From the IMG/VR virus record IMGVR_UViG_3300027541_000721, positions 1 through 64,000 of that record: a stretch of 64,000 bases of DNA; one strand, 5' to 3'. Within the stretch, counting starts at the first letter, position 1; every line of letters starts with the position of its first letter. Position numbers and translations under genes: made by a program. Under the pieces are notes generated by a model that saw nothing but the letters and a program-made list of their open reading frames with translations, did not search any database and was not told the DNA's origin. Of the stretch, positions 1-64,000 are shown in pieces. Source of the stretch: an uncultured virus (IMG/VR IMGVR_UViG_3300027541_000721) (Duplodnaviria; Heunggongvirae; Uroviricota; Caudoviricetes).

Positions 1-9
1 CAAACAAAT

Positions 10-198
10 TTACGAATAGTTTTCAAATAGTCTAACATTTTCCCTAATTTCCATAAATTCATTATAACATTTTTGATCATGTGAACATTGACGAAGTTCC
101 TGATCTGGTTTTAATACAGATTCCACAAAGAGATCCAAACCTCTGTTCCATTTTATGTCTTTAGATTCTTCACTATAACTTAATTGTTGATTGTTCAT
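10..198 (-). CDS. Conserved cyanophage-type hypothetical protein; C-terminus possibly frameshifted near the window edge
   Basis: ORF track; KWNRGLDLFVESVLKPD...LRQC.H.QKCY.E.MEIRE resembles small cyanomyophage proteins (from memory); ATGA overlap with the upstream ORF. Confidence 0.6.
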   Translation of the reverse strand: MNNQQLSYSEESKDIKWNRGLDLFVESVLKPDQELRQCSHDQKCYNEFMEIRENVRLFENYS

Positions 199-359
199 CT
201 TTTTTCAATCCTAATGGGACAAGATGGAATAGTTTTCTTTACTTCCAAAACAATTTCATTTTTTTGTTGTTCGGTAAGACCTACTATTTTTTGCAACCTA
301 TTGATAATACTAAGTGCCTGAGTACAGGAAATCACGGTTGTAGAAATTAATACAACCAT
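195..359 (-). CDS. Small hypothetical protein, 54 aa (MVVLISTTVISCTQALSIINRLQK...IPSCPIRIEKR)
   Basis: Hand-translated, below the ORF-track cutoff; its TGA overlaps the ATG of 10..198 (ATGA). Confidence 0.65.
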   Translation of the reverse strand: MVVLISTTVISCTQALSIINRLQKIVGLTEQQKNEIVLEVKKTIPSCPIRIEKR

Positions 360-393
360 AACTTTCGATATATACTGTTAATATTTAACAATG

Positions 394-570
394 TCACCAA
401 CTATCCTTTTCTTTTTTTCTAAGTGATTTTAATTCTTGATATAAAGACTTAACCTGTTGATGTGCATCTTCTGGACTTAATTTTCCAGAAATTTCGAGTC
501 CTGCTATAATAGCAACACGATCGCCAAAATTTGCAAGTGCTATTTCATATGGGGAAAGTTCTTTATACAT
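394..570 (-). CDS. Small hypothetical protein, 58 aa, resembling a small cyanobacterial protein family
   Basis: Hand-translated MYKELSPYEIALANFGDRVAIIAGLEISGKLSPEDAHQQVKSLYQELKSLRKKEKDSW; starts 2 nt after the stop of 573..776. Confidence 0.7.
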   Translation of the reverse strand: MYKELSPYEIALANFGDRVAIIAGLEISGKLSPEDAHQQVKSLYQELKSLRKKEKDSW

Positions 571-572
571 TT

Positions 573-776
573 TTAAAATCCTTTTTTTGTTGATTTATCG
601 TGAACAGTGATAATATCTAAAAAATCTGGAATTCTGCAATTTTCAAACCAAAAATTTCTTACATCTTCATAATAATCAAACTTCTTTGTTGTATTATTTT
701 TTAATAATACTTTATAATAATGTCTATCATAAAGACCATCCGAAGTTTGAGAAAACAAACTTGGTAAATTAACCAT
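573..776 (-). CDS. Hypothetical protein
   Basis: ORF track; tightly packed in a same-strand operon, 1-nt overlap with 776..1012. Confidence 0.65.
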   Translation of the reverse strand: MVNLPSLFSQTSDGLYDRHYYKVLLKNNTTKKFDYYEDVRNFWFENCRIPDFLDIITVHDKSTKKGF

Positions 777-1012
777 TATGCAACCAAAAGCAAATCATCA
801 GACCAAACTGGAATAAACGAATTCCAATCCAATTCTTTATCTTCAAGATAATAGCACAGTTCATCCTCATCTTCAGGAAGTTGTTCAGAATTCAAAAGAA
901 AGAAGTCTGAAATTCCCAATGTTTGTTTCCCATCTTCATCTTCAATGGTAGCAACCACTTCTACATGATTTTTAATTTGACGAACAGTTTCAATAAGATT
1001 CACGTAAATCAT
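776..1012 (-). CDS. Acidic hypothetical protein
   Basis: ORF track; ATGA overlap with 1009..1209. Confidence 0.65.
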   Translation of the reverse strand: MIYVNLIETVRQIKNHVEVVATIEDEDGKQTLGISDFFLLNSEQLPEDEDELCYYLEDKELDWNSFIPVWSDDLLLVA

Positions 1013-1209
1013 TTTTTAGTTTTCCTCTGTTGTTTGGCAATAAAGTTTTTTGCAGATTGTAGATTATTAGCTGTATGGACTTGATATCCATTATTAATAA
1101 TCACATATTTAGTGTTACCATATGGAATTGCAGCCCACATTCCATCTCTAGTTACATAAGAAGAATAAGGTTCTGGTTCTTCCAAAGGTCTAAATGCAAC
1201 AATGGTCAT
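1009..1209 (-). CDS. Hypothetical protein
   Basis: ORF track; overlaps coupled to neighbours on both sides. Confidence 0.65.
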   Translation of the reverse strand: MTIVAFRPLEEPEPYSSYVTRDGMWAAIPYGNTKYVIINNGYQVHTANNLQSAKNFIAKQQRKTKK

Positions 1210-1346
1210 CGAGAGTAATCATCGAAATCAAGATCAAAGTATAGTTCTTCCAAGTCTTCGGTGTCAATTCCCAAATAACTTGCAAATTCATCCAGATCCT
1301 TGTTTTTAATTTCGGTTAAAATTTCTTGCTCTAACTGGTTGTTCAT
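1206..1346 (-). CDS. Small very acidic protein, 46 aa (MNNQLEQEILTEIKNKDLDEFASYLGIDTEDLEELYFDLDFDDYSR)
   Basis: Hand-translated; GGAG Shine-Dalgarno upstream; ATGA overlap with 1009..1209. Confidence 0.65.
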   Translation of the reverse strand: MNNQLEQEILTEIKNKDLDEFASYLGIDTEDLEELYFDLDFDDYSR

Positions 1347-1361
1347 GAGACATTTTCTCCA

Positions 1362-1511
1362 TTAGTATCCATATCTGGAGATCATATCATCCATTCGATC
1401 ATTATCACGATATTCATCTTCGAAGTCTTCAAGATCTTCACTGCTTTCATTTACGAAAAGTTCTTCGTAAATTGTATCTGAATCTTTTTCTAGATAGATT
1501 TTTGAAGTCAT
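1362..1511 (-). CDS. Small very acidic protein (start probably MTSKIY, not the GTG at 1550)
   Basis: ORF track 1362..1550; the upstream GTG lies inside the 5' hairpin of the early transcript, so the internal ATG is preferred. Confidence 0.55.
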   Translation of the reverse strand: MTSKIYLEKDSDTIYEELFVNESSEDLEDFEDEYRDNDRMDDMISRYGY

Positions 1512-1576
1512 AAGAAGAAAGAAGGGTACAAGTTTATATAGTAGACACAATCACAGTTTTATGGTTGTGTCTTAAT

Positions 1577-1605
1577 ATCTTAACGATTGTATTCTCATAT
1601 GTCAA
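1577..1605 (-). promoter_or_regulatory. Sigma70-type early promoter
   Basis: Minus strand TTGACA (1605-1600), 17-nt spacer, TAAGAT (1582-1577), facing the cluster of small ORFs. Confidence 0.8.
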
Positions 1606-1670
1606 GATAAAAACCAAGATACCCCCCGTATGAAAAAATTAAAATAGTATATCAATATTTTATTGCCTTA

Positions 1671-1940
1671 TCACTCTGCAGCAGGCCAAATGTCCTCAGC
1701 AAGTTTTGCTTCGCCAGTTGTAATTGCAGATTGTAGATCTGAAATATCTTCTCCAGAATTAACAATTTCTTCATCAGAAACAACAAGTTTCAGATGCCCA
1801 ACATTACGTTCAATATTAGATTTTAATTCTTTAGAAGGTGTTTTTCCCCCATCTAATTTTGCAATAGTATCTTCAATCACCCAAACACTATCTCTAGCTG
1901 CAGTAATTGTTCGTAAAATTTGTTCTTGAGTTCTTTCCAT
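1671..1940 (-). CDS. Small helical protein, possibly a tail-fibre-associated chaperone
   Basis: ORF track; DSVWVI...IERNVGHLKLV resembles small proteins found downstream of phage fibre genes (from memory); last gene of the late cassette. Confidence 0.55.
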   Translation of the reverse strand: MERTQEQILRTITAARDSVWVIEDTIAKLDGGKTPSKELKSNIERNVGHLKLVVSDEEIVNSGEDISDLQSAITTGEAKLAEDIWPAAE

Positions 1941-1941
1941 T

Positions 1942-2856
1942 TTAAGATCCTATAAAGTTACTAGACTCTTCTGAGTCTTGATTGTTTATATTTATATTTA
2001 TATTAACTTCACTATTTTTATCTAATTCAAGATCTCTCCAAAATTCAAGACCTTTACATCTTGATAAAATACTTTCCGAGAGTACTTCTTCTGGAGGTAA
2101 AGAAGTTTTTTTCAATTCTTTTCTGACTTGATGCATATCACTCAAACCATAAGTAGCAGCATCATTCTCATTATTGATATTAATGAGATTATTGAATTCG
2201 TGTTCATAATATTCTTCATCGAGAAACTCATAAATTTCTTTCATCGTTTCTTCTGGAGAATTAACAAGATTATCGTATTCAACAAAATGTAAATATTTTT
2301 CTTGTCCTTTCATTAATACATTTCTAATTCCCAAATAACTTTGTCCAAGAATTCCAGATTCACTAACAAGAAATTCACATCGATTATCATCTGTTAATGG
2401 AATATTAGATTTAATCAACATCTCATCAATAAAATTTATTTTTCCATTTACTTCATATGGATTGCGATGATGTATCGAAATAAAAGATGCTAAAATTTCA
2501 TCAATATTTCTAACGGGGCAAATAATCTTTGGTGTAATTCCTAAGTAACCTTCGATATAATGAATTCGATTGACCCAAGATCTATTTTTATCAAAAATTA
2601 CTGGTTTTTCTACATCATAATAATACTGTTGAATGATATTAGAAATAATCATCGATGCTTGTTCTGGTTTTGGATATGCCAAAAACAATTCATCCTGAGA
2701 CAATTGTTGTTCTAGCATAGCCATTAACCCAGTTACAGGAGAACTGGGTCCAGAATAAAATCTTGGATTTTGATTTAAAATACTAGATAAAATTGTGCTT
2801 CCCGAACGAGGAAGTCCTGCCATAAAATAATATGTTTTTTGCATGGGTTCTGTCAT
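1942..2856 (-). CDS. PAPS-dependent sulfotransferase (Sulfotransfer_3-like)
   Basis: 5'-PSB loop FMAGLPRSGSTIL, DKNRSW, KIICPVRN...ILAS 3'-PB-like motif, VEYDNLV..PEETMKEIYEFL. Confidence 0.85.
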   Translation of the reverse strand: MTEPMQKTYYFMAGLPRSGSTILSSILNQNPRFYSGPSSPVTGLMAMLEQQLSQDELFLAYPKPEQASMIISNIIQQYYYDVEKPVIFDKNRSWVNRIHYIEGYLGITPKIICPVRNIDEILASFISIHHRNPYEVNGKINFIDEMLIKSNIPLTDDNRCEFLVSESGILGQSYLGIRNVLMKGQEKYLHFVEYDNLVNSPEETMKEIYEFLDEEYYEHEFNNLININNENDAATYGLSDMHQVRKELKKTSLPPEEVLSESILSRCKGLEFWRDLELDKNSEVNINININNQDSEESSNFIGS

Positions 2857-2865
2857 GGTGTTAAT

Positions 2866-3768
2866 TTACTGAGCATCAACGGATTTAACAATTTCATGGA
2901 AATCGAATAGTTCTATCCCTTCTTCGTAGGGATACTCAACTTCATTACCATTAAAATCAAAATCAAAAAGATAACTTCCTGGCAATTTAAAATCATATGG
3001 TACTGTTGTGCAGATATTGTGGTGAATATCATATCCAAATACTTTTGGACTAGTCCCATTCCACAAAACTGTCGATGATTTATTTAGGGCAGCAGATGCA
3101 TGTTGCACACAGGAATCAATTAAGATTCTTTTTTTTGCATGGAGGACAATACTAAAATACTCCATTAAACTTAATGAGTTTTCTGGTGTTGCAAAAATAT
3201 GTTCTGCACCCTCTAACTTTGGAGAATTAATTTTTGTAAGTTGAATAATATGATATTCTGATTTGTAATAATCCGCAAGTCTTTCTGCGAGATCAAATGG
3301 CATATCTCTTGTCCAGGAATATGGTTTTGCATCGGCAGTCATGAGTCCACCATTAGTGTGGATAATCATGACTGGTTTTTCTCTCTGCCAAAATTCCTTT
3401 GATATACTATGTTGAAGTTTATTAAATCTTATTTCTGGTTTTTCTCCAGAATATTTGATGCCATACAAATCACACCAATTCTCGATTAAACGTTTGCGTT
3501 TGTGAATATGGTTAGTTGTATAATATGGTTCATTATGGAATAAAATAGAATCTTTATCTTGAATATATTCTTGATAAAAATATTGCGTCGATCCTAGAGT
3601 ATAAACTCTATGAACATACGGAAGATTTATAAAAATATCCGCATATGCACAGACTACAACTAGTTTTCTATCTGGATGGTTTGCTTTAATTGCTTTTGCT
3701 ACTGCAGTTGCTGCAATGTGCTTACCAATGCCACCTTGAACATGAAAAATACTATACTTTGATTTCAT
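2866..3768 (-). CDS. GT-B glycosyltransferase, GT9 (heptosyltransferase)-like
   Basis: N-terminal GGIGKHIAATAVAKAIKANHPDRKLVV and C-terminal ILIDSCVQHASAALNKSSTVLW match GT9 patterns (GD...P / DSG..H.AAAL..P.V.L). Confidence 0.65.
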   Translation of the reverse strand: MKSKYSIFHVQGGIGKHIAATAVAKAIKANHPDRKLVVVCAYADIFINLPYVHRVYTLGSTQYFYQEYIQDKDSILFHNEPYYTTNHIHKRKRLIENWCDLYGIKYSGEKPEIRFNKLQHSISKEFWQREKPVMIIHTNGGLMTADAKPYSWTRDMPFDLAERLADYYKSEYHIIQLTKINSPKLEGAEHIFATPENSLSLMEYFSIVLHAKKRILIDSCVQHASAALNKSSTVLWNGTSPKVFGYDIHHNICTTVPYDFKLPGSYLFDFDFNGNEVEYPYEEGIELFDFHEIVKSVDAQ

Positions 3769-3792
3769 ACCGAATAATCAATTTATCTAAAC

Positions 3793-3800
3793 TATGTATA
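3793..3800 (-). promoter_or_regulatory. Candidate T4-type late promoter variant TATACATA
   Basis: One mismatch to TATAAATA, about 25 nt upstream of the GT9-like ATG. Confidence 0.45.
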
Positions 3801-3816
3801 ACGATATTATGATCGA

Positions 3817-5115
3817 TTAAATTAAAGCATCTCTCTTTAAAATTGTTAATCCATTATTGTTTGTTTTATACTTATAAAATTTCCAATGAGGATTCATCAT
3901 TACAAACTCAATAACTGCAGACAATAATCCTCTATTGTCCTTTCCATCTTCTCCTTTGAGACCAAATGTATGTGTATCATGAAATGCAATATACTTTTGT
4001 GCCTTGTTTCCGTGAAGATTTAATTCTTGTTTGAGTTGATTGTATACGTGGAAAGTATCGATAAACAATAAATCAACCTCTTCAATTTCTATATCAAGAA
4101 CATCTGCTTGAATATATTCAACAGATTTTCCTTGTTGTTTAGCAATATCAAAAAGTTTTTTGACATTTGAATCCAACACAATATCAAAAGAAAGGAGTTT
4201 GACATCTGTATTCAAAAATGCCCTAGTACTAACTCCTGTTCTTACTCCCATTTCTACTACAGTCTTACATTCATTTGCTAATTCATAAAGTTCATGAACG
4301 TTTTCGTTGATATCACTTGTTATTTTTCTTGCTCTTTGATATTCTAAATCAAATATATCAGTCTTTACACTTTTATTTTTACGTTGTTGTGCATAAAAAT
4401 TTATCATATTATGCGGGATGTCCCAGTTTTTTCCGTTGATAAAATGATCATATGATATCAAATTCTTTGAATCTAATTCAATCCGTTTTGAAATATCACT
4501 ATCGGGATCGTTAAACTTTGTAAGAGTTTCTGAAATAGTCCCTTTGATTTTATTTGAATTGATTGCGTAAATATTTTTTGCAGACTGTGCAAAGAAATCA
4601 TCACCATACCAGACTTGATATAAAGATGGTATTATTTTATATGATTCTCTTAGCATAAACATACAAATTCCAAATGCCCACGACTGAGATCCAATAGGTC
4701 TTTTGGGATCATAATTTAATTTTACAATCTCTTCCTTTGTATCAATATAGTCATCAATTTTATAATTATTTTGCCTTCCCTGTAAATTTACACCAATTAA
4801 GTCTCCATCCGAAAGATTAAAATCAATAATCATATCAAATACTTCAGAAGATACTTCAATATCGTCGTTTAATATACCTATAATTTTAGATTTTGATCTA
4901 TAATATCCTTCATTCCAAGCAGGATTTACGAAAATATTTTTGCCATATGAAATGATATCAATTTTTGGGTGATTTAAAATCTCGTATGATGGTCTTTTTG
5001 ATTGGTTGTTATCAATAATAATAATTTTATTAATTGATTTGTGGTCGGCATAAATTTGCAGAGATTCTTTGAAGTTATTTGCAAACCACATAGTTGGAAT
5101 AATAATATCAATCAT
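3817..5115 (-). CDS. GT2-like glycosyltransferase fused to a class I SAM methyltransferase (Methyltransf_24-like)
   Basis: N-terminal IDIIIPT...IIIIDN...NPAWNEG...ILNDDI...YGDD (GT-A); C-terminal VVEMGVRTGVST...LLFIDTFH...IAFHDT. Confidence 0.8.
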   Translation of the reverse strand: MIDIIIPTMWFANNFKESLQIYADHKSINKIIIIDNNQSKRPSYEILNHPKIDIISYGKNIFVNPAWNEGYYRSKSKIIGILNDDIEVSSEVFDMIIDFNLSDGDLIGVNLQGRQNNYKIDDYIDTKEEIVKLNYDPKRPIGSQSWAFGICMFMLRESYKIIPSLYQVWYGDDFFAQSAKNIYAINSNKIKGTISETLTKFNDPDSDISKRIELDSKNLISYDHFINGKNWDIPHNMINFYAQQRKNKSVKTDIFDLEYQRARKITSDINENVHELYELANECKTVVEMGVRTGVSTRAFLNTDVKLLSFDIVLDSNVKKLFDIAKQQGKSVEYIQADVLDIEIEEVDLLFIDTFHVYNQLKQELNLHGNKAQKYIAFHDTHTFGLKGEDGKDNRGLLSAVIEFVMMNPHWKFYKYKTNNNGLTILKRDALI

Positions 5116-5753
5116 AGATTATAACTCTTTTCAAAATTTCCTTTATACATTTTATTACCAATATGAGATACTGTGTGCTTTGGGTTTAACCAAATATCGT
5201 ATCCCAACTCAGTTATTTTTTTAGTTAATGCAATATCTTCTCCAACAAAACTTCCGTTTTCAAAGGTATACTCACAAATATTTTTTAAAGGCTTGTTGCG
5301 AAACAGTAATTCTGTGTTTGTATTCCACAAATCAACAATAACTTTACGAGTCAATTTGAGAAATCCTGTCCCGCATTTTTTAATTTTGATGTATCCATCA
5401 ACATCTTTTTGTATATCATCATTTAACCACACGTTATATTCAATTTTTTTATCTCCCTTATTTACGACAGGGACCGTTATAACATCTTTTTCTGATTGGA
5501 TAATTTCAATTAATGCTCTTTCATCCCAATATTCATCATCATCGATGAATACCATTACATCATAATTTTCGTCATAAGCAAGTTTAAAAAGTTCATTCCT
5601 AGCCATCGGAAGAATACTTTCATTTGCTAGAAAAACACATTTAATATCTAAATTGTTTTTAAGTCCTAATTTAATAGATTCACATAAACTATGGACGAAA
5701 TAAGCATCAACTTTTTGATCAAGACACGGTGTAGCAATTAAAACTTTTTTCAT
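5112..5753 (-). CDS. GT-A/GT2-like glycosyltransferase
   Basis: KVLIATP...ARNEL...FIDDDE (DxD)...GTGFL...GED...W.....V.HIG. Confidence 0.8.
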   Translation of the reverse strand: MKKVLIATPCLDQKVDAYFVHSLCESIKLGLKNNLDIKCVFLANESILPMARNELFKLAYDENYDVMVFIDDDEYWDERALIEIIQSEKDVITVPVVNKGDKKIEYNVWLNDDIQKDVDGYIKIKKCGTGFLKLTRKVIVDLWNTNTELLFRNKPLKNICEYTFENGSFVGEDIALTKKITELGYDIWLNPKHTVSHIGNKMYKGNFEKSYNL

Positions 5754-5790
5754 ATAGTCTCATACATCATATACTATGTATGAGACTATA
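5753..5790 (-). promoter_or_regulatory. Perfect 15-bp inverted repeat covering the RBS and start of the GT gene, with a late-promoter-like CATACATA at its apex
   Basis: TATAGTCTCATACAT-8 nt-ATGTATGAGACTATA; on the minus strand the 3' arm ends on the A of the ATG. Confidence 0.7.
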
Positions 5791-5793
5791 ATA

Positions 5794-8700
5794 TCAAGAG
5801 TTTTCTAGTAAATCTAATCTAGTTTTTAATATATCAACTTCTTCTGATAATTCCTTCACTGCATTTACAAGAACTGGAATCATATGATCTGATGTCAGTT
5901 TTAGATTTTCTGGATCTTTTGAATCCACAATAACAGGATTTTCTCCTTCTGCTTCTAAAACATTCTGAGCACTGAATCCATATCTGCGTTTTCCTTCATC
6001 ATCTTTTAATTCACCAGTTTCACGGTTTTTGAATGCATATTCAATAGGAGTAATATTTTGAAGGAATCCTCTACCGTGAGGAACAGGTCCAAAAATACAC
6101 TTATCACGACAGTCAGAAACTACTGTCCAAGCAACTTGAATAAGAGCATTTGTATGAGCATTATTTCCCATAATAATGTGATTGTTTTGTGTTGTGACAT
6201 TACACAATCCACCCACTCCAACTCCAGAACTACATCCAAAGAAGATATTATTGGATCCAGTGGTGTTGTTGCGACCAGCAGCAGTTCCAAAGAAGTTGTT
6301 GTAGCATCCAGTGGTGTTGCAGCAACCAGCATTAAATCCAAAGAAGTTGTTGTTGGATCCAGTGGTGTTGGAGTAACCAGCATATCTTCCAATAAAGGTG
6401 TTGTAGCATCCAGTGGTGTTTCTGAAACCAGCACTTTCTCCAAAGAAGTTGTTGCAGGATCCATTGGCGTTGCAGTAACCAGCACTACTTCCAAAGAAGT
6501 TGTTGTTGCATCCAGAGGTGTTAAATCGACCAGCATTACATCCAAAGAAGGTGTTGTTGGATCCAGAGGTGTTGGAGAAACCAGCACTTTGTCCAAAGAA
6601 GTTGTTGTGGCATCCAGTGGTGTTGCAGTAACCAGCACTATTTCCAATAAAGGTGTTGTAACGTCCAGTGGTGTTGTATCGACCAGCACTACTTCCAATG
6701 AAGGTGTTATTGGATCCAGTGGTGTTGGAGAAACCAGCACATCTTCCAATAAAGGTGTTAGCGACTCCAAGGGTGTTGCATCGACCAGCACTCTCTCCAA
6801 AGAAGTTGTTGAAGTTTCCAGTGGTGTTGCTGGATCCAGCAAATGGTCCAAAGAAGTTGTTGTTGATTCCAGTGGTGTTGGAGAAACCAGCACTATTTCC
6901 AAAGAAGTTGTTATTGTCTCCAAAGGTGTTGCATCGACCAGCATATCTTCCAATAAAGGTGTTGCTGTTTCCAGAGGTGTTGGAGCAACCAGCACTTAAT
7001 CCAAAGAAGGTGTTATTGGCTCCAGCGGTGTTGGAGCAACCAGCACTTCTTCCAATAAAGGTGTTGTGGCATCCAGTGGTGTTGTTGCGACCAGCATTAC
7101 ATCCAAAGAAGTTGTTGTAGGATCCAGTGGTGTTGTATCGACCAGCATTACGTCCAATAAAGGTGTTGTTGGATCCAGTGGTGTTGCATCGACCAGTATA
7201 ACATCCAAAGAAGGTGTTGTAGGATCCAGTAGTGTTGTATCGACCAGCACCATATCCAATAAAGGTGTTGTTAGTTCCAGTGGTGTTGCAGTAACCAGCA
7301 CTAGCTCCAATAAAGGTGTTGTTGGATCCAGTGGTGTTGTATCGACCAGCAAAAGGTCCAAAGAAGTTGTTGTTAAATCCCGTGGTGTTGGAGTAACCAG
7401 CATATCTTCCAATAAAGGTGTTGTAGACTCCAGTGGTGTTGCAGTAACCAGCACTTATTCCAAAGAAGTTGTTGTCACGTCCAGTGGTGTTTCTGAAACC
7501 AGCACTTTCTCCAAAGAAGTTGTTGCAGGATCCAGTGGTGGTGCAGTAACCAGCACATCTTCCAAAGAAGTTGTTGTTAAATCCAGTGGTGTTGTATCGA
7601 CCAGCTTTGGATCCAATAAAGGTGTTGTGGCATCCAGTGGTGTTTCTGCAACCAGTATATTGTCCAAAGAAGTTGTTGTTGGATCCATCGGTATTGCACT
7701 GACCAGCACAATAACCAGCAAAGAAGTTGTGTAATCCATAGCCACCACCATTTCCTGCTTCTGAACTATAGATGGTTCCACAAGAACCACTTAAAGTGAA
7801 TTCTCCACTAAATGCAGATCCATTAATAAAAAGACCATTATCATTAACCTTTAGTCTTTCACAAGTACCAGCAGCAAGAACTACAGTATTTGTAAGTCCA
7901 TAAGTTCCAGTATAAGTACCAATTATGAGGTTATTAGATCCTATTACTACGGAGCAACCAGCATTACATCCAAAGAAGGTGTTGTTGGATCCAGAGGTGT
8001 TGGAGAAACCAGCACTTTGTCCAAAGAAGTTGTTGTGGCATCCAGTGGTGTTGAAGCCACCAGCACTAAGTCCAAAGAAGTTGTTGTAGCATCCAGTGGT
8101 GTTGAAGAAACCAGCAGCATTTCCAAAGAAGGTGTTGTTGGATCCAGTGGTGTTTAAGGCACCAGCACTTTGTCCAATAAAGGTGTTGTAGGATCCAGTG
8201 GTGTTGGAGGAACCAGCACCTTGTCCAAAGAAGTTGTTGTTGCATCCAATGGTGTTGGAGCAACCAGCAGAAGGTCCAAAGAAGTTGTTGTTGAATCCAG
8301 AGGTGTTTTGGTTACCAGCCCAGCCTCCAAAGAAGTTGTTATTGGTTCCAGTGGTGTTGTTTTCACCAGCAGCACGTCCAATAAAGGTGTTGTAGGATCC
8401 AGTGGTGTTGCATCGACCAGCACAATAACCAGCAAAGAAGTTGCTGCCTCCATAACCACCATTTCCTGCTTGTGAACTATGAATGGTTCCACAAGAACCA
8501 CTTAAAGTGAATTCTCCACCACCACCACCAGTAAATGCAGATCCATTAATAAAAAGACCACTATCATTAACCTTAAGTCTTTGGCAACTACCAGCAGCAA
8601 GAACTACAGTATTTGTAAGTCCATAAGTTCCACAATAAGAACCAATTATGAGGTTATTAGATCCTGTTACTACGGAGCAACCAGCATTACATCCAAAGAA

Positions 8701-9963
8701 GGTGTTGTTGGATCCAGAGGTGTTGGAGAAACCAGCACTTTGTCCAAAGAAGTTGTTGTGGCATCCAGTGGTGTTGTATCGACCAGCATTACATCCAAAG
8801 AAGGTGTTGTAGGATCCAGAGGTGTTGGAGAAACCAGCAGCATTTCCAAAGAAGGTGTTGTTGGATCCAGTGGTGTTTAAGGCACCAGCACTTTGTCCAA
8901 TAAAGTTGTTGTAGGATCCAGTGGTGTTGGAGTAACCAGCAAAAGGTCCAAAGAAGTTGTTGCTGCCTCCACTGGTGTTGGAGTAACCAGCATTATATCC
9001 AAAGAAGGTGTTGTTGGATCCAGTGGTGTTGAAGAAACCAGCATTACATCCAAAGAAGGTGTTGTAGGATCCAGAGGTGTTGGAGAAACCAGCATAATAT
9101 CCAAAGAAGTTGTTGTAGTATCCAGTGGTGTTGTTTTCACCAGCACCACGTCCAAAGAAGTTGTTATGCCTTCCAGAGGTGTTTTTGTAACCAGCACCAT
9201 CTCCAAAGAAGTTGTTGTTCGATCCAGAGGTGGTGCAGTAACCAGCACATCTTCCAAAGAAGTTGTTGTTCGATCCCCAGGTGTTGTAGAAACCAGTATA
9301 TTGTCCAAAGAAGTTGTTGTTGGATCCATCGGTATTGCACTGACCAGCACAATAACCAGCAAAGAAGTTGTGTAATCCATAGCCACCAGTTCCTGCTTCT
9401 GAACTATAGATGGTTCCACAAGAACCACTTAAAGTGAATTCTCCACCTGCACTAAATGCAGATGTAGTAACTCCAGTAACAAGACCCTTTGCGTTAACAG
9501 TAATGCTTGGAATTGAAGTTGAAGAACCAAAAGTTCCTACATCAGTATTAACAGTTGCAAGAGTAGTAGTAGTATTAACTGAAGTAACATCGCCAGTTAA
9601 ATTAGGAATATTTGTTGTACTAGTAGCAGTACCAGTAAGACTTCCTACAAATCCACCTGAAGAAGTAATGATGCCACTAAAGTTTCCTGATGTTGCAGTG
9701 ATAATACCAACAGAAATATCAGGAGTTCCAGTAAGTCCTTGAGCATTAGTAGCAATACCTGCAGTAGTTGCATAGGTTGCTATTCCTGCTGAAGATGCAT
9801 AAGTTATTGCCACATATGGCAAATTAGTCCAAGAAGTTGTTCCAGTTCCTATTTTAAATTTATTAGTATCAAGCTCAAGTCCCAATTCTCCTTCTGCAAG
9901 AACTGGGTTTATATTGGTCCATTCTGTAGAAGATCCTCTTCTAAATTGAATTTGAGTTGCCAT
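5794..9963 (-). CDS. Long repeat-rich tail fibre/adhesin: Mtd-N-like N-terminus, three arrays of 17-aa repeats, C-terminal S74 intramolecular chaperone
   Basis: MATQIQFRRG...W...NPVLAEGELG.E.DT.KFKIG.G...W..LPY; repeats F(F/I)GxxAGxxNTTGxxN(N/T); SDCRDK...YGFSAQ...IPVLVNAVKEL coiled-coil end. Confidence 0.85.
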   Translation of the reverse strand: MATQIQFRRGSSTEWTNINPVLAEGELGLELDTNKFKIGTGTTSWTNLPYVAITYASSAGIATYATTAGIATNAQGLTGTPDISVGIITATSGNFSGIITSSGGFVGSLTGTATSTTNIPNLTGDVTSVNTTTTLATVNTDVGTFGSSTSIPSITVNAKGLVTGVTTSAFSAGGEFTLSGSCGTIYSSEAGTGGYGLHNFFAGYCAGQCNTDGSNNNFFGQYTGFYNTWGSNNNFFGRCAGYCTTSGSNNNFFGDGAGYKNTSGRHNNFFGRGAGENNTTGYYNNFFGYYAGFSNTSGSYNTFFGCNAGFFNTTGSNNTFFGYNAGYSNTSGGSNNFFGPFAGYSNTTGSYNNFIGQSAGALNTTGSNNTFFGNAAGFSNTSGSYNTFFGCNAGRYNTTGCHNNFFGQSAGFSNTSGSNNTFFGCNAGCSVVTGSNNLIIGSYCGTYGLTNTVVLAAGSCQRLKVNDSGLFINGSAFTGGGGGEFTLSGSCGTIHSSQAGNGGYGGSNFFAGYCAGRCNTTGSYNTFIGRAAGENNTTGTNNNFFGGWAGNQNTSGFNNNFFGPSAGCSNTIGCNNNFFGQGAGSSNTTGSYNTFIGQSAGALNTTGSNNTFFGNAAGFFNTTGCYNNFFGLSAGGFNTTGCHNNFFGQSAGFSNTSGSNNTFFGCNAGCSVVIGSNNLIIGTYTGTYGLTNTVVLAAGTCERLKVNDNGLFINGSAFSGEFTLSGSCGTIYSSEAGNGGGYGLHNFFAGYCAGQCNTDGSNNNFFGQYTGCRNTTGCHNTFIGSKAGRYNTTGFNNNFFGRCAGYCTTTGSCNNFFGESAGFRNTTGRDNNFFGISAGYCNTTGVYNTFIGRYAGYSNTTGFNNNFFGPFAGRYNTTGSNNTFIGASAGYCNTTGTNNTFIGYGAGRYNTTGSYNTFFGCYTGRCNTTGSNNTFIGRNAGRYNTTGSYNNFFGCNAGRNNTTGCHNTFIGRSAGCSNTAGANNTFFGLSAGCSNTSGNSNTFIGRYAGRCNTFGDNNNFFGNSAGFSNTTGINNNFFGPFAGSSNTTGNFNNFFGESAGRCNTLGVANTFIGRCAGFSNTTGSNNTFIGSSAGRYNTTGRYNTFIGNSAGYCNTTGCHNNFFGQSAGFSNTSGSNNTFFGCNAGRFNTSGCNNNFFGSSAGYCNANGSCNNFFGESAGFRNTTGCYNTFIGRYAGYSNTTGSNNNFFGFNAGCCNTTGCYNNFFGTAAGRNNTTGSNNIFFGCSSGVGVGGLCNVTTQNNHIIMGNNAHTNALIQVAWTVVSDCRDKCIFGPVPHGRGFLQNITPIEYAFKNRETGELKDDEGKRRYGFSAQNVLEAEGENPVIVDSKDPENLKLTSDHMIPVLVNAVKELSEEVDILKTRLDLLENS
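6230..9372 (-). repeat. Coding tandem 51-nt repeat in three arrays (about 14, 10 and 30 units) separated by two near-identical linkers
   Basis: Plus-strand unit approximately TCCAAAGAAG(T/G)TGTT..(GGA)TCCAGTGGTGTT......ACCAGC; linkers at about 7735-7945 and 8445-8670 are near-identical. Confidence 0.95.
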
Positions 9964-9968
9964 TATTT

Positions 9969-10823
9969 TTAAACTCCTCCTCCGTTTATTGAAGTAATGC
10001 CACCATATACCGAACTTGGAACACCACCATCAAGATTTATATAAGGATCTATTAAAATATTTGCCACAGATGACGATGAAGAAGAAACAGATACTCCAGT
10101 ACCAACAAAATTAATAGTAGTAAATCCTAATCCAACCAATACATAATTATCACGAATTGCTATTCCATTAAAACTATTTATTAAACCACCAGGTCCATAA
10201 AAAGAAGAAGCAGTAACTGATCCAGTGACATTAGTATTTCCATTAACAATCAGAGCAGTAGATCCAGATCCAACAATAATGCTACCCGACTGTGCTCCAT
10301 AACCTAATGTAGAAATTCCACTTACATTTAAATTATTAAAATTATTTGGAGCAATTTCAATCGCAGACTCAATCGTTGCTAATGTAGTAGAATCTAAAGA
10401 AGTAATATTTTTGAGTTGGAAATTACTACTAATAACTTCAGTAGATCCAATACTTAAACTTCCTAGGGTTCCAATTCCCAGATAACTTAAATTTGTACCA
10501 GATAGATTAGTAACAATTCCAATGTTACCATTTAAAGAAGTAAATCTACCTGTACTATAAGTTAATGTAGTTCCACTAATAGATGATACATCTGCACTCG
10601 AAGTAACAGTTAAATTAGATACAGATGCAATCCCACCAATTACATTAGTTGCAGTGGTTATAGTACCAACAATTGTCGGTACTGTTAAAGTTCCAGTAAA
10701 AAACCCATCCCCAACGACATGTAATTCTACCGTTGGAGATGAAGTTTTAATACCTATTTTGTCTACATCAATGACCATTCTCTGGTCATTGATGATTGGT
10801 AAACCTAGTATTTCTAGTGCCAT
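9969..10823 (-). CDS. Virion/fibre-associated structural protein, paralogous in part to 10883..12718
   Basis: Shares the N-terminus (LG.P.I.D.R) and the ..L.NI...D.TT.AT.E.A..I.PNNF....VSGIST module with the neighbouring fibre. Confidence 0.65.
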   Translation of the reverse strand: MALEILGLPIINDQRMVIDVDKIGIKTSSPTVELHVVGDGFFTGTLTVPTIVGTITTATNVIGGIASVSNLTVTSSADVSSISGTTLTYSTGRFTSLNGNIGIVTNLSGTNLSYLGIGTLGSLSIGSTEVISSNFQLKNITSLDSTTLATIESAIEIAPNNFNNLNVSGISTLGYGAQSGSIIVGSGSTALIVNGNTNVTGSVTASSFYGPGGLINSFNGIAIRDNYVLVGLGFTTINFVGTGVSVSSSSSSVANILIDPYINLDGGVPSSVYGGITSINGGGV

Positions 10824-10834
10824 TTATTTCCCAC

Positions 10835-10879
10835 TAGACAGTGTGCTACTACTATTTAGCAGTAGCACACATTCGTCTA
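10835..10879 (-). promoter_or_regulatory. Long inverted repeat with late promoter CTAAATA in its loop
   Basis: TAGAC..GTGTGCTACT-GCTAAATAGT-AGTAGCACAC.GTCTA, immediately 5' of the GGGA SD of 9969..10823. Confidence 0.65.
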
Positions 10880-10882
10880 TTA

Positions 10883-12718
10883 TCAACCTAGTTTTGCTTT
10901 CAGTTCAGCAACTTCTGCAGAAAGTTCCTTAACAGATTCGATAAGAAGACCAATCAGACCGTTATAGTTAACAGTCTTAGTTTCCCCATCACTTACCAGT
11001 TCAGGAAGAACTACTTCTACGTCTTGTGCAATAACACCACCAGATGATTCACCATTCTCTTTCCATGTGAAGGTTACACCGTTAATTTGTGCAACTTTAG
11101 CAAGAGGTTCTGCAATAACAGTGATATTATCCTTGAGTCTTCTATCAGAAGTTGAGTTGAAGTCTCCTGCAGTTATGATTCCAGTAACACTAACGTCACT
11201 GTTAACAGTAACTTGCTGACTAAATGTTGCAATTCCTGCAACGGCCAACCAACCACCAACGTTCAGGTTCTTCTCAATTCCTACACCACCCTCAACAACA
11301 AGAGCACCAGTGTCTTTATCAGTTGACTGAGTAGTAGTACTGATTCCGACTTCCTTAACAAAAGTTGAAATTCCAGAAACTGTGATATCATCAAAGTTAT
11401 TTGGTGATATCTGCAGTGCTGCTTCCAGAGTTGCCTTGGTTGTTGCGTCAATGGTAGCAATATTTTGAAGTTCCTTAGTAGAACTTACAATCTGACTTCC
11501 AGCAATACTTAAGGAATTAGCAGATACAGATCCAGTAATTCTTGCGTTACCTTGTACATTGAGAGTCTCAGTGAGGGAAGTAGTATTGATACCCAATCTA
11601 TTAGTAGATGGATTAAATCTAATTCCTTCATCAACTCTTAAAGTTTCAGACAGAGTTGAAGATGAATTCTCTACAAATGAGAGGTAGTATGAAGCATCTG
11701 TAGAAGTTGCAGTTGTGTCAATTAAAGTAGCACGAGTTGCAGTAGATGCTGTACCAGTAACTGTACCACTAAAAGAACCAGAGAATGTGGTAGCAGTGAT
11801 AACACCAGTAGAATAAATATTACCGGAATTTACAATACCAAGAGTAGTAACACCACTTACATTCAGATTTGTAGCATTAACAGTAACTGCAGTTACAATA
11901 CCAGTTGAATTGACATTACCAACATCAAGTTTGCCAAGAGTGCCAACAGATGTCAGTGAAGAATTAACAACTCCTGATCCAAGAGTAGTTGCAGAAAGTA
12001 CGGAAGTTCCGTTAATTTCATAAGATTTTCCAGTTGCAAGACTTAAATTCTCACTTGAAGTCCAAGCATCAGTTGTATCAGACCAAGTAAATGTCTTATC
12101 AGTTGTACCGTATAGTAAAAGACCACCACCATCGGCAGTAATATCAGATGGAGAACTGGTAGATCCAATACCAATTACTTTGTCTGCAATGTCTACCTGA
12201 GTAGAATTAACGATAGTTTGAGTACCATCAACAATCAGGTCACCCTTAATTCTAACTGCACCAGTATTGTCACCAACTGCTGAAGGATCAAGATAGAGTA
12301 CAGATGGACCACTAATGGTATTAGAGTTAACTCTAATTGCAGATCCTGAAGCACCAGTGTGGAATTCAGTAGCAGTTACTATACCTGTACTGTTTAAACT
12401 GGTTGCAGTAATATTTCCTGCACTTAATGTTCCTACTGTGGATAGTCCAGAAACATTAAGTTGAGTGACATCTGCTCTACCACCGATTACATTAGTAGCA
12501 GTAGTAGCAGCTGCCACTGCTGCGTTAATTTGAATGCCGTCTAAATTCAGATATCTACCATCACCATAATAGGTAACAACACCAGTAGTTGCGGTAACAA
12601 TACCTGATGCTACTTTCAGGGTCCCTAAGGTGGAAACCCCTGCTACGTTCAGATTCTGAATGTTTAAAATATTCCTGCTATCATCAATAACAGGCGTCCC
12701 TAAAACCTTATATGCCAT
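10883..12718 (-). CDS. Tail fibre protein with C-terminal S74 chaperone domain
   Basis: GALVVEGGVGIEKNLNVGG shaft motif; TSDRRLKDNI...INGVTFTWK...GVIAQDVE..LPELV...VNYNGLIGLLIESVKEL. Confidence 0.85.
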   Translation of the reverse strand: MAYKVLGTPVIDDSRNILNIQNLNVAGVSTLGTLKVASGIVTATTGVVTYYGDGRYLNLDGIQINAAVAAATTATNVIGGRADVTQLNVSGLSTVGTLSAGNITATSLNSTGIVTATEFHTGASGSAIRVNSNTISGPSVLYLDPSAVGDNTGAVRIKGDLIVDGTQTIVNSTQVDIADKVIGIGSTSSPSDITADGGGLLLYGTTDKTFTWSDTTDAWTSSENLSLATGKSYEINGTSVLSATTLGSGVVNSSLTSVGTLGKLDVGNVNSTGIVTAVTVNATNLNVSGVTTLGIVNSGNIYSTGVITATTFSGSFSGTVTGTASTATRATLIDTTATSTDASYYLSFVENSSSTLSETLRVDEGIRFNPSTNRLGINTTSLTETLNVQGNARITGSVSANSLSIAGSQIVSSTKELQNIATIDATTKATLEAALQISPNNFDDITVSGISTFVKEVGISTTTQSTDKDTGALVVEGGVGIEKNLNVGGWLAVAGIATFSQQVTVNSDVSVTGIITAGDFNSTSDRRLKDNITVIAEPLAKVAQINGVTFTWKENGESSGGVIAQDVEVVLPELVSDGETKTVNYNGLIGLLIESVKELSAEVAELKAKLG

Positions 12719-12745
12719 GGAAATTTTTATGTATATTTCTTTTTA

Positions 12746-12753
12746 TATTTATA
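12746..12753 (-). promoter_or_regulatory. T4-type late promoter TATAAATA
   Basis: Exact consensus 27 nt upstream of the ATG at 12718. Confidence 0.8.
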
Positions 12754-12762
12754 ATTATAATT

Positions 12763-14856
12763 TTAAATTGCCGAAATTGAAATCCCTTCAAAACTAACCC
12801 CAGAAATAGTAGTAGTACTATCAAATGCATAGGGATTAAAAAGTACTCTACTCGTAGAACCTCTTAAATTACCATTACCTCTAAGGTTGTATGAGTCACC
12901 AGCAGAATCAGGATAATCCGTTAGTGCATTATAAGTCTGTGACCAATAACCAACTTCATTTGGATCAGGATATGGATCTGACATGTTTATGTCTCTACTT
13001 CCATATAATTCTAACCAATCGTGAACATCACTTTGACTTGCACTTCTATTTTGTTGCAGATACAATGCTATAACTGAGCAAGCATTTGGACCAGCTGAAC
13101 TTGTTCCATTGAACCAAGTATCATAAAAACTTGTATTATCTTGTCTTACAAAATCTTCATAAGTAGAAGTATAACCAGCAGCCATAGTCATTTCTGCAGG
13201 TGCCCAAACATTAATCATTGGACCATTTGCAGAATAACAAACTTTTCTGACAGAATAAGGAGCAGATCCTTGTCTAGAACCTACAGGTTCTACACCACAA
13301 TCTAAAGCACCAACTCGAATTGTTCCTTGCTTTCGAGTCTCAACATTTGCACCACCTTTTTGAACTCCACCAACTCGATTAATATAATTAGTACTAGTGG
13401 AATACCAATTATTATAATCTATATCATTAACATCCGAAAGTTTTTGATTGGTATTTCCAGCAGAAGAAACTACTATACATCCTGCAGCAATTGCATTTTC
13501 TGCTCCAGCATTATCAGCACCAGCAGGTGAAAGAGGAGAATACTGTCCAGTTCCAGAATAAGCAGTAGTGCTAGTAGTAACTCCCGTGTTATAAGTAAAA
13601 TACTTATGATTCCTACATGCTCCAGAGTTTGCTGGTGGATTTAATAGACTCGCATTTCCTACATAAGTTAATGTAGAACCCCTATATCCATGAGTATAAG
13701 TAGTGCCACTATTATTACCTGTAGATGAAGTCCACCCATAACTATTATTAATTAATGTTGGATCTGGATCTCCATTTTGAGATATTTTTTTTGCATTGTG
13801 GAACATAGCACAAATATTTAATGCTATCGATGCATCAATAATTCCCCCAACACCACCTAAAGCAATTCTGAATCCCCATACATTACATTCATATGCCAAT
13901 CCAAAAGATTTTCCTCCAATTTGAGAAGCACATGCAGTTCCATGCCCATCTACAAGTTGATTTCCATTGGAATTTGGTGTTTTAGTTGAAGTATGAGCTA
14001 AAGTATATAAAGAACTAAATGTGGCATACCCAATACCACTAAATTGTGGAGATCTATTGGATGGATTTGACCACCAACTATGTGCAGCAGTAGTTGCAAT
14101 TCCAACTCCCAAATTTACTCCATCTACGATTTTTGTATAAGTTAATCCTCTAGAATTAAAATATTCAGGATCTACTTTGTAAGGACCATCTAATATAACA
14201 TCTTTAACTCTAGTAGATCCATCAGCATTTCTAAATTCTGGATGTAAAGGAGTTACACCAGAATCTATAATTACACAATCAACATTAGCACCAGTAACTG
14301 TATAGTCTATGTCAGTGTCTACTCGTGTTGTAGATGCAATACCAACACCACGAAAAGGTTCACTGGAAGGATTATTTACAAAAAGATGTCCCCAATTTGA
14401 TCTTACACCATTTGTATGAGTTACTGTATGAAATCTATTTGTTGCCATGAAGGGGGCAGCAGTAAATCCTGGTTTATTAAAAGCTACATCTTTACCATAC
14501 CTTCTTAATACAAAAAGTGATTTAGGTTGAGGATATATGGATGGATCTAAAACTACACTTTCAACTTTAGGATGAGTCCTGAGGATTTCAGCCTCTTCAG
14601 GACTCATAGTATAAACAGAGGTTCTCAATGAATATTCTTCAATATTTTCACATTCAATTTTTCGATTAGGAATACCATCAATTTCATTTTCATTCACAAT
14701 GTAATTATGAATTTCTTCCCAATCATTCTCATCCTTAACTATTACTTTATATGAATCAATTTCATTTGGAGTATATTCTATTGGAACAGTATCTGGAGAA
14801 ATCTCTATGATACGTTCACGTTCTAATTGGTTTTCACTAAGAGATATATTTTGCAT
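12763..14856 (-). CDS. Subtilisin-like S8 serine peptidase with an N-terminal propeptide-like region
   Basis: Triad motifs IIDSG, DGHGTACAS, FNGTSSAGP; oxyanion motif SAGN; INNSYG. Confidence 0.88.
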   Translation of the reverse strand: MQNISLSENQLERERIIEISPDTVPIEYTPNEIDSYKVIVKDENDWEEIHNYIVNENEIDGIPNRKIECENIEEYSLRTSVYTMSPEEAEILRTHPKVESVVLDPSIYPQPKSLFVLRRYGKDVAFNKPGFTAAPFMATNRFHTVTHTNGVRSNWGHLFVNNPSSEPFRGVGIASTTRVDTDIDYTVTGANVDCVIIDSGVTPLHPEFRNADGSTRVKDVILDGPYKVDPEYFNSRGLTYTKIVDGVNLGVGIATTAAHSWWSNPSNRSPQFSGIGYATFSSLYTLAHTSTKTPNSNGNQLVDGHGTACASQIGGKSFGLAYECNVWGFRIALGGVGGIIDASIALNICAMFHNAKKISQNGDPDPTLINNSYGWTSSTGNNSGTTYTHGYRGSTLTYVGNASLLNPPANSGACRNHKYFTYNTGVTTSTTAYSGTGQYSPLSPAGADNAGAENAIAAGCIVVSSAGNTNQKLSDVNDIDYNNWYSTSTNYINRVGGVQKGGANVETRKQGTIRVGALDCGVEPVGSRQGSAPYSVRKVCYSANGPMINVWAPAEMTMAAGYTSTYEDFVRQDNTSFYDTWFNGTSSAGPNACSVIALYLQQNRSASQSDVHDWLELYGSRDINMSDPYPDPNEVGYWSQTYNALTDYPDSAGDSYNLRGNGNLRGSTSRVLFNPYAFDSTTTISGVSFEGISISAI

Positions 14857-14876
14857 TTATTGAGTACTAATAAAAA

Positions 14877-16742
14877 TTATAGTTGACGAGAACTATTTGG
14901 TTTTAATTGTGCAACTTCAGATTCAGAAATTTCGGAAATAGTTGGATCATCATCTGTTTTTTCAGGTTCTATAATGACTTTTCCATTTTCATCTGTCCAA
15001 TCTGTATCAATCATATGTTTATCTTTTCTTTCTCCAATAACAATCCATGAAATGTTATCTATAGAATTTGGATTCTGACATTCAATAGTTAAAATATTTC
15101 CATTTACTGCACCTCTCACTTGATCCCATCCACTTTCATTTGTAGTAAAGCACTGAACATCTCTACATAAAGCCGAGAAAGTTCCTTCAGTCATTCCAGA
15201 AACTTCATCAATATTTACAGAAGCAGTTCCATTTACAAGATTAACTTTCCCCCTGTAAATAAGATCAGCTTTAGGTCCTTCTATAAATGAATGAACCAAA
15301 TAATGTGTATCCTTCTTATCCTCTAATGGGTGATCAATTTTAAATGATCCTGATCCTTTTGATAAAGCTCCAGTTACGTACAAACTATCCCATATAGTGG
15401 TACTAAAAGAACCTCCAGCGGAAACTTTTGCTTGGAAATGTCCATAAAAAGAACCATTTCTTCTCAAATACATTGTATTAGTAGAAACCCCGGCAAGAGA
15501 TATTCCAGTACTATCAGATGCTTGCATCCAAGAGTCTCCACCATACATTATAATATTCTGATCTGTAAGTATAGCCATTACAGATCTATTAGTAGAAACT
15601 CCAGTAGTAGTTTCAAAAGTTGTTATAATTGCCTCACTTTCATTAACTTTAAATACTAAATCAAGGGCATTTCCAAAAGTATCTGGAGTTGTAGGATAAA
15701 TTGCAAGTCTATTTGTTCCAGATTTATCAGTTATGTAGAACAAAGTTTCATAATCTGTTCCAGGTGTTAGAAAATCAAATATAGAAATACCAGGTGTTGA
15801 TATTTGAGGAAGTACTGTAGATCCAATTCCAACGGTCAGTAATTCATTTTGTTTACTATAACGGTACCAATCACCAACGGTTACACCAGATGAAGGAATT
15901 TTAATTTGATTTCCTGCATCAGAATAAACAACACTTGAAACATCATAATAAAGAACACTAGGAGTATCTTCAGTTATTAAAATTTCAGTGTATTTTGGAA
16001 TATTAGATACTGTAACACCATTAGTATATTCTTCTGTTCTTGCTTCATCGATATAGAATTTTATTCTACCTAATGAAAAAGCACTGCTATCAGATTCATT
16101 AAAACGATAGGTTTTTCCTGGTAAAAATGTTAAATATGGAGCCTCTACACCATCAAAAACATATGATTTATTTTTTCCTACTCCAGATGGATATCTATGG
16201 TTACTAGTTTTATTAGCTACAGTAACTATAATTTCTATCGGATTTCCATTATTAACAGAATGAGGCTCTGCATAATATCCACCACTTAAAGGTCCAGAAC
16301 TTATAATTCTACTGGAAGAAACATTAGTTGCAGTAAGAATTCCAGTAAAGTTTGCATCACCAGAAGAATTAACTAATTCATTAGATCCTACACTAATTCT
16401 ACCAGCATCTGCATCTATACTAAGTTGAGAACCAATATTAATTTGATTACTCGTTGGATCTAAAGTAATAGTAGCAGTACCAATTGAAAGAATTCCAGTG
16501 ATTCTAGCATTACCATTTACAAGTAAATCAGTTCCTGCTGTACCAATTACAACATTCCCTACAGTGACTATTCCAACTACGTTTGATAGATCAGATTTTG
16601 CTAATTCATGTCCACCAGCATTTACACCATCATGAACACGAAGAGAATTATTGTCAGTATTTACTGAAATTTCCCCAGAACCACCTGTAAAATTGTTATT
16701 CTGGGATTCATCCCCTCTTCTAAATTGTACTTGTGTAGGCAT
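14877..16742 (-). CDS. Tail fibre/virion protein: Mtd-N-like N-terminus, C-terminal F.IDHP...L.H...EGP....YRG domain
   Basis: MPTQVQFRRG...FTG..GEI.VNTD...LRVHDG...GG; GSFKIDHPL...HYLVHSFIEGPKADLIYRG. Confidence 0.75.
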   Translation of the reverse strand: MPTQVQFRRGDESQNNNFTGGSGEISVNTDNNSLRVHDGVNAGGHELAKSDLSNVVGIVTVGNVVIGTAGTDLLVNGNARITGILSIGTATITLDPTSNQINIGSQLSIDADAGRISVGSNELVNSSGDANFTGILTATNVSSSRIISSGPLSGGYYAEPHSVNNGNPIEIIVTVANKTSNHRYPSGVGKNKSYVFDGVEAPYLTFLPGKTYRFNESDSSAFSLGRIKFYIDEARTEEYTNGVTVSNIPKYTEILITEDTPSVLYYDVSSVVYSDAGNQIKIPSSGVTVGDWYRYSKQNELLTVGIGSTVLPQISTPGISIFDFLTPGTDYETLFYITDKSGTNRLAIYPTTPDTFGNALDLVFKVNESEAIITTFETTTGVSTNRSVMAILTDQNIIMYGGDSWMQASDSTGISLAGVSTNTMYLRRNGSFYGHFQAKVSAGGSFSTTIWDSLYVTGALSKGSGSFKIDHPLEDKKDTHYLVHSFIEGPKADLIYRGKVNLVNGTASVNIDEVSGMTEGTFSALCRDVQCFTTNESGWDQVRGAVNGNILTIECQNPNSIDNISWIVIGERKDKHMIDTDWTDENGKVIIEPEKTDDDPTISEISESEVAQLKPNSSRQL

Positions 16743-16760
16743 CTTTCTTATCTTTTTAAG

Positions 16761-16767
16761 TATTTAG
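16761..16767 (-). promoter_or_regulatory. Late promoter variant CTAAATA
   Basis: Intergenic, 18 nt upstream of the ATG at 16742. Confidence 0.6.
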
Positions 16768-16773
16768 TATAAT

Positions 16774-18663
16774 TTATAAAACCCCGAAATCAAATGAGGG
16801 TAAAAATCCTGCAGGATCTGTTAAACAATCAAAGACACTAATGATAGAAATTCCAAAAGCATCATAATTAGAAGATAAATTACCATAATCACCTAATGGT
16901 AATGATGAAGTATGAATTCCAGAAACTTTATTTGCTCTCACTGTATTTTGGTTGCCATCAATAATTACACTTGACTGACCTACTGTTAAAATTCCAGTAA
17001 CTCTAGCATTACCATTAACCATTAATGTGGTTCCAGATGCACCTACTGCACCAACTTCCAAAGCAAATCTTGCATTTGTAGTTCCTATACCAACTCCAGA
17101 ACTGTTAATTCTTACATACTCTTGAGTTTCTGATTTATCGGTAAAAATAATATCTTCAGATCCAATAGTAATATTAGAACCTGTTGAGATTCCATTATAA
17201 TCTGTGACAATTTTTAAATCACCATTTGAAGTAAAGATTCTTGCTACTCCTCCAGTACCAGGAATTCCCCCAAAATTATCATAAATGAAACCAAGATGAT
17301 CTTCACCACTTCCATCAATATTTTGACCTAAAGTAAAAGTAGCAGGTAAACCAGAAGCAGAAGATGTAATAGAAATAGTAGGAAGAGTGAACGTCTGTGG
17401 GAACAGAGAATTTAATGAAATTACACCAGAATTCAGTATAAATGTGTCAACATCAGTTTGAAAATATCCTCCAGGAGTATTGATTGCAATATTAGGAGCA
17501 TAAACACTTAAAAGAGGTGTAGAAATATCTACAATTGATGTGCCAATTCCAACTGAGGTAAATGTATTGCCGTCATTACAATCAAAATTTACTGTTCCTA
17601 AAACATCTAATTGTGATATTGGGTCTGTGGTTCCAATACCAATGTTTCCACTAAAAATAGAAACATCAGAAACACTTAAAGTTTCAAGAGAAGTATCACC
17701 TTTTACTGTAAGAGCACTTGTTGGATTTGTGGTTCCAACACCAACATTAGATAATGTGTGGATTCCTGATGCTGTTGTGACCCACTGAGAAGAAATAGGT
17801 AACTGCGAATTACCCCAAATACCAGTAGAAGAATCATAAATTAAAACGTCATTATCTGATAATGTTGTAGTATCAATCCCAACATCATGAAGATCATTTA
17901 AAAAGAATCCAAATGTAGGTCTAACTAAAATAATCCCAGCATTCTGATGAGATCTAAGAACTGCTGCAATTTGAATAGAGTGATTTGGTGCAGATGGCTG
18001 CACATTTGTCATAACACCTACATTATTTGGATCAGCATAAAGAATATCACCTACATTCCATTCTTCAGTATTAAGATCTCCGACTTTACCAAAACTAGTA
18101 ACATATCCAAAATCATTAGTTGCAAAATCTTGAGTTGCAACACCCATAATGTAAGTATCTCTGAATCCCACTGATTGTAAATCTGATGGGGTTATGAGTG
18201 CATGATCCCCCTGGACTCCCGCAAACATTATAAGTTGACCATTAGTTATTGGTGCTACAGCTTTAGCATAAAAATATTGCTCTTGCCCCACTTGAAGTGT
18301 GACATCATTCAATAATCCAATATCTAAAGTTCCTTCAGAACTATTCCAAGAAAGATCTCCCGCACTTATAGTTGCTACAGTATCTGTTTTAAATCCAATG
18401 GAAGTAAATTCCGATATCACTGTAGATAAACCTACAGTTGAAATACCAGAATTATAAGATATTGAAAAATTATTATCAAAATTAAATGTAGTAGTAGCAC
18501 CCACTACAGCATTATTACTTTCTAATGCAACAGAAGATGCATTATAATTTACAGTCAACGATGTTGAATATCCCACCCACTGTTTCCCATTCCAAATAAA
18601 AGAATTTTCACCACTAGTAAAAATTTGATATAGTGTTGGTGAACCTGGGAAATTTATTGCCAT
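16774..18663 (-). CDS. Virion structural/fibre protein
   Basis: MAINFPGSPT...W.W.G..W N-terminus, repeated GNVGIGTT shaft motifs, LNDLHDV...DNDVL.YD...W repeat. Confidence 0.7.
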   Translation of the reverse strand: MAINFPGSPTLYQIFTSGENSFIWNGKQWVGYSTSLTVNYNASSVALESNNAVVGATTTFNFDNNFSISYNSGISTVGLSTVISEFTSIGFKTDTVATISAGDLSWNSSEGTLDIGLLNDVTLQVGQEQYFYAKAVAPITNGQLIMFAGVQGDHALITPSDLQSVGFRDTYIMGVATQDFATNDFGYVTSFGKVGDLNTEEWNVGDILYADPNNVGVMTNVQPSAPNHSIQIAAVLRSHQNAGIILVRPTFGFFLNDLHDVGIDTTTLSDNDVLIYDSSTGIWGNSQLPISSQWVTTASGIHTLSNVGVGTTNPTSALTVKGDTSLETLSVSDVSIFSGNIGIGTTDPISQLDVLGTVNFDCNDGNTFTSVGIGTSIVDISTPLLSVYAPNIAINTPGGYFQTDVDTFILNSGVISLNSLFPQTFTLPTISITSSASGLPATFTLGQNIDGSGEDHLGFIYDNFGGIPGTGGVARIFTSNGDLKIVTDYNGISTGSNITIGSEDIIFTDKSETQEYVRINSSGVGIGTTNARFALEVGAVGASGTTLMVNGNARVTGILTVGQSSVIIDGNQNTVRANKVSGIHTSSLPLGDYGNLSSNYDAFGISIISVFDCLTDPAGFLPSFDFGVL

Positions 18664-18678
18664 TTTTACCCTTTCTAA

Positions 18679-19605
18679 TTATTTATTATAAACTCCACGA
18701 GGGAATACTTGACCTTGTGAAGGTCTTCTTCCTGTCAAGTATCCAGGTCTAGTATCTGTTAAGACATTAAAATTAGATCCACTTATATTTCCCAAAGAAA
18801 CAGATCCATTTGTTACTTCAATAAAACCTGTTCTACTATTTACAAGAATTTCATTGGAACTTAAAGTTTTATTTTTATATGCACGAATTAGTGCTATCCT
18901 TCCATTAAATGTATCATTATACTGTAGTTTATCTCCATTAAATGCAGCGATTCCAATATTTTTACTCGTAGAATAAATTGTAGGAACAGAATAACTAACA
19001 TCCAAATTACCATTAATATAAAATGAAAGTATAGAACTACCATAAGTTACTACAACATGATTCCAAACATCTTGAGTGATTGATGTACTTGAGGATTTAC
19101 CGACAGCAGTTGCTCTTGTAGATCCTGTTTGATATATAAAATCCAACTTATTAGTAGATTCATTAACTCTAAACTGCCAATTTAATGGATCAGTATCTCC
19201 AGTATCTGCAGTAAATATTTGTGAATTAGCTCCATCTCCAGAATCACTATCGTAGTAAATCCAAGCCTCAATTGAAAATTGAGAACTATTAGTTAAATTC
19301 AAACTATCAGATTCAGGTATTGTTCCCTTAGAAGTAGATGATCCATTGAAAACAAGGGAAGAAAAATTAACAGTTGCAGTGTTAAATGATATATTTGTTA
19401 AAAATGCATTGTTATTTTGTCCACTTATATCAGTCCAAGTATTTCCATTTCCAGGATAAGATGTTATTTTGTTGGTATTTAAATTTAAAACCAAACCGTC
19501 AGTAATTTCAGGTGGTTGAAAAAAAATATTTGAATAATTAAAATGTACTGAAGTATTTAATCCAGAAACAGCAGTTGTTAAAGTTGGAAAACTATAATCT
19601 GCCAT
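18679..19605 (-). CDS. LamG/concanavalin-A-like lectin domain virion protein
   Basis: TDGLVLNL...SYPGNGNTWTDISG...FSIEAWI...WNHVVVTY...FYING...FNGRI..IR.Y...LS..EI. Confidence 0.85.
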   Translation of the reverse strand: MADYSFPTLTTAVSGLNTSVHFNYSNIFFQPPEITDGLVLNLNTNKITSYPGNGNTWTDISGQNNNAFLTNISFNTATVNFSSLVFNGSSTSKGTIPESDSLNLTNSSQFSIEAWIYYDSDSGDGANSQIFTADTGDTDPLNWQFRVNESTNKLDFIYQTGSTRATAVGKSSSTSITQDVWNHVVVTYGSSILSFYINGNLDVSYSVPTIYSTSKNIGIAAFNGDKLQYNDTFNGRIALIRAYKNKTLSSNEILVNSRTGFIEVTNGSVSLGNISGSNFNVLTDTRPGYLTGRRPSQGQVFPRGVYNK

Positions 19606-21074
19606 TAGACTGTCCTCGCACAGAAGAGAATACCACGAGTTCTTGTAGTTTGATTGTAAGAACCAGTAATTACAGTATAAACTTCAGATCCACTAATTGT
19701 GATTGTATCACCCTGTTGGATATTTGCAGATGGAGTTGCATAATCAAAATCAATTAATACAAAATCATCAGGAATGTAATAAGGAACGGGAACTAACAAA
19801 GCATTAATTGGAATACCTTTAATTACAGCATTAAAGTTTGATGCTGATGGTAAGGTTTCACTGAAATTGTCTCCACCGGATCCACGACTTGTAATATTTC
19901 TTACATAAATGTTAGAATCAGTAGCTGTATATGATTGTGAATGAGATGTTGAACGATAAGTATTAGATTTATATGGTTGTGAATGTAAATTAGCACTATC
20001 AAATTGAGTATATCCAAATTCAGCAGCACGTTTTGATGGAACTGTTGAACTGTATGCAGAGTATTCCCCTGCAGTATATGTTCTAAATTCTAAACCTGGA
20101 TAATAATCATTTGAAATAGGTATAATCATTGTCATTCCACCCAGGAAAACATAATCATAATCCCATAAAGTGGATGTATGATTATGAAGTATGAATGTAA
20201 GGTATGTATTATCTCTCAATTTAGTAGAAGATAGTGTTGGATGCCTATAGGATAAAACAGAAAATTTTGGATCTATTCCAGATTTGAAAATATTCAAATC
20301 TAATTGATAAGAAGTAGAATTTGCAATTGTTTCTCCACCATTATTTGCTGCAGTATAATATCCAAACTGATCAGATGCCCTATCAAAATATGCACCACTT
20401 ATAACTGGGGTATAAGGCATATCAAAATATGAGTTCCCAGCAAAACGATTTGGATATCCTTTCCCTCTATTTACATATACATTTGAAATATCTGAAGGAT
20501 GAAATCCAGATCCAACGTGAAATTCTAAAGAAGTATCACTCATCATTTGGAATCCTCTGTAGGTATCTCCAAATTTCTTATTTGATTGAATTGTATGTCT
20601 CAATACTCCCCAAGGATATGTCCCCCCTGCGGTTACATCCTTATCGTAAAAAGCATTTGTTGCTCCATAACTAACGGGAGTTACACCACCATCAACTAAA
20701 ACAGTAATACCAATCGCAACAGCTCCATTTGCAGCACCACCAATATCCGCTGGTGATAATGTTACATACTCGCCATTCGTATATCCAACACCAGGACGAT
20801 TGACATAAATGTTTTGAACCGTTCCACCAGATCTATCAACATAAAAACTTGCTCCAGTTCCAATTCCAGTTGTAGTTGCAGTAAATACATCATAGTGATC
20901 TGTACTTGATGATCCTACAGTTCCACCACCACTATAAGCACTAATACCAGTTACAATTCCAGTTTGAGTTGCCCCGTGCCAACCTAACCAAGTAAATGCA
21001 CTTTCTAATTGCTCTATAACATTAGTTCTTGCCCAACCAGGATTAATTGAAATTGTTGTCGTTGTAATTGCCAT
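19605..21074 (-). CDS. Virion structural protein
   Basis: TGIGTGASF.V...G.V..I.VN.PG.GY..G repeat typical of cyanomyophage structural proteins; operon context. Confidence 0.65.
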   Translation of the reverse strand: MAITTTTISINPGWARTNVIEQLESAFTWLGWHGATQTGIVTGISAYSGGGTVGSSSTDHYDVFTATTTGIGTGASFYVDRSGGTVQNIYVNRPGVGYTNGEYVTLSPADIGGAANGAVAIGITVLVDGGVTPVSYGATNAFYDKDVTAGGTYPWGVLRHTIQSNKKFGDTYRGFQMMSDTSLEFHVGSGFHPSDISNVYVNRGKGYPNRFAGNSYFDMPYTPVISGAYFDRASDQFGYYTAANNGGETIANSTSYQLDLNIFKSGIDPKFSVLSYRHPTLSSTKLRDNTYLTFILHNHTSTLWDYDYVFLGGMTMIIPISNDYYPGLEFRTYTAGEYSAYSSTVPSKRAAEFGYTQFDSANLHSQPYKSNTYRSTSHSQSYTATDSNIYVRNITSRGSGGDNFSETLPSASNFNAVIKGIPINALLVPVPYYIPDDFVLIDFDYATPSANIQQGDTITISGSEVYTVITGSYNQTTRTRGILFCARTV

Positions 21075-21080
21075 TAGTCT

Positions 21081-23846
21081 TTATGCCTCCAGTTGAAGAA
21101 TGGTTAGATTTGCTGTAATTGCTTGTGTAGAACCAGAAAGGTTTGTGATTGCTGCATATATTGTAGTGTCAGTGGGATTATCAAGATTACCACCCATCAC
21201 AAAAGGAGAAATAATTTGAGTAGTTGAAATGCCAGTAGTAATCACTTCAGCAATCACTCCACTTCCAGGTGTTGGATCAATTCCAACACTTCTAGAAGCA
21301 TCAGCAGCACGAGATGCACTATCTGTATATAGTCTTAACCAACCTGCAGTGGAAAGACCGACTCTCATTAAAGCATAAGACTTAAATCCTGTAATATTTG
21401 TATTACCAATTCCATTATTTGCAATTGATGTTGTTACACCAGTTACAGTAGTTCTTGATTGTAGTGAACCACCAGATGCTGTAATTGTTGCAATACCAGA
21501 AGTAGAATAATCAACATCAAGTCCAGTTCCAAAGTTAATTGTTCGTGCAGAACCAACATTTACATTATCGTCTAAAACAACAATACCAGATCCAGTTGCA
21601 TTAACATTGAGAAGTGCAGAACCATCAATCGCAGGTAGTGATCCAGTTAATTGACCTGCAGGGAGACTGGTTATGTTTGCACCAGAACCATAGAAAGAAG
21701 TAGCAGTAATTACACCAGTTGCATTTATATGCCCAGAATTTGATAATGTAATTGCAGATCCAACTTTAACATTTCCAATAAAAGTGTTATCCGAATTTCC
21801 ATTAGATGTTAATGATCCATCTATTGAAAGATTTCCAGTATCAGAGTATAAAGTTGCTATCTCAGATTTGTTTAAGAAAGATTCCTTTCTGTAGAATACA
21901 ATATTTCCTCTATCACCATTTGTAAATCCATTTGCAGCAATTTGCAGTTCCTTACTGCTAGCATTAATATTTCCAGAAACACTACCTGCTGGATCCCTAC
22001 CAATAATTATGGCATTATTAAGGTCTGAGTAACTACCTGCTCTTAAATAATCAACAGTGGTAATACCTGCGTAAATATTTGGAGTTCCTGCAAGACTATA
22101 AGCAGTTGTTGCTTCTGATACTGAACTTGCACCAGAGACAGTGGCAATACCAGACCCAAATGAAACATTTAAGTTTGTTCCAAAATCAATTGTCCCTGCA
22201 GTTCCCACTGGTGTTCCATCTTCTCTAATTTCAACTCCAGCACCTGTAGCAACAACTCCAGTCAATGCAGAACCGTCAATGGCAGGAAGTGCTCCTGTAA
22301 GTTGCCCAGCATTGAGTGTTCCATAGAAACTTGTAGCAGATACAACACCAGAAACTGTGAGTGCTTCTGTAGCTACTGTAGTCTTAATACCAACATTACC
22401 ACTTGAGTTAATATATTGTCTGATGTTTCCTTCACCATCAGCAATGACTACATTATTTGATGATGTGCGAATATCTAATCCAGTCTGTCCATCATAACCA
22501 CCAAGAATTACGTTATAAGAACCAGTTGTAATTTTTTGCCCTGCTCTTACACCAACACCAATATTGTATTGTCCAGTGGTTGTGTCATAATAAGACAGTT
22601 CACCGATACCAATGTTTCTACCCTGACCACCGTTTAAAGTAACAAGAACCTGATCACCAATCGCAATATTTCTACCACTTCCAGATCCAGAAGGCAAATT
22701 ACCAAATCTTAAGTTTGATGATGCATCTGCTTGAATTCTTCCCTGAGAAATTGTTGTTACACCAGATACATTCAGTTGCGAAGCATTTGCATAACCACCT
22801 GTTAAGTTTGTTGCATCAGTTATAGAACCAACAAGATTTCCATAGAAAGTTGTAGCACTAATAATTCCAGTAGAGGAATACATTGTGATGCCACTACCCA
22901 CAAAAGTATTACCACTAAAAGTAGAAATACCGGAAGCATTTAATTGCCCTGTAACGGTTGTTCCTGTGATTGTTACACCAGTATTAGTGGTTGCTAACTT
23001 TTTAGATCCATTATAATAAAGATCTACAGATCCATCTGCAGTACAATCAAGCATGAACTCAGCATCTGCTTTATTTTTTAATATAATTCTATCAGATGTT
23101 ATCCTAAAAGTTGTGTTGCTGTATATTCTAGATCCAGTAACACCATTATATTGAAGATAATATTGATTAGAATCTCCAAGATTGATATTAGAATTAGTAG
23201 AAAGATTTATATTATTTTTAAAAGTAGAAACACCAGTCACATAAAGTTGAGATGTTGATGTTCCACTACCAACAACGGTAAGAGCACTTGTTGGATTTGT
23301 GGTTCCTATACCAACATTCGAAAGTGTATGAATTCCTACTAATGAAGATAACCAGTAAGACTCTCCAGAACCCCCTGTTGTATTAAGTCCTGCAGATGCT
23401 GGAGAAAAATCTACCCATTGTGAAGAACTTCCATCATTATAATATATAAATCCTCTTCCTAAAGTACTATCATACCATAAATTTCCACTAATAGGAGAGA
23501 CAGGTTCAGTATCAGAAATGGTTACACTTGCACCACCACCTCCAGAGAATGCAATACCATTCTGATATAAAGTTCCCGTAAGATTAATATCCCCAATTAC
23601 TTCTAATTTATATTGGGAATTTGTTGTACCTATACCAATATTTCCATCATTATAGTATGCACTGCCATTCGGGTTCTCAGTCCATACATTTAAAAGTGTG
23701 ACGGTAGATCCTACTCCAACATTCTCTTTTCTTGCAAAGAGTCTACCATCATTAAAATTATACCCTAACTCTCCAAGTTCTAAATCTGAAACTTGTGGTC
23801 TTTTTCCGGATACGGATGATCTTTTAAGTTTAAACGGAGTTGCCAT
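21081..23846 (-). CDS. Long tail fibre protein with a T4 gp37-like N-terminus
   Basis: MATPFKLKRSSVSGKRP...LELGELGYN..DGRLF; GNIGIGTT and LPAIDGSAL shaft repeats; short beta-roll NIAIG repeats. Confidence 0.8.
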   Translation of the reverse strand: MATPFKLKRSSVSGKRPQVSDLELGELGYNFNDGRLFARKENVGVGSTVTLLNVWTENPNGSAYYNDGNIGIGTTNSQYKLEVIGDINLTGTLYQNGIAFSGGGGASVTISDTEPVSPISGNLWYDSTLGRGFIYYNDGSSSQWVDFSPASAGLNTTGGSGESYWLSSLVGIHTLSNVGIGTTNPTSALTVVGSGTSTSQLYVTGVSTFKNNINLSTNSNINLGDSNQYYLQYNGVTGSRIYSNTTFRITSDRIILKNKADAEFMLDCTADGSVDLYYNGSKKLATTNTGVTITGTTVTGQLNASGISTFSGNTFVGSGITMYSSTGIISATTFYGNLVGSITDATNLTGGYANASQLNVSGVTTISQGRIQADASSNLRFGNLPSGSGSGRNIAIGDQVLVTLNGGQGRNIGIGELSYYDTTTGQYNIGVGVRAGQKITTGSYNVILGGYDGQTGLDIRTSSNNVVIADGEGNIRQYINSSGNVGIKTTVATEALTVSGVVSATSFYGTLNAGQLTGALPAIDGSALTGVVATGAGVEIREDGTPVGTAGTIDFGTNLNVSFGSGIATVSGASSVSEATTAYSLAGTPNIYAGITTVDYLRAGSYSDLNNAIIIGRDPAGSVSGNINASSKELQIAANGFTNGDRGNIVFYRKESFLNKSEIATLYSDTGNLSIDGSLTSNGNSDNTFIGNVKVGSAITLSNSGHINATGVITATSFYGSGANITSLPAGQLTGSLPAIDGSALLNVNATGSGIVVLDDNVNVGSARTINFGTGLDVDYSTSGIATITASGGSLQSRTTVTGVTTSIANNGIGNTNITGFKSYALMRVGLSTAGWLRLYTDSASRAADASRSVGIDPTPGSGVIAEVITTGISTTQIISPFVMGGNLDNPTDTTIYAAITNLSGSTQAITANLTILQLEA

Positions 23847-23861
23847 ATTGGTATATACCTA

Positions 23862-23890
23862 ATAAAAAAGGAGACTTATCTAAGTCTCCT
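23862..23890 (-). terminator. Intrinsic terminator overlapped by a late promoter
   Basis: Minus strand AGGAGACTTA-GA-TAAGTCTCCT then TTTTTATT; AATAAATA immediately upstream (about 23893-23900). Confidence 0.75.
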
Positions 23891-23895
23891 AATAT

Positions 23896-24051
23896 TTATT
23901 CAGTTTCCAATTCTTCTAATGCTTCTAATGCACCTTGAAGTTTCAAGAATTCTTCTTTCTTTTTATTGAATTCTTGTTCCATAGCAAGAAGTTCATCTCT
24001 AATTTTAGTTGCCTTTTCAGTCAGAATGGTTTTCATTTCATCTTGTTTCAT
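23896..24051 (-). CDS. Small coiled-coil protein, 51 aa (MKQDEMKTILTEKATKIRDELLAMEQEFNKKKEEFLKLQGALEALEELETE)
   Basis: Hand-translated; fills the intergenic gap; the LQGALEAL motif recurs in small phage fibre-associated proteins. Confidence 0.7.
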   Translation of the reverse strand: MKQDEMKTILTEKATKIRDELLAMEQEFNKKKEEFLKLQGALEALEELETE

Positions 24052-24057
24052 AATAGA

Positions 24058-24654
24058 TTATTTTAACTCTTCGTTATTTATACATTTATCAAAACCAAAT
24101 CCAAGATACGTCCTACCATTATAAATTAATTTTTTATTTGAACCATTTCCATCAACAAAATGTAAAAAACATTGAAGATTCCATTTACTTTTAGAAATTG
24201 GTCCAGAATTTGATAAGTATCTACTGTCAAAGATACATAGGTCACCCGGATTTAAATTAATTTCAATAGAATCAAATTGTTTATTAACTCTATTAAGGTG
24301 GATTGGATCTACATCATTTTCTTTTGAAAATCCTAAAGATAAAATTGCCGTAATTTCACCAGAATTTTTATTTACATCGTACTGTAATTGATCACCTTTC
24401 ATATACATTCTAACAAAACTATATGTTGGAAGTATATTAATTCCTAAAATCTCACCTAAAGGTTCACATGAATTTTGTAATATAACTTCAGACAGAGAAT
24501 CATAACAAAAATCATAAGTATTTTGATAAAGATTAATATCACTTGAATTAATTTTCAATGTAAAATAATCTTGGATAAATTCAACAAAATCTTCTTCTAA
24601 AAAATTTCTAATTATTTTATAATGATCACTTTTAAAATTTTGAGGTTCTATCAT
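24058..24654 (-). CDS. 2OG-Fe(II) oxygenase-fold protein lacking the iron ligands
   Basis: PTYSFVRMY.KGD.L..., EI...L.LG, LNPGD..IF, QCFLH.VD.NG fit a common phage 2OG family; HxD and the distal H are absent. Confidence 0.7.
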   Translation of the reverse strand: MIEPQNFKSDHYKIIRNFLEEDFVEFIQDYFTLKINSSDINLYQNTYDFCYDSLSEVILQNSCEPLGEILGINILPTYSFVRMYMKGDQLQYDVNKNSGEITAILSLGFSKENDVDPIHLNRVNKQFDSIEINLNPGDLCIFDSRYLSNSGPISKSKWNLQCFLHFVDGNGSNKKLIYNGRTYLGFGFDKCINNEELK

Positions 24655-24659
24655 AATTT

Positions 24660-25328
24660 TTATTTAAATCTTGGACCAATTACCCAACCAACAAGAACAT
24701 ATCTAGTTCCTTTTGTAATAGGAGTACATTCATGAAGAACATTAGATGGAAAAAATGTAATTAATCCTTTTTTCTTTTCTATAATTTGAGGAGTTTTACT
24801 TAAATGCAATCTCAATTCACCACCTTCATATTCAGACGGATCTGAAAGTTGTAATACAAAAGAAAGTTTCCTATCGTGTGGAACATTATTGTATATTGTA
24901 TCCAAATGTGGTTTGTAAAAACTCTTAGTATTTCCATAATATTTTGTAAACTGAAGCATTTCAATTTTTTCTAAATCAAATTTAAAATACTCAGAATTAA
25001 CATAATTTATACAATCAGTTAATCTTTGATAAATCCATTCTGTTACATTATTAACAGGAACCCAAGATAATTTAGAAATTCTAGTTTGAATTTCTAAATC
25101 ATTATTAGTTGAAACTAATGCATCAACTTCAGGAATACGATTGCAAATGGAAATTATTTTATTCAATTCATTATCTTTAAATAAATCACTATAATAATAA
25201 AATAAACCATTATTATTATAATTTTTTAAATAATATTCTTTTGCATTAACTACACTAAGTTCATCTTCATCTATCAATGGTCTGACCATGTTAATGATAT
25301 TTTTACTTTTTAAAAATTTAGATATCAT
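24660..25328 (-). CDS. 2OG-Fe(II) oxygenase (PKHD/P4H-like)
   Basis: HLD...RKLS..LQLS....YEGGEL...FPS...HE.TP.T.GTRY.LVGW (HxD...H...R). Confidence 0.9.
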   Translation of the reverse strand: MISKFLKSKNIINMVRPLIDEDELSVVNAKEYYLKNYNNNGLFYYYSDLFKDNELNKIISICNRIPEVDALVSTNNDLEIQTRISKLSWVPVNNVTEWIYQRLTDCINYVNSEYFKFDLEKIEMLQFTKYYGNTKSFYKPHLDTIYNNVPHDRKLSFVLQLSDPSEYEGGELRLHLSKTPQIIEKKKGLITFFPSNVLHECTPITKGTRYVLVGWVIGPRFK

Positions 25329-25930
25329 ATTTTTATCATATTAGAGGGCCAAGAAATATCATTTGAAATCAATGAAAAAATATCTAAAATATCATTACAT
25401 TTATCAATCTGATTATTAAGATCAAATTCTAAGTCAAATAGTTTTTGAAAAAATTTTTGAATTTCATTTACCATTTTAATAAATTCACTTGAAGTAAAAT
25501 CAATAAATCCACTTTTTGATTTCCATTTGAATTTTAAATCATTATTAGAATTACATTCCAAATATTTTAATAGCAATAATGTTTTAGATCTATCGTCGGT
25601 AGATATTTCATATCTATTATCGATATTAATCCCTGAACATTCTATTTCATATCTTAATGAACTTATTTGATCTTTGAATTGAGACTTTATAATTTCAAAT
25701 AGTATACTATCACATTCAAATTCTTTCAACTTTTTTTCATTTTCTTTTGAAAATTTTAAGAACCCATGATTTGGATATCCTGCCCAAGAAAGATCATAAA
25801 GTTCATCTTTATTAAGATATACAATTCCTGAAATATTTTTCCAATTTATTTCTAATTTTTCTGGAGGACTTAAAATTTTTTTTTCTTTTGGATTTATTTC
25901 AAAATATAAATCAACTAAAATGTTCTTCAT
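25325..25930 (-). CDS. DUF4376-like tail-fibre-associated protein (start probably MKNILV)
   Basis: P..W.NI.G......L.DLSWAG....G; I..LRYE.E..GI......TDDRS......WK...GF..F......Q..FD.E. Confidence 0.65.
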   Translation of the reverse strand: MKNILVDLYFEINPKEKKILSPPEKLEINWKNISGIVYLNKDELYDLSWAGYPNHGFLKFSKENEKKLKEFECDSILFEIIKSQFKDQISSLRYEIECSGINIDNRYEISTDDRSKTLLLLKYLECNSNNDLKFKWKSKSGFIDFTSSEFIKMVNEIQKFFQKLFDLEFDLNNQIDKCNDILDIFSLISNDISWPSNMIKI

Positions 25931-26579
25931 AATCTTTCCAAGCTTGGTCGGGATCTGCACCATTTTCAATTGATTGTATAACTCTACGTTTAGCTATTTC
26001 TTTTTCACTCTTTTTCCTATCTTTTTTAACATTTTCTCTTAATTTTTCAAGATTTTTTAATGGTTCTTTTCCCAAATTATCAGAAATTTCTTCTTGAATT
26101 TTTAACTCTTCAAATACTTTTTTAGATTGTTCTTCAATATCAAAAGATTTATTTTTTTTCTTTGATTTTGTTTTTGTGGGAAGTGCCTTTTTCTCTTCAG
26201 TATTTCCTTCTAAAGATTTTTTATGTGTTTCCATTACCTGTTGCATTTGCCAAGGTGCAGCACCTGCCCAATATCTATCGTCAGCATCTAAATTCCACCC
26301 CCTCCAGGAAGCAAAATCTTGTCTAGGTCTCATAGCAATTTGAAGTCCTACTCCTGAGGCTAATTGTTCTATAAGTTCAATAACTTCTACAGGTTGAAGA
26401 ACAGACCAAAGATTATAATAGTCTCCCCTCATTGATATTTCGACTACACCACCAAATGCAGTTCCCACTGTTACTGATCTAGCTCTACTTTTACTTGCTT
26501 TCAATCCTGCTAATTCATTTTCTTCATAAATTTGATTTATTTTTTCACGTATTTCATTAGTTTTCTTTTTTGAAGCCAT
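25911..26579 (-). CDS. Hypothetical protein with a conserved-looking core and a charged C-terminal tail
   Basis: ORF track; core RARSVTVGTAFGGVVEISMRG...LQPVEVIELI.QLA..VG.....PR.DFASWR.W. Confidence 0.75.
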   Translation of the reverse strand: MASKKKTNEIREKINQIYEENELAGLKASKSRARSVTVGTAFGGVVEISMRGDYYNLWSVLQPVEVIELIEQLASGVGLQIAMRPRQDFASWRGWNLDADDRYWAGAAPWQMQQVMETHKKSLEGNTEEKKALPTKTKSKKKNKSFDIEEQSKKVFEELKIQEEISDNLGKEPLKNLEKLRENVKKDRKKSEKEIAKRRVIQSIENGADPDQAWKDYEEHFS

Positions 26580-26602
26580 GTTAATTGCATCTCCTTATTA
26601 TG

Positions 26603-28270
26603 TTATTGTGCATACCATCTCACAGTTATAAATCCTCCATCTGGGACTACAACATCATATAATTGAAATGGATTGATTGAAATATCATTATATTTAGTTA
26701 AATTTGCAACAGATCCAGGAAGACCTTTGTTTGCATTACCTGGACTGCCAGCAGCACCAAGTTTACCATAACTAGCAGTATTTAAATTCCCAGCAGTTCC
26801 AGCTCGACCTGGAGTTCCATAACTACCAGGATTCATATTACCAGGTCTTCCATAAATTCCTGGATTTCCATACCCATCTCTCCCCCCAGAACCATTAGTA
26901 CCTGACTGAGCAGAACCTCCAATCCCATGACCTCCTCCACCTCCTCCACCTCCTCCACCAACAGGGTTCCCTAGTTTATTACCAATTGAAGGACTTCCAC
27001 TACCTTTACCTCCTCCACCTCCTCCACCACCATCAGTTCCATCACCCCCAGGATTTCCCCTACCATTCGATTCTCTACCTCCTGCAAATCCCCCAGCACC
27101 ACCATTTCCAGAATTTCCACCACTTCCACCATTATCACCATTAGCCCATCCCCCAGCAGAACCATTACCCGGACTTCCCCCCGGACCACCTGCTAAAACT
27201 TTACCATGACGACCGGCACCACCACCTCCACCACCAGAACCTCCAGGACCACCCCTCCAATTAGAAGGAGTTCCATCTTCACCTCGATTTCCATTTCCAG
27301 CACTCCCAGGTTCACCTATATTTCCAGCATCTCCACCAAAACCTGCACTCCCTGGACCTCCTGCATTTCCTGCAATTCCACGTTCACCTACAGTTCCAGG
27401 TGTTCCAAAATTTCCAGTTCCAGCTAATCCTCCAGCACCACCTACAAAACTATATCCCAACATTCTAGAAGAAGAACCAATATTTCCAGGTAAACCACTA
27501 GATCCAGATTTACCTGGACTGTTTGCATTTAAATTTCCAGGAAAACCATCAGTACCTGGAAATGAAGTAGCATTAGTATTTAAATTTCCAGGACTACCTA
27601 TACTTCCGTTTCTACCAGGCCCACCACCAAACCCAGAAGATCCATTACCTCCAGGCTGTCCAATATTATTAGCTTGATTGCCAGGTTCACCATTTGCACC
27701 ATTCCCCCCATTTCCACCATCTCCACCAGTACCATATGCTGATATTAATTCATAACCCATAGTACCACTAGCTCCACCTGCACCACCTGGACGATTTCCA
27801 GTACATCCACCATTTCTACCATTTGCACCATTCCCACCTGCACCAGATCTACCATTTTGATTTCCTGCCCCTACAGATTTTTTAGGTCCCCAGGCACCTC
27901 CACCTCCTCCACCTCCACCCCCAGAGGCACCAGTACAACCAGCATTTGCAAACCCAAATCCACCAGCACCTCCACGACCCCCAGTTCCAGGATTTCCAGG
28001 GTCTCCACCTGCCCCAACATTTCCATCACTCCCTTTATTTCCAGCAGGTCCTGCAGGACCTGCTGTACCATCACTTCCTCGATTTCCAGCATCACCAGGT
28101 AATCCAGCAGTTCCATCAGTTCCAGAAGAACCTTTGGCACCTATACCTTCCAAATTTACACGAGTAATTCTAGTTGAAGGTGCCTGCCAAGTAGCAGGTG
28201 CGTAAAAAGTAATTGACCCAGGAGGGGTCATTGTTGCTTTTGTTGCTCTTCTAGTGATTCCAAATGCCAT
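26603..28270 (-). CDS. Collagen-like/polyglycine-rich fibre or adhesin protein
   Basis: Run of 21 consecutive G-X-Y triplets near the N-terminus, further G-X-Y runs and polyGly tracts; short beta-rich N- and C-terminal caps (TF.AP.TW..P / GG.ITVRW). Confidence 0.85.
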   Translation of the reverse strand: MAFGITRRATKATMTPPGSITFYAPATWQAPSTRITRVNLEGIGAKGSSGTDGTAGLPGDAGNRGSDGTAGPAGPAGNKGSDGNVGAGGDPGNPGTGGRGGAGGFGFANAGCTGASGGGGGGGGGAWGPKKSVGAGNQNGRSGAGGNGANGRNGGCTGNRPGGAGGASGTMGYELISAYGTGGDGGNGGNGANGEPGNQANNIGQPGGNGSSGFGGGPGRNGSIGSPGNLNTNATSFPGTDGFPGNLNANSPGKSGSSGLPGNIGSSSRMLGYSFVGGAGGLAGTGNFGTPGTVGERGIAGNAGGPGSAGFGGDAGNIGEPGSAGNGNRGEDGTPSNWRGGPGGSGGGGGGAGRHGKVLAGGPGGSPGNGSAGGWANGDNGGSGGNSGNGGAGGFAGGRESNGRGNPGGDGTDGGGGGGGGKGSGSPSIGNKLGNPVGGGGGGGGGGHGIGGSAQSGTNGSGGRDGYGNPGIYGRPGNMNPGSYGTPGRAGTAGNLNTASYGKLGAAGSPGNANKGLPGSVANLTKYNDISINPFQLYDVVVPDGGFITVRWYAQ

Positions 28271-28277
28271 TTGCTTT

Positions 28278-28880
28278 TTACTCTAGATAAAACCAACCTG
28301 TTACTATATATTTGGATTTATTGCCATGAACTACATTTCCCCTATGTGTATGTGTATATGCAGCAGGGAAAATAACAAGAGAATTTTCTTGTGGGGGTAT
28401 TCTCATTCTTTGATATAAAAGTTCAGTCTCCCCTGCACCATCTTCATCAATATCATTAAGATATAAAATATAAGTTAATGCTCTAGCAGAAGAATCACCA
28501 TTTCCCTGTTCACAATGCCATACATGATATCCACCACCGGGAAGAGTTTTTTGTACTTTAACACTTGTACATTTCATATTTAAATCATTAAGAACATCAT
28601 ATTCTCTCACATAAGAGTCATAACATCTCTGAAGTCCATCAAAAAAAATATCAGTGGCAGAAAATCCATTAAAAGAAGAAAAAGAATGATTCTTAAGATT
28701 TAAAAAGAAAAATTCATCCTGCTTTTTTGTTTTTGTAGTATTTTCACTATCCTGCCTATTTCCACAATATCCACCTTCACGGAATCTTTCGAATTCACAA
28801 ATCATGTGATTGCAAAATCCATCAGGATAAACATCCTTATACATTCCTACAAAATCTTTATAAGTTTCATTCATATTCAT
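28278..28880 (-). CDS. 2OG-Fe(II) oxygenase, prolyl-4-hydroxylase-like
   Basis: GGYHVWHCE (HxE)...YILYLND...GET...IFPA.YTH.HRG...KYI.TGW (distal His, Lys as 2OG ligand). Confidence 0.9.
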   Translation of the reverse strand: MNMNETYKDFVGMYKDVYPDGFCNHMICEFERFREGGYCGNRQDSENTTKTKKQDEFFFLNLKNHSFSSFNGFSATDIFFDGLQRCYDSYVREYDVLNDLNMKCTSVKVQKTLPGGGYHVWHCEQGNGDSSARALTYILYLNDIDEDGAGETELLYQRMRIPPQENSLVIFPAAYTHTHRGNVVHGNKSKYIVTGWFYLE

Positions 28881-28899
28881 GAAAAAATTAATTTAAAAT

Positions 28900-28907
28900 T
28901 ATTTATG
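28900..28907 (-). promoter_or_regulatory. Late promoter CATAAATA for the oxygenase/collagen cassette
   Basis: Overlaps the stop codon of 28903..35643; 19 nt upstream of the ATG at 28880. Confidence 0.6.
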
Positions 28908-31900
28908 AGAAATTATAGAGTGCTATATTACCATACCAAGTTGTACCTTGATTTGGAGTAATGAAAATCCAAATATCAGTTTTTCCTGCATCTTGAGTTC
29001 TAATTGGACTCAAGTTATTTGGGAATTTAACATTACTTGAAGGATTCCAAGAAACAGAATATGGACCACCAGTTCCATTTGTTAAAATTAAAGTGAAACT
29101 GCTGCCAACATTAGGAAGATTAATTGGATTTGTGATTGTAAATGTAGAATTAGCAGTTAAAGTTCCAATGAATACATTTCCATCATTTAGATTAATATTT
29201 CGATTTCCTGCAATATCTCCCATGTTATAAACAGTTTCACCATATTTTTGTAATACAACATCAGTAAGATTTTTACCATTAAATGTAGAATTTGCATTTA
29301 CATTTATTGAAGTAAATTGTGCTGAAGCACGAACAGCCGCACCAATAACTGTACCATCAATATTTCCACCATTGATGTCAACAGTAGCAAGTTGTGCAGT
29401 GCCATCAACAATCAGATTTTGATTAACCGTTACAATTCCACTGATTCTTGCATTGCCAGCAACATTTAAATTCTTAGCAATACCCACACCACCAGAAACA
29501 ACAAGTGCTCCAGTATTTGCATTATTCGATTCAGTAGTTCCAAGAATATTAACTCTAGAAGTAATAGAATTAGAAGCAATATTTACATTATTAGCATTAC
29601 CAAAAGCATTAATTGTAGTAACGTTTGTATTGAGTAAATTGAATATTCCAGTTGAAGTAGATATAAAATTAGATCCACCTAAAGTCAGATCTCCTGAGAT
29701 TAGAGTATTTCCATTTGGATCCACTCTTAATTTAGCATCTACATCAAAATTCTCATTACCATATGGAACTGTTACTAGAGGATTTGCTAACTTCCAGCTA
29801 TATCCATCACTTGTATCAATACCTGCATACCAACGAATATTTGAGTTATTATGAGTGATGTCCCAAGACATTGCAACATCACCAGTTCCACCCTGATTAA
29901 TCTTAAAGTGAGCACCTCTAAGATTCTGACCAGAATTATTTTGATATGATGTTATTGTTCCTGAAGATCCAACTCTAAATTTCTCACTATTGTTGGTAAA
30001 AATACTTACATCAGCAGAATCTACAGTAATTAATCTAAGTGCAGCAGTTCCACGATGTAAAATATCAGAAGTTACATTTCCAATTCCAGCAGATCTTCCA
30101 ATGCGAAGTCCATAATCAGGGAATACTCTAACATCATTATTGAATTCTGCATAAGATGTTTGATTTGTATTACCTACACCAAGTCTCAATACAGATGCTT
30201 CATTAATATATGCAGTTACGACTCCTAAATTAGGTACACTAATATTTCTTGTCGTAGAGATTGAAACATTTCCATCCGCAACTTTGAAATTAGAGTTTAC
30301 AATTACATCACCAGATTTAGATTTGAGAACCAATTCTCTAGTTTTGGTGTCAATAATATGAGATGCTGCAATTCCTACTCTAATTTCATCAAGTTCAATT
30401 GAATCTACAAAAAGATTATTATTAATATAAACATTTCCTGAGAATGTAGATACACCAACTACTTCTAAATGATTGAGTCTAGATATACCTCTCTCATGAA
30501 TCTGAGTATAAGATGTTCCAAGTCCTGTGATTGGATCAATTCCAGTTCCAGTAAATCTTGCAGTTCTATTAACAACAATATCTTCAAATTCAACATCACC
30601 CAAACTTTGAGTTTGATCAAAAACTACTTGTCCAGTTACACGAAGGTTTTGAATTAAAGTATCACCGTTAACACTAAAATTATAATTACCTACGGCAATA
30701 GTCCCTATTCCAAGTTTATCAAATTTAAAGTCTAAAATATCAGGAGTTCTACTAATAGGTCCCCAAGGTCTCCATTCATTTTCCAAATAAATGTGTCCAA
30801 TATAACCATTGGTTGGGTTTGAAATATAAGAAATATCACCAAGAGTTGGATTTGGAATGATTGCAGAAGTTGGAGTAGATAATCCAACAGTAAATAGTTT
30901 TTCTTGAGATGCTGTTCCACGAATATAAAAATTCTTGGTTAAGATTCCATCTTCAGAAAGATTAGTGATCTTTTGAGTAAAGTTTACTGGTCCATAGAAT
31001 TGAGAACTTTGATTATTATTTTCTCCACCTTCTACAGTAATTCTTTCACGAACAAGAATTTCATCAAATACACCACTCAATCTATTGCTATTTTCACCCT
31101 CTGCATCATCACCAGTGTAAGTAAGAATTGGTGCTTCAATTACTTTTTCTTCTCCAGTTGCAGAAATAAGTTTCTTACTTCCTGAGAAAAATTCTCCACT
31201 GTCATTCATACCAGTATAAACTACTGTTCCACCTCTTTGCTCTCTTGCCTGAGATGTTAAAATATCATCCTCATCAAGAATTCTATTTTGTTTTTGTGGT
31301 AAACCAGTAGAATAGTTACCTGGACCATATCCAAGATATTCAAATGTATGTCCAGATGCCCTCATGAATGAAGGTCTACGTAATTCCATAGGAAGAACTT
31401 TAATCTTCTTAATTAAAGATCCTACAGGTGCAGTAGTTTTAACAGTTCCGAATTGTCCACGGAGAATATCAAATTCATTACCATTTGCAGTACTTGCAAG
31501 TCTAACAATTTCAGAGTTTATAGCAATATAATCTCCTCTATAAAATCCATTAGAACTTTGTAGTTGAATAATTGTACTATTTTCTGTTATGCCTTGAGAA
31601 ATAGTTGTGGTTACACCTGCATAGATTGTAGAAGCACGAGATCCTAAATTCTCTTCACCTCTACCAAGATTTTTAGCATTAGCAGATATACCATGCTTAA
31701 ATACAAATCCAGTAGTTGAAGATTTAGTTTCTGTAACGATTCCTACATTAAAGGTAAATGTATTGATTCCAATGTTATCACGGACTACAAATGTACTATT
31801 GTACATCGTATGACCACTGCCAACTATAGAAATTTTATTTCCAGGAAGTAATCCGTGAGGTTGACTTGTAGTTACAGTAACAATTCCCGAAGATACATTA

Positions 31901-34900
31901 GTAAAACTAAATGAAGTTATTCCTACTCCTTTAGATGCCAAATATCCAATAGGAACATCATTATTGCTATTTTCTACATAGGAAGAAATTCCAGTTGGAT
32001 GATAAATTTTAATAGTTTTACTATCAAGAACATCGATAATTTTAAAAGTTCCATTCAATGGAATTGTAGAATAGAATCCAGAAAGATCTAATGCATCATT
32101 TACATTATTATTAATATCCTGAACCGTAACTACAGCATTATTTCCAGCAGATCCTCCTTGAATTTCAAGTCTCTGTCCTACAGTATGAGCAGATCCAACA
32201 TCAACCAATCTCAAAGTTGAAGGATTGATTGCACCAGTTACAGTAGTATTAAATCTACAGGTAGCATCTTCTTCTAAAAGGAATTGATCTATTAGATTTG
32301 CACTATAGATGCTAGAACTAATTGGATATCCTGCACCAGGAGAAACTACAGATAGTGACTTAATTGAATTTAACTTATGTTCTATATCAGTATAAAGGGT
32401 AATTGTAGTATTACCAGTTCCAGAAATAGAAAGTCCAGTAATACCAAATCCAACTCTACTATTTCTAAGTAATTGATTTAATGCTTCACGAGTTGTAGAT
32501 TTCTTCTTATCATCTGTTACAACTCTTCCTAAGATATTTAAATCTGCGTAACTGATCGATGGTAATGGATCTGGTGCATAATTATCTCTATCTGTCTGTG
32601 GATAAAGATTTCTAACATCTTGATTGAAAGTTTTTTCCGATACACCATAACCAACAATTTCTTCAGGTCTTACACTCGAAGACAACATAATAATGTGGTA
32701 AATACCATCTTGACCATCTTCACCTGGAATGTGTCTCTTGACAGTGTTTACACGATAAGCAAAATAATTATCAAGATATGATTCTCTAGATACTAAAGGA
32801 AGATCATCTCTTTGTTGTCTTGTTGTACGAGAATTTATTGCATTTAAGAAGTTTCCTGGATTAGTAGATACCCCAGAAATTCTATATTTAAATGATTTAG
32901 AATCTAATACATCAACAACAGGATAAGATCCATTGAAAGTAGAAACAATTCCTGTTCCTGAAGTATTATTAGTACTCTTAATCTTTTGAACTTTTACAAT
33001 ATCTCCAGGGATAAAGTTATGAGGAACTTCAGTAGTAATGGTAACTACTTGTGAATTATCGACAATACTATCTGCTATTGCATCGATAATAACTTTTTCA
33101 TTTCTCAAATCTACTGGACTCTGAAGGTTAGTGCCTTCATCAATAGTCAAACTAGAAATTCCAACATTCTTAGATTCTTGAAGAACAAATCCTGCCTGAG
33201 GTGGTCTTGCAAAAGTATATTCTTTTGGAATTACATAACGAAGTTTATAAATCTTATCTTCAATTGCTCTATTATCTAATTTTCTCTTAAAATAAGTTGA
33301 AGGACTTTCCAATCCTAATATTTCAGTTCCAAGTCCAACTACTGCACCATAAATTTTATTTTGAGCAGTGAATTGAGAACTTGTAAGATACCAAGATCCC
33401 ACATTTTCATCCCATTGGACTGGATGACCTAGATCTCCAGGGAACTTATCACTTACTGTACTTAAAACAGTAATTCTTCCGCCATTATTTCCAATACCTT
33501 GAATTGGAGTTCTAGATATTGCATCATTTAATGAAAATGCAAGTTGTATTTGATTATCAGATAAGAATCCACCAGTAATTGCATAATAAACTTTATCAAT
33601 TTGAATACCATCAGGTGCTTGACCTGTATCACTAAAAATTCTTACTCGTTCACCATTAAACAACTGATGGTTTTGAGTTAGAGTTAAAATATTTGAAGAT
33701 ATATTATTGAAACCACCAGTTCTTGCAATTGTATATTCTTTTTTCGATGTTACACCTTCTCCACCACCAGGGACTGGCATGTATATTGGAGATTCAAAAG
33801 TTTGAAGATCTGTTCCTTGAGTAACAGTTAAATATAATTTATCTTGTAATTTAGCACCAATTCGATATCCATCAGTCTGAGAAGGTGGTGCAACATCTTT
33901 AGTACTATAACTAGAAATATATAATCTCTTTAAAGTATTTGATGGATTTATAGTTTTATAAGTATCAATTGATAACCAAGTTACTTGGTTTTCATTAGTA
34001 GTAATTTCTTTTGGTGGAATAATATGAGTGATGTATCCAACATCATCCCTATCAAAAGATTCTCTTCTATATCCAACACTTTCTAATGAAATTGCACCAA
34101 AGTTTGAGTTAGAGTTAGTGATGGACATGTCACCACCACTTTCAGTTACAAAGTGCTTTGCAAAACCGATGGCAAAGATAGAGACAGATTGGATAAATCC
34201 ATCATTAGAGGTTTTAATATGGAAATTTTCGTATTCTGGTTTATAAATTGCTCTAGAATTAGTATGTAACGGTCTCTCTGTGCTGTTATTAGGAAGAGTT
34301 AAATTATCATAATAAACACCATCCTCATAAATCAAAAATGCATTATCATCTTTCTGAAGGGAGACTCCCGTGTATTGAGCAACAACCATGGATTTAAATC
34401 CATCTGCTTTACTACCATCTCCATGCATACCACACATACCATAAACTGAACGCAATGAACAGTTAAAGATATATGGAGATGCGGAAGATACTGTATCACT
34501 TTCTACAACAACAGTAGCAGTGTCAAAAGCAGCAGGATCTGGCAATAAATTAGTAGGAGTAGATACTGCACTAAAAGTAAAAGTAGTTAAACCTACAACT
34601 TCTCTTACAACAAATGACCCATTATATGATGCAGGTTCTTCAGTTATGCCAGAGATAAGAACTGGGGTATCAATAAACAATCCATGTGGTTTAGGAGTTC
34701 CTGTTTGAAGATCTGCTGTAGTTACAGTAATAATACTATTATCACCTGTACCGTCACCATTTCCTGCACGAATACTTGAAATGCCTAAGGGATTTGATTG
34801 AAGAGATCCAACAATTCTGTATTCATCTATACTTGGTTCAAAATCATTATTAAGTGGATAATCACCCAAACCTCTTCCAGAGATGTCACCATATGCTCTG

Positions 34901-35643
34901 GCAACTTTATAATAATACATTTGCAGATCTGTAAGATCTGTTTGTTCATATCCAAGACGTGCTTTATTTACTCCATCAGCATATGTAAAAGCTGTAAGTT
35001 TATGGTGAGAAAAATTAGGAACAGAACGATTGTCTGTGTAATCTTTAAATACTGTCTTTGTAGTATCTGCGTCAAAGAATGTAAATGTACTGAAGTAACA
35101 AGTACCAGTTACATTAAAAATACTAGAAAGATCGACATCATCATCATAAGGATTGGGTATATAAAGTGGTCTAATCTTGGTTTTTCTAAGGTCTACACCA
35201 ATAATAGATGTACCACGAGGAAGAATTACTCCACCACTAATAGAATTAAATTTATAAAGATCATTATTGGTATCGAAAATATCAAAATTTGAAGAAAAAG
35301 ATAATGGATCTAAAGTAGTAGTCTGCCAAGTATCTTTACCTACTCTTTTTTTATATACTGCACTACCATTAACATCTTGGATTGAATATCCTGGTCTATT
35401 ATCAATATAATGAGTTGATGGATATACCATAATGGTAGTCCTATCATTTAAATCATTATTCTTACCTTGTTGGTATGAAAATCTTGCTGCTTCAATTAAT
35501 GCTCTTTGAATTGAAACAAATGGTCTTACAAGACTATCTCCACGATTCTCTATGCTGTCTGTAGCATCAAAATTGTTAGGATCGACATATAGTATATTCC
35601 CTTCAGGATTACGAAGGAAGTTGTCTAAACGAGATAAAGGCAT
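28903..35643 (-). CDS. Giant cyanomyophage virion structural protein (2246 aa)
   Basis: MPLSRLDNFL....GNILYV.P...DATDSI.N.G....RPF..IQRAL.EAAR N-terminus; repeated T...HG/HN...GD.V.I.G beta modules; fibre-like C-terminus. Confidence 0.85.
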   Translation of the reverse strand: MPLSRLDNFLRNPEGNILYVDPNNFDATDSIENRGDSLVRPFVSIQRALIEAARFSYQQGKNNDLNDRTTIMVYPSTHYIDNRPGYSIQDVNGSAVYKKRVGKDTWQTTTLDPLSFSSNFDIFDTNNDLYKFNSISGGVILPRGTSIIGVDLRKTKIRPLYIPNPYDDDVDLSSIFNVTGTCYFSTFTFFDADTTKTVFKDYTDNRSVPNFSHHKLTAFTYADGVNKARLGYEQTDLTDLQMYYYKVARAYGDISGRGLGDYPLNNDFEPSIDEYRIVGSLQSNPLGISSIRAGNGDGTGDNSIITVTTADLQTGTPKPHGLFIDTPVLISGITEEPASYNGSFVVREVVGLTTFTFSAVSTPTNLLPDPAAFDTATVVVESDTVSSASPYIFNCSLRSVYGMCGMHGDGSKADGFKSMVVAQYTGVSLQKDDNAFLIYEDGVYYDNLTLPNNSTERPLHTNSRAIYKPEYENFHIKTSNDGFIQSVSIFAIGFAKHFVTESGGDMSITNSNSNFGAISLESVGYRRESFDRDDVGYITHIIPPKEITTNENQVTWLSIDTYKTINPSNTLKRLYISSYSTKDVAPPSQTDGYRIGAKLQDKLYLTVTQGTDLQTFESPIYMPVPGGGEGVTSKKEYTIARTGGFNNISSNILTLTQNHQLFNGERVRIFSDTGQAPDGIQIDKVYYAITGGFLSDNQIQLAFSLNDAISRTPIQGIGNNGGRITVLSTVSDKFPGDLGHPVQWDENVGSWYLTSSQFTAQNKIYGAVVGLGTEILGLESPSTYFKRKLDNRAIEDKIYKLRYVIPKEYTFARPPQAGFVLQESKNVGISSLTIDEGTNLQSPVDLRNEKVIIDAIADSIVDNSQVVTITTEVPHNFIPGDIVKVQKIKSTNNTSGTGIVSTFNGSYPVVDVLDSKSFKYRISGVSTNPGNFLNAINSRTTRQQRDDLPLVSRESYLDNYFAYRVNTVKRHIPGEDGQDGIYHIIMLSSSVRPEEIVGYGVSEKTFNQDVRNLYPQTDRDNYAPDPLPSISYADLNILGRVVTDDKKKSTTREALNQLLRNSRVGFGITGLSISGTGNTTITLYTDIEHKLNSIKSLSVVSPGAGYPISSSIYSANLIDQFLLEEDATCRFNTTVTGAINPSTLRLVDVGSAHTVGQRLEIQGGSAGNNAVVTVQDINNNVNDALDLSGFYSTIPLNGTFKIIDVLDSKTIKIYHPTGISSYVENSNNDVPIGYLASKGVGITSFSFTNVSSGIVTVTTSQPHGLLPGNKISIVGSGHTMYNSTFVVRDNIGINTFTFNVGIVTETKSSTTGFVFKHGISANAKNLGRGEENLGSRASTIYAGVTTTISQGITENSTIIQLQSSNGFYRGDYIAINSEIVRLASTANGNEFDILRGQFGTVKTTAPVGSLIKKIKVLPMELRRPSFMRASGHTFEYLGYGPGNYSTGLPQKQNRILDEDDILTSQAREQRGGTVVYTGMNDSGEFFSGSKKLISATGEEKVIEAPILTYTGDDAEGENSNRLSGVFDEILVRERITVEGGENNNQSSQFYGPVNFTQKITNLSEDGILTKNFYIRGTASQEKLFTVGLSTPTSAIIPNPTLGDISYISNPTNGYIGHIYLENEWRPWGPISRTPDILDFKFDKLGIGTIAVGNYNFSVNGDTLIQNLRVTGQVVFDQTQSLGDVEFEDIVVNRTARFTGTGIDPITGLGTSYTQIHERGISRLNHLEVVGVSTFSGNVYINNNLFVDSIELDEIRVGIAASHIIDTKTRELVLKSKSGDVIVNSNFKVADGNVSISTTRNISVPNLGVVTAYINEASVLRLGVGNTNQTSYAEFNNDVRVFPDYGLRIGRSAGIGNVTSDILHRGTAALRLITVDSADVSIFTNNSEKFRVGSSGTITSYQNNSGQNLRGAHFKINQGGTGDVAMSWDITHNNSNIRWYAGIDTSDGYSWKLANPLVTVPYGNENFDVDAKLRVDPNGNTLISGDLTLGGSNFISTSTGIFNLLNTNVTTINAFGNANNVNIASNSITSRVNILGTTESNNANTGALVVSGGVGIAKNLNVAGNARISGIVTVNQNLIVDGTAQLATVDINGGNIDGTVIGAAVRASAQFTSINVNANSTFNGKNLTDVVLQKYGETVYNMGDIAGNRNINLNDGNVFIGTLTANSTFTITNPINLPNVGSSFTLILTNGTGGPYSVSWNPSSNVKFPNNLSPIRTQDAGKTDIWIFITPNQGTTWYGNIALYNFS

Positions 35644-35674
35644 TTTATCAGAACTACTTACATTTCCTATGTTC

Positions 35675-35681
35675 TATTTAG
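35675..35681 (-). promoter_or_regulatory. Late promoter CTAAATA for the 2246-aa gene
   Basis: Lies just downstream of a terminator, 31 nt before the ATG. Confidence 0.6.
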
Positions 35682-35692
35682 GAGTTCTATAT

Positions 35693-35718
35693 ACAACAAA
35701 ACCTCCAATAAGGAGGTT
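35693..35718 (-). terminator. Intrinsic terminator
   Basis: AACCTCC-TTATT-GGAGGTT followed by TTGTTGT. Confidence 0.7.
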
Positions 35719-35762
35719 CTGAAGTCACACTTTTCGGGTCACTGTAGGAATTCCTCCCACCG
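35693..35762 (-). ncRNA. Candidate ~70-nt small RNA
   Basis: Bounded by a consensus sigma70 promoter and an intrinsic terminator; 5' hairpin GUGGGA/UCCUAC; only tiny GUG-started ORFs. Confidence 0.55.
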
Positions 35763-35767
35763 AATAA

Positions 35768-35796
35768 ATTGTAAATTAAAATGTATTAACTGTCAA
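35768..35796 (-). promoter_or_regulatory. Sigma70-type promoter
   Basis: TTGACA (35796-35791), 17 nt, TACAAT (35773-35768). Confidence 0.8.
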
Positions 35797-35953
35797 GTTC
35801 TCCTCGCAGTTCAGCAAGTTTTGCTGTAGCAAGACATTCAACACATGTCCAATAGGTTTCACCACTAATAGGAAAATTATTATCCGTAAAGTGTGCTGCA
35901 ATATCTTCCTGAAGCTCTCTAAGGTCTTGAAGTGTGTCTCGCTCAATGTACAT
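35786..35953 (-). CDS. Small early hypothetical protein, 55 aa (MYIERDTLQDLRELQEDIAAHFTDNNFPISGETYWTCVECLATAKLAELRGELDS)
   Basis: Hand-translated; directly downstream of a consensus promoter, with AGGA SD. Confidence 0.75.
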   Translation of the reverse strand: MYIERDTLQDLRELQEDIAAHFTDNNFPISGETYWTCVECLATAKLAELRGELDS

Positions 35954-35980
35954 AATTAAGTTTTTTCATCCTACAGATTC

Positions 35981-36009
35981 ATTGTAGCAATATTCGAGTA
36001 TCCTGTCAA
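35981..36009 (-). promoter_or_regulatory. Strong sigma70-type early promoter with extended -10
   Basis: TTGACA (36009-36004), 17 nt ending TGC, TACAAT (35986-35981); the -35 overlaps the TGA of 36006..39050. Confidence 0.85.
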
Positions 36010-39000
36010 GTGTCACCAAAAACCTTTGAATTCAACTTTCGAAGTTGTTCTTTTAGTTCTAAATTTTCTTCTTTTAAAGTTTTTACACTTTCAATAAGAA
36101 GACCAATTAAACCATTATAATTAACTGTCTTAGTTTCTCCATCAGTAACTAATTCAGGAATAACTGCTTCAACATCTTGAGCAATAACACCAGCAGATTG
36201 CTTTTTGTTTTCCTTCCAGTTAAAAGTTACACCGTTTATTTGAGAAACAATTTCTAGTGAATTTTCAATCTTATTAATATTTTCTTTTAATCTTCTGTCT
36301 GAAGTTGTATTATAATCAAATGCAGTTACAATACCAGGGAAATTTGCATTTCTTCCAAAATTAACATCGAGATCGGAGATACTAATAGTTGAATTTAAAT
36401 TACTACTACTTCTGATTTCAGATGCAATAATCTTTCCTTGGAATGAAACATCACCCGATGTGCTATACATATAGAATGAATTTGTTCCATCGGGTGCTTT
36501 AATAAATCCACTGGAAGAAATAAATGAATTTGCTGTTACAATTCCAGTAAAATTACCAGTAGTCGCAGTAATTGATCCAACTACAATATTTGGAGTTCCA
36601 GTAAGTCCCTGAGCAACAGTTGCAATTCCTGCTGAAGTTGCATAAGTTGCAATTCCAGAAGAAGTTGAATATGTAGATATTCCTGCAATACTTGCATAAG
36701 TTGCAATGCCTGCATAATTTACATACTGTTGATCAGTAAAGGTAATTGTTGCACCAACACCAATCGAATCAATACTTAAATTATTACCAACAAAATTTAT
36801 TAAACTAATACTAGAAGCAGATCCAACTAAAACACCATTATCTAATAAAGTAATACCTTCAATTGCACCAGAAGCAGCAGCAGGTCTCCATTCAGGTTTT
36901 CCTGAGGAAACTGAAAGTACATATGATTCTGGACCAATTGAAAGGAAACTGGTAATACCTACATTTTCCTGATAAGGTATTGCATATGAGGTTCCACCAC
37001 TTAAATTGATCGAACTAGTTGCAGTTCCACTTAAATTTCCATAGAAATAATTGGCAGATACTGAATCATCTGATACTGTTACTGCAGAACCTACTGCAAG
37101 TCTAACTCCATTTTTAACTTGAGTGGATCCAATACCAACCCCATAATTAAATAACCAAGCATCAGTAGTTCCTGTTCCAAGAGTTCCACCCTTTACCCAA
37201 GTTATCTGCTTATAAGTTGAAGAAATATCACCATTTGATAGATTTACTAATGGTGAACCCTCAGTACTCGCAATCGAAATTCCACCATAATTAGCAGAAG
37301 TATCAGTTTCGTTATGAGATGTAGAGTATCCTAGAACAATATTCTTATCTTCTATAAGTTGTTCTACAACATTTAATATAACTTGTGTTCCATTAACAGT
37401 TAAATTGCCATCAATAACAACGTTATTATTAACTGTAAGATCATTTTGAATGGTTACATTATTTGGAAGTCCAACTACTGGGGAAGACCCCTCACCAGTA
37501 GAAGATGTAACCTCAACTTCATTTACTGTTCCACTGATAGTCTTAACATAATCTCCGAAAGTATCAGTCCCCAGACCGACAGAATTTGGTTGAATAGTTG
37601 CAGCAATAGAAACATTTCCTGTTCCATCAAAAGTAACTCCAGAACCTACAATGTCACCAGTGATTGAAAATGTTCTTGGAGTTTGAAGTTTAGTTGATTG
37701 TGTAGATATTCCTGCAGTAGATGCATATGTTGCAATTCCAGAAGATTGTGAATATGCAGGTGTAGAAAATGTAATTACTGCTGTTGTTCCTACACCAGTA
37801 GCAGTAACATAATCACCAACAAAATCAATTGTTGCAAAACTGGAAGCAGATCCTACAATATTTCCTTCATCTTTAATTGTAATCCCTTCAAGTTTAGATA
37901 GAATAAGATCCGTAAGATTCCCACCAGATCCATAAAATGCTGTAGCAGTTACAACTCCAGAAACATAAACCTGATTTGCGGTTACAATTCCTAAAGTAGA
38001 AATTCCACTGACATTTAAATTAGTAACTGATGCAATTCCACCAATTACGTTTGTAGATACTCCAGCAGTGGTTGCATAAGTAGCAATTCCAGCAATAGGA
38101 GAATAAACTGCTGTTACATTAGTTAATCCTGAACCATCTCCAACATGACTTCCACTAAAAATACCTGCAGAAAGTCTTCCTGAGAAAGGATTATAAATTA
38201 AACCGTTAGTTCTTACGGAAGTATATCCACTTTGACTAGTGAAAAATCCTACATAATGATTTTGATTGCCTGAATAAGTACCTATTAAAACCTTATCGGA
38301 ATTTGTAGCAATGCCTGCTGAAGTTGCATAAGTCGAAGTTGATGCATTTCCATCTAAAGTTCCAACAAAAGTTGTTGCAGTAACAACACCACTAAAATTT
38401 CCATTACCTGTAACATTTAGATCTGATACTATTTGTCCTCCGATAGACAAATTAGTACTAATAGAAACTAAATTTGCATTTAAATATAGATCATTTGGAC
38501 TCGTTATATTTGGAGTCCCAGCATTAGTAGAAACAAATGAATTTGCAGTTACAACACCAGTAAAATTACCATCCCCACTTACATTTAAATTAGTAACTGA
38601 TGCAATTCCACCTATTACGTTTGTAGAGACTCCTGCAAAATCTGCATAAGTTGCTATGCCAGAAGAGGTTGCATAGGTTGATATGCCAGAAGAGGTTGCA
38701 TAGGTTGATATGTCAGAAGAGGTTGCATAGGTTGATATGCCAGAAGAGGTTGCATAGGTTGCTATGCCTGCAGTAATTGCATAGGTAGCAATACCAGCAT
38801 AAGAAGCATATTCAGTGTCAGTTTCTGAAAGAGGATACCAGAATCTACCACCCTCAGAAGTAGCAGTTGCAACTAAAATAAATACCTCTCCAGGAGGAAG
38901 AGGATTTGCCCCTATAGATGAGGGACCAACTAAAGGATCCCCAAGGTTAGGTTCAGCTTGCTCTAATCCTAAAAATTGATACCTATCAGGTGTGATATCA

Positions 39001-39050
39001 ACTTGAGGAGTTCTTTTTACTCTCTTACTTAGGAACCCTTGATTTGCCAT
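36006..39050 (-). CDS. Tail fibre protein with C-terminal S74 chaperone domain
   Basis: RYQFLGLEQAEPNLGDP N-terminus; KLQTPRTFSITGD...FDGTGNVSI motif; TSDRRLKENI...GVIAQDVE...VNYNGLIGLLIESVK. Confidence 0.85.
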   Translation of the reverse strand: MANQGFLSKRVKRTPQVDITPDRYQFLGLEQAEPNLGDPLVGPSSIGANPLPPGEVFILVATATSEGGRFWYPLSETDTEYASYAGIATYAITAGIATYATSSGISTYATSSDISTYATSSGISTYATSSGIATYADFAGVSTNVIGGIASVTNLNVSGDGNFTGVVTANSFVSTNAGTPNITSPNDLYLNANLVSISTNLSIGGQIVSDLNVTGNGNFSGVVTATTFVGTLDGNASTSTYATSAGIATNSDKVLIGTYSGNQNHYVGFFTSQSGYTSVRTNGLIYNPFSGRLSAGIFSGSHVGDGSGLTNVTAVYSPIAGIATYATTAGVSTNVIGGIASVTNLNVSGISTLGIVTANQVYVSGVVTATAFYGSGGNLTDLILSKLEGITIKDEGNIVGSASSFATIDFVGDYVTATGVGTTAVITFSTPAYSQSSGIATYASTAGISTQSTKLQTPRTFSITGDIVGSGVTFDGTGNVSIAATIQPNSVGLGTDTFGDYVKTISGTVNEVEVTSSTGEGSSPVVGLPNNVTIQNDLTVNNNVVIDGNLTVNGTQVILNVVEQLIEDKNIVLGYSTSHNETDTSANYGGISIASTEGSPLVNLSNGDISSTYKQITWVKGGTLGTGTTDAWLFNYGVGIGSTQVKNGVRLAVGSAVTVSDDSVSANYFYGNLSGTATSSINLSGGTSYAIPYQENVGITSFLSIGPESYVLSVSSGKPEWRPAAASGAIEGITLLDNGVLVGSASSISLINFVGNNLSIDSIGVGATITFTDQQYVNYAGIATYASIAGISTYSTSSGIATYATSAGIATVAQGLTGTPNIVVGSITATTGNFTGIVTANSFISSSGFIKAPDGTNSFYMYSTSGDVSFQGKIIASEIRSSSNLNSTISISDLDVNFGRNANFPGIVTAFDYNTTSDRRLKENINKIENSLEIVSQINGVTFNWKENKKQSAGVIAQDVEAVIPELVTDGETKTVNYNGLIGLLIESVKTLKEENLELKEQLRKLNSKVFGDT
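38656..38763. repeat. Coding 27-bp tandem repeat, four copies (GISTYATSS)
   Basis: ATGCCAGAAGAGGTTGCATAGGTTGAT x4; one copy carries a Gly-to-Asp change. Confidence 0.95.
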
Positions 39051-39060
39051 TTCTTATATA

Positions 39061-39417
39061 TTATTGATTAGAAGTTTCAAGAATACTGATAATAAACTTT
39101 AAATCAGTTGAACTACTACTACTTATAGTAATATAATCCCCTTGCTCAAGAACTAATTTTCCAGGCAATAAGTTTGCAGTATCATTACTAGGAATGTGAA
39201 AATTTTTAACAATTTCCGTAGAAACTGTTCCTACACCAGACACTACACGATTGTGATACCAACTTAATGTTTGAGTTTCGTTACCAATATTTGAACATTG
39301 TGCAAGCAAAAACACTCCAACGAATCCAACGGGTGCTTCATATATATTTTCTGTCGATAATCCAACAACTTTAGTAATTGTACGGAAATTATTTACTGCT
39401 GCTGCTGCAACTGCCAT
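39061..39417 (-). CDS. Small virion structural protein
   Basis: IY.AP.G...V.LLAQ..N...T.IVK.F.IP.ND...L..GKLVLE.GD...S.LET pattern. Confidence 0.7.
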   Translation of the reverse strand: MAVAAAAVNNFRTITKVVGLSTENIYEAPVGFVGVFLLAQCSNIGNETQTLSWYHNRVVSGVGTVSTEIVKNFHIPSNDTANLLPGKLVLEQGDYITISSSSSTDLKFIISILETSNQ

Positions 39418-39432
39418 TTTTAACGTTCCTCC

Positions 39433-42400
39433 TTAGTCTGATAGTGCAAGAATAAAAGGGGTTAAAGTTGTAAACAAACTCTTGGAGTAAATTCTACCAG
39501 AAATTGTTCCTGATGCTTGATTTATAACAACTCCATCACCAATTCGGAAATTTCCTGCTTGGTCGGTACTGGTATAAACTACAATTCCTCCATTTTCTTG
39601 AACAACTTCATTATCTTGAATAGCAACACCACCGAGAGCAGGTTTGGCACGATTAATATCATTTCCAGAACCAACCCATTCAAATGAATGAGATGATGTA
39701 ATTTGTAAACTTACTCGTGTAAAGTATACTGTAGTTCCTGCACTAACTGTATTATTTAGGTTCTGTAATAAAGTGATTGTAGAAATTCCGGCACTTGGTA
39801 AAGTAGCAGAATCAACTTTATAAAATATTGGTTGCATTCTAGACACTGATGCTTGTGCTTGAACTCCAACTCCAGTTGGAGGAGCAATCGTGACAGTGGG
39901 GGGATTTAAATATTGAGTTCCCGAGTTTATAATATTGATAGAAACCACTCTTCCATTTTCAATTGTAGATGTAGCTTGAGCAGTAATTCCATTTTCACCC
40001 TCAGGTGCAGAGAAAAACACTCTAGGTGCAGATTCATATCCGAATCCACCATCAGTAACTTCTACGGTATCGACAAAATTATATAAATCTCCAAAATAAC
40101 AAACCTGTCCATCATAAGGTCTATATGATCCTAATCCTCCAACCTGTACATCATTATTTTTTGCTGGAGAATCTGTGGTAACTGTTCCAGTATAACGATA
40201 AATTGATTTAGTATTTTCATCTCCATCTCCATCGGCATAAAGTCCTAGTCTACCAAATGATGAGTTAGAGTTTGTAATATCACATTGACCTCCAGATCCA
40301 GTAAATACTGAAATATCATTACAAATAGTAAAGATAGAAACTAACTGTGCATATGCACCATTTGTAATAGAAACTCCAATTCCACCTTGATTATACTGAG
40401 TGTATGAGTCAACACTCATTGTACCAGTAACACCTATATCATTTAAATCACCAGGTTCAGCATCAAATCCTTCCACTTTCATGCCTATACTGTTACCAAT
40501 AAAATTGGTACAGTTTCTTACATATGGTCCCTGTGTAATAGGTCCTACACCTTTAGAATATGGAGGTAAAACTAATCCTCCAGAAGAATAAGTATGCGGA
40601 ATAGTAGAAGTTCCAACTACGATTGTAAATGATCCTGGAGATGGTACATCTATTACTCTGAACTGATACCCCTCACTTCCTGTTGGATATATTGTAGTGG
40701 TCCCTGCACCACTCATACATGTAAATTCTAAATCACGAATTCCAACTAAATCACCTACATTAATGATTGCGTTTGGTGAAGAAATTGTAGTAATTCCTGT
40801 AGTATGATCATAATCTGCATCTATTACAGGAATAGAACGATCCACTACAAATCCACCTGAAACATAAGTATGAGGTAGCGTAGATACTCCAACGTAAATA
40901 TCAAAAGAACCATCTTCATTAACTTGCTCAACTAAAAATTGATTTCCATATTTTCCAGATGGGAACTTTTGAGTAGATGTAGTTATACCAGAAGAACACT
41001 CAAATACTAAGTCATATATTTCTACGGTGTCATTTTCTTTTACTGAAAAATTAGGAATTGTAAGTGTGGTTCTTCCACTTACTTCATCATAAACTGCATT
41101 GGTAACTTCTTTTACTGTTGTAAATCCAATTCCTGCATTTCCTGGATATGTAACATTAAATACATTGCCCAAAACAGTTGGACCTTGATCAATAATTGTA
41201 GTTACAACACCAACACATGAATAGATTGCAGATACTACATTTGCACAAGAATTTATATCAATATTTGATCCTGTAGCACTGTCTGCTTGCATTCCAAGAT
41301 CTCTAATTTGAGTAAATTCGGATTGATAATTACCATCCCAGGAGACATTATTAATACAAGATTTTGCAATTCCTGCAGCATAACGAATAGTATCTATAGT
41401 TTCAGTCTTAACACCAACAATATGTTGAAGAGTTTCATCACTATAATATGAAAGTCCTGCTCCTACACACTTAGAATTACCACCCCTAGTAATATCAAAG
41501 CAAATTGCTTTAAAAATATCCTTAATGTCATCTTTACATGAAGTATAGTCATTACTAGACAAAGTAAATGCTGGATATTGGTAATCTGTACTGGTTAAAT
41601 ATCCAACTGCTTCAGATGCAATAAAATCAAGATTCATACGAATCAGTCTTGCAGCATCAAAAAATCTATCTTCAGATACACCTAAAAGTGGTTGAAATGC
41701 TACAACTGCTGCACCTGAAGTAACATTAGGTCCAACAAAACTCATATCAGTTATATGGCATCCATTATTTACATGGAATAGATCTCTATCCAAATATTTT
41801 GGAGTGACTATACAGTTTCTCAGTTCAGTTCCTTCTACTGATACTGTTCTAGAAAGAACAATTGGATTTTCTTCAACATAAGCTCCAGGGAATACTTTTA
41901 TAGTATCTCCAGACAATGCAACTGCGGATGCTGATTTAATTGTTCTTTTTGGATGATTTTCTGACAATCCTGTATTATTATCATCACCATTTTGGGAAAC
42001 ATAAATTGTTTTACCAACTGGTCTATATGAAGATATTTCAACTACACCCTTTCCAGCAGTTTGACTGCTGTTAATATCAATACCAATTCCTGCAACAAGT
42101 TGTGTTACTATCCCAACCAGTCCTACACCATCACCAAGATATTCATTAGCAATAACAGTATTAAGAGTAGATACTCCAGATACAGATAATTGCGTTACCG
42201 AAGCAATTCCACCAACAACGTCAGTAGATACACCAGATGCTAAAGTGTATGCAGAAACTTCTGTTTGGAAAGACGTTCCTGTGATATTAATATCATATGT
42301 TCCAGACAGTCTTTCTTTAGGAATAACACCATCAAGAATATTTGCACCATCTGTTAAAAAATTTGCAGTATTTGCAGATCCAGTAACATTAATATCATAA

Positions 42401-42717
42401 GTTCCCTGAAGAACTGATGTGGAAACTATTCCACTCTTAATATTGCCTGCGTCTTCAAGAAAGTCTGCACTATCTACTGAAACTGGATAATAACCAGATA
42501 ATCTTTCAGAACTAATTGTTCCTGAAATAATATTTGAACCATTCAGTAAAGCATTAGCAAAGTCTGCAGTTCCTGAAAAAATACCAACAAATTTGTTTGC
42601 AGTAATAGTAGATGCACCTACTATACTATTCCCATCAAGATTTAGATTATCCCCGTAGGACAGTTCCTCAATCTTACCTGTATCGGGATTAACTATAAGT
42701 GGATATCTATCGGCCAT
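39433..42717 (-). CDS. Large virion structural protein (baseplate/fibre associated)
   Basis: MADRYPLI.N; IYVS.NGDD.N.G...P..TIK; PYVRNCT; SH.FE.VGSG motifs, some shared with the 2246-aa protein. Confidence 0.8.
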   Translation of the reverse strand: MADRYPLIVNPDTGKIEELSYGDNLNLDGNSIVGASTITANKFVGIFSGTADFANALLNGSNIISGTISSERLSGYYPVSVDSADFLEDAGNIKSGIVSTSVLQGTYDINVTGSANTANFLTDGANILDGVIPKERLSGTYDINITGTSFQTEVSAYTLASGVSTDVVGGIASVTQLSVSGVSTLNTVIANEYLGDGVGLVGIVTQLVAGIGIDINSSQTAGKGVVEISSYRPVGKTIYVSQNGDDNNTGLSENHPKRTIKSASAVALSGDTIKVFPGAYVEENPIVLSRTVSVEGTELRNCIVTPKYLDRDLFHVNNGCHITDMSFVGPNVTSGAAVVAFQPLLGVSEDRFFDAARLIRMNLDFIASEAVGYLTSTDYQYPAFTLSSNDYTSCKDDIKDIFKAICFDITRGGNSKCVGAGLSYYSDETLQHIVGVKTETIDTIRYAAGIAKSCINNVSWDGNYQSEFTQIRDLGMQADSATGSNIDINSCANVVSAIYSCVGVVTTIIDQGPTVLGNVFNVTYPGNAGIGFTTVKEVTNAVYDEVSGRTTLTIPNFSVKENDTVEIYDLVFECSSGITTSTQKFPSGKYGNQFLVEQVNEDGSFDIYVGVSTLPHTYVSGGFVVDRSIPVIDADYDHTTGITTISSPNAIINVGDLVGIRDLEFTCMSGAGTTTIYPTGSEGYQFRVIDVPSPGSFTIVVGTSTIPHTYSSGGLVLPPYSKGVGPITQGPYVRNCTNFIGNSIGMKVEGFDAEPGDLNDIGVTGTMSVDSYTQYNQGGIGVSITNGAYAQLVSIFTICNDISVFTGSGGQCDITNSNSSFGRLGLYADGDGDENTKSIYRYTGTVTTDSPAKNNDVQVGGLGSYRPYDGQVCYFGDLYNFVDTVEVTDGGFGYESAPRVFFSAPEGENGITAQATSTIENGRVVSINIINSGTQYLNPPTVTIAPPTGVGVQAQASVSRMQPIFYKVDSATLPSAGISTITLLQNLNNTVSAGTTVYFTRVSLQITSSHSFEWVGSGNDINRAKPALGGVAIQDNEVVQENGGIVVYTSTDQAGNFRIGDGVVINQASGTISGRIYSKSLFTTLTPFILALSD

Positions 42718-42760
42718 TAACTTATGTTTAGATGCTTTTAGTTCTTATAATATATAGGTT

Positions 42761-44443
42761 CTACTCATAAGGCCTAAAATCAAAATTAGATATATCTGAA
42801 ATAACTGCTTCCAATTCTGTTATTTCTTCATCTAATTTAGATGCAGATTGAAGAATAGACCATGCATATCTTTGAAGTTTTTCCCTTTGCTTTCTTAACG
42901 TATTAGATATAGATGCAGTTTGTTTAATTGCAGGAACATTTTTATTTCTAGTTTGAGTATAAGAATTTAAAGAATTATTAATTGTATTATCAAAAGAAGA
43001 ACAGTTTGGAGGAAAAACTCCGAGAGGTGGAGGTCCTGCAGCATATCCAATTACATCAGTTGCTGTAGCTGCTACTGTAACTCTAGTTCCTTCGGGTGCA
43101 TACTTTATAGTATAAATTGGAGGATCACCACCATTAGAAGTTTTTATTGTTGGCCACTGAGTTGTTCCAATATTATAACCACCTCTTCCTGCTCCTACCT
43201 CAGGCTCTGCATTCCTAATACATTCTCTCGTATCTTTATTCCATGTTGTATTTGATCTTAAAGTCCCATCACTTTTATATAAACAATCATTTTTATTTTT
43301 TTTAGTGCTGTCAACATAAGTTTTTCCGGGTTTATACTTATCAAACTCATTTTCTATTCCAGATTCGTCAAAATAAACACTACCCCCAGTACCTACAGTT
43401 GAAGATCCAATTATACCTATTTTAATAGGAGAATTTGGACTTTTAGTATAATCAAATCCTTTATAAATTTGAGAATCAACCCTTAGTGCAATAAGATCTG
43501 TAGTCAATCCGGACCTTGATGCTTCAGTTGATAAAAATACTGCAGAATAATTAGTAAGTATTCCAACAAAAAATTCACCCTCTTCAATATAATCAGTTGC
43601 ATTTGCACTCAATATTAAAGTATTGACTGTCAATAAAGATGTTTCTAAAACACCATCTTCACCATAATATTCAATAGGTTGACTGGCACTACCAAAACCA
43701 GTAATAGTTGTTAGATATGGAATGACTGGAGGATTAGTACCTACACCCAAATGAACAAGAGTCATGCCAGTTTTGATACCAACAAAACTACCTGCACCAA
43801 AGTTATTAAAAACATTAGAACCAGTAGAAATACCCCCTATTAGAGATGTTATTACACCAACTGAAATAGTTTCACCAAATCCAACTATCTCAGGTAAATT
43901 TCCAGGAGAATATATTGAAGGGTTATCAATATCGTCTGAAATTGTATCATTTATTTTTAATTCAGGTGGTCTAGATGTCGGATTTCCATCTTCATCCGTA
44001 ATTGCAATAATTGTAGATCCAGAAGAAACATTAGCATAAAACTCTGCAACTAAAGTTGATCCATAATCACGATCTAAAGGTTTTTTATAATATTTCAAAC
44101 CAACTTTTGGTTTATAATCATAAGTGTCTGGATTTTTTTGTACTTCCCAAACTTTATATTGTCCTATATTAAAAGGTGTAGGAGATTCTATTTCTACCCA
44201 TTTTAAATCTGTTCTACATCCTGAAGCAATTCTTGCATCATATGCTGCTTTTACAGCATCTACAGAAGCATTTACTTCACCGGATAAAGGTAAAGTACTT
44301 TCATCTATTGGATCAATTAGTCCATCATACTTATCAAGTTTAATATCTATTAATGATAACTGATCCAATAAATTATTTAATTGATTTTTTTTTCTTATTA
44401 TCTCTAACTTATATTCTTCAATAATGTCACTAGAATTACTCAT
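42761..44443 (-). CDS. Virion structural protein with coiled-coil ends
   Basis: ORF track; position in the gp5 operon; AY..RI..GC.TDL.W motif. Confidence 0.6.
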   Translation of the reverse strand: MSNSSDIIEEYKLEIIRKKNQLNNLLDQLSLIDIKLDKYDGLIDPIDESTLPLSGEVNASVDAVKAAYDARIASGCRTDLKWVEIESPTPFNIGQYKVWEVQKNPDTYDYKPKVGLKYYKKPLDRDYGSTLVAEFYANVSSGSTIIAITDEDGNPTSRPPELKINDTISDDIDNPSIYSPGNLPEIVGFGETISVGVITSLIGGISTGSNVFNNFGAGSFVGIKTGMTLVHLGVGTNPPVIPYLTTITGFGSASQPIEYYGEDGVLETSLLTVNTLILSANATDYIEEGEFFVGILTNYSAVFLSTEASRSGLTTDLIALRVDSQIYKGFDYTKSPNSPIKIGIIGSSTVGTGGSVYFDESGIENEFDKYKPGKTYVDSTKKNKNDCLYKSDGTLRSNTTWNKDTRECIRNAEPEVGAGRGGYNIGTTQWPTIKTSNGGDPPIYTIKYAPEGTRVTVAATATDVIGYAAGPPPLGVFPPNCSSFDNTINNSLNSYTQTRNKNVPAIKQTASISNTLRKQREKLQRYAWSILQSASKLDEEITELEAVISDISNFDFRPYE

Positions 44444-44465
44444 ATACTTTTCCTCATCAATTTAA

Positions 44466-45353
44466 TTAAGAATTAATTCCTGGTCTATAATCATAATGAT
44501 ATCCAACTATAGATCTTTGATCTTTTCCCGGATAATCTTCTATTTTACCTTCATATTCTACAACAATTTTATCTACATCTTTTCTTTCACCATAAACAAT
44601 ATAACTACAGTGAACTGCACTCCCTGCATTATTTAGAACTTTAATTTTAGACCCCCAATCTGATATTTCATAATAAAGTTCTTGATATGTTCCAATAGGA
44701 GTCAGGTAAACTGTAATTGTTTCCGAATCTACTAAACCTTTCCAATATTCTGGTAATTCTATAATATTAGAATCTTTTAAAATTCCTCTATGATAGACTG
44801 CCGCTTCAGGACCTTCTAAACAAATATGAGTCAATCTCCACCCTTTTTTAGTAGGGTGATGCATATCAAATCCTTTTGGAGGTGATGCTGCTGCAGTAGC
44901 TAATTGAGCATCAAGCCATTCACAACTAATAACTCCATCAACTCTCAATGCTCCATTTACAACTTCTGTAAGATTTGCTATACAAACATCATTACCAATT
45001 GCTAAGGCATTGCTGAGACTCGTTCCTTGTTTAATGTCTGCAGATTGTTTAATTTCTATTCCTTCACAAACAACTGCACCTGCAAATAAACTAGAACCTT
45101 CTACATTAAAAGATCCAATAATATTTGTTATACCATCGACAACAAGAGATGCAGGAAAAGAAGCAGATACTGGTGGTCCAATTGTGCAAGTAGCTCTTGC
45201 TGCAGGAGCAGCAAGAGCAGCACCCATCAAAACAGGTCCATTCAATACTGCAGTTCCGGGTAAAACTTTACTAGTAGCACTAATAAATGAAGTATCAAGT
45301 TGTCCTACAATAAGTTTATCACCTACTTGTGATATAGAAGTGGTATGTGACAT
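44466..45353 (-). CDS. Spike/beta-helix-like protein with C-terminal F...HP....L.H.CLEGPE..VY.RG domain
   Basis: Small-residue beta repeats, then KGFDMHHPTKKGWRLTHICLEGPEAAVYHRG...IELPEYW.GLV. Confidence 0.65.
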   Translation of the reverse strand: MSHTTSISQVGDKLIVGQLDTSFISATSKVLPGTAVLNGPVLMGAALAAPAARATCTIGPPVSASFPASLVVDGITNIIGSFNVEGSSLFAGAVVCEGIEIKQSADIKQGTSLSNALAIGNDVCIANLTEVVNGALRVDGVISCEWLDAQLATAAASPPKGFDMHHPTKKGWRLTHICLEGPEAAVYHRGILKDSNIIELPEYWKGLVDSETITVYLTPIGTYQELYYEISDWGSKIKVLNNAGSAVHCSYIVYGERKDVDKIVVEYEGKIEDYPGKDQRSIVGYHYDYRPGINS

Positions 45354-45354
45354 A

Positions 45355-45906
45355 TCAAATCATTTTCAAGAATTTTTTAAGATTACTTAAAGCACTTAGT
45401 ATCGATCCAACAAATGATCCTTGTGTTACATCTGAGAATGACGCACTAGATACTTGAACATTTGCTGCCATATCTACAGTTTGCCCATACATACCAATTT
45501 CATTTGTAGCCGTAATATCGACATTTGTTCCTTTCGTTCTAACAATAGGAGCATTAAATTCTATGATTTTACCGGACCCCAGAGTAATCTCACCACTACC
45601 ATCTGTAGCAACAATTCTTATATTTCTTGCACGAATTATAATATCTCCAGCAGGGGCATCTAAATAAATATCACCATTTTTTGCGTATATGACTTTCGCA
45701 GGTTCATCATCTACACATTTTGATCCAACAACTTCTATGGAAGTTTTAGGATTTGCCTCCACCCTATTTCCGTCTTCTCTAAGTTGAATCGAACTTCCAC
45801 TATCAGTAGTTACTGCCCATTCATATGTTGCTTCTTTGTTAGTAACATTATCATAAATCTTATGTGCAATATTTGTATCTATATTTTGCCTTTCGCTTTT
45901 ACTCAT
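45355..45906 (-). CDS. gp5 C-terminal-like beta-helical spike protein
   Basis: IYAKNGDIYLDAPAGDIIIRARNIRI.A beta-helix periodicity; directly downstream of gp5. Confidence 0.6.
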   Translation of the reverse strand: MSKSERQNIDTNIAHKIYDNVTNKEATYEWAVTTDSGSSIQLREDGNRVEANPKTSIEVVGSKCVDDEPAKVIYAKNGDIYLDAPAGDIIIRARNIRIVATDGSGEITLGSGKIIEFNAPIVRTKGTNVDITATNEIGMYGQTVDMAANVQVSSASFSDVTQGSFVGSILSALSNLKKFLKMI

Positions 45907-48413
45907 ACGCAGTCAACAACCGTAAGTATTCCAACTTGATTAATAATAACTCTTGGGAGAATTGATAGTTGAGGCAGATATTCCAGAACTGGATATAAAT
46001 CTGCACCTTCACCATTTTGACTATTTATAATCGCATTAGGAAGTGCATCAAAAATATTAGCACAAGTAATAGATTGAATTCCAACAATAGATCCATTAGG
46101 AGTAACAATAGGGGTAAATGTACAAAGACCTACTTGAATGACATCCCCTGTCGAATATCCAATTCCAGGATTTTCTACGACAATTGATGTTATAATTCCA
46201 ACAATATCAGTTCCAACTCCAGGTCCAGGTGGTATGACATTATCAAATATTTCTTTTGGAAATGTTCCAACTCCAGTTGAAACTGGAGTTCCAGGTGGAG
46301 TTTGAATAGGATCGTCCGGAATTGGAGTAAGTATTGGAGATAGTCTATTTGATATGTTTACTATGGTCCTTGCTACAATAACACCAGAGGTATCTTGTAA
46401 ATCAAAGAACATCTGTTCTACAGATTCTTGTATACTATCTTGACGTATTTTAACTTTAACTTGTGCAGTATTTGATTTTATTGTCACACTTCCATTCATA
46501 CTTCCTTCTATATCATTAGAAGTAATATCTCCACCCAACATATAAGATAAAGATGTATTATCTTTAACATTTTGAGTAAAAATAGTATAAGTTACAGTTT
46601 CACCTTCAAAAAAAGTATATCTATCTGCAGTAACCAAATATGAAGGAATATCAAACTCTGAACTTAAATCTGGTGGACAATATCCTGTTCCAGATCGAGT
46701 TAGATATATTTGCGTAATTCTTCCTCTAGAAATAGATGCAGATGCTTTTGCACCAGAACCGTGATTTGTTTTATCTACTATTGAAATTCTAGGTGGTTTA
46801 CTGTATCCAAATCCAGAATTAATAATTTTTACAGAAATTATGCTTCCATCTTTTGAAACAATTGGAACTGCCTTTGCCCCAGATCCATCTCCAAATATTT
46901 CTATCTTAGGTGGAACACAATATGGATATACTTTTCCTGTATCAGTCAAATCATCTTGACCCTTTGGAGTTTTTACTTTTTTGGTACAATCTCTAAATAC
47001 AGAACCTTCATATCCATATAATGATAAAGAACCTAATGCATTATCAATATTATCATTTACACCTTTGAGGACATTCATATTCCCCAAAACATTATTCCAA
47101 TTATCAATCCCTGCTCGTTTAGGTCCAAACTTTAATGACCATTCAGATGGGGTTTTACATTTTAAACTATCACAACCAATAAAATTAAGAATTTGATTTG
47201 CAATTGAAGATACTTGAGATAAAATTCCTTTAATTTGAGATAATCCACCAAGTAACCAATCAAGTCCAGACATTACTGGTTCTAAAAGTTCTTCAATTTT
47301 ATCCATTAATTTAGAAAGAATTGCTGAAGTAAATTGTTCAGCAGCACAAAGTGGTGCATTGATAGCTCTACCTACCAATCCCTTAAGCATATCTAAAAGA
47401 AAATCTAAAAGCAAATCTATAAGTTTCTCAAAGATACAAAATATAATATTCATTATATTTTTAGTTGCTTCTGCAACTGGAGTATGTTGAGGTAAGGGTA
47501 AAACTAATGCAATAAATTTTCCAAACAAATCACCTACCAATTTCATTATGGTAGATCTAAAATTATTAATAATAAATTTAATTACTCCTGTAATTATTCT
47601 TGCAGTTCTTTTAATTTCATTAGTAATATCAATTATTGTATTTAAAACTGGATCTACATAAGCATCAATATATCCTTCCAATCCATTAACTATTGTAATA
47701 AAATCTTGAATTGCCCTTGTAATCTTTCCAATTATATTATTATCACAACCATTTTCTTTTGTAATGGTAATACTACCTACTTCTTTTTGAATTATATCAA
47801 GTTGTTTATCAACATAAAATATTTTATCCTTACCAGAGTTCCTATCCGAACCTAGATCTACAGAAATTGGATTTTCAATTTTACCACCAATAATAGTGGG
47901 AGGAGATTCTTCTTCTTTAGCATCTCCCTGTTTAGGGTCAACAGTTGGTTGTATTTTTGTCTGGCCTTGTGCAACTGTTGATCCTAATGTGGTATCATTT
48001 CCTTCAAATGGTTGAAATGCTATATCAGATTCAGGAAATGATTTTACATTTTTATCTCTATGAATTACTCCAATTACTACTGGTTGTTGGGAATCATCAC
48101 CATCTAGGAAAAATCCAAAAACAGTTTCTCCTCCAACTAATTTATGACTTTTACCTAATCCACCTTGAGCACTACCATCAGTAGCACCAAGCATTATTTG
48201 TGCCCAAGGTAGATCTTTATCTGGAAGTTCTTTTTTATTATAGGTATGATATCCAATTATTCTAACCTTACATCGATATGCCCAAGATCCACCAGTAACT
48301 ATATCAACCTTTTCTGGTATATCCCATACCTTTGCAGGAGCAACCTGACCTATCCACCAAATAAAACCATCTTTTCCAAGATAGTTACTTTTTAATAAAG
48401 CATCATCAATCAT
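45903..48413 (-). CDS. gp5: Baseplate hub/needle protein gp5 (OB-fold N-terminus, no lysozyme domain recognised)
   Basis: GKDGF.WWIGQV...R.KVRI.GYH.....LPD.DLPWA...GE.V.GFFLDG...QQPV..G. Confidence 0.85.
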   Translation of the reverse strand: MIDDALLKSNYLGKDGFIWWIGQVAPAKVWDIPEKVDIVTGGSWAYRCKVRIIGYHTYNKKELPDKDLPWAQIMLGATDGSAQGGLGKSHKLVGGETVFGFFLDGDDSQQPVVIGVIHRDKNVKSFPESDIAFQPFEGNDTTLGSTVAQGQTKIQPTVDPKQGDAKEEESPPTIIGGKIENPISVDLGSDRNSGKDKIFYVDKQLDIIQKEVGSITITKENGCDNNIIGKITRAIQDFITIVNGLEGYIDAYVDPVLNTIIDITNEIKRTARIITGVIKFIINNFRSTIMKLVGDLFGKFIALVLPLPQHTPVAEATKNIMNIIFCIFEKLIDLLLDFLLDMLKGLVGRAINAPLCAAEQFTSAILSKLMDKIEELLEPVMSGLDWLLGGLSQIKGILSQVSSIANQILNFIGCDSLKCKTPSEWSLKFGPKRAGIDNWNNVLGNMNVLKGVNDNIDNALGSLSLYGYEGSVFRDCTKKVKTPKGQDDLTDTGKVYPYCVPPKIEIFGDGSGAKAVPIVSKDGSIISVKIINSGFGYSKPPRISIVDKTNHGSGAKASASISRGRITQIYLTRSGTGYCPPDLSSEFDIPSYLVTADRYTFFEGETVTYTIFTQNVKDNTSLSYMLGGDITSNDIEGSMNGSVTIKSNTAQVKVKIRQDSIQESVEQMFFDLQDTSGVIVARTIVNISNRLSPILTPIPDDPIQTPPGTPVSTGVGTFPKEIFDNVIPPGPGVGTDIVGIITSIVVENPGIGYSTGDVIQVGLCTFTPIVTPNGSIVGIQSITCANIFDALPNAIINSQNGEGADLYPVLEYLPQLSILPRVIINQVGILTVVDCV

Positions 48414-48618
48414 CGTAAATTCTACATTCTAATGAATTTGGATTTTCGTCGCAGTATAATTCCAGTGGAGTTGGATCATGATCATCTTCTGGATGACGTT
48501 CACGATATCTTTCCAATGATTCCAATTCTTCTTCAGTATGACGACGTGACTGAGAAGAAATCATAGGATCATCAAGTATTTTTTTGTCGTTTTCAATGTG
48601 TTGATGGATGTTTTCCAT
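48406..48618 (-). CDS. cp12: CP12 Calvin-cycle inhibitor (phage auxiliary metabolic gene)
   Basis: C-terminal DPTPLELYCDENPNSLECRIYDD with the CP12 Cys pair; start MENIHQHI chosen (70 aa). Confidence 0.85.
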   Translation of the reverse strand: MENIHQHIENDKKILDDPMISSQSRRHTEEELESLERYRERHPEDDHDPTPLELYCDENPNSLECRIYDD

Positions 48619-48619
48619 T

Positions 48620-49966
48620 TTAGTACTGTACGTTAGTTGAACTATAGAGACCATAACTGTCTCTTATTAATCTTAAACTAGTAATCATCTGTCCAGGTTC
48701 CATATGATGTCTCAATTCTTTAATTAAATAATTTCCACTTTGTTGAGGATCTGCCTCTTTTTTATCACTTCTATCAATCTTAGGAAATTCTGCATAAATG
48801 ATATCACCAGCTTTCAAAGTCACATTACAAGGAACTACCATATTTAGTGCTTGAGTAAACAAAAGATTGTAACGAGAAAATGATTTTGCCATATCTGCTT
48901 CATCCCTCATATTTGTTTTATCATCAATCTTCGAATCCCCTTCTATAGTATTATCCATAACTCCAATATCAGAGGTTCTTACCATTATTCTCGATACAGA
49001 TTCTCCAAATTCTTCAGATACTGCTATTGATGCATCTCCACTGAGAACATTGGCATTTCTTATTTCATCCTTTAACGTATATTTGTAAATATTTAATTTA
49101 TTTTTATAAAGATCATAAAAATATGTTTTACTAGAATACATACCTACTCTTAAATTTGTTAAAAGATTATTATTTTTTTCAAAACTATAATTTAATATTT
49201 TGTAATTATTTACTGGTTTGTTATGCTCAGTAACTTGAGTATAATAATATTTTTGAATATTTTCAGAATTAGAACTACCAGATTGAACTCTGGTATTTTT
49301 TACAAGACTGTCAATACTTCTAAAATTAAATCCATCTTTATTCTCATAAAATAAAAATCCTGCTATACCTTTACCTTCACTTGCAACTCCACTACCAGAT
49401 ACTCCTGTCGTTTTAGATGTAGTTGGTATAGATTTAGGACCTAACCAAGTTAAGATATGAAATGGTTTTTTCTGATTTCCAATAAAAGCATAACTATTCA
49501 AAGTTTTTTCTATATTCTCTGCTTTATATTTTTTAGTTTTTAAAATATCTTTTAAAATTGAAGTGACCGATTGGTCAATTGTTCCTCCATATCTTTTTAC
49601 ACATCTTACTGTCTCATTGGTAAGTGCTTCCCGAGAAACTAGATTCAGAGTAAACATTTCACTGGTACTATCTGGACTTATTCCACTAACTTTATACACA
49701 TACAGTGAATTTTCCCCATCAAATTCAAATTTTCCAAATCCAGTATCAACACTTAAAAATACCTTTTCACCACCACGTATTGGAAGTAAATTTACAAGTG
49801 ATGTACTATTCATCACTTGAATTGTCATAGTAATAGATGGTGATAAAATATCTTCAAAATAATCTAAAAACATGATGGAAGATGATCCTGCAAGATCAAC
49901 AGATTTAGATCCATCTAAAGATTGAATAACAAACCCATTCGGTTTTAGTGCGTTTACTGCTGACAT
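48620..49966 (-). CDS. Baseplate hub protein (gp27-like)
   Basis: YFEDILSP.IT...LPIRGGE...L.LVS.E...NE..R...FYE..DGF.F.SID.L...L.AGD.I...SG.YLI..L.H......T.L.L.RDS. Confidence 0.75.
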   Translation of the reverse strand: MSAVNALKPNGFVIQSLDGSKSVDLAGSSSIMFLDYFEDILSPSITMTIQVMNSTSLVNLLPIRGGEKVFLSVDTGFGKFEFDGENSLYVYKVSGISPDSTSEMFTLNLVSREALTNETVRCVKRYGGTIDQSVTSILKDILKTKKYKAENIEKTLNSYAFIGNQKKPFHILTWLGPKSIPTTSKTTGVSGSGVASEGKGIAGFLFYENKDGFNFRSIDSLVKNTRVQSGSSNSENIQKYYYTQVTEHNKPVNNYKILNYSFEKNNNLLTNLRVGMYSSKTYFYDLYKNKLNIYKYTLKDEIRNANVLSGDASIAVSEEFGESVSRIMVRTSDIGVMDNTIEGDSKIDDKTNMRDEADMAKSFSRYNLLFTQALNMVVPCNVTLKAGDIIYAEFPKIDRSDKKEADPQQSGNYLIKELRHHMEPGQMITSLRLIRDSYGLYSSTNVQY

Positions 49967-51678
49967 TATGCGAAAGATAAATTGGTTAAAAGAATTGTCT
50001 TAACTAAACTATTTACCACAGCACCTTCAGATGGTCCAGTGACTACTACCTGATTGCCATTACCTCCACCACCTGAAGGAATAATAATTGGTTTTTGAGA
50101 ACCACCACCCCCACCTCCAGATGCAATAATCATTGGTCTATCAATAATATAAGATTGCCCCTGAGAATAAGAAGGATAATATGCAACCATCTGAGGTTGA
50201 ATATTTTGGGAAATTGAATCTGGTGCAAGTGAAACCATAGATTCATATGCAGAACTAGATTGCATAGATGGAGGTTGAATTTTTGGAGATGTTTCTGCAG
50301 ATTTAATTGCAGATTCTTCATTTCCCGCAAAAGATGTTTTAACTTCACCAAGTTTCATTCCCACATCTGATGCTTTTCTTTCTGTAACTTTAACCGATCC
50401 ACCAAATCTAAAATAAGAAGATGCAACACCTTTGGGATTTACTGGTTTAGTTCCAGGTCCCCCAGGTCTATACTCAAAATGAACATGAGGTCCAGTAGAT
50501 CTTCCAGTGCTACCTTGATTACCAATGACAGTCCCTGGTGATATTCTTTGACCTTTTTTTACATTTACTCTACTTAAATGTCCATAAAAAGTTTCAGAAC
50601 CATTATCATGTTTTACTGCAACCCAATTTCCATATCCTGCTTCAGTACCAACATCTACAACTCCTGCCTGTAGAATGGAAACTGGTGCAGTTGGATTTGG
50701 ATGTGCAAAATCTGCACCATTATGCATTTTACCCCATCTCCACCCATACCCAGATGTAAAATGCTTTGATGGATCATCTCCACCTTCTGCAGTAGTTACT
50801 GCACCAACCTCTTCAGTTGAAGGTTGTTCATCAATATAAGAAGTATCTACCTCTCCAGTTGCATCTTCCATGGGAGGGGCACCATCTTCACCCATTAATG
50901 ATGCACCAAATCCACTCACAAATTTTTCAAATTTTGACACAACACTATCAAATCTCGAAACTACCTGATCAAATCCCGTAGTACTTTGAGCAGATAATTT
51001 TTGCTTTACTTCTTGTTCTTTTATTTTTTGCTCTGTTTTTTCTTTGAGAGATGTACCAGAAGTAAAATCCATTGCTCGATCTGCAGCATATCCACCTAAA
51101 AATCCACCAGCCATACTGCCAAGAACAAAACCTAGACCTGGTACAGGTATCAGTGCCTGACCTATGGCACCACCAAGCATAGACCCCGCAAGAGATCCTC
51201 CTGCCCCTGCTGCAGCCTTCCCTATACCTTCACCCTGTTGAAGTCCAGTGGCAAAGTCCAACCCCGCAAAAACAGCATTAGCAATTCCCAATGCTCGAAT
51301 TCCACCAAGTCTAATTCTACCACCTCTTATCGATGGTTTTCCACCTGGAGTTTTAGATTTAGGAGAACTTCCAACTTTCTCACCACGTCCAGGAAAAAAT
51401 CCTCTTACTAACCCACCAAGATCTAAAGCACCACTTAATAATGATCCCAAAAGGCCACCTGCATTTCCAAATGTATTAACGATATTAATATTTGCTAGTT
51501 GCCTTATTTTTTTCTCATCTGGTAATTTTATTCTTTCAATTTCAAATTTTCTAACTTCTAAGAAGTTCATAAATTGATTAAATTCCCCTTGAGCCTTAGG
51601 AAGTGCTCGATTGGAACGATTTCCAATAGATACAATATTATTTGCTGCAGTTGCTAATGGTGATGATAGTACTGCCAT
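49966..51678 (-). CDS. Tape-measure/hub-associated protein with an M23 peptidase domain
   Basis: Gly/Ala-rich hydrophobic GGAIG..IP.PG.G segment; TSGYG.RWGKMHNGAD...GYGN.V...H.....YGHL...GSTGRSTGPHVHFE. Confidence 0.85.
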   Translation of the reverse strand: MAVLSSPLATAANNIVSIGNRSNRALPKAQGEFNQFMNFLEVRKFEIERIKLPDEKKIRQLANINIVNTFGNAGGLLGSLLSGALDLGGLVRGFFPGRGEKVGSSPKSKTPGGKPSIRGGRIRLGGIRALGIANAVFAGLDFATGLQQGEGIGKAAAGAGGSLAGSMLGGAIGQALIPVPGLGFVLGSMAGGFLGGYAADRAMDFTSGTSLKEKTEQKIKEQEVKQKLSAQSTTGFDQVVSRFDSVVSKFEKFVSGFGASLMGEDGAPPMEDATGEVDTSYIDEQPSTEEVGAVTTAEGGDDPSKHFTSGYGWRWGKMHNGADFAHPNPTAPVSILQAGVVDVGTEAGYGNWVAVKHDNGSETFYGHLSRVNVKKGQRISPGTVIGNQGSTGRSTGPHVHFEYRPGGPGTKPVNPKGVASSYFRFGGSVKVTERKASDVGMKLGEVKTSFAGNEESAIKSAETSPKIQPPSMQSSSAYESMVSLAPDSISQNIQPQMVAYYPSYSQGQSYIIDRPMIIASGGGGGGSQKPIIIPSGGGGNGNQVVVTGPSEGAVVNSLVKTILLTNLSFA

Positions 51679-51679
51679 A

Positions 51680-53623
51680 TTATCCGTCCACTATATTGTA
51701 TACCATTCTAGAATACATGACAAAGAAATTATCAGGATTAGATGTAGGTAAAAATGGAACTTCAGGACCTGCATGTTGCTGGGGTGGTGGGGCAATTACT
51801 TCACCCGTAGATTGGGGTTGCTGCTGTGCTCCCATATTCATAATTTGTGGTGGCAATTGTATCATCTGAGGTGCCTGTTGTGCAGGTTGTGATATATCTT
51901 GCGATCTTGTTTGTGTTGCTTGTGTTTGTGTAGGTGCTGCAGATACTTGAGATTGTTGTGTTGGAGATGTAGCAACTGTTGGTGATTTTAATGATTTTGA
52001 ATAAGATCTTTGAATATCACTCAAAGATTTTACAGATTGTCCATAATAACTTTTACCACTTAAAGTTGGAAATGAAGCCCATACTGGGGCCAACTTATTA
52101 ACAACATTTGCAGATAATCCTTCTTTAGATAATAATTCTGGAGTAACTCCTTTTTCATAAGCTAACCATAAAGCAGCTTCATCTTGTTTTTGTGGAGTGA
52201 ATGGTTCATTTGGTTTCAATACTCCTTTATTGACAAGATCTTGTAAAGTATTAGGCATAAATTGATATCTTCCAGTAGCCCCACTCCATTTATGTTTACT
52301 TCCAGGTTTTCCAAAAGTATTTCCAAGATCAATAACATCTTTGACAGTCAATTTACCTTGTTCTAAATCTTTATTTACTTCACCTCCAGATACTGTTCCA
52401 TAACTTCCTTGAGTTCCTTCAGCAAAAGATATAGCATCTAACATAGCTTTTTGCTCTGGTGTTCCAGACATAGCTCCTGGACCACCAGAACCCGGTGGAG
52501 GTTCCCGACTAGGTGCTGCACCTCCTCCTCCACCACCAGATGTTGTAGAACCCTTTTTTTCACTCTTACTGATTAAATTTTCTACTGCATTTGAAAATCT
52601 ATCTATTATTGCAGATAAACTATCAATCATATTTGAAGGAAGCATTCCAGTAGAAGGAACTGCCTGAGCCTCTGAAAGTTTTCTTTCTTGGAATTCTTTT
52701 GCAGCAAACATTCCCGTAGCACCTAATCCAAGTCCACCTAAACCTATAGCACCCATTCTTAAAAGAGATGATCCCCTTCCCCTACCCACATTTCTTACAG
52801 AAGGTCCTGCAGATTGCTTCAATCTTCCACCGGGAACTCCAACATCAATATTCAATCCACCTGCATTAGGATTTGCTCTAGGTAAATTGGAAAGTTGATT
52901 TACAATTTTTATAATTGTTTGACGAAGTACTTTTGCAATATCAAAACTATTTTGAAATAACTTACGAAGTGCTTTTAAATTATCTTCTACTTTTTTTATA
53001 TTTTTTACGTTACCAAAGAAATTAACAAACCCTATAGCATTTCTATAAAGATCTAAAAACTTTCCTAAAATAGTAGAAGGTTTAGTATCATCTATGCCCT
53101 TTATTTTTTGTTGATAATCTTTTGAAAAATTACTTATAGTATTTGAAAGTACTTGTTGAGATTGTGCCTGAATATTTTGAACTACTTGCTGTATTTGTGT
53201 AACAGGTGTTACTGATTGTACGGGAGTCTTCGAAACATTATCCTGTAAACTAGAAATAGTTTTTGACAAATCTTTTTTAAGATTGTCTATGGTAGATTGA
53301 GTGTTTGAGATATTTTTATATAATTCATCTCTTAGAGAATTTATTTTTTTATCTACATCACTTAATATAAAATTTGTAGTATTTTTTATTGAATTATCTA
53401 CATTATTAACAATATTATTGGAAATACTACTAACCAGATTATTAATATCAGGTCTGACAGGAGATACTGGTTCTCTAGAAAAACCTACAATCTTATTTGC
53501 AGCAGATCCTACCACAGAAGATCCCAGAGGAGCAGTTTCACCAGTAAAAAATTTTTGAAATGCTTCTGGGTTTCTTTTCTGTTGCCCTATTATTTTTTGT
53601 GGACTTAGGACACTACTGACCAT
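51680..53623 (-). CDS. Tape-measure-like (gp29-like) protein with a lambda-type muramidase (GH104-like) domain
   Basis: A.LD.I..AEGT...ATGRYQF...T...F.P..QD.AA...L...WAS.P...SYYGQ..K. Confidence 0.8.
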   Translation of the reverse strand: MVSSVLSPQKIIGQQKRNPEAFQKFFTGETAPLGSSVVGSAANKIVGFSREPVSPVRPDINNLVSSISNNIVNNVDNSIKNTTNFILSDVDKKINSLRDELYKNISNTQSTIDNLKKDLSKTISSLQDNVSKTPVQSVTPVTQIQQVVQNIQAQSQQVLSNTISNFSKDYQQKIKGIDDTKPSTILGKFLDLYRNAIGFVNFFGNVKNIKKVEDNLKALRKLFQNSFDIAKVLRQTIIKIVNQLSNLPRANPNAGGLNIDVGVPGGRLKQSAGPSVRNVGRGRGSSLLRMGAIGLGGLGLGATGMFAAKEFQERKLSEAQAVPSTGMLPSNMIDSLSAIIDRFSNAVENLISKSEKKGSTTSGGGGGGAAPSREPPPGSGGPGAMSGTPEQKAMLDAISFAEGTQGSYGTVSGGEVNKDLEQGKLTVKDVIDLGNTFGKPGSKHKWSGATGRYQFMPNTLQDLVNKGVLKPNEPFTPQKQDEAALWLAYEKGVTPELLSKEGLSANVVNKLAPVWASFPTLSGKSYYGQSVKSLSDIQRSYSKSLKSPTVATSPTQQSQVSAAPTQTQATQTRSQDISQPAQQAPQMIQLPPQIMNMGAQQQPQSTGEVIAPPPQQHAGPEVPFLPTSNPDNFFVMYSRMVYNIVDG

Positions 53624-53795
53624 TTTGCTGCTGTTTTAATTTTTCTTCTTCAATATGCTGCTGTAGTAATGCTAAATAGATTTCCCTCTCATATGGAATC
53701 ATATTTTCCACCTCAGTCAAAGAGTATTTATGATACTGCATGAGTGCAAAATTAATTCGATAATAACTCTCCAACTCCATATACGACATCATCAA
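53613..53795 (-). CDS. gp51: Baseplate hub assembly catalyst gp51
   Basis: LE.YY..NFALMQYHKYSLTE.ENMIP.ER..Y..LL.Q..EEE. Confidence 0.88.
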   Translation of the reverse strand: MMMSYMELESYYRINFALMQYHKYSLTEVENMIPYEREIYLALLQQHIEEEKLKQQQNGQ

Positions 53796-54520
53796 CCGAA
53801 AAAACTTGTCAATCCCTCCAACTTAACAGTATTTTCAACTTTAGTTTTTGGATTAATGACTGTTATAGTATGAGATAAAACAGGCATAGTTTCAAAGAAT
53901 TTTTCAATTTCTTTGAATTGTTGAGTATTCATACTATCAATAAATTCAAAAAGTTCTTTTTTAGTGCAGTCTGATGCACTCCAAGAATCTTCTGAATTGA
54001 AAATAATATCAATACATGAAGCAATAATATCAAATGATTTTTCAATGTTTGAAGAACTTTGCTCTGAAGTAAAATCGAAATTGTTTTTAATGAATTGCTC
54101 TAAAGATGGATACTTCATTCTAAGAACTAGGTTATCATCTAGTTTAATATCTTTAGAATGTTCTGGAGATTTCTCCACCTTTATTTCATCAATGTATATT
54201 GTTACTGGAACTTGAGTTTCTCCATCATCACTACAAGTTATTATTAGATCTAAAGATTCACCTACAGATTTTCCTCTAACATTTAAGAAAATATATTCAA
54301 TGTCAAAGGTAGGAAGTTCTTCTACTTTAATACCTTTAGTAATAATACATTCTTTTAAAATTTGTTTTATAGCATTAGTAATTTGTTTATTATCTCTACT
54401 TTCTAATGCAAGAAGTAATATTTTTTCTTCTTTAACTAAAAATGGTCTATATTTAATTGTTTTTTCAGTTGATGGCAAAATCAACTCAAATATTGGAGTA
54501 CTAATCTTAGGTAATGGCAT
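53792..54520 (-). CDS. gp26: Baseplate hub subunit gp26
   Basis: MPLPKI.TP.FEL.LPST...IKYRPFLVKEEK.LL.A.E...LPTFD.EY.FL..RGKSVGE...LEGL.SFF. Confidence 0.92.
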   Translation of the reverse strand: MPLPKISTPIFELILPSTEKTIKYRPFLVKEEKILLLALESRDNKQITNAIKQILKECIITKGIKVEELPTFDIEYIFLNVRGKSVGESLDLIITCSDDGETQVPVTIYIDEIKVEKSPEHSKDIKLDDNLVLRMKYPSLEQFIKNNFDFTSEQSSSNIEKSFDIIASCIDIIFNSEDSWSASDCTKKELFEFIDSMNTQQFKEIEKFFETMPVLSHTITVINPKTKVENTVKLEGLTSFFG

Positions 54521-54542
54521 ACTTTACAATAATAAGTAATGA

Positions 54543-54550
54543 TATTTATT
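54543..54550 (-). promoter_or_regulatory. Late promoter AATAAATA
   Basis: Intergenic, 22 nt upstream of the gp26 ATG. Confidence 0.65.
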
Positions 54551-54558
54551 TCTTTTAT

Positions 54559-55329
54559 TCAAAGTAAATCGTCAGTTCCTTTATTGTATTCGATAACATA
54601 TCTATTGTAATCGAAAGTAACTGTTGTTTTTGTGATTGTACTTCCTTCATATGTAACTGGAATAGCAGTAATATTTGTAGGGAAAGCTTCAATCATTCTA
54701 TAAGTTAATGATGGAACATTGCCAAGTTGATTAGAAACATTAGTAAGATTTCCTGGATTTTTTAAAAAGTTTCTTTCAAATTTTACTATAGATATAGTTC
54801 TTTTATATGTGTTTGGATATCTAAATCTGAAAAAATCTGTTCTATCTTTTGCATCACCTTGACCACTTCGAGTTCCAGGATAAACACCATTTTTACCATA
54901 AATTGGATTGATATAATTCATCCATTCTTCAAATAATCTCAACATTCTATAGTCTTTATCAACATAAAAAGTCATGGTAAATGGAGCATAAACTCTTCTA
55001 TTTGGAAACCTTTCCAAAACTCCCTGACGACTTCCTATTTCTTCAATGGTATCAAAAGTTGCACCAGGTAATGCAGCATCAGAACAATAAAAATTATAGT
55101 ACTCATTTATTTCTGCATTATCAGTCAATCCAACTTGATTTAAATATTGACTTAAAAAGTCTCCAGCATTTGTCAAGTGTAAAGCAACTTTAAATTGACT
55201 TGTTACCGATAATGCACCAAAAATTTCTAATGCACCTGGAAGATTAACACTACCATCAGTTCTTCCAGTAGTTTGCTTTATGTATAATGGTCCTATATCT
55301 GGTTTACCTTTGCCTTGCTCCTGAGCCAT
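54559..55329 (-). CDS. gp54: Tail tube initiator (gp54/gp19-fold)
   Basis: C..A.LPG.....E......R.Y.....TFYVD..Y.....FE.W...I...Y...I...KFE......AFP..I...P..Y......T.TF.Y. Confidence 0.7.
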   Translation of the reverse strand: MAQEQGKGKPDIGPLYIKQTTGRTDGSVNLPGALEIFGALSVTSQFKVALHLTNAGDFLSQYLNQVGLTDNAEINEYYNFYCSDAALPGATFDTIEEIGSRQGVLERFPNRRVYAPFTMTFYVDKDYRMLRLFEEWMNYINPIYGKNGVYPGTRSGQGDAKDRTDFFRFRYPNTYKRTISIVKFERNFLKNPGNLTNVSNQLGNVPSLTYRMIEAFPTNITAIPVTYEGSTITKTTVTFDYNRYVIEYNKGTDDLL

Positions 55330-55330
55330 C

Positions 55331-55409
55331 TATAAATACAATAAACCTTTTTAGTATTTATGGTGCATAAGGAAGATCGGTCATATTTTTAAAAAGTTAG
55401 ATATAAATA
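55331..55409. promoter_or_regulatory. Divergent late promoter region
   Basis: TATAAATA + (55331-55338), CATAAATA - (55362-55355), second TATAAATA + (55402-55409) just before the endonuclease SD. Confidence 0.75.
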
Positions 55410-55432
55410 TAAGGGAGATCCTACACAACAAT

Positions 55433-56092
55433 ATGTTTGTTTATCAAATAGTCAATAAAATCAATAATAAAAAATATATTGGCATAACATCTAGATCATT
55501 GAATAAAAGATTTAATGAACATAAAAAACAATTAAATTGTGGGATAGCATCAGCACTGGTAAAATACGGAGAAGAAAATTTTTATATAGAAAAACTAGAA
55601 GAATGTAAAAATTGGGAAGACTTGTTGGAAAAAGAAAAATTATGGATTAATAAAATAAATCCAGAATATAATAAAACTTTAGGTGGAGAAGGATTATTAG
55701 GATTTAAACATTCAAAAGAAACTAAAGAAAAAATAAGTTTAAAAAATAAAGGAAAACCTACTCCAGATCCAAATGGTGAAAGATTAAAAGAATATAGAGA
55801 ATTACATGGAAATTTTTGGGTTGGAAAAAAACATACGGAAGAATATAAAAAATTAAAATCTATAGATAGATTAAATTACTATAAAACAGAAAAAGGAATA
55901 AAACAAAAAGAACAAATATCAAAAACTTTAAAAGAAAAAGGAATAAAACCTCCCAATAATACTTTAGGAATAACAAAAGGGACATCCTGGTGGAATAATG
56001 GAAAAATTAATAAAAGATCAGTCGAAAGTCCAGGAGATGATTTTATGCCAGGAAGAATAAAAGGTAAATGGAAATGGAATAAAAAGAAATGA
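55433..56092 (+). CDS. Free-standing GIY-YIG homing endonuclease with NUMOD3 motifs (Seg-like)
   Basis: FVYQIVNKINNKKYIG.T.....R...H...E..WI......YN...GG; HSKETKEKIS and HTEEYK NUMOD3; WWNNG tail; very A-rich. Confidence 0.9.
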   Translation: MFVYQIVNKINNKKYIGITSRSLNKRFNEHKKQLNCGIASALVKYGEENFYIEKLEECKNWEDLLEKEKLWINKINPEYNKTLGGEGLLGFKHSKETKEKISLKNKGKPTPDPNGERLKEYRELHGNFWVGKKHTEEYKKLKSIDRLNYYKTEKGIKQKEQISKTLKEKGIKPPNNTLGITKGTSWWNNGKINKRSVESPGDDFMPGRIKGKWKWNKKK

Positions 56093-56535
56093 AAAATTAT
56101 ATTCAAGGAAGATATTCACCAAAACTACCAGAAAAATATAATGGAAATCCATGTGAAATATATTATAGAAGTTCATATGAACTCAAAATGTTTCAATATT
56201 GTGATTTAAATGAAAATATAATTTATTGGGAAAGTGAAGAAAAAATCATTCATTATCTTGATCCAATTACTGGAAAATATAAAAGATACTTTCCAGATAT
56301 ATTCATCAAATATAAAGATAAAACTGGAAATATAAGAAAAGCACTTATTGAAATAAAACCAGCTAAAGATTTAATAGAACCTGAAAAAAATCCAAAAAGA
56401 AAAACCAAATCATGGGTATATAAAGTTCAAACGTGGGTGAGGAACAATGCAAAATGGGAAGCAGCTAAAAAAACATGTGAGCAAAATGGTTGGGAATTTC
56501 GTGTATTTACTGAAAAAGAATTAGGAATAAAATAA
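56089..56535 (+). CDS. gp4: Head completion nuclease gp4
   Basis: P..P.KY.G....I.YRSS.E.....CD.N..I..W.SE...Y.PD......EIKP...N.AKW.AA...C...GW.F...TE.ELG. Confidence 0.9.
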   Translation: MKNYIQGRYSPKLPEKYNGNPCEIYYRSSYELKMFQYCDLNENIIYWESEEKIIHYLDPITGKYKRYFPDIFIKYKDKTGNIRKALIEIKPAKDLIEPEKNPKRKTKSWVYKVQTWVRNNAKWEAAKKTCEQNGWEFRVFTEKELGIK

Positions 56536-57050
56536 TGATCTCAGAAGATATAACAAAAAGAACTGGTGGAAAATATCAAAGTGGAAATTGGTGGACCAAT
56601 GCACTTATGAATGAATTGAGTTCATATCAAAAAAAGAATATAAATGAGTTAGATACCTATTTTATATCACCGGGAGATCTAGTATTCTTCTTATATTCTG
56701 CACAATATCCACAAAAATATCAATTCTGGGATCAACATCCATTAGTCTATGTGATTGAAGTAAATCCAAGAAAAGGTTTATTTTTAGGATCAAATGTTCA
56801 CTACTTAAGTCCAGCATACAGAGGTGCTGTCACTAAATCTTATCTAAATAAAAAAGGAACTGTAAATGCACCCAGAAAAACATTAAAGAATTACCTTTTT
56901 GGTAATGTAGTTACTGATTTCTATAAAGTTCCCGAAGAAGATTGGGAGGGTGTTTCATTATTACCAACTGAAAGTTTTGTTGATAAAAAAGGACAAAAAG
57001 TTCCCAAATATAAAGTTTGGGATTATCCAGATTCACTTTCTTCCCCATAA
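56535..57050 (+). CDS. gp2: DNA end protector gp2-like
   Basis: PG....F.Y.A.......WD..PLV.......F.G.N.HYL....R...Y....V......VP..DW....LLP.E.F...VW. Confidence 0.75.
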   Translation: MISEDITKRTGGKYQSGNWWTNALMNELSSYQKKNINELDTYFISPGDLVFFLYSAQYPQKYQFWDQHPLVYVIEVNPRKGLFLGSNVHYLSPAYRGAVTKSYLNKKGTVNAPRKTLKNYLFGNVVTDFYKVPEEDWEGVSLLPTESFVDKKGQKVPKYKVWDYPDSLSSP

Positions 57051-58522
57051 TGGCATATCAATATCTAAATGACAATCGATATAGATGTGAAACATGTGGT
57101 CCACTTGGACTTCAACTTGCATTGCAATATGACCCCAAAACTGGAGACTATAGGTTAGTAGAAAAAAATCTATTGGGAACTGGGTCAGCAGTATTCTATC
57201 AGAATGGTGTATGGTACTCTGATGCAATAAGAGATCCAAAATTATTTGAGGATGGGGATCCAAATAAACCAACAGCATTATCTAGACAACTAAGTGAAAA
57301 TCTTAGAAAAGAAGTGTATTCTGCATATCAAGCTTATGGTGGACAAAATAAAGGAAATAAAGTAAACAACTCTGCATTACCACAAAATCAAAAAGCAGAT
57401 CCTGGAGTAACAAATGCATATCCTGGAACTTCACCTACAGTCCCAGGTCCACTTTCTGCTCCACCTGGACAAGGAAATTTATTAGATCCAGGATTGTCTA
57501 TAGATGTTACAGAATATTTTGGTGGTGATAATTTAAAAACTATAGTAAAAGATAAAGCAAATTTATTATATCCATTAGATATTTTAAAGACACAACAAGA
57601 TACACTTCAAATCACACAATTTACATATAAAGCACCAAGGGGTGAAACATTTTTAACTAATAAACCAATAGATACTTTAACTCAAGGAGTTCAAAGGAAT
57701 TCTGCGTTAAGAGATCTAATTGGTACTGTAGTATTACCAATACCAAATAATGCTATGGATAGTAATAACGTGAGTTGGGGTTCTGATCATATGAACAATC
57801 TTACTGCTGCAGTTACTGCTTCATATATTCAAAATCCAGGTGCAGCTTTAACTGGAACAATGGCAGCACAAATTCCACAACTTGCCGGATTACCAATTCC
57901 ACCTGCAGCACTAGCACAAATAGGTGCCATTATGGGTGCAGGTGGACTTCAAGCATTAAATAATCCTCAAGCAAAAACTGCATTATTATCATTATTATTA
58001 AACCAAGCAAACTTCCAAGTTTCTCCAGAGAGTATTCTTGCAAGAGGATTTGGTGTTATTCCAAACTCAAATCTTGAATTATTATTCAATAGTCCAACTA
58101 TAAGACAATTTTCGTTTGCTTATAGATTAAGTCCAAGAAGTGAAGAGGAATCTAGGAATGTTAGAAAAATTATTAGATTTTTCAAGCAAGGAATGGCACC
58201 TAGAAAAATAACATCTCAAGCAGGAGGAAACTCCCTTTTACTAGGAACTCCAAATGTATTTAAATTACAATATAAAACTGTTGGAGATCAAGAAATTGAA
58301 GGTATGAATAAATTTAAAATATGTGCTTTAGTAGGATACTCAGTAAATTATAGTCCAGATGGACAATGGGCAGCATATGATAAAGGACAACCAGTGTCTG
58401 TAACTATGAACATGCAGTTTGAAGAGTTGGAACCAATTTACAATACCGATTATCAAGAAAGTGGACCACTGATCACCAGTGGAGATCAATCAAAAGTAGG
58501 TCCAAACGACGTAGGATACTGA
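57050..58522 (+). CDS. gp48: Baseplate tail tube cap gp48 (start MAYQY, TAATG-coupled to gp2)
   Basis: L.YP......D...I...V.LP.P....D.N.V.W...NLELLF..P..R.F.F...L.PRS..E...V..IIRFFK..MAP...V.Y.PDG. Confidence 0.88.
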   Translation: MAYQYLNDNRYRCETCGPLGLQLALQYDPKTGDYRLVEKNLLGTGSAVFYQNGVWYSDAIRDPKLFEDGDPNKPTALSRQLSENLRKEVYSAYQAYGGQNKGNKVNNSALPQNQKADPGVTNAYPGTSPTVPGPLSAPPGQGNLLDPGLSIDVTEYFGGDNLKTIVKDKANLLYPLDILKTQQDTLQITQFTYKAPRGETFLTNKPIDTLTQGVQRNSALRDLIGTVVLPIPNNAMDSNNVSWGSDHMNNLTAAVTASYIQNPGAALTGTMAAQIPQLAGLPIPPAALAQIGAIMGAGGLQALNNPQAKTALLSLLLNQANFQVSPESILARGFGVIPNSNLELLFNSPTIRQFSFAYRLSPRSEEESRNVRKIIRFFKQGMAPRKITSQAGGNSLLLGTPNVFKLQYKTVGDQEIEGMNKFKICALVGYSVNYSPDGQWAAYDKGQPVSVTMNMQFEELEPIYNTDYQESGPLITSGDQSKVGPNDVGY

Positions 58523-58523
58523 T

Positions 58524-59360
58524 ATGGCATACTTTAACGAACTACCAAATTTACAATACGTTTCAAGATTTCCAAATCAATCTTCAAACGAAGATGTTAC
58601 TCTGACAAAAAATCTTTTTAAAAGAGCAAAACTTCGTGAAGATATTGCCAATGTAGCAACTGCTTTCGATTATTATCAAATAAAAGGAAATGAAAGAGCA
58701 GATCAAATAGCAGAAAGAGTTTATGGTGATTCCGAATTAGATTGGGTAATATTAATTACAAACAATATCACAAATGTTCAAGATCAATGGCCTTTAGATG
58801 ATGTAAGTTTCAGGAAACATCTTTTAGAAAAATATGGTTCTGAAGACAATTTATATAAAAGAAAGCATTATGAAACTATTGAAAGTCGTGATGAATATAA
58901 TCGTGTAGTAGTTCCTGGAGGACTAGTCGTAGATGATGATATTAGTCAAGAATTTAAAACTACGGAAGAAAAGACTACATATAATCTTACATCATTCCCA
59001 AACACTACTCAACCATTAACTGTAAGTATAAATTTAAATCAAAAGATAAAAGTTACAAGTAGAGGAAATAAAACTAGTGATGTAATTATTGATGATATTA
59101 ACATCACAACTTCAGTAATTTATGTAAGAGGTAAAGATAGAATTAGTAAAAGATCTGTAGTATTCCCAAATACTTTAAATGAATGGCCTAGAAGTTGGGG
59201 TGGTTCATTATCAATTAAACAAAGAAATGGAAATCAAATAAAAATTGATGTAGATGATATGATTGGAACTAAGGACATAAATATAGATACTCGATTATAT
59301 GAAATTGTAGGAGAAGAATCTCCTACAGGTGGCATCACACCAGCATTCAGATTTAAATAA
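58524..59360 (+). CDS. gp53: Baseplate wedge gp53, N-terminal part with an extra C-terminal domain
   Basis: MAYF.ELPN..Y...KNLFKR.KLR.D....Y.I...ER.D.IA...YGD..LDWVIL..NNI.....WP. Confidence 0.85.
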   Translation: MAYFNELPNLQYVSRFPNQSSNEDVTLTKNLFKRAKLREDIANVATAFDYYQIKGNERADQIAERVYGDSELDWVILITNNITNVQDQWPLDDVSFRKHLLEKYGSEDNLYKRKHYETIESRDEYNRVVVPGGLVVDDDISQEFKTTEEKTTYNLTSFPNTTQPLTVSINLNQKIKVTSRGNKTSDVIIDDINITTSVIYVRGKDRISKRSVVFPNTLNEWPRSWGGSLSIKQRNGNQIKIDVDDMIGTKDINIDTRLYEIVGEESPTGGITPAFRFK

Positions 59361-59362
59361 AA

Positions 59363-59650
59363 ATGTCAACTCCATTACCAGGACTAACGATTAAAATTAC
59401 ATCTGAAACAGAATTAGAATATTTGAATACACAATATCAAATTATTCAAATTAGAAATCAAATTAAAGAAGTTACTAATTATGAATATGAATTAAGAGAA
59501 AGAGAAAATAAAAGACAAATTTTAATTTTAAAACCTGAATATCTATCAGTAATGCTAAGTGATATGAGAAACATTATGAAGTATGGTCCATCATCTCAAT
59601 ACATAGATGATAAAACTAAAAAAGTATATAATCCTAAATTAAAAAGTTAA
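59363..59650 (+). CDS. gp53: Baseplate wedge gp53, C-terminal part (split gene)
   Basis: VTNYEYE....E.KR.I..LKP.YL......M..IM.Y..SSQY is the usual gp53 C-terminus. Confidence 0.7.
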   Translation: MSTPLPGLTIKITSETELEYLNTQYQIIQIRNQIKEVTNYEYELRERENKRQILILKPEYLSVMLSDMRNIMKYGPSSQYIDDKTKKVYNPKLKS

Positions 59651-59677
59651 AAAAAGACCCCCAACTGGGGGTCTTTT
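59649..59677. terminator. Bidirectional intrinsic terminator between convergent gp53 and gp32
   Basis: AAAAAAAGACCCCCA-AC-TGGGGGTCTTTT with A/T tracts on both sides. Confidence 0.9.
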
Positions 59678-59684
59678 AATTTAA

Positions 59685-60614
59685 TCACATCTCAGCAAGT
59701 TTCGAGAAATAATCTAGTGCATTATCTTCATCCTCATCTTCATCATCTTCAATGACAGTTGGTTTAGAAGATTTTGTTGGTGAAGATTTTTTCTCCATGA
59801 GTTTTTCATACTCATCTTCAACTTCATCTTCAACCTCAGGATCAATTTGCTTACGATTATTAGAACTCTTAAGTCCAAGAACCAGGTCTAGACGATTCTT
59901 CAAGTCATCATAAGATTTAAATTTCTCGGGATCAACAAAATCATTCAAGTTGTAGAGTGTATCATAAACTTTCTTAAGTTCATCATCATCTCCATCAAGA
60001 AACTCCGAGGGTGTAGAAAATTCAGATTTATCATAGTTCCAATAACCATCAACCTTACAGATCTTCAGTTTAAAATCTGCACCTGACCAGAAATCAAATG
60101 GGTTGATTGCTTCTTCATCTTGAAACTTAGGACGAAGTGCGGCATCAATCTTTTCAAAGATTTTTTTACCGTACTTAAAGATTTTAACCTTACCTTCATT
60201 TTCAGGATTAGCAGGATCTTTAATGATATAAACGTTAGAGTAATAAGAAAGTTTCCTCTTACGATCCCTTACAATGTTCTGTTTTTCTTTGCTACCAGTA
60301 TTCCAGTCTTCCCTATTATGATCACAGACTGGACATTTACGACTAAGTGTAGTTGGACAATTATCAATTAACCATTGTCCACTAGGACCCTGGAAAGCAT
60401 GATTGAATACTTGCACATACTCATCATCCCAATCACCCCCAGCAGGCATAAAACGAATTACTGCATACCCTGTGCCACTCTTATCCATGGAAGGTTTCCA
60501 AAACCTTTCATCATCAGATCCCCCACCACCATCATTAAGCTTTTCAACTTGTTTAATGAGTTTCTCAGTAAGAGAACCCATTTTAGATTGCTTTTTAAGA
60601 TTAGCAAAGCTCAT
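59685..60614 (-). CDS. gp32: Single-stranded DNA-binding protein gp32
   Basis: MSFANLKK...D.RFWKP..DK.G.GYAVIRF.P...H.FQG...W.I.NC..T....CPVC..N...RKRKLSYYSN; GAGG SD before ATG 60614; acidic tail. Confidence 0.95.
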   Translation of the reverse strand: MSFANLKKQSKMGSLTEKLIKQVEKLNDGGGGSDDERFWKPSMDKSGTGYAVIRFMPAGGDWDDEYVQVFNHAFQGPSGQWLIDNCPTTLSRKCPVCDHNREDWNTGSKEKQNIVRDRKRKLSYYSNVYIIKDPANPENEGKVKIFKYGKKIFEKIDAALRPKFQDEEAINPFDFWSGADFKLKICKVDGYWNYDKSEFSTPSEFLDGDDDELKKVYDTLYNLNDFVDPEKFKSYDDLKNRLDLVLGLKSSNNRKQIDPEVEDEVEDEYEKLMEKKSSPTKSSKPTVIEDDEDEDEDNALDYFSKLAEM

Positions 60615-60684
60615 TGTTTTACCTCGTATTAAGTGTATTTGGCCTTTTTGACTTAGCTTGGATGCGGATTGTCTAGCCGCAATC

Positions 60685-60713
60685 ATCATATCACAGTTCC
60701 AATCCTTCTTCAA
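60685..60713 (-). promoter_or_regulatory. Sigma70-type promoter for gp32 with extended -10
   Basis: TTGAAG, 17 nt ending TGA, TATGAT; overlaps the end of the upstream ORF. Confidence 0.55.
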
Positions 60714-61023
60714 GTTTATTGATGGTCCCCTGAAGAAGCTCGAAAAATTCGTCCATCCCCTGTCCCTCTAGTAAACCAAACATTCGTGCAGATTGCAAGA
60801 TTTTATCTCGGGTCTCTTTAGCCTCGGGATCATCAGAAAGAGACATTCTAAAGAAAAGCAATTTTTGCTTCTCAAGAAAATCTTTCATCAATTGAAGATG
60901 TCCTCTCTTCTGTTCCTTTGCCATATAAGGAAGATATAAAACTTGCCGAACCAATTCCTTTTGCATTTCAGCAAGTTCATTAAGTGTTTCTCTCACTATT
61001 TCTGAACTAAAAAAATCACTCAC
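60691..61023 (-). CDS. DUF1825-like protein
   Basis: FF.SEIV...L......Q......KQK....R.SLSDDP.A; usual position between gp59 and gp32. Confidence 0.7.
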   Translation of the reverse strand: MSDFFSSEIVRETLNELAEMQKELVRQVLYLPYMAKEQKRGHLQLMKDFLEKQKLLFFRMSLSDDPEAKETRDKILQSARMFGLLEGQGMDEFFELLQGTINKLEEGLEL

Positions 61024-61609
61024 AAATGGTCTCCTTCAAAATCTTTGAATACTTCTTAATATCTATATTTAGAAATGGTTTATACTTTTTAATTTTCATT
61101 CCCAAAACATCCCAAACTGGATCGTCTAAAATCTTATCGTAGTTATCTACGTAATTTAAAATATAATCAAGTATTACTAAAGTTTCAATAGATAATGCAC
61201 CTTGCAAGTGTTTTTTAATTAAATCTGAATGGACTCCATTTTTACAAAGAAAAAATTCATTAAAATTTTCTTTGTGAATAAAAACTGAAGATTCAGTTTG
61301 AAATGCGTAAGACATACTTTGCATTCTTTTTTTCCATTGCAAATATACTTCTTCTCCGTTTCTTATTATTTCAGAAATGTATACTTGCTGCGGATTGTCA
61401 CAATTAACAAAATTGGATACAAAAAAATCTCTTATGTCTTGTTCTGATTTTTTTCTAGATAACCTTTCAAAAAAATACTTGTCTGTCCTTTTATTGAAAG
61501 ATTCTACAGAAGCTCTAGACTTACCACAATACTTAAAGTAATCATATGTATCTTTAGTAAAATGATTTTTTAATGCTAAAAATAATTTATAAACTTCAAA
61601 AGGTGTCAC
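61016..61609 (-). CDS. gp59: Helicase loader gp59
   Basis: F.VY..FLALK.HF....YD.FKY.G....S...F.KR.D.YFF.R.S...IS.ETL..LD. Confidence 0.88.
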   Translation of the reverse strand: MTPFEVYKLFLALKNHFTKDTYDYFKYCGKSRASVESFNKRTDKYFFERLSRKKSEQDIRDFFVSNFVNCDNPQQVYISEIIRNGEEVYLQWKKRMQSMSYAFQTESSVFIHKENFNEFFLCKNGVHSDLIKKHLQGALSIETLVILDYILNYVDNYDKILDDPVWDVLGMKIKKYKPFLNIDIKKYSKILKETICE

Positions 61610-61610
61610 A

Positions 61611-61871
61611 TCAAATTACCATTTTAGTTTTTGTAGTTTTTTTCAAGAAATTTAATTGAGTTGCATTGTGTCTAAGTTTTTCTTTTAATGGTTTAGAAAT
61701 TAATTTAGGAATTGTTTCTATCTCAATATTGTTTTGCTCGCAATAATTTATAATTCCTTCAATGTAATCGCAATTATTTTCATGGACATATTTTTCAATG
61801 TCCAGTGCAAACTTTTCAGGAGATAAAAATTTTGTTTTTATAATTTCATCTACAGTAGTTGTATTGATCAT
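61611..61871 (-). CDS. gp33: Late transcription coactivator gp33
   Basis: F...IE..V......YI..I..YC..N.IE.E...KLISKPLKEKL...A..LNF.K.T. Confidence 0.88.
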   Translation of the reverse strand: MINTTTVDEIIKTKFLSPEKFALDIEKYVHENNCDYIEGIINYCEQNNIEIETIPKLISKPLKEKLRHNATQLNFLKKTTKTKMVI

Positions 61872-62539
61872 TTTGTATTTTCTTTTACGAAATGTTTGAT
61901 GTATCTTACCAGAAGTTTGATGTATTTTGCAAGGTCTCTCTCCTCATAAACTACAAGTTCTCCATTTTCACAAGCCATAATTATAACTAATTTTTTTGCT
62001 TGAATGCCTGTGAGTTCATAAAGCATACATGCATATGCAGTTGCTTGTACAAAATAGTTTTCAATCCACTCACGAGGTTTTGGTTTTTTAGAAGACTTGT
62101 AATCTATAATAGAAATTTCACCGTCGAATTCTGCTATTGTATCAGCAGTTCCTGCAATACCAAGATATTTACTATAAAGACCTATTTCAATTCCATAGAT
62201 CTTTCCAATTCTATCCAGAGCAGGTTTTATGATATTGAACAAATTAGTTGCAATTTCTGTGGTGTCTTTAGGCAAATCCTCATTTGAAATATAATGTTCA
62301 ACTAAGGTGTGCATATCAGTTCCACGAGTAGTTGCTGCTTTTGTAATGCGATCAGCTTCAGCATTTCCTACTCGTCTTCTCCAATTTTCAAAAATCAAAC
62401 GATTATAGAAACTAGTAACAGATGTAATAGAAACTAAACGAAGAAGATCATCTTCGTCTGGAACTTTATAATATCTAACTCCATCAATCATCTCCCTCTC
62501 TAATGGAAGGAGATCTAATTTAACATGTTCAAATTTCAC
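61868..62539 (-). CDS. PD-(D/E)XK exonuclease
   Basis: SIT.V.....WR.RVG..EA......A..RGT..H...E...AGT.D.IAE.DG...IIDYK.S.K.K...W...YF.Q..AY. Confidence 0.85.
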   Translation of the reverse strand: MKFEHVKLDLLPLEREMIDGVRYYKVPDEDDLLRLVSITSVTSFYNRLIFENWRRRVGNAEADRITKAATTRGTDMHTLVEHYISNEDLPKDTTEIATNLFNIIKPALDRIGKIYGIEIGLYSKYLGIAGTADTIAEFDGEISIIDYKSSKKPKPREWIENYFVQATAYACMLYELTGIQAKKLVIIMACENGELVVYEERDLAKYIKLLVRYIKHFVKENTK

Positions 62540-63297
62540 AATCCAAGTTCTCTTTTTGCTAAAATAAATTCTTTCACTAGACCGGAACGTACAATATCTT
62601 CTACTCCGAATTCAACAATATCCACTGATGGCATAATTTGCAAAACTCGAATAAAATCGTGGATTCCGTTCTTTTCGTTTGTTTTAATTAAATCACTTTG
62701 CTCAGCATCACCACTAAACATAATCTTACAGTTTTCACCAACTCTAGTAATTAGTGAAGACAATTCATGGAAATTACAGTTTTGCATCTCATCAATAATA
62801 AGAATGCAATTATCAAAAGTAGTTCCACGTAAGAATGATGTGCTCCAAAAACTGATAGTCTCTTGTGCTTTCAAATTTCCATAAAGCATTTCAAAATCTG
62901 CTTCAGATGGAAGTTGGAACATGTATTTTACCATATTCTTATATGGTATTTCAAACAATTCGGATTTATCTTCATGCGATCCTGGAAGAAATCCGATTTC
63001 ACGAGTTTGAACCAGAGATCTTATGATATAAATTTTATCATAAGATGAAACTTCATTTAAAACTTCTCTTAGTGCTTTGTAAAGAAGAACAAATGTTTTT
63101 CCACTACCAGGAACACCATGTGCAACTATATGTTTACCCTCATCGTAAGAAGAAAATAATCTTTTTTGATTATCAGTCAATGGTTCAATATCTAAAAGCA
63201 AATCCAAATTAATTGGTTTTTTTCTTTTCATTTGCTTTGCAGTCATACCAGATCCGATTCCAGTATAATCACCACTAGTTCTTTTTCTTCTTGCCAT
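62536..63297 (-). CDS. phoH: PhoH-family ATPase (start probably MARRKR)
   Basis: PLT.NQ; G.PGSGKT P-loop; EIGFLPG...K; FLRGTTF...I..DE.QN; TR.GE......GD..QSD; DIVRSG.V. Confidence 0.93.
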   Translation of the reverse strand: MARRKRTSGDYTGIGSGMTAKQMKRKKPINLDLLLDIEPLTDNQKRLFSSYDEGKHIVAHGVPGSGKTFVLLYKALREVLNEVSSYDKIYIIRSLVQTREIGFLPGSHEDKSELFEIPYKNMVKYMFQLPSEADFEMLYGNLKAQETISFWSTSFLRGTTFDNCILIIDEMQNCNFHELSSLITRVGENCKIMFSGDAEQSDLIKTNEKNGIHDFIRVLQIMPSVDIVEFGVEDIVRSGLVKEFILAKRELGL

Positions 63298-63304
63298 AAA
63301 ATTT

Positions 63305-63556
63305 TTATCCAATTGGTTTTACTTTTGATCCAGGAACCTGAGAAACTTTACTTAGAACATCATTCCATCCAGGTTTGGATTTAACTAATTTATCTTTCCA
63401 TTCTCCAACTTCACCTGGAGTTGCACATCCTTCAGACCAATCCCTCTTCCATTCAGGATTCTCTGAATACCATTGCATAATATCATTGACACTCATCTCA
63501 ATGACTTTTTTTTCACCTGTTTCTTTATGAATTATTGGATAAATTGCCAAATTCAT
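63305..63556 (-). CDS. Conserved hypothetical protein upstream of phoH
   Basis: YP.....TGE.....MS......W...NP.W...GW..VL......PGS pattern; GGAGG SD. Confidence 0.75.
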   Translation of the reverse strand: MNLAIYPIIHKETGEKKVIEMSVNDIMQWYSENPEWKRDWSEGCATPGEVGEWKDKLVKSKPGWNDVLSKVSQVPGSKVKPIG

Positions 63557-63579
63557 TCCTCCATAGTACGTAAGGATAT

Positions 63580-63738
63580 TTATTCAATGCAAATGGATGG
63601 TGCATCATCACATTCAACACAATTTATGCACTCATCCATATCTGGATTTTCTTTAAGAAATCCTTGAAATTCTTCTTTGGTCATAAGAATTTTAAAAACA
63701 TGACCAGTAAGAGTATCTTTAATACAATAAGATTTCAT
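63580..63738 (-). CDS. Small Cys-rich protein, 52 aa, with CxxCxxC
   Basis: Hand-translated MKSYCIKDTLTGHVFKILMTKEEFQGFLKENPDMDECINCVECDDAPSICIE. Confidence 0.7.
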   Translation of the reverse strand: MKSYCIKDTLTGHVFKILMTKEEFQGFLKENPDMDECINCVECDDAPSICIE

Positions 63739-63763
63739 ATGATTTAATTCAAATAAACTTTAT

Positions 63764-64000
63764 TTATGGAGAAAGTCTTGCTTTATGAAGTCTCTTTTCT
63801 TCATAATAATCCCATACATTAGGTGCCCATCTTTTAAGAATAGGTGCAATTTGTTCAGTAAGTGCTTGAATCTCAAGTTGAGCATCTAGTTTTGCTCTAA
63901 GATCCATTAGGTGAAGAGCAGATCTGAGATTAAATGATACTACAAAATTTTGTCGGATTGCTTGTGCAAGATAATCACGAATGTGCTCTTCGCACATACC
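63764..64000 (-). CDS. thyX: Flavin-dependent thymidylate synthase, C-terminal part (5' end outside the window)
   Basis: E..R..L.......VV..NLRS..H..DLR....AQ.EI..L is the ThyX C-terminal signature; usual position upstream of phoH. Confidence 0.85.
   Translation of the reverse strand, partial: GMCEEHIRDYLAQAIRQNFVVSFNLRSALHLMDLRAKLDAQLEIQALTEQIAPILKRWAPNVWDYYEEKRLHKARLSP

Follow-up and report, generated by a model that had tools for sequence, protein, structure and literature searches.

A conserved small-RNA unit of T4-like cyanophages with a core complementary to bacterial tRNA-Val(CAC), a candidate anti-tRNA RNA

The window analysed here, a stretch of 64,000 nucleotides of DNA, is part of a T4-like cyanophage and carries on its minus strand, at 35693-35796, a promoter-to-terminator unit (the window element) with a predicted RNA of about 70 nt (the window RNA). 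The promoter, the core and the 3' hairpin of this unit are conserved, and its core and head match the tRNA-Val(CAC) of two bacterial phyla in order and in spacing. The reading that we favour, at somewhat better than an even chance, is that of a conserved T4-like cyanophage unit whose RNA, presumably transcribed from its own promoter, would bind the GUG-reading tRNA-Val of the host and withdraw it from translation. More tentatively, at a little under an even chance, the element would belong to a cyanophage class of anti-tRNA RNAs with at least three interchangeable designs, the window RNA acting as a three-point clamp that may halt GUG-rich host translation with no protein involved. The parts of the element and its neighbours are, in the direction of the minus strand:

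35786..35953, minus strand: 55-aa ORF, a neighbour lying outside the RNA, with its own TTGACA-17-TACAAT promoter at 36009-35981
35791..35796, minus strand: -35 hexamer TTGACA, which overlaps the end of the coding sequence of the 55-aa ORF (its final codons)
35768..35773, minus strand: -10 hexamer TACAAT; promoter pattern present in 30/37 distinct relatives
35756..35761, minus strand: G35761, the predicted +1, and the head GGUGGG, antisense to nt 70-75 of tRNA-Val
35744..35760, minus strand: 5' hairpin GUGGGA/UCCUAC, a predicted fold, in sequence unlike the usual CGAUAC hairpin of the family
35736..35744, minus strand: core segment 1, CAGUGACCC, antisense to nt 44-52 of tRNA-Val(CAC), which span the variable loop and the 5' strand of the T stem
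35731..35735, minus strand: 5-nt purine spacer GAAAA, facing tRNA nt 39-43 (3' strand of the anticodon stem) and non-complementary to it
35725..35730, minus strand: core segment 2, GUGUGA, containing the Val codon GUG, reverse complement of anticodon-loop nt 33-38
35693..35721, minus strand: 3' hairpin or intrinsic terminator with an interrupted U tract (terminator-like hairpin at 35721-35697), showing compensatory changes
35675..35681, minus strand: CTAAATA, after the terminator, which we take to be a T4-type late promoter for the downstream tail-fibre gene
28903..35643, minus strand: 2246-aa tail-fibre gene marking the conserved site (PHROG 529 tail fibre, E 4e-160 for the first 400 aa)

The TTGACA-17-TACAAT promoter described in the original prediction is present at 35796-35768 on the minus strand. 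It scores 11/12 and is among the two best of the 49 promoter-like sites between 30000 and 42000; as a class, such weak-consensus sites are not above chance (49 observed, 56.6 expected). The RNA sequence of about 70 nt quoted in the same prediction was exact, and the layout proposed for it (a 5' hairpin, a central segment and a terminator) was reproduced in a fold of 73 nt that contains both the 5' and the 3' hairpins (-25.8 kcal/mol, z -3.21, 1/200 shuffles as good). In these predictions the RNA encloses its head in the 5' hairpin and leaves only part of the core unpaired. The unit was also rightly said to be GC-richer than its flanks, its GC content (0.46 over 35693-35761) exceeding that of the spacers on either side (0.27 and 0.17). 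Taken alone, the terminator-like hairpin at 35721-35697 is unremarkable, five such hairpins being observed for 4.4 expected. The probable +1, G35761, sits 6 nt past the -10 box, which is the modal distance in the relatives (19/27). The window unit is strongly supported because it is conserved, and not because of these local scores.

The window element belongs to class B1, defined by the 20-nt core GTGACYCRAAAWGTGTGA, that is CAGUGACCC-N5-GUGUGA. The conservation of this central sequence, which the original prediction had made one of its tests, was observed in 55 viral stretches, 37 of them distinct with the window included. The exact 5' half of the window element was found only in two window-identical contigs; its 3' half occurs in 80 viral stretches, and 38 distinct ones among them, 25 from class B1 and 13 from the sister class B2, are followed by the same tail gene. 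Among the 37 distinct B1 loci, the tail gene starts at most 150 nt past the core in 31, the element has its own promoter in 30 and the late-promoter motif [AC]TAAATA stands behind the terminator in 35. The genes upstream of the element differ between loci and comprise many different genes and tRNAs, and the B1 core is fixed while these upstream genes and both hairpins vary. The spacer is AAAAA in 31 loci, GAAAA in 4 and AAAAT in 2 (n=37). The sequence of the 5' hairpin varies freely, the relatives folding a hairpin at the same place, and the usual CGAUAC head is absent from the window element, L464 and L492. The tail-fibre gene has relatives in 458 records of cultured phages, of which 451 bear the name Synechococcus, Prochlorococcus or cyanophage. 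When loci were chosen by the tail protein, 14/61 distinct loci carried an element (nine of class A, four of class B2 and one, the window element, of class B1) and 47/61 carried none. BLASTN of the whole region against cultured phages gave one weak match, Sf-FR1, which is of class B2. Elsewhere in the window, a 1389-aa ORF (5794-9963, minus strand) has long repeats, and other frames are also open there over hundreds of codons.

The search for covariation across cyanophages, proposed together with the original prediction, was positive for the 3' hairpin. In alignment A1, 89% of the cells pair, with compensatory changes at pairs 57-84 (CG 24, GC 7, UA 2), 64-77 and 65-76, and 39 cells are changed on both sides, compared with 12.7 in shuffles (0/500 reach the observed value) and at most 14 in slid controls; this counts as support and not as a probability, because the sequences share a common descent and one of them supplied the structure. 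With a gapped alignment, RNAalifold found, besides the inner pairs of the terminator, only core pairs that are invariant and therefore uninformative. In agreement with the earlier statement that the RNA could not be assigned to a known family, Rfam 15 gave no match at the gathering threshold in the window (manA, wcaG, glnA, abiF, PhotoRC-II and T-box included), the best local score for the window element having an E of 1.1, and on 36 related loci it matched only tRNA and Yfr1. The exact core had 6 matches in 185,579 species genomes, none in a cyanobacterium and none with the flanking architecture, and therefore no host copy of the RNA was found. In L761, L492 and L464, a possible beta-barrel gene precedes the B1 core, which is flanked by two unrelated hairpins, and a tRNA-like element called by neither ARAGORN nor Rfam is found 3' of the core; manA was considered for L492 and L761, and Rfam gave no match.

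The core is the reverse complement of nt 44-52 and 33-38 of bacterial tRNA-Val(CAC), with exact spacing. In the standard tRNA numbering, applied to L789, the positions opposite GUGUGA are nt 33-38, those opposite the spacer are nt 39-43 and those opposite CAGUGACCC are nt 44-52. Genomes were searched with the core pattern of the window, the spacer being left open and the reversed pattern serving as control. In the phylum of G032 (Actinomycetes) the pattern was found in 39/201 genomes, three of which are unpublished and counted in the tally only, and the reversed control in 2; in the phylum of G035 (Verrucomicrobiia) the figures were 15/151 genomes and 0. The fetched loci are tRNA-Val(CAC) genes read antisense in 27/30 cases (17/20 from Actinomycetes and 10/10 from Verrucomicrobiia), two of the remaining three being 3'-half fragments of tRNA-Val(CAC) and one a chance match. 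These tRNAs are proxies from two other phyla and not the tRNA-Val(CAC) of the host cyanobacterium, which would be expected to carry UCACAC at nt 33-38 and GGGUCACUG at nt 44-52. No cyanobacterial tRNA-Val(CAC) appeared among the matches listed (best 60 of 71 plasmid records and 60 of 424 phage records), its sequence did not turn up in the literature searched, and four sequencing runs analysed on the proxy tRNA contained a mixture of the tRNAs of other organisms. According to the available part of PMC3152331, tRNA-Val(CAC) is present in some picocyanobacteria.

The 22 nt that precede the core provide a match that is independent of the core search pattern. Compared with the antisense of nt 53-75, they match over at least 6 nt in 34/37 loci and over at least 7 nt in 30/37, the corresponding values for a control stretch being 3/37 and none. 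In the window RNA, the head GGUGGG faces nt 70-75 of the L789 tRNA (acceptor strand, discriminator and CC of CCA). This match at +1 was reached by 188/20000 shuffles, and a 6-nt match anywhere in the shuffled head by 1797/20000; over its first 13 nt, the window RNA forms 9 Watson-Crick pairs with the tRNA end, or 11 with G-U pairs included.

By duplex folding, the top six partners of the window RNA among 264 distinct tRNAs from the fetched loci are all Val(CAC) (-35.7 to -40.0 kcal/mol), the other tRNAs having a mean of -23.5 kcal/mol (sd 4.4) and the best non-Val(CAC) one reaching -34.7 kcal/mol, in a ranking that is circular for the core and that ignores tRNA tertiary structure and modifications. 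The tRNA-Val(UAC) of phage S-SM1 pairs equally well with the window RNA (-39.3 kcal/mol), whose head fits that acceptor stem better, against -30.6 for the tRNA-Val(UAC) of Syn9 and -33.2 for a Val(GAC), and either isoacceptor may therefore be the partner of this variant. The base facing anticodon position 34 is a G in 14/14 elements from loci chosen by protein only, which favours C34, though a G-U wobble with U34 is possible. GUG makes up 75/1434 Val codons in the window phage and 31/52 in a GC-rich, Yfr1-bearing cyanobacterial locus; codon use fails to explain the choice of Val, because GUG is no rarer than other NNG codons in the phage. A wobble-complement search in three B-carrying phage records returned the gene itself and three matches with 2 mismatches, and no phage target. 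The matches listed for the looser pattern GTGNGAGGAR were mostly Shine-Dalgarno sequences.

Two sister classes occupy the same site, and GUGUGA is the one element common to all three phage RNA classes. Class B2 has the form GGCGAUAC...CCCCUUCC-GUGUGAC-hairpin, with Sf-FR1 as a cultured example; it mirrors tRNA-Val nt 33-46 unbroken, plus nt 62-71, and has a complementary CUUCC where the window element has its non-complementary spacer. Class A, organised as promoter-(UCC)GUGUGAAGGAAGUGC-hairpin, mirrors the anticodon loop, the 5' stem strand and the D stem of tRNA-Val. It is present in an estimated 500 or so viral stretches, 120 of which were fetched; a class-A stretch had matches in 219 records of cultured phages, 216 of which belong to cyanophages, and cultured carriers include Syn9, S-SM1, Sf-FS3, S-B43 and S-PRM1. 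The stem strands implied by class A (CUUCC) and class B2 (GGAAG) pair with each other. Real A and real B elements were never found together (0/17 B records, 0/9 A records): the class-A word occurs in 2/17 B records, both times devoid of promoter and hairpin, and a B-like word in 3/9 class A records, none being a real element. This mutual exclusion is only suggestive because most records are fragments; three complete genomes carry neither class A nor class B. The sister elements are often located among phage tRNA genes.

Some class A loci have further particularities. In L811 and L812 (S-SM1 and Syn9), the element follows an ATAAATA motif and not a -35/-10 promoter, and therefore the timing may be late in some phages. 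L064, L098, L130, L134, L146, L159 and L165 have a longer, conserved and folded insert with GGCACCCCGACAAGGGA between the class A head and a tRNA-Gly, for which no Rfam match was obtained. At a locus outside this group, L012:1700-1900, a tRNA-Leu-like gene, not called by ARAGORN, directly follows the promoter and has an apparent group I intron inside.

Concerning the mode of action, we propose that the host RNA polymerase would transcribe the unit from G35761 early in infection, the host-type promoter being the one basis for this timing. GUGUGA would then pair, in the manner of a codon (GUG), with the open anticodon loop, the 5-nt A spacer would step over the anticodon-stem strand, and CAGUGACCC would pair with the variable loop and invade the T stem; the head of the window RNA, once its hairpin opens, could pair with the acceptor/CCA end. 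A tRNA so held might not be charged or not be delivered, which we regard as the weakest step. GUG-rich host mRNAs would be slowed, and the AT-rich phage, with its GUU and GUA codons, would be little affected. The original prediction of a free-standing, trans-acting sRNA is retained, with promoter, core and 3' hairpin conserved over 37 loci, and its proposed mRNA or protein target is replaced by a tRNA as the likely target. Four contig sets from RNA libraries cover the region at a low and flat level, also over the tail genes, and may reflect DNA carry-over; three of them break between 35630 and 35742 and one (X17) spans the hairpin. It is known that phages bring additional tRNAs with them and that hosts use nucleases to destroy tRNAs. 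If our reading is true, an RNA that puts a single host tRNA out of action by base pairing would add a new arm to this phage-host conflict over tRNAs and a new route to translation takeover in the main primary producers of lakes and seas. The natural designs would illustrate possible ways for a short RNA to invade a folded tRNA, and the proposal is directly testable since the sister classes are present in cultured phages.

The tRNA complementarity applies equally to an RNA that binds tRNA-Val and protects or repurposes it, either by shielding its anticodon loop from a host anticodon nuclease or by blocking a defence that uses or senses the tRNA. A tRNA paired at its loop, variable region and acceptor end presumably could not decode, however, so that shielding would fail to preserve its function, and no tRNA-Val(CAC)-linked defence of picocyanobacteria was found in the literature searched. 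We consider this explanation unlikely. In its favour, the anticodon loop is the one site covered by all three classes, GUG does not stand out in codon use, and tRNA-cleaving defences and the phage tRNAs that counter them are common in the literature, as far as the texts available indicate.

Less probable still is that the element is the remnant of an inverted tRNA-Val 3' half, of the attachment-site type, kept as a DNA spacer or as support for the terminator. An attachment site requires unbroken identity, whereas the mismatches observed here are patterned and fixed (spacer AAAAA in 31/37). The unit's own promoter reads the antisense strand in 30/37 loci, the other half of the tRNA is mirrored by class A, and the core is constant although neither the upstream genes nor the two hairpins are. 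These observations weigh against two that agree with a remnant: the element is absent from 47/61 syntenic loci, and 3'-half fragments of tRNA-Val(CAC) in bacterial genomes (L781, L797) start at the anticodon loop, this half being the one mirrored by class B.

We assign a similarly poor chance to a sponge for the host sRNA Yfr1 (motif ACUCCUCACAC) which, in the manner of Yfr2, would relieve the repression of porin mRNAs. GUGUGA is indeed complementary to UCACAC of Yfr1, the window head GUGGGAGGAAU resembles the 5' end of Yfr2 in the available text of PMC2518516, and Yfr2 is described in the part available of PMC6778093 as counteracting Yfr1 in a reporter assay; porin-like genes are also present in some of these phages. 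With Yfr1 genes taken from metagenomes (L663 being confirmed by Rfam), class A pairs at -8.8 to -18.8 kcal/mol. The window RNA reaches -8.5 to -9.2 kcal/mol, a value equalled by 18-20/100 shuffles, and shuffles as good numbered 8-23 for B1, 3-9 for B2 and 0-29 for A out of 100. Moreover, Yfr1 explains 6/15 fixed core bases and none of CAGUGACCC, CUUCC and CGAUAC, which are all explained by the tRNA. The sponge was ranked lower because its pairing is near that of shuffles and because the tRNA matches were found.

It is highly improbable that the region is no more than the 3' UTR of the 55-aa ORF, as the original prediction had considered, together with its terminator, or a leader of the tail gene. 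The RNA-library contig X17 spans the hairpin and the U tract of the terminator is interrupted, as such a UTR would allow, but the element follows many different upstream genes and tRNAs, only 2/50 loci of the 55-aa ORF, both window-identical, have the B1 core, and in 35/37 loci a late-promoter motif belonging to the tail gene follows the terminator. As for the 5-residue peptide also suggested earlier, the GGAGG and the frame GUG ACC CGA AAA GUG UGA are present, and the relatives retain the frame as a consequence of the fixed core, but coding is scarcely credible since GGAGG lies within the predicted 5' hairpin and is found in no other of the 37 distinct heads, the variation is mostly non-synonymous (CAA/CGA, AAA/AAT; one ACC/ACT) and class B2 has no start codon.

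The binding and withdrawal of tRNA-Val that we favour has likenesses to several known systems. The T-box riboswitch reads the tRNA anticodon with a codon and contacts the tRNA 3' end. The window RNA would do both; it is, unlike the T-box, free-standing and about 70 nt long, has no Stem I or antiterminator, would use extended antisense pairing and gives no Rfam T-box match. Phage and prophage sponges against sRNAs, AgvB against GcvB and SprY against RNAIII, are described in the available part of PMC12197685. They are short base-pairing RNAs of phage origin, each equipped with a promoter and a terminator, and they neutralise a host non-coding RNA, as the window RNA would. The likely target of the window RNA is, in contrast, a tRNA contacted at three separate sites, and that part of PMC12197685 names no tRNA target for the sponges.

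A single-stranded motif containing GUGUG is shared with the Yfr2/Yfr1 pair (PMC2518516, PMC6778093, PMC2662882, PMC2796815, as far as their accessible text goes), and the hairpin-core-terminator layout with Yfr1 (PMC2190773, accessible portion). The Yfr2 family has a conserved central 12-nt loop on a long stem (PMC2662882, same portion); neither the fold nor the alignment of the window RNA has this loop, nor does the RNA have an unpaired 5' motif complementary to Yfr1, its head being degenerate and folded. The Yfr1 arrangement (RF01116), ACUCCUCACAC between two hairpins, is unmatched in G000, whereas the model does find the host locus L663. From the sections available of PMC3152331 and PMC11726456, the tRNA genes of cyanomyoviruses tune the host tRNA pool and thus address the same problem, an AT-rich phage in a GC-rich host; they add tRNAs that read A or U, while the window RNA would subtract one that reads G.

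Among the non-coding RNAs described for T4-like cyanophages are CfrI, manA, wcaG, glnA, abiF and PhotoRC-II (PMC9964418, PMC2864571, available text), from which the window RNA differs by the lack of any Rfam 15 match in the window or in 36 related loci. In the openly accessible literature searched, which included the accessible portions of PMC6191309, PMC9692554 and PMC3861242, the papers listed described neither the B1 family nor any phage-encoded RNA that is antisense to a tRNA. The candidate list of PMC10690425 may include the window RNA with no function attached. The present analysis contributes the B1/B2 design and the link of all three classes to a single tRNA; if true, attack on the host by a tRNA-clamping RNA would be undescribed for phages.

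The neighbouring 55-aa ORF was found at 50 viral loci with 59-100% identity, and has no PHROG and no Pfam match above the cut-off; only the two loci identical to the window, of the 50, have a B1 core. The same overlap of the ORF stop with a -35 box drives a sister-class RNA in L010, L011, L016, L022, L025 and L028. The promoter of the ORF is of the early type, and in several relatives the stop codon of the ORF lies across the -35 box of the RNA that follows. Dyad-like boxes such as AAAGTGGCACA or AACTGTCCAC precede many of these ORF promoters (L003, L011, L016, L020, L024, L030) and are possibly sites for phage or host regulators.

Two other arrangements related to Yfr1 were observed. In L202:401-444 (also L223, L261, L262, L251 and L252), a minimal promoter-GUGUGAGGAG/A-terminator unit lies between two ORFs on the opposite strand, in phages related to the siphovirus S-CBS4 (the match being annotated as ribonucleotide reductase). 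Such units pair with Yfr1 at -15.8 to -23.6 kcal/mol, with 0-1/100 shuffles as good, and are good candidates for a true Yfr1 sponge. The viral contigs L214:2-444, L176, L758 and L764 have a Som-porin-like gene with an SLH domain, whose leader begins in L214 and L176 with GUGUGAGGAAA, a Yfr1 target site (-12.3 kcal/mol, 0/100 shuffles).
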